In this document: positions 1 to 7,686 of the stretch, in pieces | How the letters are laid out: each line of letters starts with the position of its first letter | Numbering within the stretch: position 1 is the stretch's first letter | From: a virus | Taxonomy: Duplodnaviria; Heunggongvirae; Uroviricota; Caudoviricetes | Virus record (IMG/VR): IMGVR_UViG_2541047934_000011 | Length of the DNA: 7,686 bases | Direction: 5' to 3' (one strand) | Program-made: the position numbers and the translations under genes | Notes under the pieces: generated by a model | Seen by the model: only the letters and a program-made list of their open reading frames with translations | Told to the model about the DNA's origin: nothing | Databases searched by the model: none

Positions 1-91
1 TAGACTGGCCCCCTGAATCTCCAGACAACCAGTATCACTTATTTAAGTGATAGTCTTAATACTAGTTTTTAGACTAGTCATTGGAGAGCAG

Positions 92-457
92 ATGATTGAT
101 GTCTTAGGACCGGAGAAACGCAGACGGCGTACCACACAGGAAAAGATCGCAATTGTTCAGCAGAGCTTTGAACCGGGGATGACGGTCTCCCTCGTTGCCC
201 GGCAACATGGTGTAGCAGCCAGCCAGTTATTTCTCTGGCGTAAGCAATACCAGGAAGGAAGTCTTACTGCTGTCGCCGCCGGAGAACAGGTTGTTCCTGC
301 CTCTGAACTTGCTGCCGCCATGAAGCAGATTAAAGAACTCCAGCGCCTGCTCGGCAAGAAAACGATGGAAAATGAACTCCTCAAAGAAGCCGTTGAATAT
401 GGACGGGCAAAAAAGTGGATAGCGCACGCGCCCTTATTGCCCGGGGATGGGGAGTAA
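92..457 (+). CDS. insC: IS2 transposase OrfA (InsC), HTH DNA-binding protein, 121 aa
   Basis: ATG at 92 preceded by GGAGAG (83..88). Translation [26 protein letters not shown]...PLLPGDGE is recognised as IS2 InsC. The ORF-track start at 47 is an upstream in-frame GTG extension and is unlikely to be used. Confidence 0.9.
409..415 (+). other. Programmed -1 ribosomal frameshift slippery heptamer A_AAA_AAG joining OrfA to OrfB
   Basis: AAAAAAG sits in the insC zero frame (gca aaa aag tgg = A K K W), and insD is in the -1 frame from here. IS3-family elements including IS2 make the OrfAB transposase by -1 frameshifting at A6G. Confidence 0.75.
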
Positions 458-1320
458 GCTTAGTCAGCCGTTGTCTCCGGGTGTCGCGTGCGCAGTTGCA
501 CGTCATTCTCAGACGAACCGATGACTGGATGGATGGCCGCCGCAGTCGTCACACTGATGATACGGATGTGCTTCTCCGTATACACCATGTTATCGGAGAG
601 CTGCCCACGTATGGTTATCGTCGGGTATGGGCGCTGCTTCGCAGACAGGCAGAACTTGATGGTATGCCTGCGATCAATGCCAAACGTGTTTACCGGATCA
701 TGCGCCAGAATGCGCTGTTGCTTGAGCGAAAACCTGCTGTACCGCCATCGAAACGGGCACATACAGGCAGAGTGGCCGTGAAAGAAAGCAATCAGCGATG
801 GTGCTCTGACGGGTTCGAGTTCTGCTGTGATAACGGAGAGAGACTGCGTGTCACGTTCGCGCTGGACTGCAGTGATCGTGAGGCACTGCACTGGGCGGTC
901 ACTACCGGCGGCTTCAACAGTGAAACAGTACAGGACGTCATGCTGGGAGCGGTGGAACGCCGCTTCGGCAACGATCTTCCGTCGTCTCCAGTGGAGTGGC
1001 TGACGGATAATGGTTCATGCTACCGGGCTAATGAAACACGCCAGTTCGCCCGGATGTTGGGACTTGAACCGAAGAACACGGCGGTGCGGAGTCCGGAGAG
1101 TAACGGAATAGCAGAGAGCTTCGTGAAAACGATAAAGCGTGACTACATCAGTATCATGCCCAAACCAGACGGGTTAACGGCAGCAAAGAACCTTGCAGAG
1201 GCGTTCGAGCATTATAACGAATGGCATCCGCATAGTGCGCTGGGTTATCGCTCGCCACGGGAATATCTGCGGCAGCGGGCTTGTAATGGGTTAAGTGATA
1301 ACAGATGTCTGGAAATATAG
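415..1320 (+). CDS. insD: IS2 transposase OrfB (InsD), DDE integrase-like catalytic domain, 301 aa as annotated (expressed as an OrfAB fusion)
   Basis: Translation [21 protein letters not shown]...[24 protein letters not shown] is recognised as IS2 InsD. It is in the -1 frame relative to insC and overlaps its 3' end. Stop TAG at 1318..1320. Confidence 0.9.
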
Positions 1321-1544
1321 GGGCAAATCCATTAACACATAAGCAATCAGTATGATTGGTTAGGTGATTACTCTTACTGCGCACAGCGCAATAGATTTCT
1401 TCGTGGGCGTTACCGCCAACGAAGTTACACGAAGAAAGTAACGCTTTGCTTTCGGTGTGAGCGGAACGGGCCAGCCACGAAGCCCGAAAGGTAGCGGAGT
1501 AAGGCTGCTTGCCAGAGAGTGAAGCTAACGCCGGAAGGCAAAAG

Positions 1545-1625
1545 ATCATATATATAGATATAAAGAATATTATTATTATGATCTAATTAATAATCTAATA
1601 TAGTTTTATTAATAGTCTTATTGTA
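1545..1625. other. Near-pure A/T tract (DNA-unwinding-element-like), bracketed by the 8-bp inverted repeat AGATCATA / TATGATCT
   Basis: About 80 bp of almost exclusively A/T immediately after a GC-richer segment (1340..1545). Inverted repeat AGATCATA at about 1543..1550 and TATGATCT at about 1578..1585. No coding potential. Confidence 0.5.
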
Positions 1626-1628
1626 GTT

Positions 1629-1664
1629 CACAGTGACCTACCCCCTAGCTCACTATGACCTACC
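1629..1664 (+). repeat. Two direct copies of CAC(A/T)(G/A)TGACCTACC spaced 22 bp
   Basis: cacagtgacctacc at 1629..1642 and cactatgacctacc at 1651..1664 (12 of 14 identical). Confidence 0.8.
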
Positions 1665-1694
1665 GTTACTACCAATCATCACATAGCACTCACT

Positions 1695-2474
1695 CTGTGT
1701 AATGCCTTTCTATGTGTGTGCCATAATCCCCTATATTCCCTGTGTAAATCATAGAATATCCCTAACTTATTCCTGTGTAATTCCATACTAAAAATTCAAT
1801 GAAAAGTAGCTTAAAAGTGCAATTCTTACTTTCTTCACTTTTACATCACTTTCGCAAATCCTTGTGTAGTGCGGCCTACAGAGCACCATCAGAAATTGTT
1901 GGCTAAAAATTGTTCTGCTTGTTTCTTAACGAGTTTTCTCGTTTGTGCAAATTTTAAAATTTATTTTGTTTTTACAGCCTTATTTCGTGTAATGCGTGGC
2001 ATAGCAAGCCCTTTTCTTGTGTTGTCAAGACATTTGGCAACGTTCAAACATCTGTTTAGAAATGCCAAATTGTTGATCTAACAAATAAACCTGTATAAAC
2101 AGAACACCATTTAATCTATTCCCCTGTGTAATCCACTACATCACACAATAAAAACAAAAAAACCTTTAATTATGTTTCATAGCATACAAAAGTCAACAGA
2201 AGCCCTCTCGTGCTCCTACGTAAAAAATCCATCATTTTCCCCTGATACATCAACTCAAGGCGTTCTATGTGTTCCTTAGTGCATATTACGTTTATTATGT
2301 TAAATTGATTTTGGCCTATATTTTGACCTGCACCCGCATAAACACTGGTTTCATCGCTTACAGTCCTTGTGAGACGTGGTGCTGTTTCTAGCATCTGATC
2401 CGACATAAAACCGATCATTCTCGTGTTTAGTGAAAGTTTAGTGAGAGACATTACAGAAAGGCTTTCTGTGTAAT
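1695..2474 (+). repeat. Dispersed same-orientation motif CTGTGTAAT (5 exact copies plus close variants) in AT-rich non-coding DNA
   Basis: Exact CTGTGTAAT at 1695..1703, 1773..1781, 2124..2132 and 2466..2474, and CTGTGTAAA at 1740..1748. Variants TCGTGTAAT at 1985..1993, TATGTGTGTG at about 1711..1720 and TTGTGTAGT at about 1862..1870. All are on the + strand. A 9-mer recurring this often in under 1 kb is far above chance. Confidence 0.85.
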
Positions 2475-2610
2475 GATTTAATAGGTAAAAACGATGTTGA
2501 TTACGCAAGAAAATTCCTTGCTGATATTTGGGGATTCTGGATTTTCCAGATCGGGGGGCGCTGAAAATCGCGTTAAGCACCTCTCGCAATCTAGCCATAA
2601 GGGAAGGGAT

Positions 2611-2675
2611 ATAGGTATTTAGATGTATTTATAGCTATTTATGGCTATTTATTTTTTATTTACCTTTATTTAAAA
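2611..2675. other. Phased T-tracts with 10-bp periodicity (intrinsically curved DNA)
   Basis: ataggTATTT agatgTATTT atagcTATTT atggcTATTT attttTTATT taccTTTATT: TATTT recurs every 10 bp, i.e. helically phased A/T tracts, a signature of bent DNA at promoters or origins and of H-NS-bound DNA. Confidence 0.7.
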
Positions 2676-2741
2676 ATAACCTTATAAATCAATAAGATAC
2701 ACAACTATCTGTTTATATTTTAATCAATTAAATCAAGTTTA

Positions 2742-2780
2742 ATACCCTTAAATCACCTGAAAATACCCTTAAATACCCCA
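2742..2780 (+). repeat. Direct repeats ATACCCTTAAAT with 21-bp spacing, plus a third partial copy ATACCCCA (iteron-like)
   Basis: ATACCCTTAAAT at 2742..2753 and 2763..2774 (exact, 21 bp apart), then ATACCCCA at 2773..2780. Confidence 0.8.
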
Positions 2781-2942
2781 ATAATTAATTTTAAGGTTTT
2801 CCGTGTTCTCTTCTGCATTATGAAAATGCAAAATAAGGCACAAAACAAGCGCACAGACGCATTAAACACACATCACCTATACATCCCTATACCAAGCAAT
2901 GAAAATAGCGTTAGAATGCGTCCTGTTGCGTTCTGGAGATTT

Positions 2943-3101
2943 TCAGAAATCCTCTCTAAGCCATTTCAACTCATTAAGGAGTTTTCTTTCTTCGTTCTCT
3001 CTCTGTTTACGCTCTAGCCAGGCTTTTCCTTCTGGCGTAGACAGGAACTTACGAGCGTGAATCTTGCGGTTATTACGTTTGATAGCTGCAATGTTTTTCA
3101 T
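2943..3101 (-). CDS. Small basic hypothetical protein, 52 aa (not in the supplied ORF track)
   Basis: Minus-strand ATG at 3101..3099 preceded by AGAGG with 6-nt spacing (...atacAGAGGcacacgATG). Translation MKNIAAIKRNNRKIHARKFLSTPEGKAWLERKQRENEERKLLNELKWLREDF, stop TGA at 2945..2943. Lys/Arg-rich, no hydrophobic segment. It overlaps the +-strand ORF 2820..3017, which has no RBS. Confidence 0.4.
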   Translation of the reverse strand: MKNIAAIKRNNRKIHARKFLSTPEGKAWLERKQRENEERKLLNELKWLREDF

Positions 3102-3923
3102 CGTGTGCCTCTGTATTCATATGAAAATTAACAAGTTACATACTACACAGGGAGACTACGCATAAAACACAATACAAGTAAAGATACATTTTCAAGACAA
3201 TAGGAGCCATAAAGCGCCTTTGATGGGCTACCCCAAAAAATAAGCGCCGTAGGCGTATCCACTAAAAGGGCTTTTTCACAAAAGCTATGAAGTCTTAGCA
3301 GTTCTTCTCTTATCAGGCACCCGTTGTACTCCGGTGGACGAAACCGTGCTAGAGCTTGATTCTTTCCCGATCAAGTTAGGTTTTGAAGAGGTGGGCTTTG
3401 ATCCACTATTGCACTTAAAACTCTTCCCATCATTTAGCCTGTTTATCCTCTGCAACGTCTCACGACGTGTAGCATCATTGGACACCGCGCCAGGTGTGGA
3501 ACATCTTGCTAAGAGTTTTGGTAGAAGGTTTAGAGACGGTGGCACGTCTTCCAGCTTCAAAGGAACTTGTTACGAGGTTGAGCCTGGGAACTACTCGCCC
3601 ATACGTGTTACACTACCAAAGCCCATAACAACGTATAGGCGTTTGTAAGTGATAACAGAAGATACAATTTCTTAGAGAAGTTAAGCTAAGTTATTGATTT
3701 TCTTGATTGTGCGATAATAGGAACAATACACATAGGCGATAAGCTTTGTTTTTGTTGCCTTTTTTATTGTTCATTTTTTATAGATACCCCCAAAAGTACC
3801 CCCATATCTTTTTCCGCCCCTGAAATTTGGTTGTTATTCATACAGCATATCAGGCGGTAACGCTCTCCCTTTAACCCACTTATTGTATGATAGTGCTATC
3901 CCACAATAAGGAATCAGCCAGCC

Positions 3924-4283
3924 ATGAGAATGACCAGCCGCAAAAAAGAGATACTTAGCTACTTTGAACCGGATAACCTCGAATGGGTGACTGGTGAGAT
4001 TGGTGCGCCGCCGTTCGATGTGTCGGGTGTGGCCTACCTGCTTCATGGCATGGTGTCGTTCGATAAGCGTCACCAGCTCGAATCAACCCGGCGCACACTG
4101 GAAAGCATGGTTGCTGGTGGACTGCTTGAGCGGGTGACAGTGTATGAATCGCGCCAGATACGGCGCGGCGGTGATACTAACGCAACGGTCGTGCGCTACG
4201 GTTTACCCGGTCAGTGCGCTGTTATGCGCGATACTGGCGGCGCTGACAACGCAATATCAGGTGAATACATGCGGGTCAGTTAA
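3924..4283 (+). CDS. Hypothetical protein, 119 aa (possible small winged-helix-like DNA-binding protein)
   Basis: ATG at 3924 with AAGGA about 11 nt upstream. GC-richer, E. coli-like codon usage. Translation MRMTSRKKEILSYFEPDNLEWVTGEIG... is not recognised as a known family. The 3' end overlaps the convergent pRiA4b-ORF3-like gene by 8 bp. Confidence 0.5.
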   Translation: MRMTSRKKEILSYFEPDNLEWVTGEIGAPPFDVSGVAYLLHGMVSFDKRHQLESTRRTLESMVAGGLLERVTVYESRQIRRGGDTNATVVRYGLPGQCAVMRDTGGADNAISGEYMRVS

Positions 4284-4818
4284 TAGCCTGCAATCTGTCG
4301 TTGATGCGGCTCAGGTCGTAAACCCGGCGTTCAATATCCAGCATCAGGAAATTGTGGATCTCGGCCTGCTCAGGATTATCAGACTCTCTGGCCTGTAATA
4401 GCAATTCATTGTAACCATGCAAGCCGCCTGAGTTTTCCGCCGGGGTGGTGCCTTTCCCACGCAGGCAGCTAATGGGCTGATTACTCGTATCGTGTGTTTG
4501 CTTCTCCAGCACAATGACGCAATCCCACCAGTCGCCAAAGTCATACGTGTAAACCAGCTTGTCACCCTCATTCTGGAGCGCCGCCCATAGTGGCGTGATT
4601 GCCGCGTTACCCATGCTTTCATCCTCACCCCATACGCGATACTCGCTACCTGGATCACCTTTACGCCCTTTCTCGAACATATACAGGTGTTCGTCATTCC
4701 AGCCAAAAGCTAACTGGATCACGGCATGAAGTTTACTAAAGGGGATTTGCTCTGGAACCAGCACACGCCGCCATATAGGTGGTTTGCTGTCTCGGATGGT
4801 TATCTTTAGCTGGTACAT
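4276..4818 (-). CDS. Plasmid pRiA4b ORF-3-like family protein (Pfam PRiA4_ORF3 / MM3350-like domain), 180 aa, function unknown
   Basis: N-terminus MYQLKITIRDSKPPIWRRVLVPEQIPFSKLHAVIQLAFGWNDEHLYMF carries the signature of the pRiA4b ORF-3-like family (Y.LK.TL.D..PPIWRR..VP...F..LH..IQ...GW...HL..F). ATG at 4818, weak SD (AGGA 8 nt upstream). Confidence 0.8.
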   Translation of the reverse strand: MYQLKITIRDSKPPIWRRVLVPEQIPFSKLHAVIQLAFGWNDEHLYMFEKGRKGDPGSEYRVWGEDESMGNAAITPLWAALQNEGDKLVYTYDFGDWWDCVIVLEKQTHDTSNQPISCLRGKGTTPAENSGGLHGYNELLLQARESDNPEQAEIHNFLMLDIERRVYDLSRINDRLQAIN

Positions 4819-4938
4819 GCAAATCCTGAATAAATGCGAATCGGAAGGATAACGATACTGACGTACTCACAATTCTGTAAAGGTGAATAAAGGAAATTTG
4901 CTTAATACGCATAAGTTACATGTGGAATAATCCCATAT

Positions 4939-5124
4939 CTACCTGCGCGGCGCTGGCTTCTTCCACTGGTAGGCAGGTGCTCGCATCATTTCGCGGAACC
5001 TGTCGCGCCGGGCTATATCGGCATTAACTGATCGTTCTATCTCCCGTTGATCTGCCTGTGTAAGCTGGTGGCCTCCGTGCTCAAGTTTGGCGATGGTCAA
5101 TAAGGCTATTTCGCGTGGTGTCAT
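4939..5124 (-). CDS. Small hypothetical protein, 61 aa
   Basis: ATG at 5124..5122 preceded by GAGGG at 8-nt spacing (ccaGAGGGtatgacgtATG). Translation MTPREIALLTIAKLEHGGHQLTQADQREIERSVNADIARRDRFREMMRAPAYQWKKPAPRR. Co-oriented between the PerC-like and pRiA4b-like genes. Confidence 0.45.
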   Translation of the reverse strand: MTPREIALLTIAKLEHGGHQLTQADQREIERSVNADIARRDRFREMMRAPAYQWKKPAPRR

Positions 5125-5350
5125 ACGTCATACCCTCTGGAAGAATGAAACACGCCCGGATTAAATTTCATTTTTCGCGGGTATAAAAAAACGATGGGGC
5201 GGGCAGTCCCGGATAGTCAGGGCTGTAGAGATTTGACTACCCCCTCCCCACTGGATTCAGGTTACTGCTATTCCGTTAAGCGCTGCTTACGGGGATAGCT
5301 GCGTTGTGATTTTGACCATTCAGGTCGCCGCTATTTCCTCACCGATTGGG

Positions 5351-5373
5351 TGCTACGCGCGCGCGTACTTGTC
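5351..5373 (+). repeat. Repeat family copy a: TGCTA(CG)5TACTTGTC, containing the 14-bp palindrome TACGCGCGCGCGTA
   Basis: tgctacgcgcgcgcgtacttgtc, followed by CCGAAATACCAG. Near-identical to copy b at 6761..6781 apart from one extra CG unit. Lies in the intergenic region downstream of the PerC-like gene. Confidence 0.85.
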
Positions 5374-5395
5374 CCGAAATACCAGAAACCGCCAG

Positions 5396-5417
5396 CCAGA
5401 GGATGATTTCCCTCTGG
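5396..5417 (-). terminator. Candidate intrinsic terminator hairpin downstream of the PerC-like gene
   Basis: On the minus strand: CCAGAGG-gaaatcat-CCTCTGG (7-bp stem, 8-nt loop) starting 5 nt after the stop (5424..5422), followed by a moderately T-rich tail (ctggcggTTTcTggTaTTTcgg). Not a canonical U-run, so weak. Confidence 0.3.
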
Positions 5418-5421
5418 TGGT

Positions 5422-5703
5422 CTACCTTTGCCTCTTGCCGCCATTTAACCGGAAGGCGTTACCGTTCGGTTGCGCTATCCCCATGCGGTGTTGCGTTTCG
5501 GTAACAGCTTTATGCAGGTCGCCAAATTCCTCAACCTTCACGGGCGGGCGCTTCACGTTCTCCAGACACGTTTCACGGCGGCGCTTTATCCATTCCCGAT
5601 CATCGTCCTCGGTGCATAACAGCATGACTTCCATCCATCGTGCGGCAGCTCTCCGGTATAGCCCTTTTGACTCCAGCTCTTCAGCTTTCCTGTCCCTTAT
5701 CAT
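5422..5703 (-). CDS. PerC-family (Pch-like) transcriptional regulator, 93 aa
   Basis: ATG at 5703..5701 with strong SD GAGAGG (5714..5709). Translation MIRDRKAEELESKGLYRRAAARWMEVM...REWIKRRRETCLE... carries the conserved PerC-family core (AE.LE.KGL.RRAA.RW..VM) recalled from EPEC PerC and EHEC Pch proteins. Confidence 0.75.
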   Translation of the reverse strand: MIRDRKAEELESKGLYRRAAARWMEVMLLCTEDDDREWIKRRRETCLENVKRPPVKVEEFGDLHKAVTETQHRMGIAQPNGNAFRLNGGKRQR

Positions 5704-5708
5704 TTCTG

Positions 5709-5722
5709 CCTCTCAGATTATA
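5709..5722 (-). promoter_or_regulatory. Candidate sigma70 -10 element (TATAAT) and SD for the PerC-like gene, abutting the tandem repeat array
   Basis: Minus-strand reading: ...tgaaccaacacctttttgcttatctaTATAATctGAGAGGcagaaATG. Perfect TATAAT at 5722..5717, and the position of a -35 would fall on the first repeat unit. The leader would be very short. Confidence 0.4.
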
Positions 5723-5739
5723 TAGATAAGCAAAAAGGT

Positions 5740-5784
5740 GTTGGTTCAGTTGGTTCAGTTGGTTCAGTTGGTTCAGTTGGTTCA
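5740..5784 (+). repeat. Five perfect head-to-tail copies of the 9-bp unit GTTGGTTCA (iteron- or operator-like array)
   Basis: Exact tandem units at 5740..5748, 5749..5757, 5758..5766, 5767..5775 and 5776..5784, followed by a 43-bp AT-rich spacer. Confidence 0.95.
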
Positions 5785-5827
5785 ATTTGTAAAGATTGTT
5801 GTTTTTATTGTGTTTTTTCTGAAATAT

Positions 5828-5878
5828 TGAACCAACATCAACTCATTTTGAACCAACACAGCCCAGCTCTGAACCAAC
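5828..5878 (-). repeat. Three inverted-orientation copies of the same unit (TGAACCAAC on the + strand) phased exactly 21 bp apart
   Basis: TGAACCAACA at 5828, 5849 and 5870. Each begins a 21-bp unit (tgaaccaacatcaactcattt / tgaaccaacacagcccagctc / tgaaccaacaacacagcgata), so copies sit two helical turns apart on the same DNA face. Confidence 0.95.
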
Positions 5879-5931
5879 AACACAGCGATAGATTTGTGAT
5901 TGGTCCGTTATTTTCTGGCTGATATTTGAGC

Positions 5932-5948
5932 GTATAACAGTGTTATAC
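5932..5948. promoter_or_regulatory. 17-bp palindrome GTATAACA-g-TGTTATAC (operator-like) overlapping a candidate extended -10 upstream of the RHH gene
   Basis: Perfect inverted 8-bp arms around a central G, followed by GTATAC at 5954..5959. TGTTATAC resembles an extended -10 (TGnTATAc). Located 33 to 49 bp upstream of the ATG at 5981. Confidence 0.4.
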
Positions 5949-5980
5949 AGTGGTATACTGTATGGATATTACTCACTGAT

Positions 5981-6436
5981 ATGGTCTTTGCAATGAGCAA
6001 ATCTAATCTGGTCGCGTTCCGCATCCCATCTGAATTGCAGGATGAGTTTAATCGGTCTGTTCTCGCTTCTGGAGGAGATAAAACCTCCTGGCTTGTTGAT
6101 GCGATTCGCATGAAGCTGGGGCAGCCGGAAAAGTCTATTGATTCACGAATGCTTGGGCTGGTGGAGCGCATGGAAAAAGCCGCTGCGTCGCTTATTGCCG
6201 GAAAGCCGAACATCCCACCAAAACCATATAACGAAACGGCAGTTATAAAGATCATTGCCGATACCATCCAACAGGGATTTGATAATGGGCGTGTGATAGC
6301 TGAACGGATCAATGAAGCAGGCTATCAAACAAAAGCTGGTAAAGCGTGGGATAAAGATATTTACAGCGCGTGGAAGCGTCAGGGAAGCAATGCTGAAAAG
6401 CTAAAAGCAGTGATTGATTGTAAGGTCAGCGTATAA
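5981..6436 (+). CDS. Ribbon-helix-helix (Arc/MetJ/CopG-like) DNA-binding protein with a C-terminal extension of about 100 aa, 151 aa (147 aa if the ATG at 5993 is used)
   Basis: From the second ATG: MSKSNLVAFRIPSELQDEFNRSVLASGGDKTSWLVDAIRMKLG fits the RHH pattern (beta-strand with alternating hydrophobics and R.P.EL, helix A, G.[ST] N-cap turn, helix B). Neither ATG has an obvious SD, so the start is uncertain. Stop TAA at 6434..6436. Confidence 0.6.
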   Translation: MVFAMSKSNLVAFRIPSELQDEFNRSVLASGGDKTSWLVDAIRMKLGQPEKSIDSRMLGLVERMEKAAASLIAGKPNIPPKPYNETAVIKIIADTIQQGFDNGRVIAERINEAGYQTKAGKAWDKDIYSAWKRQGSNAEKLKAVIDCKVSV

Positions 6437-6515
6437 ACATGAGTGCCCATTGGAAAGTTGCTTGGGCCAATACCTTTATACACCAGCAGGTAGTGACGAT
6501 AGGTGAGGATCAGAT

Positions 6516-6737
6516 ATGAAAGGCAGAACGCCACACATTGAACATCAAGCCAACCACTTCCCTGATGTTCGCAATGAGATGATTGCCATTCGCGGTGATA
6601 TGCACGGATTGGAGCGTCGAATTATTGATAAGATTGATGAAAATAGAGATAAGGCCAGTGAAAATCAAAAGTGGATCATCGGCCTGTTGATTTTATCAAT
6701 TCTTATCCCGCTACTTATCGCATTGGTCACAAAATGA
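6516..6737 (+). CDS. XhlA-like (hemolysin XhlA family) small tail-anchored membrane protein, 73 aa
   Basis: Strong SD GGTGAGGA (6502..6509) 6 nt before the ATG. Predicted coiled-coil N-terminus and a single C-terminal hydrophobic helix (WIIGLLILSILIPLLIALV). The ENQKW motif just before the transmembrane segment recalls the XhlA family of phage lysis-associated proteins. Confidence 0.6.
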   Translation: MKGRTPHIEHQANHFPDVRNEMIAIRGDMHGLERRIIDKIDENRDKASENQKWIIGLLILSILIPLLIALVTK

Positions 6738-6760
6738 ATATCCAATGTGTATGCTGTCGA

Positions 6761-6781
6761 TGCTACGCGCGCGTACTTGTC
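6761..6781 (+). repeat. Repeat family copy b: TGCTA(CG)4TACTTGTC, containing the 12-bp palindrome TACGCGCGCGTA
   Basis: tgctacgcgcgcgtacttgtc, followed by GCAAAATATCAG. Matches copy a over about 35 bp with one fewer CG unit and a few substitutions. Lies 24 bp downstream of the XhlA-like stop. Confidence 0.85.
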
Positions 6782-6998
6782 GCAAAATATCAGGCAAAGG
6801 CCAGATTCAGAAAGTCGTGATAACCACCAGCACAACATGAGAGGTCATGTAACGCGATTTATCACACCAGATACATGTGATTGGTGTACCCGCATAAAAC
6901 ATCGTCATAGCGCGTCCTGTGCGCATATACGCCGATAATCAACACATCACCACCACTCTGTCTCATGTAGAGAACAGTTTTATGGTATCCCCCGCCAT

Positions 6999-7148
6999 CG
7001 TGTGCGTACTGGTCGGACGCAGTTGCAAAAAATTTTGCAACTGATACCCCTCGCGCGCGTACTGGTCACGAAATTGGTGTTTTGCTGTGGCAGTGATATC
7101 AGAAAAATCTTCCTGTTTCACATAAAGCGGATATGCGCGTACTGTAAC
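6999..7148 (+). promoter_or_regulatory. Repeat and palindrome cluster upstream of the 7259 gene: three more family copies plus an operator-like palindrome
   Basis: GTGTGCGTACTGGTC at 6999..7013; palindrome AGTTGCAAAA-aa-TTTTGCAACT at 7021..7042; TCGCGCGCGTACTGGTCACGAAAT at 7051..7074; TGCGCGTACTGTAAC at 7134..7148. All repeat copies are in the same orientation. Confidence 0.6.
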
Positions 7149-7258
7149 GGCCCCATCAACTGGGAGCGGACTTGAAATCCCGACCCAAGCTATGTACCAA
7201 ATGCCATGTCTTGGATATATGATGATTGCCATTCTAAACAACGCTAAAGGGGGTTGGT

Positions 7259-7537
7259 GTGAGCAGAAAAGATACTAAAGAATTGCTAACTATCTGCATG
7301 GTGTACTTTTCAATTTATTTTTGTGCATACATGATAGTCCCAGATGAGTTTGAACATGGCAGTATTATTTATTCCATAACATTCTATTTTTTAGAGCTAA
7401 CACCAATTTTGGCTATCCTTTTGGGAATACATATTTATTTTTCCTTAAAAAAAGAATCGACTAATTGGGAGAAGGTATGGAGAGACAGAGGATTTCTAAG
7501 GAAGGTGCGAATAAGCGGGGAAATTCTTCTCGGCTGA
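7259..7537 (+). pseudogene. Small AT-rich two-transmembrane-helix membrane protein gene interrupted by IS5 (native part 7259..7499, about 80 codons; the last 12 codons and the stop are IS5-encoded)
   Basis: GTG start at 7259 with SD AGGGGG 5 nt upstream. Two hydrophobic helices (LLTICMVYFSIYFCAYMIV and IIYSITFYFLELTPILAILLGIHIYFSL) then a charged tail. The reading frame runs across the IS5 junction at 7500, so the C-terminus ...RKVRISGEILLG is read from the IS5 terminal repeat. The original 3' end is unknown. Confidence 0.5.
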
Positions 7538-7686
7538 CTCAGTCATTTCATTTCTTCATGTTTGAGCCGATTTTTTCTCCCGTAAATGCCTTGAATCAGC
7601 CTATTTAGACCGTTTCTTCGCCATTTAAGGCGTTATCCCCAGTTTTTAGTGAGATCTCTCCCACTGACGTATCATTTGGTCCACCC
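7500..7686 (-). mobile_element. IS5, partial (first 187 bp of the element; the window ends inside it)
   Basis: GGAAGGTGCGAATAAGCGGGGAAATTCTTCTCGGCTGACTCAGTCATTTC... from 7500 matches the IS5 terminal inverted repeat and adjacent sequence as recalled. It is preceded by CTAA (7496..7499), which fits the known IS5 target preference C(T/A)A(G/A). The transposase is on the minus strand. Confidence 0.88.
7646..7686 (-). CDS. insH: IS5 transposase InsH, C-terminal fragment (5'-truncated by the window end)
   Basis: Minus-strand translation of 7684..7649 gives VDQMIRQWERSH followed by stop TAA (7648..7646). This matches the recalled InsH C-terminus ...ADQMIRQWERSH, with one A-to-V difference. Confidence 0.7.
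   Translation of the reverse strand, partial: VDQMIRQWERSH

Follow-up and report, generated by a model that had tools for sequence, protein, structure and literature searches.

Positions 1332-3730 of the DNA analysed here (the window, 7,686 nucleotides on one strand of the IMG/VR virus record IMGVR_UViG_2541047934_000011) are probably the right-hand remnant of an integrative, phage-satellite-like element of ~12 kb, a judgement made jointly with the reading of its noncoding DNA as an origin and a mimic of a phage packaging site. The segment 1332-2820 is about two-thirds of the element's 2-3 kb noncoding region. We are evenly divided on the broader reading, in which these elements are widespread, undescribed E. 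coli satellites of lytic Stephanstirmvirinae phages (phi92- and phAPEC8-type, ~150 kb) and the noncoding region is a replication-and-packaging hub: a swappable Rep/iteron origin would recruit the helper replisome, and a copy of the terminal-repeat end would let the helper terminase package concatemers of the element. The combination of an origin with a near-exact phage genome-end site suggests a family of phage parasites, directed at Stephanstirmvirinae, that is undescribed so far; the literature revealed nothing on satellites of phi92/phAPEC8/rV5-type phages (Justusliebigvirus, Phapecoctavirus, Vequintavirus, Stephanstirmvirinae). The evidence throughout is computational. A preliminary description of the region had seen the origin but missed the phage terminal-repeat end and the satellite-like element.

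Of 5426 complete E. coli genomes, 752 (~1 in 7) carry homologs of the region, with no gene annotated there. They sit within elements of 9-12 kb bounded by an integrase, annotated as tyrosine-type, and an attachment site, which is tRNA-Thr, tRNA-Gly or a duplicated thiM TPP riboswitch. A scan of a genome collection found the core confined to Escherichia and two MAG bins, the latter probably contaminated. Matches in viral collections look, judged by their identifiers, like prophage calls from isolate genomes, and none of the virome or metagenome contigs is circular or ends at the phage-like block described below. Two metagenome contigs span exactly att to att, an observation that is suggestive only.

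The edge of the region at 1332 was identified by comparison with relatives as an IS2 insertion/deletion junction within the larger noncoding region. Intact relatives read through without IS2 (...GAGAGTTAACACATAAGC...), and the IS2 of the window is 100% identical to an annotated IS2 in locus L001. With strain M19 as reference, the IS2 event removed ~6.4 kb including the Rep gene; also missing from the window copy are the capsid homolog, the small genes and the left arm. Given this truncation and these losses, activity of the window copy is very unlikely without complementation in trans, and the copy is probably dead; other insertion sequences flank it. The link to IS2 drawn in the preliminary description is accidental, IS2 having truncated a larger region that relatives carry without it. 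At the other end (Table 1), the noncoding element end adjoins tRNA-Thr in locus L008, no RNA fold signal was detected at 3190-3660, and ORFs of 91/92 aa at 3285-3560 were rejected as a conserved gene, as just 17 of 37 residues align. The 52-aa ORF at 2943-3101 had no family match in Pfam or PHROG.

Table 1. Coordinates of the features in the window
Feature	Position	Strand	Remarks
IS2	1..1331	+	its right-hand junction (1331) truncates the element's noncoding region
Module M1, hairpin-rich, left side of origin	1332..1545		50% GC; fold z-scores
AT-rich tract, candidate DNA-unwinding element	1546..1625		12.5% GC
Two type-A iterons, 22-bp unit TAGCTCACTATGACCTACCCCC	1624..1667	+	tandem repeats
Right arm start, pyrimidine-rich on + strand	1668..1768	+	motif copies at 1695, 1740
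Universal core (~140 bp)	1769..1910	+	bounds CCTGTGTAATTCC (1772), CCTTGTGTAGTGCGG (1861)
Module M5, right arm	1911..2138	+	motif copies at 1985 (TCGTGTAAT), 2124
Variable spacer M6	2139..2521		ends in hairpin GCAAGAAAATTCCTTGC (2505-2521)
Copy of direct-terminal-repeat end of phi92-type phages	2522..2590	+	candidate packaging/cleavage site
Phased tract, six TATTTA units just beyond phage-like block	2611..2675		10-11 bp spacing
Two ATACCCTTAAAT repeats, 21 bp apart	2742..2783	+	in module of phi92-type block
52-aa ORF	2943..3101	-	kept in element; hypothetical in relatives' annotation
Noncoding element end	3196..3730		97-100% identity in 19-20 loci
Degenerate copy of tRNA-Thr 3' end (att-like)	about 3713-3730		different island beyond

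The sequence of 1332-1667 fits a Rep-dependent, iteron-type candidate replication origin. Its left side, M1, is 97-100% identical in 15 loci and folds better than expected on both strands (z-scores of -3.7 on the + and -3.1 on the - strand), as does the O104-type version (-3.85 and -3.6). The boxes GCGCACAGCGCAA and TGTGAGCGG of M1 are common to a second, otherwise different sequence type, and a covariation check showed little variation of the hairpin cluster within sequence types. An AT-rich tract lies at the position of the candidate unwinding element in every variant, even where the sequence differs. The adjoining iterons are represented in the window by two imperfect copies starting at 1624 and 1646; relatives such as strain M19 carry four to five. 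Among the relatives, three iteron types correspond to three types of the N-terminal (DNA-binding) domain of the adjacent Rep-like protein, and the C-terminus of this protein is common to two of the three types. This joint change of iteron type and Rep N-terminal domain is in keeping with an origin. The Rep-like protein matches PHROG replication-initiator families (best E = 8e-10); in Pfam, HTH_36 alone reached the threshold and no match to RepA_N was detected. O-like/DnaD-like families were matched as well. No DnaA or IHF consensus was found near the AT tract; such sites are not obligatory at helper-dependent origins. The GC skew reverses near 1550.

The repeats listed in the preliminary description are real, and several of their details had to be corrected. 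Its GC-richer segment (M1) and its ~80-bp A/T tract were confirmed by measurement at the values in Table 1. The 8-bp inverted repeat said to bracket the whole tract (AGATCATA at 1543, TATGATCT at 1577) encloses 26 bp, and the two 14-bp direct repeats keep the 22-bp spacing (1624/1646) but agree at 12 of 14 positions, with the 9-mer TGACCTACC as their exact common core. Of the functions proposed there, an origin is borne out for 1546-1667 by the AT tract beside the iterons and the covariation with Rep, and H-NS silencing does not conflict with the satellite reading. The proposed conjugative oriT or partition centromere we consider extremely improbable: the one point in its favour is that phased repeats and bent DNA broadly resemble such sites, and a relaxase, coupling protein or ParA/ParB was neither annotated nor detected in any intact element. 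Moreover, 887 of the 888 homologous places are chromosomal, and a search of plasmid records matched a single 142-bp piece, belonging to the universal core, in two records.

To the right of the iterons, the motif CTGTGTAAT occurs in four exact copies (1695, 1773, 2124 and 2466) against 0.06 expected, a number reached in 0 of 200 shuffles; a copy with one mismatch lies at 1740, and less exact variants begin at 1863 and at 1985. At least five exact copies in one orientation had been counted before; the orientation holds, as all are on the + strand. Motifs of this type are found on opposite strands on either side of the origin, in each case on whichever strand runs 5'->3' away from it. The universal core is the sole module present in nearly all variants (29 of 33 loci) and contains long runs that are invariant over 23 distinct sequences; AGCAC within it is not invariant. 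The neighbouring M5 is flanked by recombination breakpoints at 1910 and 2138, and the place of the spacer M6 is taken by a serine recombinase (invertase-type) gene in many relatives. A degraded recombinase pseudogene at 2139-2521 was rejected, as tblastn gave no signal. The ORFs of 70 and 142 aa were rightly regarded as chance ORFs in the preliminary description: neither matches Pfam or PHROG, and a 1-bp indel between relatives falls inside the 142-aa ORF.

Several functions were considered for CTGTGTAAT. A sigma-70 -10 element was rejected, since matching -35 elements are missing and sigma-70-like promoter sites in the region are below chance (3 found, 6.9 expected). Counts of the motif in phi92 1-50 kb (22 against 18 expected) and across a complete Justusliebigvirus genome showed no enrichment, so it is not a helper promoter; CTTAAATACC and T4-late-like motifs are not enriched in helper genomes either. 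The rV5 paper gives the motif TggTAaAAtA, not a CTAAATAcCcc late promoter. The strand-polar arrays could be signals oriented with the fork, such as sites for priming or loading on the lagging-strand template, a proposal that, taken jointly with the undescribed satellite family, we believe and doubt in equal measure. We think it unlikely that most of 1668-2520 is instead a transcribed leader or ncRNA locus, producing divergent, C-rich, unstructured transcripts that are Rho/H-NS-silenced until infection, with CTGTGTAAT as RNA or promoter elements. Such a locus would agree with the pyrimidine-rich outward-running strand on both arms, with the skew change near the AT tract, with the weak folding of the right arm, at most equal to that of shuffles (z up to +2.4), as for Rho-loading RNA, and with the abundance of noncoding transcripts in PLE and ICP1 (PMC7567579). 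It is opposed by the promoter and helper-genome counts above, by the lack of any covariation or fold signal in the universal core and right arm, and by Rfam 15, which gave no match in 1332-3730 at E <= 1. Two MIR5998 matches at 5739-5879 are spurious, as they fall on iterons of the neighbouring island.

The main feature of the region is the phage-like block at 2522-2590. It shares 40 of 40 bases with phi92, plus TGATATTTG upstream, and the GC-rich patch 2550-2595 is phage sequence, matching 54 Justusliebigvirus genomes (E = 6e-9). The terminal repeat of phi92 (annotated 1..343) ends inside this block, and in phage WPEC4 the deposited right genome end, ..TTCGCGTT, also falls within it. Transferred to the window by homology, the end of the phage genome corresponds to the step between positions 2575 and 2576 (from ..GCGTTA to AGCACC..). 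A sister lineage (O104:H4 type) carries a phAPEC8-type block instead, which matched 65 phages with ~81% identity over 83 bp, located 273-357 bp from the genome end. The phi92-type block was found in 427 E. coli genomes, in 413 of them at >=95% identity, and the phAPEC8-type block in 257. Within each type the block is nearly invariant; one chimera was found, with the frame kept. These lineage-specific copies of a terminal-repeat end suggest, by their sequence, a packaging recognition site of Stephanstirmvirinae.

The block travels with the phased TATTTA tract as one module (2522-2837). The helically phased T-tracts and the 21-bp-spaced repeats of the preliminary description were both recovered here, the former as six TATTTA units at 2616-2672 (spacings of 10, 10, 10, 11 and 10 bp) and the latter as ATACCCTTAAAT at 2742 and 2763. 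The phased tract may be intrinsically bent and could aid terminase binding. A mimic of the left terminal-repeat boundary of the phage was rejected: no significant copy was found in local or chained alignments, which did not exceed shuffles. As no such copy was found, terminally redundant or recircularisable DNA is proposed to arise from the packaging of multimers.

The missing left boundary, the ~900 bp between block and origin, and evidence that shows a conserved sequence placed at the terminal-repeat end rather than a cut would also suit another kind of helper-responsive site, one that binds a phage replication or transcription protein and thereby senses infection or recruits the replisome. 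We regard such a site as rather improbable. A genome end lies inside the block in two phage genera, which makes it look like a terminase cut site; no sigma-70 promoter-like match was detected in the block, and PLE satellites copy helper packaging sites beside their origin (10.1101/2024.04.22.590561).

The proteins of the element lead to the same phages. Its 237-aa protein shares 60% identity with phi92 gp135 (E = 1e-91), its 610-aa protein aligns over the full length with the phi92 tape measure gp134, and its capsid-like protein shows 22% identity over 348 aa with the product of a gene of Justusliebigvirus phage A150. From a coordinate estimate, we take this A150 gene to lie at about the position of phi92 gp124, an HK97-fold protein. 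Strand and order of the genes for the gp135, tape-measure and capsid homologs are as in the phage. Pfam and PHROG scans of the M19 element recognised integrase, Dit-like, tape-measure-like, capsid-like and Rep-like proteins only, and no portal, terminase or TerS homolog. In this element the hallmarks of PICI (alpA, pri-rep, terS/ppi/rpp), cfPICI (portal, protease, terS, HNH) and P4 (alpha primase, sid, psu, delta) were not detected either, although distant homologs may be among its small proteins, which have no assignment. The element of strain ATCC 8739 carries a GmrSD defence gene as cargo.

Structural homologs of this kind could be relics, and a region free of ORFs in a copy that is truncated by IS2 and accompanied by other insertion sequences could be decaying prophage DNA, with the block and the homologs left over from a phi92-like ancestor. 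This we judge very unlikely. Intact syntenic elements with open genes occupy several attachment sites across hundreds of genomes, and the modules of the noncoding region are 95-100% identical wherever present and reshuffled at fixed breakpoints. The block is 93-100% identical to the phages, whereas drift has left the coding homologs with 22-60% identity as proteins and with patches of 71-86% identity as DNA, and the two lineages match two different phage genera.

In the satellite reading, the hairpin cluster, AT-rich unwinding tract and 22-bp iterons would act as a Rep-dependent origin, with the element's own Rep-like protein binding the iterons and the replisome probably borrowed from the infecting phage. 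The packaging signal would be the block at 2522-2590, perhaps together with the phased tract downstream, as a copy of the direct-terminal-repeat end of lytic Stephanstirmvirinae myoviruses, here of the phi92 type. The helper terminase would cut the replicated DNA at the block and package it as concatemers, and these phages would thus mobilise the element.

To our knowledge, detailed insight into satellites of strictly lytic phages comes mainly from Vibrio PLE. If the satellite reading is true, ~12-14% of sequenced E. coli, O26 and O104:H4 pathogens among them, harbour a PLE-comparable parasite of phi92-/phAPEC8-type phages. Such phages infect a broad range of hosts and have repeatedly been isolated as candidates for therapy and biocontrol; the elements could blunt them, explain gaps in their host range and move cargo such as GmrSD. 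In annotation terms, a stretch of 2-3 kb now blank in hundreds of genomes would gain a provisional meaning.

The proposed anatomy has counterparts in several known systems. The iteron origins known from plasmids, phage lambda and PICIs likewise combine an AT-rich tract with tandem repeats of 17-22 bp bound by an initiator encoded nearby; unlike these, the E. coli element is without DnaA/IHF consensus sites, and its candidate origin sits within noncoding DNA that is conserved over a far greater length and carries polar motif arrays. Plasmids with a T7 origin and a T7 concatemer junction were reportedly packaged as concatemers during infection (Chung and Hinkle 1990). There, an origin plus a terminal-repeat junction on a small replicon suffices, which is the mechanism proposed for the E. 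coli element; however, those plasmids were artificial and carried the whole junction, whereas the element copies recognisably only the right repeat boundary. Satellites such as P4 (cos) and PICI/SaPI carry the packaging recognition sequence of their helper and are packaged by its terminase (10.1101/2024.04.22.590561), as proposed here, but they depend on temperate helpers, either cos or pac phages, and the hallmark genes of P4 and PICI were not detected in the E. coli element.

The closest parallel is PLE of Vibrio cholerae, from which the E. coli element nevertheless differs in several respects. The two share no sequence homology. PLE encodes a large serine recombinase, in contrast to the tyrosine recombinase integrase of the E. 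coli element. The RepA of PLE is a RepA_N protein, whereas the Rep-like protein of the E. coli element matches HTH_36 and O-like/DnaD-like families. The E. coli element copies a terminal-repeat end with 40 identical bases, PLE a headful pac site with 14, and the E. coli element additionally carries homologs of helper tape measure, gp135 and capsid. In both systems the helper is a large lytic myovirus (ICP1 for PLE). In an arrangement like the one proposed for the E. coli element, a gene-free region of ~3 kb in PLE holds the origin and is flanked by a minus-strand gene cluster (PMC7567579), the N-terminal domain of RepA and the iterons are exchanged together as a module (PMC8263062), and a short mimic of the ICP1 pac site lies beside the origin (bioRxiv 10.1101/2024.04.22.590561). 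In PLE this mimic is required for transduction. By analogy, the E. coli region would work like PLE without being a member of that family, the match being one of architecture only.

The 1489-bp region at window 1332-2820 was matched in 752 of 5426 complete E. coli genomes, with 887 of 888 match places on the chromosome, and no annotated feature lay under any of the listed matches in these genomes. A search of plasmid records revealed only a 142-bp piece in common with the region. In strain M19, which carries an intact element, the homologous DNA forms the right part of a 2.7-kb gene-free region within a ~12-kb element that has a tyrosine integrase and tRNA-Gly as its borders. Elements of the same type reside at tRNA-Thr in O26, O104:H4 and O6:H16 strains and in a duplicated thiM TPP riboswitch in ATCC 8739 (L007 9463-17983). 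The ATCC 8739 variant has a GmrSD restriction nuclease and an HTH protein in place of the capsid and tail homologs and retains the conserved module, which consists of a Rep-like 230-aa protein, proteins of 55 and 62 aa and the long noncoding region. O104-type elements display a second gene-free gap of ~1 kb between the capsid-side and Rep-side gene clusters (L008 7668-8659; L010 7675-8659). Two metagenome contigs, L052 (13,247 bp) and L057 (12,583 bp), extend almost exactly from attachment site to attachment site, as happens where assemblies stop at the borders of an element that is mobile or excised; this is suggestive only, and a check for terminal overlap found neither to be circular.

The window is bracketed by IS2 and the end of an IS5-family element, and position 1332 coincides exactly with the IS2 junction. 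Compared with M19, the window lineage has lost ~6.4 kb at IS2, a deletion reaching from the 5' part of the 610-aa gene to a point midway through the noncoding region. L030 and L026 lack IS2; from 1332 onward these two loci match the window at 99.7-99.96% identity, and they have sequence of the left-arm type (noncoding DNA left of the origin) upstream at the expected distance.

In all variants an AT-rich tract is followed by tandem repeats of three unrelated types, and the N-terminal ~100 residues of the Rep-like protein split into the same three types (A, B, C), with a C-terminus common to the A and C proteins. In PHROG the protein matches families of replication initiators and of O-like and DnaD-like proteins (E = 8e-10 to 2e-4), and in Pfam HTH_36 at threshold. 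Short hairpins cluster in the GC-rich segment left of the tract (fold z about -3 to -4 on either strand, for each of the two sequence types), which also contains two boxes common to both types. DnaA and IHF consensus sequences were looked for near the tract and none was found. We read 1332-1667 as a putative Rep-dependent origin, which in the window is orphaned because the Rep gene is gone; the oriT and centromere functions also considered in the preliminary description found no support.

That description was mostly correct, with three details corrected. Segment 1332-1545 has 50% GC and is directly followed by 80 bp at 12.5% GC, as described. The 8-bp inverted repeat said to bracket this tract is present but encloses 26 bp, not all 80 bp, and the 14-bp direct repeats keep their 22-bp spacing but match at 12 of 14 positions only. 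The motif CTGTGTAAT, reported in at least five exact copies, has four (0.06 expected; 0 of 200 shuffles reach four), accompanied by one copy with 1 mismatch and looser variants, all on the + strand. The helically phased T-tracts proved to be six TATTTA units at 10-11 bp spacing (2616-2672), and the 21-bp-spaced repeats two copies of ATACCCTTAAAT. The 70- and 142-aa ORFs, already taken for chance ORFs, have no family matches and vary in length among relatives.

Comparison of 33 loci revealed a mosaic with fixed breakpoints at window 1590, 1646, 1769, 1910, 2138, 2522, 2837 and 2948, the modules being 90-100% identical wherever present. A single module, 1769-1910, occurs in nearly all loci (29 of 33) and contains long invariant stretches; a fold signal, promoter match or database match was looked for in this module and none was found. 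In three relatives with an intact noncoding region, GTG(T/C)AAT preceded by two pyrimidines lies on the + strand right of the origin and on the - strand left of it, hence always on the strand running 5' to 3' away from the origin. This strand would serve either as lagging-strand template, if forks diverge from the origin, or as sense strand, if transcripts do. Where a purine occupies either of the two preceding positions, not every copy obeys the rule, an exception being GAGTGTAAT on the + strand in the M19 and ATCC 8739 left arms. Since the motif is common to all Rep/iteron types, a conserved factor is implied, which may come from the element (the 62-aa protein), the host or the helper. A motif of this type as helper promoter was ruled out by counts in helper genomes.

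The whole M19 noncoding region, searched against 50,697 phage records, returned essentially one kind of match. Window 2550-2595 (46 bp) shows 93.5% identity to 54 Justusliebigvirus genomes; with phi92, the window copy has 40 consecutive identical bases and an upstream TGATATTTG in common. The left direct terminal repeat of phi92 is annotated as 1..343, and position 343 lies within this block (..GCGTTA/AGCACC..). The O104:H4 lineage has a different sequence at the block position, which matches 65 phAPEC8-type phages (~81% over 83 bp) and, in those with deposited ends, lies 273-357 bp from the end of the genome. The right genome end of phage WPEC4 stops within the block at ..TTCGCGTT, and its left copy continues past that point into AGCACTTCT. 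A four-way alignment showed a common frame (TGATATTTG, ~45 bases, then TTCGCGTTAA) around lineage-specific middles that are common within each satellite/phage pair. The phi92-type block was found in 427 genomes (413 at at least 95% identity) and the phAPEC8-type in 257, almost invariant within each type; L025 7550-7630 is a chimera, of phi92 type in its left half and of phAPEC8 type in its right half, with the join at GCGCTGA. The module boundary lies exactly at TGATATTTG; the sequence before it, a serine recombinase gene or, in the window, 380 bp of noncoding DNA, ends in a hairpin in either case. The left arm, absent from the window, holds a second shared piece (22 bp, one mismatch) that is colinear with noncoding DNA upstream of the phi92 right repeat. 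The left repeat boundary of the phage was looked for in the element as well, and no significant copy was found.

The recombinase gene directly upstream of the block in many variants is small and of the invertase type; phi92 gp053, a resolvase/invertase, is distantly similar to it (32% over 81 aa). A gene-free, repeat-dense stretch of ~1.1 kb with ATGATAATCATT-type and ATAATCTATC repeats precedes the right terminal repeat of phi92 (L004 1560-2670; phi92 147.2-148.27 kb), so the helper genome end likewise has a long noncoding region. Five records named 'Campylobacter phage' (UNVERIFIED; MG065639, MG065645, MG065656, MG065689, MG065650) carry the E. coli phage block and are classified as, or match, Justusliebigvirus; their host label is probably wrong.

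Individual alignments of element proteins showed 60% identity of the 237-aa Dit-like protein to phi92 gp135 (E = 1e-91) and an end-to-end alignment of the 610-aa protein with the tape measure gp134 (26% over the whole length, 53% at the N-terminus). Over 348 aa, the capsid-like protein (342 aa) is 22% identical to a gene product of Justusliebigvirus phage A150, by coordinate estimate the counterpart of phi92 gp124, an HK97-fold protein. All three homologs keep the strand and gene order of the phage; DNA identity in their genes is patchy (71-86%) and well below that of the block. These homologies suggest an independent link of the element to phi92-type phages.

A second, unrelated island follows in tandem after an att-like junction (window 3731-7496). 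At 5731-5880 it has five copies of GTTGGTTCA at 9-bp spacing (5740-5784) and, beyond an AT-rich gap, four inverted GAACCAAC copies, an arrangement that looks like the origin of this island; Rfam MIR5998 matches there were spurious. Three to four copies of a 28-nt repeat, CGCGCGCGTACTTGTC(N)C(N)AAAT.., are scattered within and between its small ORFs (5358-5385, 6766-6793, 7052-7079; also 6995-7014). Beside the attachment site, 19-20 loci share ~500 bp of noncoding DNA (3196-3712) at 97-100% identity, and M19 has a diverged version; the stretch exceeds the length of a typical att arm, and no conserved ORF, Rfam match or fold signal was found in it.

Features of the window and of related elements
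Feature	Locus	Position	Strand	Detail
IS2	window	1-1331		100% identity to annotated copy in strain SCU-172
IS5-family (ISKpn26-like) element, end only	window	7496-7686		last 190 bases; 100% identity to L008 (O104-type) copy
Iteron type A	window, M19			TAGCTCACTATGACCTACCCCC
Iteron type B	O104, O6:H16			GGAACTCATTTCCTAGGT
Iteron type C	ATCC 8739			TTGATAGGGGTATCA
Serine recombinase gene	L015	4640-5179
Serine recombinase gene	L008	12652-13203
Serine recombinase gene	L007 (ATCC 8739)	12988-13527
119-aa ORF and several small ORFs	window	within 3731-7496		second island
pRiA4b ORF-3 family protein	window	4276-4818	-	second island
PerC-family regulator	window	5422-5703	-	second island

We infer each step of the following mechanism. 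When a matching phage infects, excision of the element would be followed by replication from its Rep/iteron origin with helper functions; the copied repeat end would be where the helper terminase cuts the resulting concatemers for packaging, and a bend at the phased TATTTA tract 3' of the block may aid binding of the terminase. Engineered plasmids with a T7 origin and concatemer junction are likewise packaged during infection. The window copy is probably a dead remnant, and its interest lies in the family of elements that it reveals. No satellites of these phage groups were found in the literature on satellites and on phi92/phAPEC8-type phages. PLE, the Vibrio cholerae satellites of the lytic myovirus ICP1, follow the course proposed here; their origin sits in a ~3 kb noncoding region (PMC7567579) with a pac mimic beside it (10.1101/2024.04.22.590561). 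A matching Rep/iteron pattern has been demonstrated experimentally for PLE replicons (PMC8263062), which the co-typing of Rep N-termini and iterons resembles here from sequence alone. By hallmark genes the element falls outside the PLE, PICI, cfPICI and P4-like families; its noncoding region would work like that of PLE.

Follow-up and report, generated by a model that had tools for sequence, protein, structure and literature searches.

The locus between positions 3,924 and 5,703 of a 7,686-nt stretch of DNA (the window) carries four small genes, which encode a PerC-family protein (PerC), a pRiA4b ORF-3-like protein (pRiA4b) and two proteins of 119 and 61 amino acids (p119 and p61), and it raises the question of whether these genes act together. 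In the first-pass annotation they were read as one candidate accessory module, a regulator plus genes of unrecognised function on IS-bounded cargo. Of this overall reading, the gene calls, the families and the horizontal acquisition were retained, but the IS-bounded context and the single module were not, and a plasmid context was not supported. The locus as a whole is probably best explained as the attR-proximal end of a decayed thrW prophage-like island, in which p119, p61 and PerC belong to the backbone and pRiA4b is a single-gene cargo in a slot, the genes being separate units whose functions are proposed by inference. It is an ordinary mosaic accessory region that holds one truly uncharacterised single-gene cargo.

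Gene layout and chromosomal setting

All four open reading frames were found where they had been called, at 3924-4283 on the plus strand (p119, 119 aa) and, on the minus strand, at 4276-4818 (pRiA4b, 180 aa), 4939-5124 (p61, 61 aa) and 5422-5703 (PerC, 93 aa). A Shine-Dalgarno-like motif (AAGGA, AGGA, AGAGGG or GAGAGG) was present before each of the four starts, consistent with the ribosome-binding sites noted earlier. The gaps previously given were also correct, 120 bp between pRiA4b and p61 (4819-4938) and 297 bp between p61 and PerC (5125-5421); the convergent p119 and pRiA4b genes overlap by 8 bp at their 3' ends. The GC-richer block that had been described amid AT-rich DNA was confirmed, with a GC content of 0.52-0.56 across most of 3900-5700, a drop to 0.43-0.47 at 4650-5100, and values of 0.30-0.43 in the flanks. 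Median dN/dS was 0.12 for p119, 0.11 for pRiA4b, 0.29 for p61 and 0.17 for PerC, showing that purifying selection acts on all four genes. Rfam and tRNA searches of the window gave no matches.

The block 3880-5140 was found in 381 of 5,426 complete E. coli genomes (7%), at 411 places, all of them chromosomal and none on a plasmid, a result that contradicts a plasmid context. No plasmid record matched 80% or more of the query; the few records labelled 'plasmid' are 17-23-kb circles with a phage-type integrase, one of which also has a tape-measure gene. E. coli chromosomes contain sequence 99.9% identical to the window, located between yagU and the thrW side, and the four genes are kept at 98-100% identity across hundreds of E. 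coli genomes. Among Klebsiella, Raoultella and E. coli the block travels as a single conserved piece.

The IS element to the left is IS2 (IS3 family) and that to the right is IS5. They are mutually unrelated insertions into a chromosomal island, not two copies of one element, which argues against a composite transposon; strain SCU-172 (99.9% identical) has IS2 but lacks IS5. The description of the genes as IS-bounded cargo is misleading.

Intact relatives of the island have, besides Icd, Ash and AntA genes, a P4-type tyrosine integrase and a TOPRIM-DUF927 primase accompanied by 9-bp iterons. In these relatives, and not in the window itself, thrW, an adjoining integrase and a TOPRIM-DUF927 or P4-family primase occur together, which places the relatives among the P4-type integrative elements; the primase gene is absent from the window. 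Positions 3712-5880 are the attR-proximal end of a chromosomal, thrW-integrated, prophage- or satellite-like island of the CP4-6 type, and the island in the window is a decayed remnant interrupted by IS2 and IS5. The earlier view of the region as horizontally acquired accessory DNA is upheld.

The outer boundary of the island likely lies at 3712..3722 (unstranded), an attR-like core remnant where 11 nt (CGATAATAGGA) matched the 3' end of the tRNA-Thr gene thrW in a blastn-short comparison with the thrW region of locus L036; homology with the unrelated E. coli records H8 and H9 stops at 3722. At 3784..3805 (unstranded), a 22-nt integrase arm-type-site-like repeat (GATACCCCCAAAAGTACCCCC) gave a 95% match to the DNA that separates thrW from the thrW-proximal integrase gene in an intact relative. 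The att assignment rests on these matches of 11 and 22 nt. Analogous GGGTACACC repeats are located equally far from p119 in L002, L003 and L038. In circular Klebsiella forms the integrase gene, attP and p119 are mutually adjacent, and in L038 p119 directly adjoins housekeeping genes.

Backbone genes, iterons and predicted transcription signals

The PerC protein matched PF06069 (PerC) with E=3.7e-30 and 104.5 bits (cut-off 22.6), residues 1-85 aligning with positions 1-85 of 90, and phrog_994 with E=1e-37. Against the ANR (AraC negative regulator) model NF033650 only the N-terminal 50 residues were aligned, with a score below the NCBIfam cut-off (31.1 vs 32 bits). In its full-length PF06069 match, its small size, its basic character and its place on a prophage-like element the protein resembles EPEC PerC and EHEC Pch; it differs from perC and pch as described in that its predicted promoter abuts an iteron array. 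Pch relieves H-NS silencing by displacing H-NS at LEE1, as is known for group-1 Pch (PMC4764244), and the PerC homologues of groups 2 and 3 (PchD, PchE), unlike group 1, do not activate the LEE (PMC6265319). By analogy with other PerC and Pch proteins, PerC of the window may be a small activator that lifts H-NS silencing at AT-rich, horizontally acquired promoters. The distance of its gene from p61 ranges from 137 bp to 6.2 kb, with unrelated genes between, and in some loci the gene was not found within the stretch fetched; in E. coli L035 it is present without p119, pRiA4b or p61.

The iteron array noted previously is real and occupies the divergent PerC/p151 promoter region (5740..5879, unstranded), with five tandem copies of the 9-mer GTTGGTTCA (5740-5784) and three inverted copies 21 bp apart (at 5828, 5849 and 5870). 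The iterons are conserved across genera, and in L033 and L035 the TOPRIM-DUF927 primase gene is followed directly on its 3' side by a second array. In phage P4, ori and crr consist of short iterons, direct and inverted, at two sites, and the primase gene adjoins one of these. The island iterons share this arrangement but differ from those of P4 in the repeat itself and in the DUF927-type primase; they are putative ori/crr-like binding sites for the primase-type replication protein of the island.

As the first-pass annotation had indicated, p119 and p61 were unrecognised, since neither was assigned a family in Pfam or NCBIfam searches. The terminal backbone gene, p119, belongs to a narrow, Enterobacterales-centred family; its homologues formed 542 clusters, and a full HMMER scan of 1.84 billion representatives gave only 91 close relatives. 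The protein has a near-neutral pI, and its AF2 model (pLDDT 55), which consists of helices and a beta-hairpin, weakly suggested a DNA-binding, winged-helix-like fold. Nothing was found by Foldseek (best E-value 0.12) or by a profile search against the PDB, and on these results, the pLDDT of the model and the small number of relatives, p119 was rejected as a recognisable winged-helix or excisionase protein. Directly 5' of its ribosome-binding site, on the plus strand, is the near-palindrome CTTATTGTATGATAG-TG-CTATCCCACAATAAGG (3879..3911), a predicted operator/promoter that was kept in 32 of 32 loci, including those in which p119 protein identity is down to 62-66%, and whose left edge is the point at which homology between loci breaks. 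The p119 gene would be transcribed from a promoter embedded in this palindrome, and the palindrome and the structural model together raise the possibility that p119 binds DNA and acts as a repressor at its own promoter. The p61 gene, convergent with p119, encodes a basic protein (pI 10.8) that matched phrog_7271 (E=2e-6). All three genes, p119, p61 and PerC, belong to the backbone of the element family, in which they assort semi-independently.

Co-transcription, which had been regarded as not assured, is doubtful indeed given the promoter- and terminator-like sites predicted between the genes. Between PerC and p61, sequence and fold prediction identified a terminator-like structure on the minus strand (5185..5249; GGGGAGGGGG ... 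CCCGCCCC stem, then T7), and another hairpin closely follows the PerC stop codon on its 3' side, at about 5392-5420; the overall z-score of the RNA fold of the 297-nt gap was only -1.85. A sigma-70 promoter-like site, TTTACA-18-TATCGT (4852..4881, minus strand; 9/12 consensus match), is located inside the DNA insert that carries pRiA4b, 34 bp upstream of the pRiA4b start. The number of promoter-like sites in the region was not above that in shuffled sequence. No terminator belonging to pRiA4b was found, its 3' end running into p119. As judged from consensus and fold predictions that are no commoner than in shuffled sequence, the four genes most likely constitute separate transcription units; PerC would be transcribed from a promoter that abuts the iterons and be followed by terminator-like hairpins, and pRiA4b would be transcribed from the promoter-like site within its own insert.

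The pRiA4b gene and its cargo slot

The pRiA4b gene is carried by a facultative insert of about 655 bp (4284..4938, minus strand), which comprises the open reading frame and 120 bp of AT-rich upstream DNA and extends exactly from the p119 stop to the p61 stop. Its boundaries were precise when compared with the empty sites in L013, L022, L024 and L028 (alignment A3), the difference being a 655-bp indel that runs between the two stop codons. The p119 and p61 genes directly abut, 6-30 bp apart, in Shimwellia, Yersinia, Pseudomonas and Symbiopectobacterium. Only about half of the p119 loci have pRiA4b; the species-level loci in which p119 occurs without it number at least 15, and the closely related Shimwellia (92%) is among them. 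In other lineages or species the p119/p61 junction either has no cargo or is occupied by a PanA antitoxin pair, an IS (Mutator transposase), an ImmA-like peptidase (M78/CapP-like), an integrase, or a DUF2280 or CHAD protein. The junction is a cargo slot, in which pRiA4b is a single-gene cargo of the 'moron' type, facultative and self-contained. The presence or absence of the 655 bp may be read as insertion, with repeated precise loss as the alternative polarity.

Morons are autonomous single-gene transcription units between the backbone genes of lambdoid and other prophages. Like them, pRiA4b is one open reading frame with its own predicted promoter-like upstream DNA, is present in some loci and absent from others, with exact boundaries at the two conserved backbone genes that flank it, and is dispensable for the core functions of the element; unlike them, it has no clear terminator of its own and does not stand out from the flanking genes in GC content. 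For L038, where the flanks appeared 95% identical and the pRiA4b protein 61%, replacement of the allele in a fixed slot was considered and was rejected on a DNA identity of 93-95% across the gene; the low protein identity is due to frameshifting indels.

Rousset and colleagues are said to have described, in 2022, variable accessory and defence hotspots in P4-like satellites and P2-like phages. The island resembles P4-type satellites in its P4-type integrase and primase and its integration at a tRNA gene, and it resembles the P4 and P2 hotspots in having a fixed junction with strain-variable cargo that includes toxin-antitoxin and Abi-type genes. It differs in that its slot, between p119 and p61, is attR-distal, whereas that of P4 is between psu and int, and in that most of its cargo is not a recognised defence system. 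As far as annotation goes, none of psu, delta, sid and epsilon is annotated in the RefSeq records of the intact relatives.

The 180-aa pRiA4b product, an acidic protein (pI 5.1), matched PF07929 (PRiA4_ORF3) with E=1.1e-42 and 146.2 bits (cut-off 26.6), residues 2-170 aligning with profile positions 3-167 of 173; Pfam thus confirmed both of the families named in the first-pass annotation (PF06069 and PF07929). The protein has the fold of the solved family member MM3350 (PDB 2i1s) and, as in MM3350 and PF07929, all family-invariant columns (PP.WRR, H31, H44, YDFGD.W, C118 and P.E..GG..GY) were present in a 53-sequence alignment (A2). The invariant polar residues are W16, R17, R18, H31 and H44, with D93, D96, E105, C118 and E128 nearly invariant. 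Consistent with the earlier statement that the domain has no established function, no functional study of pRiA4b ORF-3, PF07929, MM3350, 2i1s or IS1096 tnpR was found in the literature searched. Simple DNA binding, suggested by a SNAPC3 match and the name 'TnpR', was disfavoured because PF07929 proteins are acidic (median pI 4.85). Fusion partners were also considered as clues to function, and yielded only DUF1841, the SEC-C motif and unannotated regions.

A PF07929 gene is a passenger of IS66 in phage Marin and the IS1096 'TnpR' in phage LouisV14, and a gene of this type is also a passenger of ISAzba1 (PMC3942029). The pRiA4b gene of the window is like these passengers in being carried on mobile DNA, but it lies in a prophage-island junction and not beside a transposase gene. 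The immediate neighbours of PF07929 genes (n=126) fell into 87 Pfam families, none of which was seen more than twice, and by sequence clustering at most 3 of 68 PF07929 loci had a family in common; across 68-73 non-redundant loci no recurring partner gene was found. On the favoured reading, the pRiA4b protein, which is acidic and contains a beta-grasp and a strongly conserved polar pocket, would work alone, without a dedicated partner, to the benefit of its mobile carrier DNA; its target would most plausibly be a host or competitor protein, which it would bind or modify, rather than DNA.

Alternative readings and their meaning

By comparison with the P4 and P2 hotspots that carry defence genes, pRiA4b could be a single-gene conflict factor, for anti-phage exclusion or anti-defence, in a satellite cargo hotspot, a reading that is considered unlikely. 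It is favoured by the PanA toxin-antitoxin, Abi, CapP-like M78 peptidase and HNH plus Dcm genes in the slot and its neighbours, and by pRiA4b itself, which stands alone without a partner, is acidic, as many anti-restriction proteins are, is repeatedly found as a passenger on IS elements and in phages, and adjoins Phd/Doc in Serratia. However, pRiA4b had no PADLOC or PHROGs match, most PF07929 members are in ordinary chromosomal contexts, defence-related genes are only a handful of the 126 neighbours (one DruA, two WYL and one methylase), and no experimental data were found in the literature searched. More doubtful still is the proposal that this MM3350-fold protein is a new single-protein conflict factor, acidic, partnerless and with a conserved polar pocket, which acts in anti-defence or exclusion and is carried by IS66, IS1096, ISAzba1 and prophage-island slots for their own benefit.

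It is quite improbable that pRiA4b and p119 form a two-gene functional pair, such as a DNA-binding regulator or neutraliser with an effector, in which the overlapping 3' ends lead to antisense coupling. The two genes share the same overlapping geometry in every enterobacterial locus with this pRiA4b subfamily except Serratia L037, the 8-bp overlap is identical in all of the approximately 20 loci in which such a gene lies beside p119, and their divergence in L017 is similar (74% vs 71%); the overlap geometry and the L017 divergence make a functional link conceivable, and the movement of the whole 3880-5140 block between genera also favours it. However, insertion from stop to stop would produce the overlap in any case, p119 occurs without pRiA4b in the species-level loci mentioned above, and pRiA4b occurs without p119 on phage IS elements and in Serratia L037, where a 77%-identical gene adjoins Phd/Doc with neither p119 nor p61; nor does any partner recur among the 68-73 PF07929 loci.

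That PerC, p61, pRiA4b and p119 make up a single functional module, a new system for defence or maintenance that PerC regulates, is very improbable. In its favour, the genes are adjacent, intact and nearly identical across hundreds of E. coli genomes, their order (PerC...p61-pRiA4b-p119) is repeated in Enterobacter, Kluyvera, Atlantibacter and one metagenomic contig, and neighbouring slots contain Abi, PanA and HNH plus Dcm genes. Against it, each of the four is found without the others (PerC alone in E. coli L035, pRiA4b alone in Serratia L037), about half of the p119 loci lack pRiA4b, PerC is 0.14-6 kb away with unrelated genes intervening, terminator-like structures between PerC and p61 and a promoter-like site for pRiA4b itself are predicted, and a PADLOC-DB search with all seven proteins at E<=1, a type of query that the first-pass annotation had proposed, returned 0 families. 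Conserved synteny, which it had also put forward as a check, was largely absent, as seen in the partial occurrence of pRiA4b and the variable distance to PerC. The four genes are a mosaic of independently assorting genes and not a regulator-plus-effectors module.

The reading of the locus as the end of a decayed thrW prophage-like island removes the lead of a plasmid-borne regulator with its effectors and re-places the genes at that island end. With the conserved p119/p61 junction, the p119 palindrome and the 9-bp iterons as landmarks, islands of this family and the cargo they carry can be delimited in other Enterobacterales. The structure of PF07929, a widespread domain, has been solved, and in this locus the domain is found as an isolated single-gene cargo under purifying selection in a genetically tractable host, so that a clean knock-out or over-expression test is feasible. 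If pRiA4b is a conflict factor, the E. coli copy would be a tractable model for assigning a function to PF07929.

Gene content and synteny of the four-gene region

The coordinates proposed in the first-pass annotation were correct for all four open reading frames, namely p119 (3924-4283, plus strand, 119 aa), pRiA4b (4276-4818, minus strand, 180 aa), p61 (4939-5124, minus strand, 61 aa) and PerC (5422-5703, minus strand, 93 aa). Its family assignments were upheld by full-length domain matches of pRiA4b to PF07929 (PRiA4_ORF3, E=1.1e-42) and of PerC to PF06069 (E=3.7e-30), and the gaps of 120 bp and 297 bp, the 8-bp 3' overlap, the ribosome-binding motifs and the GC-richer composition of the block were all as described. 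No Pfam or NCBIfam family was matched by p119 or p61. Median dN/dS values against orthologues of other genera were 0.12 (p119), 0.11 (pRiA4b), 0.29 (p61) and 0.17 (PerC); all four are genuine genes. Against the NCBIfam model for ANR (AraC negative regulator), the first 50 residues of PerC scored 31.1 bits, just below the cut-off of 32, a hint of kinship between the two families.

The p119 protein belongs to a narrow family, with 91 representatives among 1.84 billion, and 542 homologue clusters were found in Enterobacterales. Klebsiella phage vB_KpnP_ZX1 encodes a distant homologue in its early operon. Structure and profile searches detected no relative of known structure.

Loci carrying p119 were fetched from 27 species and homologues of every window protein were located in each. 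The module that had been proposed for 3924-5703 did not pass the check on conserved synteny that the first-pass annotation had set: pRiA4b was facultative, the distance from PerC to p61 ranged from 137 bp to 6.2 kb, with unrelated genes between them, and the genes were found singly. E. coli 03_3013 carried PerC (53% identical) and p151, the gene divergent from PerC, without p119, pRiA4b or p61, and in Serratia a 77%-identical pRiA4b gene adjoined a Phd/Doc pair, with neither p119 nor p61 nearby. These comparisons indicate that the four genes are not a single module.

Among the 27-species loci, pRiA4b occupied the space between p119 and p61 in the close clade and a single lineage at 71% identity, with constant geometry, and in no others. 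In L017 p119 and pRiA4b were equally diverged; their association is therefore old. Yersinia similis, Pseudomonas lundensis, Symbiopectobacterium and Shimwellia (the last with a 92%-identical p119) had empty junctions, the p119 and p61 stop codons being 6-30 bp apart. When aligned with these, the window contained a clean extra segment of approximately 655 bp (4284-4938), consisting of the pRiA4b ORF and 120 bp of AT-rich upstream DNA with a promoter-like site inside. Elsewhere the junction was occupied by a p151 homologue, a PanA (Panacea) antitoxin with a 143-aa partner, a Mutator-family transposase, an ImmA/IrrE-type M78 peptidase (CapP-like in PADLOC) with a membrane protein, a tyrosine integrase, a DUF2280 protein or a CHAD protein.

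Two loci showed irregularities. In a metagenomic contig (L038, 6001-6540) the pRiA4b DNA was 93-95% identical, and because of compensating frameshift indels the called protein was only 61% identical, a trap for protein-level comparison. A contig labelled Chryseobacterium sp. 18061 carried an enterobacterial-type p119 locus, with the palindrome and 9-mer arrays described below and a disrupted p119 gene; this locus is probably due to contamination or recent transfer.

Chromosomal setting of the region

The genes had been placed on IS-bounded cargo, with plasmid maintenance among the roles considered. A plasmid framing is wrong: no plasmid record covered the window outside the IS elements, and in a count over 5,426 complete E. 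coli genomes the block at 3880-5140 was found in 381, with 411 occurrences, every one of them chromosomal. Nor is there a composite transposon, since IS2 lies on the left (1-1350) and on the right IS5 (~7500-7686) truncates a 204-aa island gene (7259-7537), an insertion near 7500 that is missing from SCU-172, a strain 99.9% identical.

Positions 1500-7500 matched E. coli chromosomes with up to 99.9% identity, and the RefSeq setting is the island region extending from thrW/proA to yagU/ykgJ. In intact relatives the order is thrW, tyrosine integrase, HTH, AntA/B, DUF4222, Ash and Icd-like genes, further genes and a TOPRIM-DUF927 (or P4-family) primase, followed by DUF2824, ejection proteins, the 204-aa gene, a 73-aa ORF or Abi, p151, PerC, p61, pRiA4b and p119. 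Beyond p119, a second block (regulator, major capsid, baseplate and second integrase) adjoins yagU. The island within the window is a remnant. In three E. coli loci (L033, L035 and L036; PRO_A-1534-6M-A_ESBL, 03_3013), P4-type genes (integrase at thrW, primase, Icd-like, Ash, AntA/B) were mixed with ejection-protein genes of P22 type (DUF2824, 'phage DNA ejection protein'), next to the block with the major capsid, baseplate and second integrase genes, an arrangement representing either two tandem elements or one unusual satellite-like element.

The 73-aa ORF (6516-6737), which is replaced by an Abi-family gene in other strains, has a hydrophobic C-terminal segment, a solid match to phrog_6324 and weak matches to SLATT (E=0.027) and a holin phrog (E=0.003). 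A GC-rich motif, CGCGCGCGTACTKGTC, occurs three times between it and the 204-aa gene (6762-6788, 6995-7014 and 7048-7074).

At 3712-3722 there is an 11-nt identity with the 3' end of thrW (tRNA-Thr), and homology to unrelated E. coli records stops exactly at 3722. A 22-nt motif at 3784-3805 matches DNA that separates thrW from the integrase gene in an intact relative, as expected of integrase arm-type sites. In circular Klebsiella and Raoultella records of 17-23 kb, p119 adjoins the integrase across an att-like region, and in L038 p119 is the final gene before housekeeping genes. We infer from the short matches (11 nt and 22 nt) that the four-gene block lies at an attR-like island end, to the left of which there would be a second, CP4-6-like block.

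Putative regulatory sequences

The strongest non-coding signal detected in the sequence of the region is a 33-bp near-palindrome, CTTATTGTATGATAG-TG-CTATCCCACAATAAGG (3879-3911), directly upstream of the p119 ribosome-binding site. It was kept in 32 of 32 loci, including those in which p119 was only 62% identical and the DNA farther upstream was unrelated, and its left edge is the point at which homology between loci breaks. The palindrome is a candidate operator, whose putative ligand is probably p119 itself.

The divergent PerC/p151 intergenic region (5740-5879) contains five tandem copies of the 9-mer GTTGGTTCA (5740-5784) and three inverted copies 21 bp apart. Arrays of this 9-mer were also present in related islands of many genera. 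Intact E. coli relatives have a second one immediately 3' to the gene for the TOPRIM-DUF927 primase, and an island variant whose primase differs has none. The arrays look like iterons and, lying at two places, one beside the primase, resemble the ori/crr arrangement of P4. On this likeness, the promoters of PerC and p151 may lie within a putative replication-protein binding region.

Within the 297-nt PerC/p61 gap, a hairpin was predicted right past the PerC stop codon (~5392-5420, minus strand), as was a G-rich stem with a run of seven T residues after it (5249-5185, minus strand). The larger of these two terminator-like structures has a long loop, which is why a simple terminator scan missed both. 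All of these sites, including the promoter-like one in the pRiA4b insert, are predictions that occur no more often than in shuffled sequence; together they favour separate transcription units. Within the PerC family, group-1 Pch proteins are known to counter silencing by displacing H-NS from AT-rich promoters (PMC4764244); the targets of groups 2 and 3 differ from those of group 1 (PMC6265319).

The PF07929 protein and the nature of the cargo

PF07929 is a passenger of ISAzba1-group transposons in a published survey (PMC3942029). Insertion sequences likewise carried it as a passenger in the phage collection: in Pseudomonas phage Marin the gene is located 4 bp past an IS66 transposase, and in mycobacteriophage LouisV14 it is the 'TnpR' of IS1096. 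A further 131 loci from viral and metagenomic contigs gave 73 non-redundant PF07929 genes, whose 126 immediate neighbours fell into 87 Pfam families, each seen no more than twice; when 217 neighbours were clustered by sequence, any one family occurred in at most 3 of 68 loci. The only extra sequence in longer members was DUF1841, a SEC-C motif or stretches lacking annotation. By these surveys, PF07929 is therefore without a dedicated partner gene.

The 180-aa protein gave a confident AlphaFold model (pLDDT 90.6), to which the viral structure library added only unnamed giant-virus proteins. PADLOC and PHROGs each returned 0 matches to it, and the literature searched contained no functional study of pRiA4b ORF-3/PF07929. 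Acidity is a family trait (median pI 4.85; 180-aa protein pI 5.1, net charge -8), and the protein has unusually many invariant or near-invariant polar residues (W16, R17, R18, H31, H44, D93, D96, E105, C118 and E128). Its putative target is a protein or a small molecule, on which it would act by itself, rather than as a DNA-binding regulator.

The first-pass observation was confirmed, and the interpretation was partly supported, in that the region is accessory DNA carrying a PerC family regulator together with proteins without known function (p119, p61 and pRiA4b). The suggested context of defence systems was not borne out by the PADLOC query, which returned no known-defence signature. The point of interest left is one gene, read as prophage or satellite cargo. 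It lies in a defined slot for such cargo, on an island common in E. coli, and encodes a PF07929 protein that is well conserved and has no partner.

Follow-up and report, generated by a model that had tools for sequence, protein, structure and literature searches.

EcCIMP1, a phage-inducible chromosomal island (PICI) of E. coli, has been mobilised experimentally by the P22-like phage Kapi1, which transduces it specifically without being a generalised transducer; the island was reported to have no identified terminase genes, and its packaging mechanism was stated as unknown (PMC11773190). The satellite PLE needs 14 bp mimicking the pac site of ICP1 (Boyd & Seed 2024, bioRxiv 10.1101/2024.04.22.590561). 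In P22-like phages, pac is an asymmetric signal within terS from which packaging runs one way, in P22 a 22-bp sequence in gene 3 (PMC9611059, PMC8022706), and Sf6 TerS recognises a specific pac site (PMC7672466). In SPP1, several direct repeats in the pac region are proposed contacts of the TerS helix-turn-helix ring (PMC4737164). [quoted passage not shown] The pac site of Sf6 presumably lies in gene 1, and Leavitt et al. are said to have placed, in 2013, the pac of the Sf6-type terminase inside terS, in the part encoding the DNA-binding domain. E. coli PICIs such as EcCICFT073 reportedly carry a cos site, with Rpp redirecting the helper TerS, as Fillol-Salom et al. are said to have described in 2019.

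The DNA analysed here, in the following called the window, is a stretch of 7,686 nucleotides. Judging from its att core, its perC/pRiA4b-ORF3 module and its nucleotide identity, the element in it belongs to the EcCIMP1-like PICI family. The att core GATAATAGGA (3713-3722) is the reverse complement of TCCTATTATC, the tRNA-Thr att core of EcCIMP1 (PMC11773190), Pfam matches to PerC and PRiA4_ORF3 are present, and EcCIMP1 (L223) is 97.8% identical to the window over ~2.2 kb (3706-5879) and 97.0% identical over ~0.43 kb (6757-7186). The island stretch lies at tRNA-Thr, with IS2 and IS5 on either side, and comprises a 119-aa ORF, the pRiA4b-ORF3 gene, a 61-aa ORF, perC, iterons, a 151-aa ORF, an XhlA-like ORF, the repeat block discussed below and a membrane-protein gene interrupted by IS5. 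Likeness to EcCIMP1 extends to the tRNA-Thr att core, perC, pRiA4b-ORF3 and captured P22-like ejection-protein genes (PMC11773190), the shared parts being 97-98% identical, whereas the cargo differs, with alpA_1 there and the 151-aa ORF and XhlA-like gene here. A plasmid or phage origin of 3700-7500 was rejected, as this region gave no phage match and only 7 partial matches in a plasmid collection, one of which is a 4.9-Mb chromosome record; on these comparisons, the element is a chromosomal phage satellite of E. coli and not a plasmid. Whole or partial EcCIMP1-like islands are present in roughly one in four complete E. coli genomes (1305/5426), and a marker search of EcCIMP1-like loci without head genes detected neither terS nor terL. 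Of 14 late-gene sites named for helper-embedded PICIs, none of those compared (Terminase_1, capsid E, CLP protease, tail tube, portal) is a small-terminase site.

The repeat family of the original prediction is real. Five intergenic copies in one orientation were confirmed by sequence and pattern scan, three of them strong (a, b and c) and two weaker (d and e), all on the + strand and in non-coding DNA, with the common core cgcGCGCGTACTkGTCnnGAAAT (Table 1). A repeat search groups a, b and c in one 28-nt family of 79-100% identity. Allowing up to 2 mismatches, GCGCGTACTKGTC matches the window 4 times, always on the + strand, as compared to a mean of 0.17 matches in dinucleotide-preserving shuffles, none of which reached 4 (0/200); copy e retains just GCGCGTACTG and falls below the 2-mismatch threshold of the scan. 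RefSeq places no CDS over any copy in a locus 99.9% identical to the window (L001), and the minus-strand frames through the copies differ from copy to copy and are interrupted by stops. Copy a is flanked by the 61-aa gene, which starts at 5124, and by the end of perC (stop at 5422), and copy b forms the border between variable cargo and a conserved 500-bp non-coding block, homology to the window beginning at ~6757 in many E. coli genomes. The spacing between c and d is 53 nt.

Table 1 The repeat copies and associated features in the window.
Feature	Position	Minus-strand reading	Type	Remark
EcCIMP1-like PICI, distal (accessory) end	3713..7499			EcCIMP1 identity, att core and Pfam
Copy a	5351..5385	ATTTCGGGACAAGTACGCGCGCGCGTAG	K	GTAC at 5365
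Copy b	6759..6793	ATTTTGCGACAAGTACGCGCGCGTAG	K	GTAC at 6773
Copy d, degenerate	7002..7014	GACCAGTACGCAC	Q	
22-bp palindrome AGTTGCAAAAAATTTTGCAACT	7021..7042			between copies d and c
Copy c	7051..7079	ATTTCGTGACCAGTACGCGCGCGAGGGG	Q	
Copy e, partial	7134..7148	CAGTACGCGC only		

As anticipated, the motif recurs in related elements, namely EcCIMP1, more than 20 IMG/VR loci and other PICI types, where the same core is embedded in unrelated flanking sequence. EcCIMP1 holds equivalents of copies a, b, c and d (a at L223 10357, b at L223 12111), copy c being of the Q type in the window island, unlike EcCIMP1; among the loci compared, the copy c position in other islands is K in 10 and Q in 8. The repeats are unmentioned in the EcCIMP1 paper (PMC11773190). 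One related locus (L003) is devoid of the 53 bp holding d and the palindrome and has a single hybrid d/c copy instead, and in a high-GC element (L269) the core lies beside an orphan Sf6-type terS. Several candidate explanations of individual matches were rejected. A decayed ash or terS gene in the 6757-7262 block was dismissed, as tblastn gave motif-sized matches only, and for the 61-aa ORF as a TerS fragment without the DNA-binding domain, BLASTP similarity was limited to the 8-residue motif, a match found in that ORF family in the L021 homologue only. A non-coding match in a low-GC phage (L268) is probably a chance match to a (CG)n hairpin terminator, the att core of EcCIMP1 is unrelated to the motif, which speaks against att-site remnants, and a 20-nt pattern scan of genome contigs returned ~100 single matches in unrelated taxa, roughly the chance number.

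The key point beyond the earlier reading is that, compared base by base, the minus-strand motif is a piece of the helper's small-terminase coding sequence. The minus-strand core ATTTCGnGAC(A/C)AGTACGCGCGCG equals DNA encoding F-R-D-(K/Q)-Y-A-R-A, the most conserved peptide of Sf6-type TerS (F56-A63). Outside PICIs, pattern matches occur in three unrelated phage groups, where they coincide in-frame with the codons for F-R/S/L-D-Q-Y-A-R-A in PF20901 (Sf6_terminase) genes, and a codon-degenerate scan recovered the peptide in more than 100 TerS genes. The terS of Kapi1 is Sf6-type, 98.6% identical to Sf6 gene 1, and contains the single near-match to the motif in the 39.4-kb Kapi1 genome. Copies a and b each agree with the Kapi1/Sf6 terS sequence TTTCGCGACAAGTACGCG at 17/18 bases, and copy c is identical (18/18) to TTTCGTGACCAGTACGCG in the Sf6-type terS of a prophage of E. 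coli O26:H11 11368, the matches mapping to helper terS nt 164-183. The G/T polymorphism of the repeat is the AAG/CAG (K/Q) codon difference between two E. coli variants of Sf6-type terS. The copies are the only similarity between EcCIMP1 and the Kapi1 terS region, and the 17/18 matches taken alone are at chance level (E = 2.3 for a 20 kb x 39 kb comparison). Past GTACGCG, the island copies read CGCGCG versus AAGGCA in E. coli helpers, a replacement by which the copies are closer to the family consensus (Y-A-R-A) than any known E. coli helper. A universal DNA-level constraint on the motif inside terS was rejected, as the codons vary freely with GC content; the terS copies are hence accounted for by the peptide.

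The perfect palindrome that the original prediction placed in the core (TACGCGCGCGTA) is present in copies a and b, but absent from c, d, e and the independent copies of other elements. Because of this confinement, the conserved unit is the asymmetric (CG)n-GTAC-TkGTC-nn-GAAAT rather than a dyad. The second palindrome, noted earlier between d and c, was recovered (AGTTGCAAAAAATTTTGCAACT); in relatives its arms are kept and its central A/T run varies in length, and the stretch from d through the palindrome to c has a folding energy of -29.4 kcal/mol (z = -3.5, + strand). On the island map, all copies point the same way in each locus and PICI type examined, regardless of local gene direction: copy a lies between two minus-strand genes, and b-e between plus-strand genes. 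A promoter or terminator role is disfavoured by an orientation that varies relative to local genes and is constant relative to the whole island. In addition, no sigma-70-like promoter is predicted at any copy, no intrinsic terminator is predicted in 4800-7400, and the fold of the copy b region is not more stable than those of shuffles (z = +0.4 and +1.7 for the two strands). A phage-specific promoter (single-subunit RNA polymerase type) or a late promoter fares no better: copy a and the Bro-zone copies have the direction of the local genes, while b-e run counter to the late operon and along with the membrane-protein gene. The comparison to KorA/KorB-type plasmid operators is likewise at odds with a chromosomal PICI, a dyad found only in a and b, and the lack of predicted promoters at the copies. 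Overall, the earlier interpretation is partly supported, in that a dispersed site family of fixed polarity on a mobile element was borne out.

We propose that the copies are mimics of the packaging (pac) signal of the helper in a terminase-less satellite, a reading to which we give slightly less than an even chance. Helper TerS would bind the copies on replicated island DNA, TerL would cut near them, and headful packaging would then run one way from the island. The signal would be carried as 3-5 co-oriented non-coding copies of 18-24 bases each, in both the AAG and the CAG helper variant, on an island without terminase genes that would be packaged by P22-like phages having Sf6-type TerS. TerS binding and packaging function are what we infer; the constant island-wide polarity of the copies fits a directional packaging signal. 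PLE/ICP1 is a precedent, the likeness lying in a helper-unrelated satellite with a short helper-identical stretch kept across variants (14 bp in PLE, 12-18 bp here). However, the PLE mimic is single, the ICP1 pac lies between genes and experiments showed that transduction requires the mimic, whereas the window island has 3-5 copies, the matching helper DNA is terS coding sequence and the pac role is read from sequence. Compared to the P22-like pac, the window copies are multiple and lie outside any terS gene. With EcCICFT073, the window element would share the reliance of a Gram-negative PICI on the helper terminase and, as reported for EcCICFT073, a helper-like packaging site near the distal end, with cos phages and Rpp there, but a headful (pac) podovirus helper here. 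The direct repeats of SPP1 are similar in arrangement, but belong to another terminase family and another host. Some observations count against a pac function: the motif corresponds to residues 56-63, where the DNA-binding domain ends, the copies differ from E. coli helpers past GTACGCG, Kapi1 transduction of EcCIMP1 is extremely low (PMC11773190), and the in vitro DNA binding of pac-phage TerS proteins is weak and shows little specificity (PMC9611059).

We note that a C4/isrK immunity-RNA locus adjoins the copies in other PICIs, which could indicate a regulatory role. The copies could accordingly be bound by a DNA-binding regulator that is not TerS and is encoded by island or helper; it would control accessory genes and the C4-type immunity locus of other PICIs. 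We consider this unlikely, even if the copies are intergenic and conserved, d and c flank a conserved palindrome, and the c4-a1b1/isrK/C4 RNA locus follows the copies at a distance of 90-190 nt downstream in five loci (L019, L022, L243, L303 and L113), which puts the copies approximately at the place expected for a promoter or operator, adjoining the RNAs without overlap. Direct repeats are also typical binding targets of Xis/AlpA-type proteins. Such a protein is disfavoured by the lack of predicted promoter-like sites at the copies, by a dyad that not all copies share, and by an orientation that does not follow that of the neighbouring genes. The copies also stay whichever cargo adjoins (alpA_1, Abi, ImmA or XhlA). 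Moreover, EcCIMP1 has no copy near the alpA promoter or in its own Bro zone, and a regulator leaves both the terS coding identity and the tracking of the K/Q variants unexplained.

The copies could also be short homologies that promote exchange of modules by homologous recombination, either between islands or between an island and helper terS/late regions, acting as 'boundary' sequences without a specific binding partner. Homology breakpoints at copy b in hundreds of genomes, the hybrid d/c copy with its 53-bp deletion in L003, and a group of terS genes of 91% identity that splits at the motif (divergent upstream, identical downstream) are all compatible with this, as are the proposal that PICIs capture helper late genes (PMC10111431) and a 'boundary sequences' annotation elsewhere in the genome in the Sf6 record. 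A breakpoint at copy b is, however, equally expected for any conserved functional site bordering a cargo hotspot. The 20-24-nt core is kept amid unrelated flanks in several PICI types and GC contents, and copies 53-80 bp apart enclose nothing exchangeable. To our knowledge, recombination linkers are not selectively maintained, and we regard this origin as improbable.

Very unlikely is a function as RNA, in which plus-strand transcripts of b-e would be antisense to helper terS codons 56-61 and hinder helper packaging. Copies b-e do lie between co-oriented plus-strand genes in the window, 17-18 nt are complementary to helper terS, and C4-type antisense RNA immunity is already used by these PICIs. 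Yet copy a and all Bro-zone copies are sense relative to local transcription, Kapi1 titres after induction are not lowered by EcCIMP1, and the window has no Rfam family match, including C4, c4-a1b1 and isrK. A role as targets of C4-CI immunity RNA (P1/P4 a1b1/seqA) finds no structure or complementarity signal between copies and C4 RNA either, the duplex energies with the EcCIMP1 C4 RNA being within the shuffle range (z -1.7 to +1.3). Least probable are functionless relics of decayed terS-derived sequence spread through local duplication: d and e are degenerate, the d-c pair resembles a local 53-bp duplication and copy a lies in the perC frame, 23 codons beyond the perC stop and ending ...FRDKYARA-stop, but at five sites here, and at independent ones in other PICI types, just the 20-24-nt core is left, with no other terS remains, and neutral decay would not repeatedly keep the same segment, in one orientation and in both helper variants.

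Returning to the packaging signal, most likely a small-terminase gene stretch of 18-24 bases in the island would let the helper packaging enzyme recognise it. In a joint reading, which we put forward tentatively and at somewhat below even chances, EcCIMP1-type and related Gram-negative PICIs may be terminase-less pac-type satellites packaged via arrays of a terS-derived DNA 'barcode', copied from the coding stretch that is best conserved among small-terminase genes of the Sf6 family. If so, an island with both AAG and CAG variants could be captured by different helper lineages, the pac determinant of the Sf6 family would be pinned to the F-R-D-x-Y-A-x-A codons, and the site recognised by the DNA-binding domain would lie at the border of the DNA encoding that domain. 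The repeats would be an independent pointer to the DNA recognition site of Sf6-family terminases, which is hard to show in vitro. Being short and testable cis-elements, they also offer direct access to the question of how EcCIMP1-type islands, which carry perC-type virulence regulators and defence cargo, are packaged. Matching of K/Q variants may possibly predict which phages mobilise which islands. Pairing island and terS within genomes via IMG/VR genome ids (80 loci per list), a K-type island and a K-type terS occur together in one isolate genome (2563366968), the sole shared isolate genome among the matches listed; one metagenome contig has both an Sf6-type terS and the repeats, with none for the Q type among the matches listed. 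In O26:H11 11368, the tRNA-Thr site is occupied by a different island.

The repeat family in the window is real and non-random. A repeat search of the window returned a 28-nt family at 79-100% identity (copies a, b and c in the table), and a pattern scan found four matches to GCGCGTACTKGTC with at most two mismatches, all on the + strand, where 0.17 are expected, a count reached in 0 of 200 shuffles of the window. The coordinates of the weaker copies d and e and of the palindrome agree with the window sequence, while the dyad TACGCGCGCGTA attributed to the core holds for copies a and b and is lacking in the remaining copies.

The host element is already known, namely an EcCIMP1-like phage-inducible chromosomal island (PICI). 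Apart from insertion sequences, the window is chromosomal E. coli DNA, parts of which are present in 1305 of 5426 complete genomes; L001, a locus of strain SCU-172, is 99.9% identical to it across 6.1 kb, and EcCIMP1 of E. coli MP1 is 97-98% identical to 3706-5879 and 6757-7186. The P22-like phage Kapi1 induces EcCIMP1, a 20-kb PICI at tRNA-Thr between proA and yagU, and transduces it specifically; the island has no terminase or capsid genes, and its authors call the packaging mechanism unknown (PMC11773190). The reported att core TCCTATTATC is found at 3713-3722 on the opposite strand, so that 3713-7499 represents the distal end of an EcCIMP1-like island and 1332-3712 part of a neighbouring island. 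The related loci run on into P22-type genes 16, 20, 7 and 14, a P4-type primase, an ash/C4 immunity region, antA/B, alpA and int, an order that fits the Integration-Bro-Replication-Late layout of Gram-negative PICIs, which includes late genes captured from helpers (PMC10111431). A 204-aa membrane-protein gene, truncated by the IS5 end, is intact in L001 at 20921-21535.

Positions of the repeat copies and insertion sequences in the window
Feature	Position	Remark
Copy a	5358-5385	28-nt family
Copy b	6766-6793	28-nt family
Copy c	7052-7079	28-nt family
Copy d, weaker	7002-7014	position as originally predicted
Copy e, weaker	7134-7148	position as originally predicted
Palindrome	7021-7042	position as originally predicted
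IS2, complete	1-1331	left end of the window
IS5 end	7500-7686	inserted after CTAA at 7496-7499

Read on the minus strand, the motif ATTT(T)CGnGAC(A/C)AGTACGCGCGCG translates to F-R-D-(K/Q)-Y-A-R-A. Phages of three unrelated groups have in-frame matches to the pattern in small terminase genes (terS) directly upstream of the large terminase gene terL, the Pfam family being PF20901, Sf6_terminase; nt 163-189 of Sf6 gene 1 are GATTTTCGCGACAAGTACGCGAAGGCA and code for D55-A63. Since FRDQYARA is nearly invariant across this family (GC 35-68%) while the codons vary freely, as seen in a codon-degenerate scan, the motif inside terS is explained by the protein. Coding fails to explain the window copies, as these lie in differing frames with stops inside, at 53 and 80 nt spacing and with no annotated CDS.

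The terS of Kapi1 is of the Sf6 type (98.6% identity to Sf6 gene 1) and contains the single near-match to the motif in the 39.4-kb Kapi1 genome. The sole similarity between EcCIMP1 and the Kapi1 terS region consists of two 17/18 matches, at copies a and b, which alone are not significant genome-wide. E. coli prophages carry two DNA variants at this site, TTTCGCGACAAGTACGCG (Sf6, Kapi1 and HK620) and TTTCGTGACCAGTACGCG (the O26:H11 11368 prophage). Copies a and b are of the former type at 17/18 and copy c is of the latter, exact at 18/18; among the related islands compared, copy c alternates between the types (10 versus 8). The T(G/T)GTC variation noted in the original prediction thus equals the difference between AAG and CAG codons in helper terS. 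Downstream of gene 16, Kapi1 (32628-34942) and the island (window 5981-6737) each have an XhlA-like small membrane-protein gene, with no nucleotide similarity detected between these regions; there Kapi1 has Arc-family (immI-like) genes and the island a 151-aa ORF, once taken for an RHH protein, for which a Pfam match is absent.

The motif is also kept beyond local duplication, being present in IMG/VR, EcCIMP1 and other PICI types. In the IMG/VR scan, 36 stretches matched the exact 20-nt pattern, and the core cgcGCGCGTACTkGTCnnGAAAt occurs in several unrelated flanks beyond the contexts found in the window. EcCIMP1 has copies a, b and c and a degenerate d in one common orientation, and loci of other PICI types (L019, L022, L113, L243, L303 and L247) have 1-3 copies in the Bro zone, co-oriented with the island main operon. 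At L247 2056-2078 the motif lies in-frame within the primase gene (…HFRDQYARATLIIAADND…), and a second copy, non-coding and likewise oriented, follows 6.5 kb downstream. The IMG/VR locus L269 (1500-7500, GC 61%) holds an orphan Sf6-type terS without adjacent terL and, 5-6 kb downstream in the same orientation, 3-4 non-coding GTTTCGGGACCAGTACGCGCGTGCGCGCGAGGG copies; it is an independent, non-enteric case of the pairing of terS and repeat.

The Sf6 packaging signal (pac) was reportedly placed by Leavitt et al. in 2013 inside the part of gene 1 coding for the DNA-binding domain. [quoted passage not shown] Because of this precedent, and because a terminase-less satellite that is specifically packaged would have to carry a helper-type pac, we propose, with slightly less than even confidence, that the repeats are pac mimics, with putative TerS binding and a putative requirement in packaging. 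On the island map the copies always point the same way, whatever the direction of local transcription, which is in line with a directional packaging signal. Against pac mimicry count the difference from the E. coli helpers, which have AAGGCA where the copies have CGCGCG, and the very inefficient transduction of EcCIMP1 by Kapi1 (PMC11773190). The proposed feature is of the same kind as PLE/ICP1 and other satellite packaging-signal mimics; we found no publication that describes the repeats or notes that they equal helper terS sequence, and a multi-copy, two-variant array derived from coding sequence would, if the proposal is true, be a new form of such mimic.

Alternatively, the repeats may be binding sites of a regulatory protein, which is plausible given that copies in other PICIs lie 90-190 nt upstream of the c4-a1b1/isrK/C4 immunity RNAs. 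The promoter or terminator role suggested earlier found no backing, with zero sigma-70 promoters or terminators predicted at any copy; likewise, the window had no match to Rfam families, and complementarity of the copies to the island C4 RNA was not found. A recombination boundary also fits, copy b being a homology breakpoint beside variable cargo (Abi, ImmA/IrrE, alpA_1 or XhlA), although a conserved site of any kind at the edge of a cargo hotspot would equally be expected to show this. Antisense action on terS is disfavoured by the inconsistent orientation of the copies relative to transcription and by Kapi1 titres, which are not lowered by EcCIMP1. Pure relics are unlikely, as just the same 20-24 nt persist at many independent sites.

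The window has further features. Between perC and the 151-aa ORF (5740-5880), five tandem 9-bp iterons (GTTGGTTCA) precede three inverted TGAACCAAC copies, and 5758-5858 is 83% identical, inverted, to EcCIMP1 19296-19396, just downstream of the primase gene. PICI replication origins usually lie there, so the island seems to carry a second block of ori-like iterons. A stretch of about 100 bp at 5151-5254, upstream of a 61-aa ORF, has matches of ~85% identity in unannotated DNA of over 1000 additional E. coli genomes. In L021 the homologue of the 61-aa ORF starts with MGFRDQYARAK, the motif being fused straight to its beginning, and hence ~230 bp including 5151-5254 look like an insertion in the window version.

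Outside the PICI att core, the DNA of window 1332-3712 and L338 3377-15721 is rich in AT and mostly non-coding and contains CCTGTGTAAT-like repeats as well as 10-bp repeats of the TATTTA type. It is part of the neighbouring island, which shares the tRNA-Thr site and encodes an integrase of its own together with a 'phage baseplate protein' (L001, O26:H11 11368) and, in O26:H11 11368, also a major capsid protein. This neighbour may be a PICI that forms capsids and lies in tandem with the EcCIMP1-like one. Finally, one 25.4-kb IMG/VR metagenome contig (L029 and L187) carries a complete P22-like late operon with Sf6-type terS, in which gene 16 leads directly, with no tailspike gene between, into the PICI membrane-protein gene, the repeat block and alpA_1; it could be a phage-island recombinant, a helper-embedded island or an assembly chimera.

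Follow-up and report, generated by a model that had tools for sequence, protein, structure and literature searches.

The stretch of DNA analysed here (7,686 nucleotides, referred to as the window) is Escherichia coli chromosome, 100% identical to E. coli SCU-172, and 3713-7686 of it is the distal end of an EcCIMP1-like phage-inducible chromosomal island (PICI). The sequence of the att core that marks the island end has been published for EcCIMP1, a PICI whose mobilisation was demonstrated experimentally (PMC11773190). Intact relatives (L002, L003 and EcCIMP1 itself, L054) have the gene order int-AlpA-AntA/B-Ash-Pri-Rep-ejection proteins-...-PerC-att. The features of the window are collected in Table 1, and at their centre, between perC and the gene of a 147-aa RHH-like protein, lies an array of 9-bp iterons that we call module B. 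An IS1-mediated inversion in the source strain put this module ~23 kb from the rest of the island, in which the cognate Pri-Rep and a sister array (module A) are still present, and because of that displacement the window's array is probably a stranded relic whose repeat number has expanded. The array region was matched in 541 of 5426 complete E. coli genomes (about 10%).

Table 1. Island features in the window, with position, strand (+, - or none) and remarks
Feature	Position	Strand	Remarks
att core TCCTATTATC, PICI end	3713..3722	-	homology to EcCIMP1 and L002 starts there
PerC-family gene, identical to EcCIMP1_025 (WP_000617443.1)	5422..5703	-	Pfam PF06069, E=3.7e-30
TATAAT hexamer in conserved promoter-like motif ttttGCTTATcTATA	5717..5722	-	putative; between tandem iterons and perC
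Left arm of module B, five tandem 9-bp iterons GTTGGTTCA	5740..5784	+	usual number 3
AT-rich spacer, candidate DNA-unwinding element	5785..5827		43 bp, begins with conserved motif ATTTGTAAAGA
Right arm of module B, three inverted iterons (TGAACCAAC on the + strand)	5828..5878	-	21-bp phase
Separate unit: palindrome GTATAACAgTGTTATAC and third 10-bp-phased repeat (GTATACT)	5932..5961		GTATACT overlaps likely -10
Gene of 147-aa RHH-like protein (151-aa ORF from 5981)	5993..6436	+	conserved start MSKS... in 40+ homologues

The first gene outward from the tandem iterons is perC, which a sequence-only reading of this DNA had already called PerC-like, an identification borne out by Pfam. The same protein accession occurs in strain MP1, and the protein has LEE1-silencing activity (PMC11773190). 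The sequence-only reading had also placed the array directly against the -35/-10 region of a leftward PerC promoter, of which the minus-strand TATAAT (5722-5717) alone was recovered. Motif ttttGCTTATcTATA, of which the hexamer is part, is also found after the distal tandem iterons of loci that represent five iteron types; a scan of 5600-6100 for strict sigma-70 consensus promoters and for terminators returned neither, and all statements about promoters made here are therefore motif-based.

BLASTn comparison with phage and plasmid collections, a check proposed by the same reading, brought up no characterised replicon, the matches all being satellites filed under other headings: an excised PICI of 12 kb, 'plasmids' that are capsid-forming PICIs (cfPICIs) of Klebsiella, and a cfPICI within a phage record. 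The first of these, entered as a circular 'plasmid' of 12,152 bp, represents an EcCIMP1-type island that has been excised and has both modules, which is indirect evidence of autonomous replication. An Rfam scan of the window found no family. As had been supposed, the region is not an annotated centromere or origin, and the paper on EcCIMP1 (PMC11773190) mentions neither an origin nor iterons.

Two mirror-image iteron modules

The tandem arm of module B consists of perfect head-to-tail copies of GTTGGTTCA (TRF period 9, 5.0 copies, 100% matches, score 90), and the opposite arm repeats the 9-mer in inverted orientation, with TGAACCAAC starting at 5828, 5849 and 5870, an exact 21-bp step. Eight exact copies of the 9-mer are present in the window against 0.06 expected from 200 shuffles, none of which got to eight. 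The spacer between the arms is 81% A+T, compared with 55% for the window, and the local GC minimum (23%, at 5790-5849) falls in the spacer region. Both arms, their spacing and the length of the spacer had been read correctly from the letters, and the whole has the layout of a PICI or SaPI origin, five forward and three reverse iterons around an AT-rich spacer. In E. coli genomes the tandem arm mostly has three copies, in some cases two or four, and five only in the source strain, a range that shows a loose constraint on that arm.

This array is the distal member of a mirror-image pair. Its counterpart, module A, is a mirror-image array of GTTGGTTCA that starts 20-30 bp past the pri-rep stop codon, and it was found 3' of pri-rep in ten loci (L002, L003, L007, L008, L023, L030, L032, L050, L053 and L054). 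In an alignment of the two modules (A3), both have three tandem iterons, ATTTGTAAAGA, a 43-bp T-rich spacer and three inverted iterons, the iteron columns being invariant across genera and the 12-bp spacers between iterons free to vary. The length of the central spacer and the ATTTGTAAAGA/TTGTTTT motif are kept in modules A and B of Escherichia, Cedecea, Rosenbergiella, Serratia and Chimaeribacter, and across genera the two clusters persist as two orthologous sets, A and B. At least 10 genera share the exact 9-mer in the same orientation pattern and spacing, while flanks and inter-iteron spacers diverge.

The two modules differ in their position. Immediately 3' of rep, where a PICI origin is placed, is module A and not its paralogue in the window, the distance from module B to pri-rep being 1.8 kb in L050, about 6 kb in L002, about 8.4 kb in EcCIMP1 and ~23 kb in the source strain. 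In EcCIMP1-like islands the two modules enclose 1.8-8 kb of cargo. The second module is not always origin-like, as in the compact relatives L042, L033 and L009 its spacer is GC-rich. A Klebsiella cfPICI, which has HK97 capsid genes and neither an RHH nor a PerC gene, carries 11 iterons.

Pri-Rep and the iteron sequence

Pri-Rep, the primase-helicase of the island, comprises Zn_Ribbon_Prim, Toprim_3 and DUF927 (E=1.5e-46) according to Pfam, and phmmer matched it to 8TCH, a 'Pathogenicity island protein' (E=1.9e-11), and also to the Cch helicase 5DGK. The island thus encodes the DUF927/MCM-like helicase and primase of a PICI-origin initiator, and the copy in the window's own genome is intact. 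The C-terminal domain (CTD) is predicted to be a winged helix, its AF2 model (pLDDT 85.7) matching the C-terminal region of Cch (E=4e-5) and the winged-helix oriT binder TcpK (probability 0.98).

In a comparison of 23 elements, a short segment of this domain and the 9-mer change together, independently of the helicase core. There are ~seven iteron types, which as specificity classes are not phylogenetically independent; type and variant of the ~20-aa segment correspond one-to-one, and the types are discordant with helicase-core identity. All 14 Reps with '...GRGYQRKSPRIxGRQINVYVL' go with GTTGGTTCA, including a Klebsiella cfPICI Rep and those of L028 and L034, which are 59-62% identical in the helicase core and 79-86% identical in the CTD. 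The L049 Rep, 86% identical in the core, has 'YQGRVREDGRQ' in its CTD and the iteron TGTTGTCTC; the L017 Rep has 'QRKTPRI..ITV' and the iteron GTCGGTTCA. Further types are AGTGTGTCA in L027 and L039, TGGGATAAC in L019, L038 and L043, and YCGGTTCA in L047. The Rep of L020 is truncated at its C-terminus, and iterons are absent from that locus. The overall architecture is retained in all iteron types.

The CTD segment of Pri-Rep reads YQRKSPRIQGRQIN, and its counterpart in L049 YQGRVREDGRQIR.

The covariation points to the C-terminal winged-helix domain of Pri-Rep as the part that specifies the iteron sequence; linkage within one mobile element could let another island protein co-vary with the iteron. 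On these comparative grounds we consider it likely that the array at 5740-5878 belongs, as an iteron module, to the replication origin of EcCIMP1-type PICIs and is recognised by the island's Pri-Rep. From homology and the literature, we infer a course of events in which a P22-like helper phage such as Kapi1 would induce the island through AlpA, and Pri-Rep would then be made, bind the iterons on either side of the spacer through its winged-helix domain, melt the spacer, load itself as a helicase and prime synthesis, as described for SaPI Reps. Because the tandem arm abuts the promoter-like motif, occupancy by Pri-Rep would probably also affect the promoter of the outward perC operon, although such a coupling is speculative, as is the notion that module B itself fires as an origin.

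Since it is not immediately 3' of rep, module B lacks one defining feature of a PICI origin, and it may be an auxiliary or regulatory Rep-binding site rather than a firing origin. Its role would then be either control of the perC promoter or a pairing with module A that serves activation in cis or copy control, as P4 crr serves P4 ori. We regard this as the less likely state of affairs. In its favour, every locus has the conserved promoter-like motif ttttGCTTATATA and the first outward gene directly next to the tandem arm, irrespective of iteron type, module B is far from rep, some compact relatives have a GC-rich spacer in the second module, and P4 reportedly requires two separated iteron clusters. 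Against it, module B has the full origin anatomy, with the 43-bp AT-rich spacer and ATTTGTAAAGA, in E. coli, Cedecea, Rosenbergiella, Chimaeribacter and the Klebsiella cfPICI, and a pure operator would need neither; nor was a sigma-70 consensus promoter detected in 5600-6100. It is also compatible with the origin reading, as the binder is Pri-Rep in both.

A more far-reaching version of the origin reading can be put forward tentatively, and we hold it to be doubtful as a whole. The origin might be a split, mirror-image pair of iteron and DNA-unwinding elements that brackets the cargo and ejection-protein region, with both halves needed in cis (as are P4 ori and crr), the distal half putting a perC-family virulence-regulator operon under the control of the replication initiator, and the ~20-aa CTD segment serving as a portable specificity code. 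If true, PICIs would have a new principle of organisation, a bipartite origin that brackets the cargo and has a built-in transcriptional output; accessory-gene expression would be tied to satellite replication, and the CTD code would define satellite incompatibility groups.

The RHH-like protein and other candidate binders

Nearer to the 147-aa gene than the iterons is a second repeat element. The 17-bp palindrome at 5932-5948, GTATAACA-g-TGTTATAC, is as perfect as the first reading had it (8+1+8), and it lies within a 10-bp-period repeat (5932-5958). The N-terminal strand of the RHH-like protein covaries with this proximal element in 43/43 loci, with 0 exceptions: the 24 loci with the strand NL[VI]AFR all have the palindrome, and the 19 with [LI]SVTFR all have a GTCTTAC direct repeat. 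Because of this covariation, the element at 5932-5961 is probably the operator of the RHH-like protein, and an element distinct from the 9-mer array; the protein would thus probably be autoregulated, and a candidate for binding the palindrome, not the iterons.

The N-terminal domain of the 147-aa protein is itself plausibly RHH, as judged from models. Its label as RHH in the sequence-only reading came without Pfam or PDB sequence support: Pfam gave a weak match to the recombinase-like HTH_62 alone (E=0.23), PHROGs one unnamed PHROG, and a profile search with 18 homologues no PDB sequence match. What the label rests on is an AF2 monomer in which the C-terminal helical domain is well defined (pLDDT >90) and the N-terminus, with helices 13-25 and 30-41 after a disordered 1-12, is a region of low confidence (pLDDT 45-62), together with Foldseek matches that are all non-significant (E>0.9) yet enriched in RHH proteins, with Arc, CopG, NikA, AtaR and VapB among them. 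One source labels a homologue 'Arc-like DNA binding domain protein'. The protein is not RgdR, which has 99 aa and an RGD motif and is a regulator that all E. coli PICIs are said to encode.

The sequence-only reading had taken the 9-mers for operators, or for a partition centromere, bound by the adjacent RHH-like protein (in its view the likeliest binder) or by PerC. In favour of this are the place of the array, which in E. coli lies where the two genes diverge, the helical phasing of its sites at 21 bp and a protein with a plausibly RHH N-terminus. The repeats of an RHH operator or centromere should track the adjacent RHH protein, and what the RHH strand tracks is the palindrome or direct repeat; the 9-mer array occurs independently of RHH class, at 4/24 loci in the one class and at 11/19 in the other. 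The array adjoins PerC without any RHH homologue in EcCIMP1, exists without RHH and PerC in the Klebsiella cfPICI, and recurs in identical form 3' of pri-rep. PerC is not a neighbour of the array in other genera, and was ruled out as the 9-mer binder since the adjacency is not kept outside E. coli. The annotated islands contain no partition NTPase of the ParA, ParM or TubZ type. We therefore judge this proposal very improbable. Of the candidates that the sequence-only reading had listed, the iteron origin was strengthened by the sister array 3' of the primase-helicase gene and by the CTD covariation, and the RHH-bound operator or centromere did not survive.

There is a very slim chance that the array is a packaging signal for the helper, or a site bound by AlpA. 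The island must carry a signal for packaging by its P22-like helper, none was identified in PMC11773190, and the array does precede an operon; however, its sequence tracks the Rep CTD even in a cfPICI whose packaging system differs (HK97 capsid genes), and the two-armed, AT-centred layout is that of an origin. AlpA was excluded as the binder, the AlpA proteins of the Klebsiella cfPICI and of an EcCIMP1-like island being 23% identical and the iterons of the two identical. That the array is a non-functional, microsatellite-like expansion (VNTR) of chance intergenic sequence is hardly credible: tandem copies do vary from two to five among E. coli strains, with the five-copy state unique to the rearranged island, but the excess of exact copies over the shuffled expectation and the conservation of 9-mer, orientation and spacing in at least 10 genera, amid diverging flanks and spacers, speak against it.

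Comparison with known systems

The architecture of PICI origins has been known since 2007 (SaPIs) and 2018 (Gram-negative PICIs), and so no new kind of system is revealed here. Rather, a previously undescribed replication origin appears to have been located for the EcCIMP1 satellite family, one that is seemingly built as two mirror-image modules and in which a short segment of the Pri-Rep CTD is indicated as the determinant of iteron specificity. This offers a route to sorting satellites into replication-specificity (incompatibility) groups, and two control elements that resembled one, the candidate Pri-Rep iterons and the probable operator of a widespread RHH-like regulator, are now separated. 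As to the 9-mer GTTGGTTCA, full-text literature yielded nothing relevant among the matches listed, and it is absent from the text of the paper on Gram-negative PICIs (PMC6092414), the iterons drawn in Fig. 2a of which could include it.

The heptads bound by omega of pSM19035, ParR/parC and StbA/stbDR of R388 are like the array in that short direct and inverted repeats lie near the gene of a small DNA-binding protein. They differ in that here the 9-mers vary independently of the RHH-like protein, a partition NTPase is lacking, and the element is integrative rather than a plasmid; the likeness may hold for 5932-5961 and the RHH-like protein.

Iteron plasmid origins, such as those of pSC101, R6K, F, P1 and RK2, share with the array initiator repeats beside an AT-rich unwinding element, initiator sites that overlap a promoter, and repeats that are possible determinants of incompatibility or handcuffing. 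In plasmids the iterons are 17-22 bp and Rep is a WH1-WH2 initiator, with DnaB and DnaA recruited from the host; here there is no WH1-WH2 Rep, the initiator is itself a helicase-primase, and the iterons are 9 bp.

P4 is an enterobacterial satellite whose alpha protein is a multifunctional primase, helicase and origin binder that reads short iterons (type I, TGTTCACC) through its C-terminal domain. Flensburg & Calendar 1987 and Ziegelin & Lanka 1995 are said to have established its need for two separated iteron clusters, and in having two such clusters in cis (ori and crr) it resembles the EcCIMP1 type. The likeness does not extend throughout the initiator, as by tblastn the primase domain alone of P4 alpha aligns with Pri-Rep (aa 7-361, 33% identity), with no detectable similarity past it; the helicase is of the DUF927/SaPI-Rep type in Pri-Rep and of the SF3 type in P4, and the iteron sequences differ.

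Closest are the SaPI and PICI origins (SaPIbov1, SaPI1, SaPI5, EcCICFT073), which are bound by Rep or Pri-Rep. In SaPI origins 6-12 iterons follow rep directly, divided equally between the two sides of an AT-rich centre and opposed in orientation, and they are bound by the C-terminal winged-helix domain of Rep (PMC9371898); E. coli PICIs have the same layout, functional for EcCICFT073 (PMC6092414). As defined in these papers, either side has two iterons or more. Common to them and to the EcCIMP1 type are opposed sets of short iterons that flank an AT-rich centre, a DUF927/MCM-like helicase, presumably self-loading in Pri-Rep as well, with a primase that is fused to it or paired with it, an iteron specificity that appears to reside in a C-terminal winged-helix domain, and, in module A, a position directly 3' of rep. 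What sets the EcCIMP1 type apart is an iteron of nine nucleotides, where penta- or hexanucleotides are quoted for SaPIs, a P22-like podophage as helper, and a mirror-image pair of complete modules, the second of which lies beyond the cargo, by the perC promoter.

The array and the island that carries it

The repeats described in the sequence-only reading are all present in the window, where GTTGGTTCA occurs in five perfect head-to-tail copies (TRF period 9, 5.0 copies, 100% matches) and, across a 43-bp spacer, as three reverse complements in steps of 21 bp. The spacer is AT-rich as claimed (81% A+T versus 55% for the window) and contains the local GC minimum, and the 17-bp palindrome is a perfect 8+1+8. 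Eight copies of the 9-mer were observed against 0.06 expected from shuffles. The promoter proposed beside the tandem copies was not recovered: a consensus scan detected no sigma-70 promoter near the array. Comparison across loci shows a conserved two-armed site set around an AT-rich core, and the array is judged to be real and functional.

The region matches the E. coli SCU-172 chromosome at 100% identity, and of 5426 complete E. coli genomes 541 contain related sequence. In the intact relatives L002 and L003 the island is 17-20 kb long and runs from an integrase through an AlpA-type HTH protein, AntA/B, DUF4222, Ash and a 918-aa TOPRIM+DUF927 primase-helicase (Pri-Rep) to P22-like ejection-protein genes, the 147-aa gene, the array, PerC, the pRiA4b-ORF3 gene and the att end. 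The window's island is a phage-inducible chromosomal island (PICI) of the EcCIMP1 family, and its PerC and EcCIMP1_025 are one and the same protein accession. The phage Kapi1, which is P22-like, both induces EcCIMP1 and transduces it, and the paper describing this island makes no mention of an origin, iterons or these repeats (PMC11773190).

Positions of features in the window
Feature	Position	Strand	Remarks
IS2	47-1320		InsC/InsD-type ORFs, programmed frameshift
AT-rich, ORF-poor DNA (~2.4 kb)	1321-3712		Directly after IS2; several weak 10-12-bp tandem repeats (1582-1622, 2610-2652, 2741-2778)
att core TCCTATTATC	3713-3722		Homology to EcCIMP1 begins here
Convergent pair	3924-4283, 4276-4818	+, -	pRiA4b ORF-3 family gene (Pfam E=1.1e-42) and 119-aa gene (no family match); 8-bp overlap
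PerC-family gene	5422-5703	-	Pfam E=3.7e-30
Tandem iterons	5740-5784		Five copies
Spacer	5785-5827		
Inverted iterons	5828, 5849, 5870		Start positions
Palindrome	5932-5948		With third repeat, 5932-5961
147-aa ORF	5993-6436	+	Conserved start, shared with homologues
73-aa ORF	6516-6737	+	PHROG 6324 (E=5e-11), weak holin PHROG match; hydrophobic helix at C-terminus; directly 3' of the 147-aa (RHH-like) gene

In the genome, IS2 and the AT-rich stretch separate the PICI att end from a second integrase/baseplate remnant, and they are probably debris of another island. EcCIMP1-like islands share the convergent pair, a two-gene accessory unit, at their att end (L002, L003 and EcCIMP1 itself, L054); it could be defence or accessory cargo.

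A sister array and the C-terminal domain of Pri-Rep

In intact islands GTTGGTTCA forms a further array, which starts 20-30 bp past the primase-helicase stop codon, and an array 3' of this gene is also present in EcCIMP1 itself and in the window's own genome. When this sister array (module A) and that of the window (module B) were aligned across five genera, both had three iterons in tandem, the conserved motif ATTTGTAAAGA, a ~43-bp spacer rich in T and three inverted iterons, the iteron columns being invariant and the 12-bp gaps separating the inverted iterons free to vary. The main systematic difference was one helical turn (11/21 bp in most A copies versus 21/21 bp in B), and the modules are in mutually inverted orientation. 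The window array is a paralogue of the array 3' of pri-rep, and since A copies of different genera are closer to each other than to B, the duplication is old, with both copies kept. A and B are 1.8-8 kb apart in EcCIMP1-like islands, with cargo between them; in compact relatives (L009, L033, L042, L017, L049, L027/L039 and L051) the two lie side by side directly 3' of rep. A Pantoea coffeiphila locus (L013) has two B-type modules (9721-9824 and 10972-11075), 1.25 kb apart on either side of the RHH-like gene, with no Pri-Rep within 10 kb of them.

Locus comparison showed that the iteron 3' of each rep follows the last ~75 residues of Pri-Rep, not the helicase core. Fourteen loci whose C-terminal domain (CTD) reads GRGYQRKSPRIxGRQINVYVL have the iteron GTTGGTTCA; they include L028 and L034, with cores 59-62% and CTDs 79-86% identical to the E. 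coli Pri-Rep, and a Klebsiella capsid-forming PICI (cfPICI, L051), whose Rep aligns only from ~residue 338 of the EcCIMP1-type protein. At L049, where the core is 86% identical, the CTD reads YQGRVREDGRQ and the iteron is TGTTGTCTC; L017 (QRKTPRI..ITV) has GTCGGTTCA, and divergent CTDs accompany AGTGTGTCA at L027 and L039, TGGGATAAC at L019, L038 and L043, and YCGGTTCA at L047. The Pri-Rep of L020 has a truncated C-terminus, and this locus has no iteron. Across 25 aligned Pri-Rep sequences the segment quoted above is hypervariable, and the CTD is otherwise conserved. These patterns indicate that the array sequence co-evolves with the CTD, and that CTDs have been swapped between divergent helicase cores (cf. 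L028 and L034).

Pri-Rep (26618-29374 in L002) and its homologues are predicted to be mosaics of a zinc-ribbon/TOPRIM primase, a DUF927 helicase and a winged-helix CTD. The primase domain (aa 7-361) resembles that of P4 alpha at 33% identity, and the helicase has homologues in SaPI Rep and SCCmec Cch (Pfam E=1.5e-46; 8TCH E=1.9e-11). The C-terminal 217 residues gave a confident model (pLDDT 85.7) that matches the C-terminal region of Cch (Foldseek E=4e-5) and, in its last domain, TcpK, a winged-helix protein that binds oriT (probability 0.98).

The neighboring proteins

The 147-aa protein, which the sequence-only reading had named as the likeliest binder, was used to fetch 46 loci from other Enterobacterales, which were then searched for the 9-mer. 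Its N-terminal strand falls into two classes that match the sequence directly upstream of the gene with 0 exceptions: NL[VI]AFR (24 loci) with GTATAAC-N3-GTTATAC, and [LI]SVTFR (19 loci) with GTCTTAC-N3-GTCTTAC. This makes the palindrome, together with a third 10-bp-phased repeat that overlaps the likely -10, the probable operator for the 147-aa protein. The 9-mer array occurs with both classes (4/24 and 11/19, respectively), and many loci of either class are without it. EcCIMP1 module B adjoins PerC, yet EcCIMP1 has no 147-aa homologue, and 11 GTTGGTTCA iterons are present in the Klebsiella cfPICI, which encodes neither such a homologue nor PerC. PerC-array adjacency is absent outside E. coli, and the AlpA proteins of the cfPICI and of one EcCIMP1-like island are 23% identical, their iterons identical; PerC and AlpA were likewise set aside. 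No partition NTPase was found among the genes of the annotated islands examined, and an RHH centromere or operator was rejected as an explanation of the array.

Pfam and PDB sequences gave no support to the label "RHH", and the fold is only plausible from the model, in which the N-terminus has low confidence and the Foldseek matches, all non-significant, are enriched in Arc, CopG, NikA and AtaR. The protein is 58-79% identical across Enterobacterales satellites, and its C-terminal domain, confidently folded in the model, has an invariant GYQTKxGKAWDKDIYSAWKR.

State of the islands and likeness to known origins

The half of the SCU-172 island that runs from int to the ejection proteins is located at tRNA-Thr; it has an intact 918-aa Pri-Rep, whose C-terminus is of the GTTGGTTCA type, and a module A of 2+3 iterons. 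A segment with yagU-ecp and the distal end of the island has been flipped by inversion between two IS1 copies of opposite orientation. This leaves module B ~23 kb from the rest, and excision of the island as a unit is not possible. In this record (L001/L053, NZ_CP054353.1, 1097025-1134560) the first half runs from int through Pri-Rep to a frameshifted ejection gene, and the second from a 2106-nt gene through the RHH-like gene, array and PerC to att, the two being separated by ecp-yagU in inverted orientation. Five tandem units were seen in SCU-172 only, other E. coli having 3, occasionally 2 or 4, which is consistent with slippage under relaxed constraint.

A 12,152-bp circular E. coli "plasmid" (L050, NZ_CP148430.1) is an excised EcCIMP1-like PICI with int, AntA/B, Icd-like, Pri-Rep, RHH-like and PerC genes and both iteron modules, so the island is recoverable in episomal form; a second example may be the 19,226-bp record NZ_LT599831.1. 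The cfPICI L051 is a 15,995-bp Klebsiella "plasmid" (NZ_CP069874.1) with HK97 capsid, portal and protease genes, and its Rep has the EcCIMP1-type CTD motif. Gene sizes and order, and the iteron region 3' of rep, are matched by a block (L052; PQ569648.1, 95970-106070) within the 106.5-kb record of Klebsiella phage P12620-1, pointing either to a chimeric assembly or to co-packaging of a satellite and the phage.

Based on the SaPI/PICI literature, helper induction would lead to AlpA turning the island on, and Pri-Rep would bind both arms via its winged-helix domain, melt the spacer, load itself as helicase and prime DNA synthesis. More speculatively, module B might fire as a separate origin or act like P4 crr, and Pri-Rep on the tandem arm might modulate the outward promoter. 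After the tandem arm, irrespective of iteron type, all loci have a conserved ttttGCTTATATA motif and the first outward gene, which in E. coli is perC; its product is reported to silence LEE1 in Citrobacter rodentium (PMC11773190).

In the literature searched, in which the iterons in Fig. 2a of PMC6092414 were not visible, we found neither an EcCIMP1-family origin nor its mirror-image, cargo-bracketing layout, nor iteron specificity mapped to a short CTD segment. In the origins of SaPIs and Gram-negative PICIs the iterons lie directly downstream of rep, divided equally between two opposed sets that flank an AT-rich center, and are recognized by the Rep C-terminal winged-helix domain (PMC9371898; PMC6092414). 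Module A with Pri-Rep matches this arrangement. Of the earlier proposals, the repeats and the option of an iteron origin have stood, the named binder has not, and by predicted function and initiator homology the array would be a PICI/SaPI-type origin. The window array, however, does not lie immediately 3' of rep, and is therefore classed as a displaced second module rather than a canonical ori. The ori/crr of P4 is alike in its two-cluster layout, but differs in that homology to P4 alpha is confined to the primase domain.

Follow-up and report, generated by a model that had tools for sequence, protein, structure and literature searches.

Organization of the locus

The stretch of DNA under study (hereafter the window; 7,686 nucleotides in full) carries three co-oriented open reading frames, ORF1 to ORF3, preceded by a divergent perC-family gene and followed by one end of an IS5-family element that cuts ORF3 (Table 1). 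The open reading frames, repeats and IS junction listed in the original prediction were all recovered at the positions given there. Rfam and tRNA scans of the window returned nothing meaningful, and a consensus promoter and terminator scan of positions 5650-7500 found none. When ORF1, ORF2 and the intact form of ORF3 were compared by tblastn with 50,697 phage genomes, no match was obtained; PADLOC gave no match for the locus proteins, and NCBIfam produced noise only, P22 SieA itself being without an NCBIfam model. The link to phage P22 was reached through the neighbouring gp16 homologue, together with pairwise and profile comparisons.

Table 1. Features of the variable end of the island in the window, with strand where one applies.
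Feature	Position	Strand	Description
perC-family gene	5422-5703	-	divergent from ORF1; Pfam PerC E 4e-30
Double palindrome	5932-5963		likely ORF1 operator and promoter (inferred)
Palindrome 1	5932-5948		GTATAACA-G-TGTTATAC
Palindrome 2	5945-5963		ATACAGT-GGTAT-ACTGTAT; overlaps palindrome 1
ORF1	5993-6436 (147 aa), or from 5981 (151 aa)	+	conserved two-domain protein
ORF2	6516-6737	+	73-aa tail-anchored membrane protein
Spacer	6738-7258		conserved, apparently non-coding, satellite backbone
ORF3 remnant	7259-7499	+	codons 1-80 of a putative 204-aa sieA-family gene; frame continues into the IS to 7537
IS5-family end (ISKpn26-like)	7500-7686		terminal 187 bp, runs past the window

ORF1, its upstream palindromes and ORF2

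The N-terminal part of ORF1 (residues about 5-47) is RHH-like, and its C-terminal part (residues about 77-140) forms a confident helical, HTH-like domain. The RHH label originally given to this protein fares unevenly: Pfam returned no match, but ORF1 aligns with Mnt in BLASTP (E 0.001), the hhalign comparison with a Mnt/Arc alignment is in register over residues 5-47 (E 0.002), and the AF2 helices at 13-26 and 30-42 are compatible with an RHH fold, to which Foldseek gave weak matches only. The scores behind the assignment are weak, and ORF1, at twice the size of Mnt and with an extra HTH-like domain, is only marginally similar to it. The broader proposal of a DNA-binding regulator is probably right. 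Homologues of ORF1 number 369 across the Enterobacterales (63-80% identity), none of them with a Pfam domain, and ORF1 is under strong purifying selection (dN/dS 0.06 against the Salmonella homologue). In Salmonella and Klebsiella it is found at the far end of primase islands that have neither ORF2 nor ORF3, and it is a conserved gene of these related islands, likely with a DNA-binding product.

Two overlapping palindromes lie 30-60 bp upstream of ORF1 and contain TGGTATACT, which resembles an extended -10 element. Both palindromes are conserved ahead of the ORF1 homologues from E. coli, Salmonella and Klebsiella, while the remaining intergenic DNA diverges. They are likely to represent the ORF1 operator and promoter; ORF1 would then probably act on the conserved double palindrome to repress its own promoter, from which ORF1 and ORF2 would both be driven.

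ORF2, preceded by the Shine-Dalgarno sequence GGTGAGGA, can be regarded as a real gene on its coding signature (dN/dS about 0.2). Its product is helical in the N-terminal part and carries one TM at the C-terminal end (residues 54-72), the single hydrophobic segment detected by hydropathy, and it matches phrog_6324 (E 5e-11). Membership of the XhlA family, as first suggested, is borne out only as a faint resemblance. ORF2 gave no match to Pfam PF10779 (XhlA) at E<=10, and two of its homologues reached 19.1 and 16.1 bits, far under the gathering cut-off of 34.7 and the 80.8 bits of an XhlA sequence used as positive control. The PHROG "holin" family that is matched by validated XhlA (phrog_689) was matched at E 3e-3 to 4e-5, and hhalign aligned ORF2 with XhlA over only 13 columns adjoining the TM. 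The two proteins have in common their size class, the helical N-terminal part with a single C-terminal TM and a similar (D/N)K-x-(D/E)-EN-x-x-W motif right before the TM. Unlike XhlA of Bacillus PBSX-type lysis cassettes, however, ORF2 falls below the Pfam cut-off, belongs to a Gram-negative host, has no holin or endolysin nearby in the loci examined and sits in a lysogeny-expressed accessory operon rather than in a late lysis cassette. Genuine P22-like prophages of E. coli have an 82%-identical homologue within their mnt operon, and ORF2 is frameshifted in strain CP53. ORF2 may be a second envelope-level accessory gene; it is dispensable for the presence of the sieA-like gene.

ORF3 as a fragment of a SieA-family protein

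The truncation of ORF3 by an IS5-family element, already proposed from the window, is confirmed. The element begins at 7500, after a CTAA target (IS5-family elements have a 4-bp YTAR-type target), and the junction reads TTTCTAA followed directly by GGAAGGTGCG, with only one IS end lying within the window. Over 7500-7686 the identity is 100% to copies that bear the annotation "IS5-like element ISKpn26 family transposase", and matches were obtained at 13,222 places in E. coli genomes; uninterrupted genomes match the window up to 7499 only. A second IS, IS2, is present at 47-1320.

The IS5-free relatives that the original prediction had recommended searching for do exist, and they supply the native 3' end. 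Intact ORF3 encodes 204 aa and was found in 34 complete E. coli genomes (intact allele L001 16360-16974; in strain SCU-172, NZ_CP054353 1131059-1131673). Hydropathy places four segments in the intact protein (9-27, 36-57, 112-137 and 150-168), of which only the first two occur in the window. The remnant keeps TM1, TM2 and the start of a soluble loop, and has lost the conserved C-terminal half (YSSE..NRLSD, TM3, TM4 and NRYPGEA). Its description as a small two-TM protein of class II holin-like topology is thus an artefact of the truncation, the intact product having 204 aa, four hydrophobic segments and no accompanying endolysin.

Several comparisons relate ORF3 to SieA. BLASTP matched it to P22 SieA (E 8e-8) and to the experimentally tested type B SieA of E. 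coli HS1 (E 2e-9, 34% over 118 aa), and it matches phrog_7745, "SieA-like", at E 4e-4; on the same profile the Citrobacter homologue of ORF3 scores 2e-6, HS1 SieA 6.5e-21 and P22 SieA 9e-109. An exhaustive profile search collected 42 proteins, all 42 reciprocally similar to SieA and all with YSSE..NRLSD and RYPG(E/Q)A in common, the latter being the core of the reported SieA motif (PMC10883804). At the published FxRYPxEAxxFNK motif, a conserved cytoplasmic element close to the C-terminus of SieA, the intact allele reads LTNRYPGEARRARK, in which RYPxEA is exact, F is replaced by T and FNK by ARK. SieA proteins are integral membrane proteins with three or four TM segments, and four predicted TM sections are a property of type B SieA too (PMC10883804), which is of similar size. 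Taken together, these comparisons identify ORF3, at the level of sequence, as a fragment of a four-TM SieA-family superinfection-exclusion protein, in agreement with the "exclusion system" that figured as one option in the original prediction.

Genomic context points the same way. Every intact locus read in detail has ORF3 convergent with a homologue of gp16 (an ejection protein), which is the canonical position for sieA; the two genes lie about 20 bp apart, and like sieA ORF3 follows a regulator and a small ORF. A 50%-identical Citrobacter homologue resides in a genuine P22-like prophage in the order mnt, a 105-aa gene and the sieA-like gene, followed by the convergent gp16 gene. The left arm of P22 immI (mnt, orf59a, PsieA, sieA, then gene 16) has the same order and orientation as our locus, and ORF2 homologues occur in mnt operons of E. 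coli P22-like prophages; however, ORF2 is unrelated to orf59a, and on the other side perC and further genes of the island stand in place of arc-ant-tailspike. The layout mirrors that arm as regulator, small ORF, spacer with its own expression signals, sieA and convergent gene 16.

ORF3 nevertheless differs from the SieA proteins of P22 (type A) and HS1 (type B). The sequences align only over the C-terminal 110-120 residues, with no more than 29-34% identity; the ORF3 type forms a clade of its own, comprising about five 50%-identity clusters; and its E. coli copies lie on primase-bearing PICIs without a tailspike gene, not between genes 16 and 9 of a P22-like prophage, where the Citrobacter homologue does lie. 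The sieA-like genes examined in detail by Leavitt et al. 2024 (mBio) were all in P22-like prophages (PMC10883804). A Proteus P22-like phage was tried as a source of type C SieA and has a lipoprotein in that slot instead.

For P22 and HS1 SieA, a block of gp20/gp16 DNA delivery has been demonstrated (PMC10883804). By homology, the intact 204-aa protein would most likely reside in the inner membrane and keep incoming P22-like phages from assembling the gp20/gp16 conduit for DNA delivery or from using it, and blocking of DNA injection by P22-like phages is accordingly predicted for intact ORF3 alleles. The ISKpn26-like insertion after codon 80 has removed every conserved SieA motif, so that the truncated copy in the window is non-functional and its exclusion function lost.

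A conserved spacer precedes an exchangeable cassette

The repeats reported between ORF2 and ORF3 are real: one strand of the window has four copies of GCGCGTACTKGTC, where 0.17 would be expected, and three of the four lie in the spacer. Same-strand repeats of the form GCGCGTACT(G/T)GTC start at 6769, 7002 and 7055, with a weaker copy near 7134, and a perfect 11+11 palindrome spans 7020-7043. Besides the spacer and its repeats there is also a 9-mer array, GTTGGTTCA.

Among the E. coli islands examined the spacer is 96-98% identical, and this holds also for EcCIMP1 of strain MP1, an island without ORF1-3. It contains a Shine-Dalgarno sequence and a GTG start that serve whichever cassette follows, and in CP53 the cassette has been exchanged precisely at the start codon behind it. 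The possibility that 6738-7258 is a decayed gene was considered and rejected, there being no Pfam match and all ORFs being broken by 1-bp indels between strains. The sole PHROG match, a weak one, was obtained with a 92-aa minus-strand ORF (phrog_30481, E 0.0036), and searches of the spacer by tblastn with proteins of neighbouring islands and phages, and by tblastx against all loci, gave self-type matches only. We treat the spacer as non-coding.

The island resembles the phage satellite EcCIMP1

In sister loci the gene order is int, HTH, AntA/B, ash, a TOPRIM/DUF927 primase, gp20 and gp16. Positions 3706-5766 of the window (2061 bp; a 119-aa gene, PRiA4_ORF3, a 61-aa gene and perC) are 99.8% identical to EcCIMP1 of E. 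coli MP1, and over the spacer (430 bp) the identity to it is 97%. The perC product corresponds to the PerC protein annotated in MP1 (WP_000617443.1; tblastn 100% over 93 aa), which is the product of the PerC-family gene of the PICI EcCIMP1. Experiments have established that EcCIMP1 is a PICI and that the P22-like phage Kapi1 mobilises it (Pick, Stadel and Raivio 2025, ISME J, PMC11773190); without a helper phage it neither excises nor is transduced (PMC11773190).

The sister islands have integration at thrW, the primase and E-protein homologues in common with EcCIMP1. EcCIMP1, for its part, lacks ORF1, ORF2 and the sieA-like gene, having alpA_1 and a 232-aa lipoprotein gene there instead, and carries a different 906-aa protein at the gp16 position. 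On its backbone of integrase, AlpA-type regulator and primase, which is without capsid or lysis genes, and its homology to EcCIMP1, we assign the island in the window to the EcCIMP1-like PICIs. The region is the variable accessory end of such an island, a kind of satellite that is mobilised by P22-like podoviruses and brings its own copies of P22 ejection-protein genes, and helper-dependent excision and transfer are predicted for it by analogy with EcCIMP1. EcCIMP1 of MP1 is the only tested member of the island family. Its published superinfection immunity cannot be credited to the sieA-like gene, because MP1 is without ORF1-3, and that explanation of the immunity is ruled out.

We considered whether the locus might instead be what decay has left of the immI/sieA end of an ordinary P22-like prophage formerly integrated at thrW. 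The homologues of gp16, gp20 and sieA, the use of thrW as integration site and the abundance of IS elements (IS2 at 47-1320, ISKpn26-like DNA at 7500) would all suit such an origin. However, the compact order int, AlpA-type HTH, ash, primase, E-proteins, cassette and PerC is found again, with intact genes, in numerous strains and at two positions in the chromosome (thrW and beside ligB); none of the coat, portal, terminase, tailspike or lysis genes is present; and the island is partly near-identical to EcCIMP1, with its strictly helper-dependent excision and transduction. We consider a decayed prophage quite unlikely.

Pairing of the sieA-like gene with ejection-protein genes

A different possibility is that the sieA-like protein acts in the life cycle of the satellite itself instead of defending the host; together with the island gp16 (701 aa) and gp20 (488 aa) it might, for instance, control which particles deliver DNA. 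Wherever the sieA-like type occurs, it is accompanied by one and the same 701-aa type of gp16 (identity 94-100% among E. coli copies and 73% for Citrobacter), islands whose cassette differs have other gp16 types, and the mutations by which phages escape SieA map to gp16 and gp20 (PMC10883804). Yet such a pairing may be mere physical linkage of neighbours, CP53 combines a 94%-identical gp16 with a different cassette, and phages whose E-proteins differ greatly were excluded alike by both of the SieA types tested. We regard a role confined to the satellite's own cycle as very unlikely.

It is conceivable, if improbable, that the satellite pairs a SieA-type entry blocker with matched gp16/gp20 alleles of its own, as a "lock and private key". 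Particles containing the satellite ejection proteins could then enter SieA-expressing cells, helper-type or competing P22-like phages would be shut out, and the slot would be one in which different envelope-acting exclusion genes are swapped at a shared start codon behind the conserved 0.5-kb spacer.

The three genes do not form a membrane-disrupting module

The original prediction grouped the three genes into one undescribed module. Each of them, however, occurs without the other two: ORF1 in Salmonella and Klebsiella, ORF2 in P22-like prophages and ORF3 likewise without ORF1 and ORF2. The three genes are therefore not an obligate module. Nor is the system undescribed, since the layout copies the P22 mnt-orf59a-sieA arm beside gene 16 and the island is an EcCIMP1-like PICI. 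The statement that this is not a standard lysis cassette holds, no endolysin or Rz gene being found either in the window or in those intact loci that were examined.

Insertion of IS5 had also been read as selection against a toxic product, which is not supported. The intact gene is common: the assembly collection has 794 blocks in which it is listed, it was intact in 8 of 8 sampled places and it is intact in the complete genomes read in detail. P22 SieA has little effect on growth (PMC10883804). A regulated membrane-disrupting module of the abortive-infection, toxin or holin-like kind, with ORF1 as repressor, ORF2 as XhlA-like partner, ORF3 as a small two-TM effector and an IS5 insertion selected by effector toxicity, would fit two membrane proteins with no endolysin nearby and the weak matches of ORF2 and its homologues to the XhlA Pfam model (16-19 bits) and the PHROG holin family, but it is highly improbable given that ORF3 is only a fragment of a four-TM SieA homologue whose intact form is common and conserved, that the three genes occur independently, that P22 SieA barely alters growth, that PADLOC finds no match and that the XhlA similarity of ORF2 is sub-threshold and limited to 13 columns beside the TM. 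For ORF3, the membrane-disrupting reading is largely refuted.

Discussion

The region belongs to E. coli phage satellites of a known type, the EcCIMP1-like islands, of which it forms the accessory end, and is not a new membrane-killing module. Our preferred reading, to which we give a probability of roughly 0.75, is that of an exclusion gene, carried by a satellite, that blocks P22-like phages from injecting DNA and that an ISKpn26-like element has inactivated here.

SieA is among the oldest known superinfection-exclusion functions. Its mechanism, an inner-membrane block of the gp16/gp20 conduit, was worked out in 2024, when homologues were seen only in P22-like prophages (PMC10883804). The intact relatives of ORF3 would add a fourth, divergent SieA sequence type, borne in E. 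coli by PICI satellites of P22-like phages, where the sieA-like gene sits beside satellite copies of the very proteins that SieA targets. Since the copy in the window is dead, the window serves mainly as a pointer to these intact alleles, and the slot behind the spacer marks an exchange site for exclusion-type genes. PADLOC and DefenseFinder detect nothing in EcCIMP1 (PMC11773190), and PADLOC is equally silent on the proteins described here; the idea that the sieA-like gene is a candidate for satellite-mediated protection against P22-like phages is hence worth testing.

A SieA-family gene interrupted by an insertion sequence

The window consists of E. coli DNA and does contain the three ORFs described in the original prediction, namely a candidate RHH regulator (ORF1), a small XhlA-like membrane protein (ORF2) and an IS-cut gene read as a two-TM holin-like protein (ORF3). 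When positions 5900-7686 were compared by megablast with 5,426 complete E. coli genomes, a continuous match ending at base 7499 was found in 34 genomes, and the final 187 bases show 100% identity to thousands of copies that bear the annotation 'IS5-like element ISKpn26 family transposase'. The junction reads TTTCTAA followed immediately by GGAAGGTGCG, with CTAA as the target; this particular insertion occurs in none of the complete E. coli genomes searched. In genomes without the interruption the ORF3 reading frame extends to 204 aa, and hydropathy analysis reveals four hydrophobic segments, two ahead of the IS site and two beyond it. The appearance of a two-TM protein with a charged tail is therefore a product of truncation, and the holin assignment falls: the intact protein is a SieA homologue.

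Intact ORF3 is similar to P22 SieA (BLASTP E 8e-8, 29% over 108 aa) and to the 212-aa protein encoded at the sieA position in the HS1 prophage (E 2e-9, 34% over 118 aa), which we take to be the type-B SieA found active by Leavitt et al. (PMC10883804); it also matches PHROG 7745 ('SieA-like'). An exhaustive HMM search with the ORF3 profile retrieved 42 proteins, all reciprocally similar to P22 and/or HS1 SieA and sharing the motifs YSSE..NRLSD and RYPG(E/Q)A, the latter being the core of the published SieA motif FxRYPxEAxxFNK (PMC10883804). Directly downstream of ORF3, on the opposite strand, lies a gene for a 701-aa protein, which matches the PHROG 'DNA transfer protein' family (E 4e-159) as well as Lederbergvirus gene-16 proteins. 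The same arrangement is found in P22, where gene 16 is followed, on the opposite strand, by sieA, a gap that contains PsieA, then orf59a and mnt. The only relative of ~50% identity from the first homology search, a Citrobacter freundii protein, sits within a complete P22-like prophage in the order tailspike, ant, arc, mnt-type RHH gene, 105-aa ORF and sieA-like gene, downstream of which comes a convergent gp16 gene. We conclude that ORF3 is a truncated SieA-family gene; with a few close relatives it forms a separate clade, less than 35% identical to SieA types A (P22) and B (HS1).

Coordinates of features in the window and in homologous island loci (L006, L013, L020, L027)
Feature	Sequence	Position	Remarks
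IS2	window	47-1320	
AT-rich stretch	window	1335-3700	IS2 to 119-aa ORF
119-aa ORF	window	3924-4283	
PRiA4_ORF3-family gene	window	4276-4818	minus; between 119-aa and 61-aa ORFs in E. coli
61-aa ORF	window	4939-5124	minus
Iteron-like array	window	5740-5878	perC-ORF1 interval
Double palindrome	window	5932-5963	upstream of ORF1
ORF1	window	5981/5993-6436	start at 5993 in RefSeq and most homologues (147 aa)
ORF2	window	6516-6737	73 aa
Spacer backbone element	window	6757-7186	
Spacer backbone element	L027	14099-14530	
ORF3	window	7259-7537	92 aa, reading into IS
IS5-family end	window	from 7500	
Cassette slot	window	7259 onward	
Cassette slot	L013	12493-12933	
Cassette slot	L020	8684-9079	
Cassette slot	L027	14632-15330	
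Satellite gp homologues	L006	13992-17563	
Satellite gp homologues	L020	9099-13631	
Satellite gp homologues	L027	15481-20649	

An EcCIMP1-like satellite with different cargo

Undamaged islands run from thrW through integrase, HTH regulator, AntA/B, DUF4222, ash, primase, small ORFs and gp20 and gp16 homologues, after which the sieA-like gene, the ORF2-ORF3 interval (spacer), ORF2 and ORF1 follow on the other strand, convergent with gp16, and then perC; sister islands adjoining ligB also possess gp14 and gp7 homologues. The PICI EcCIMP1 of strain MP1 is located between proA and yagU, depends on the P22-like phage Kapi1 for both excision and transduction, and confers superinfection immunity, with no detections by PADLOC or DefenseFinder (PMC11773190). 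Window positions 3706-5766 are 99.8% identical to EcCIMP1, and the spacer 97%, but MP1 lacks ORF1, ORF2 and the sieA-like gene, all of which the window has (ORF3 in truncated form). The window is thus part of an EcCIMP1-like satellite carrying other cargo.

The satellites at L006, L020 and L027 carry homologues of the helper phage ejection and head-completion proteins gp14, gp7, gp20 and gp16, in several allelic types, and the sieA-like cassette always adjoins the same 701-aa gp16 type. At the island end, the AT-rich stretch (30-40% GC) is occupied in other strains by genes annotated as Abi family, Panacea domain or recombinase, and appears to be another variable cargo region.

Gene independence and the slot behind the spacer

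The three genes had been proposed to form a single module. This is not borne out, as each was found without the others in a presence/absence survey of 35 loci and further loci. The genes upstream of the same spacer and sieA-like gene vary: ORF1 and ORF2, ORF1 and an M78 peptidase pair, or two unrelated genes. What follows the same spacer varies too, being the sieA-like gene, a four-TM protein of 131 aa or a secreted signal-peptide protein of 146 aa (phrog_2651); in MP1 the downstream neighbour is a 232-aa lipoprotein gene on the other strand. The gene behind the spacer uses a shared Shine-Dalgarno sequence and GTG, and in CP53, a strain with a different cassette, the swap starts exactly at the GTG start codon. 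The slot appears to be a hotspot for accessory genes that act on the envelope.

The ~0.5-kb spacer is present whichever genes flank it, as a backbone element 96-98% identical in all EcCIMP1-like E. coli islands examined, EcCIMP1 included. It is non-coding, given its indels, and bears same-strand GCGCGTACT(G/T)GTC repeats and a perfect palindrome, CAGTTGCAAAA-AA-TTTTGCAACTG. The GCGCGTACTTGTC motif occurs 4 times in the window (0.17 expected), an extra exact copy lying just downstream of perC (5361-5373) on the same strand as the spacer copies. The spacer may serve as an origin, as a packaging site or as a cassette promoter.

ORF1 and ORF2

ORF1 belongs to a family of ~143-aa proteins that lack any Pfam domain and are 63-80% identical across Salmonella, Klebsiella, Serratia, Enterobacter, Pantoea and Erwinia; the dN/dS of ORF1 is 0.06. 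Its N-terminus, predicted to form an extended segment followed by two helices, is aligned with Mnt/Arc in register by hhalign (E 0.002), and BLASTP against Mnt gives E 0.001. The Salmonella and Klebsiella copies of the gene lie at the far end of islands that encode a TOPRIM/DUF927 primase along with a large tape-measure-like protein and have neither ORF2 nor sieA. The double palindrome is kept in E. coli, Salmonella and Klebsiella, while the remaining ORF1 intergenic DNA diverges, and we infer that ORF1 is autoregulated through it.

The perC-ORF1 interval also contains an iteron-like array of five tandem GTTGGTTCA copies (5740-5784) followed by three inverted TGAACCAAC copies at 5828, 5849 and 5870, in a 21-bp phase. 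The array recurs in other E. coli islands and in a Salmonella island, there with three tandem copies, which shows that copy number varies; it could be a satellite replication origin or a regulator-binding array. Homologues of the 119-aa and 61-aa ORFs (68% and 40% identity) flank the Salmonella ORF1 homologue in an order differing from that of the window, indicating that the far end of the islands has been rearranged between genera.

ORF2 has a single C-terminal TM and only close homologues, all from E. coli; its dN/dS of ~0.2 marks it as a real gene. Genuine P22-like prophages have an 82%-identical homologue inside the mnt operon (arc, mnt, 123-aa ORF, ORF2 homologue, 75/109-aa ORF and then, downstream, a convergent gp16 gene). 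Its likeness to XhlA is a resemblance rather than membership: ORF2 has no match to Pfam XhlA, two homologues reach 19 and 16 bits where the cut-off is 34.7, and hhalign aligns 13 columns only, beside the TM. ORF2 and its homologues match phrog_689 at 3e-3 to 4e-5, as against 8.5e-17 for a control that is XhlA by Pfam's own scoring (80.8 bits). ORF2 is frameshifted in CP53, and several loci retain the sieA-like gene without it.

Proposed superinfection exclusion

The SieA proteins of P22 and HS1 reside in the inner membrane and stop P22-like phages from injecting their DNA, and escape mutations map to the C-terminal regions of gp16 and gp20 (PMC10883804). The homology, position and truncation of ORF3 come directly from the present analysis; by homology, the intact 204-aa protein would likewise block injection of P22-like phage DNA, for host and satellite. 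The window copy, devoid of TM3, TM4 and both motifs, is presumably inactive. Selection against a toxic effector, offered earlier to explain the IS insertion, is not supported, as intact copies are abundant and P22 SieA barely affects growth (PMC10883804).

The observations in the original prediction are partly confirmed, and its interpretation is supported only in part: regulation and its 'exclusion' option stand, and the holin, the toxin and the three-gene module do not. The locus is a divergent SieA type on a satellite, beside satellite-borne ejection-protein genes, and broken in the window. The SieA family has already been described; the divergent type and its carriage by a satellite are the variation found in this locus.
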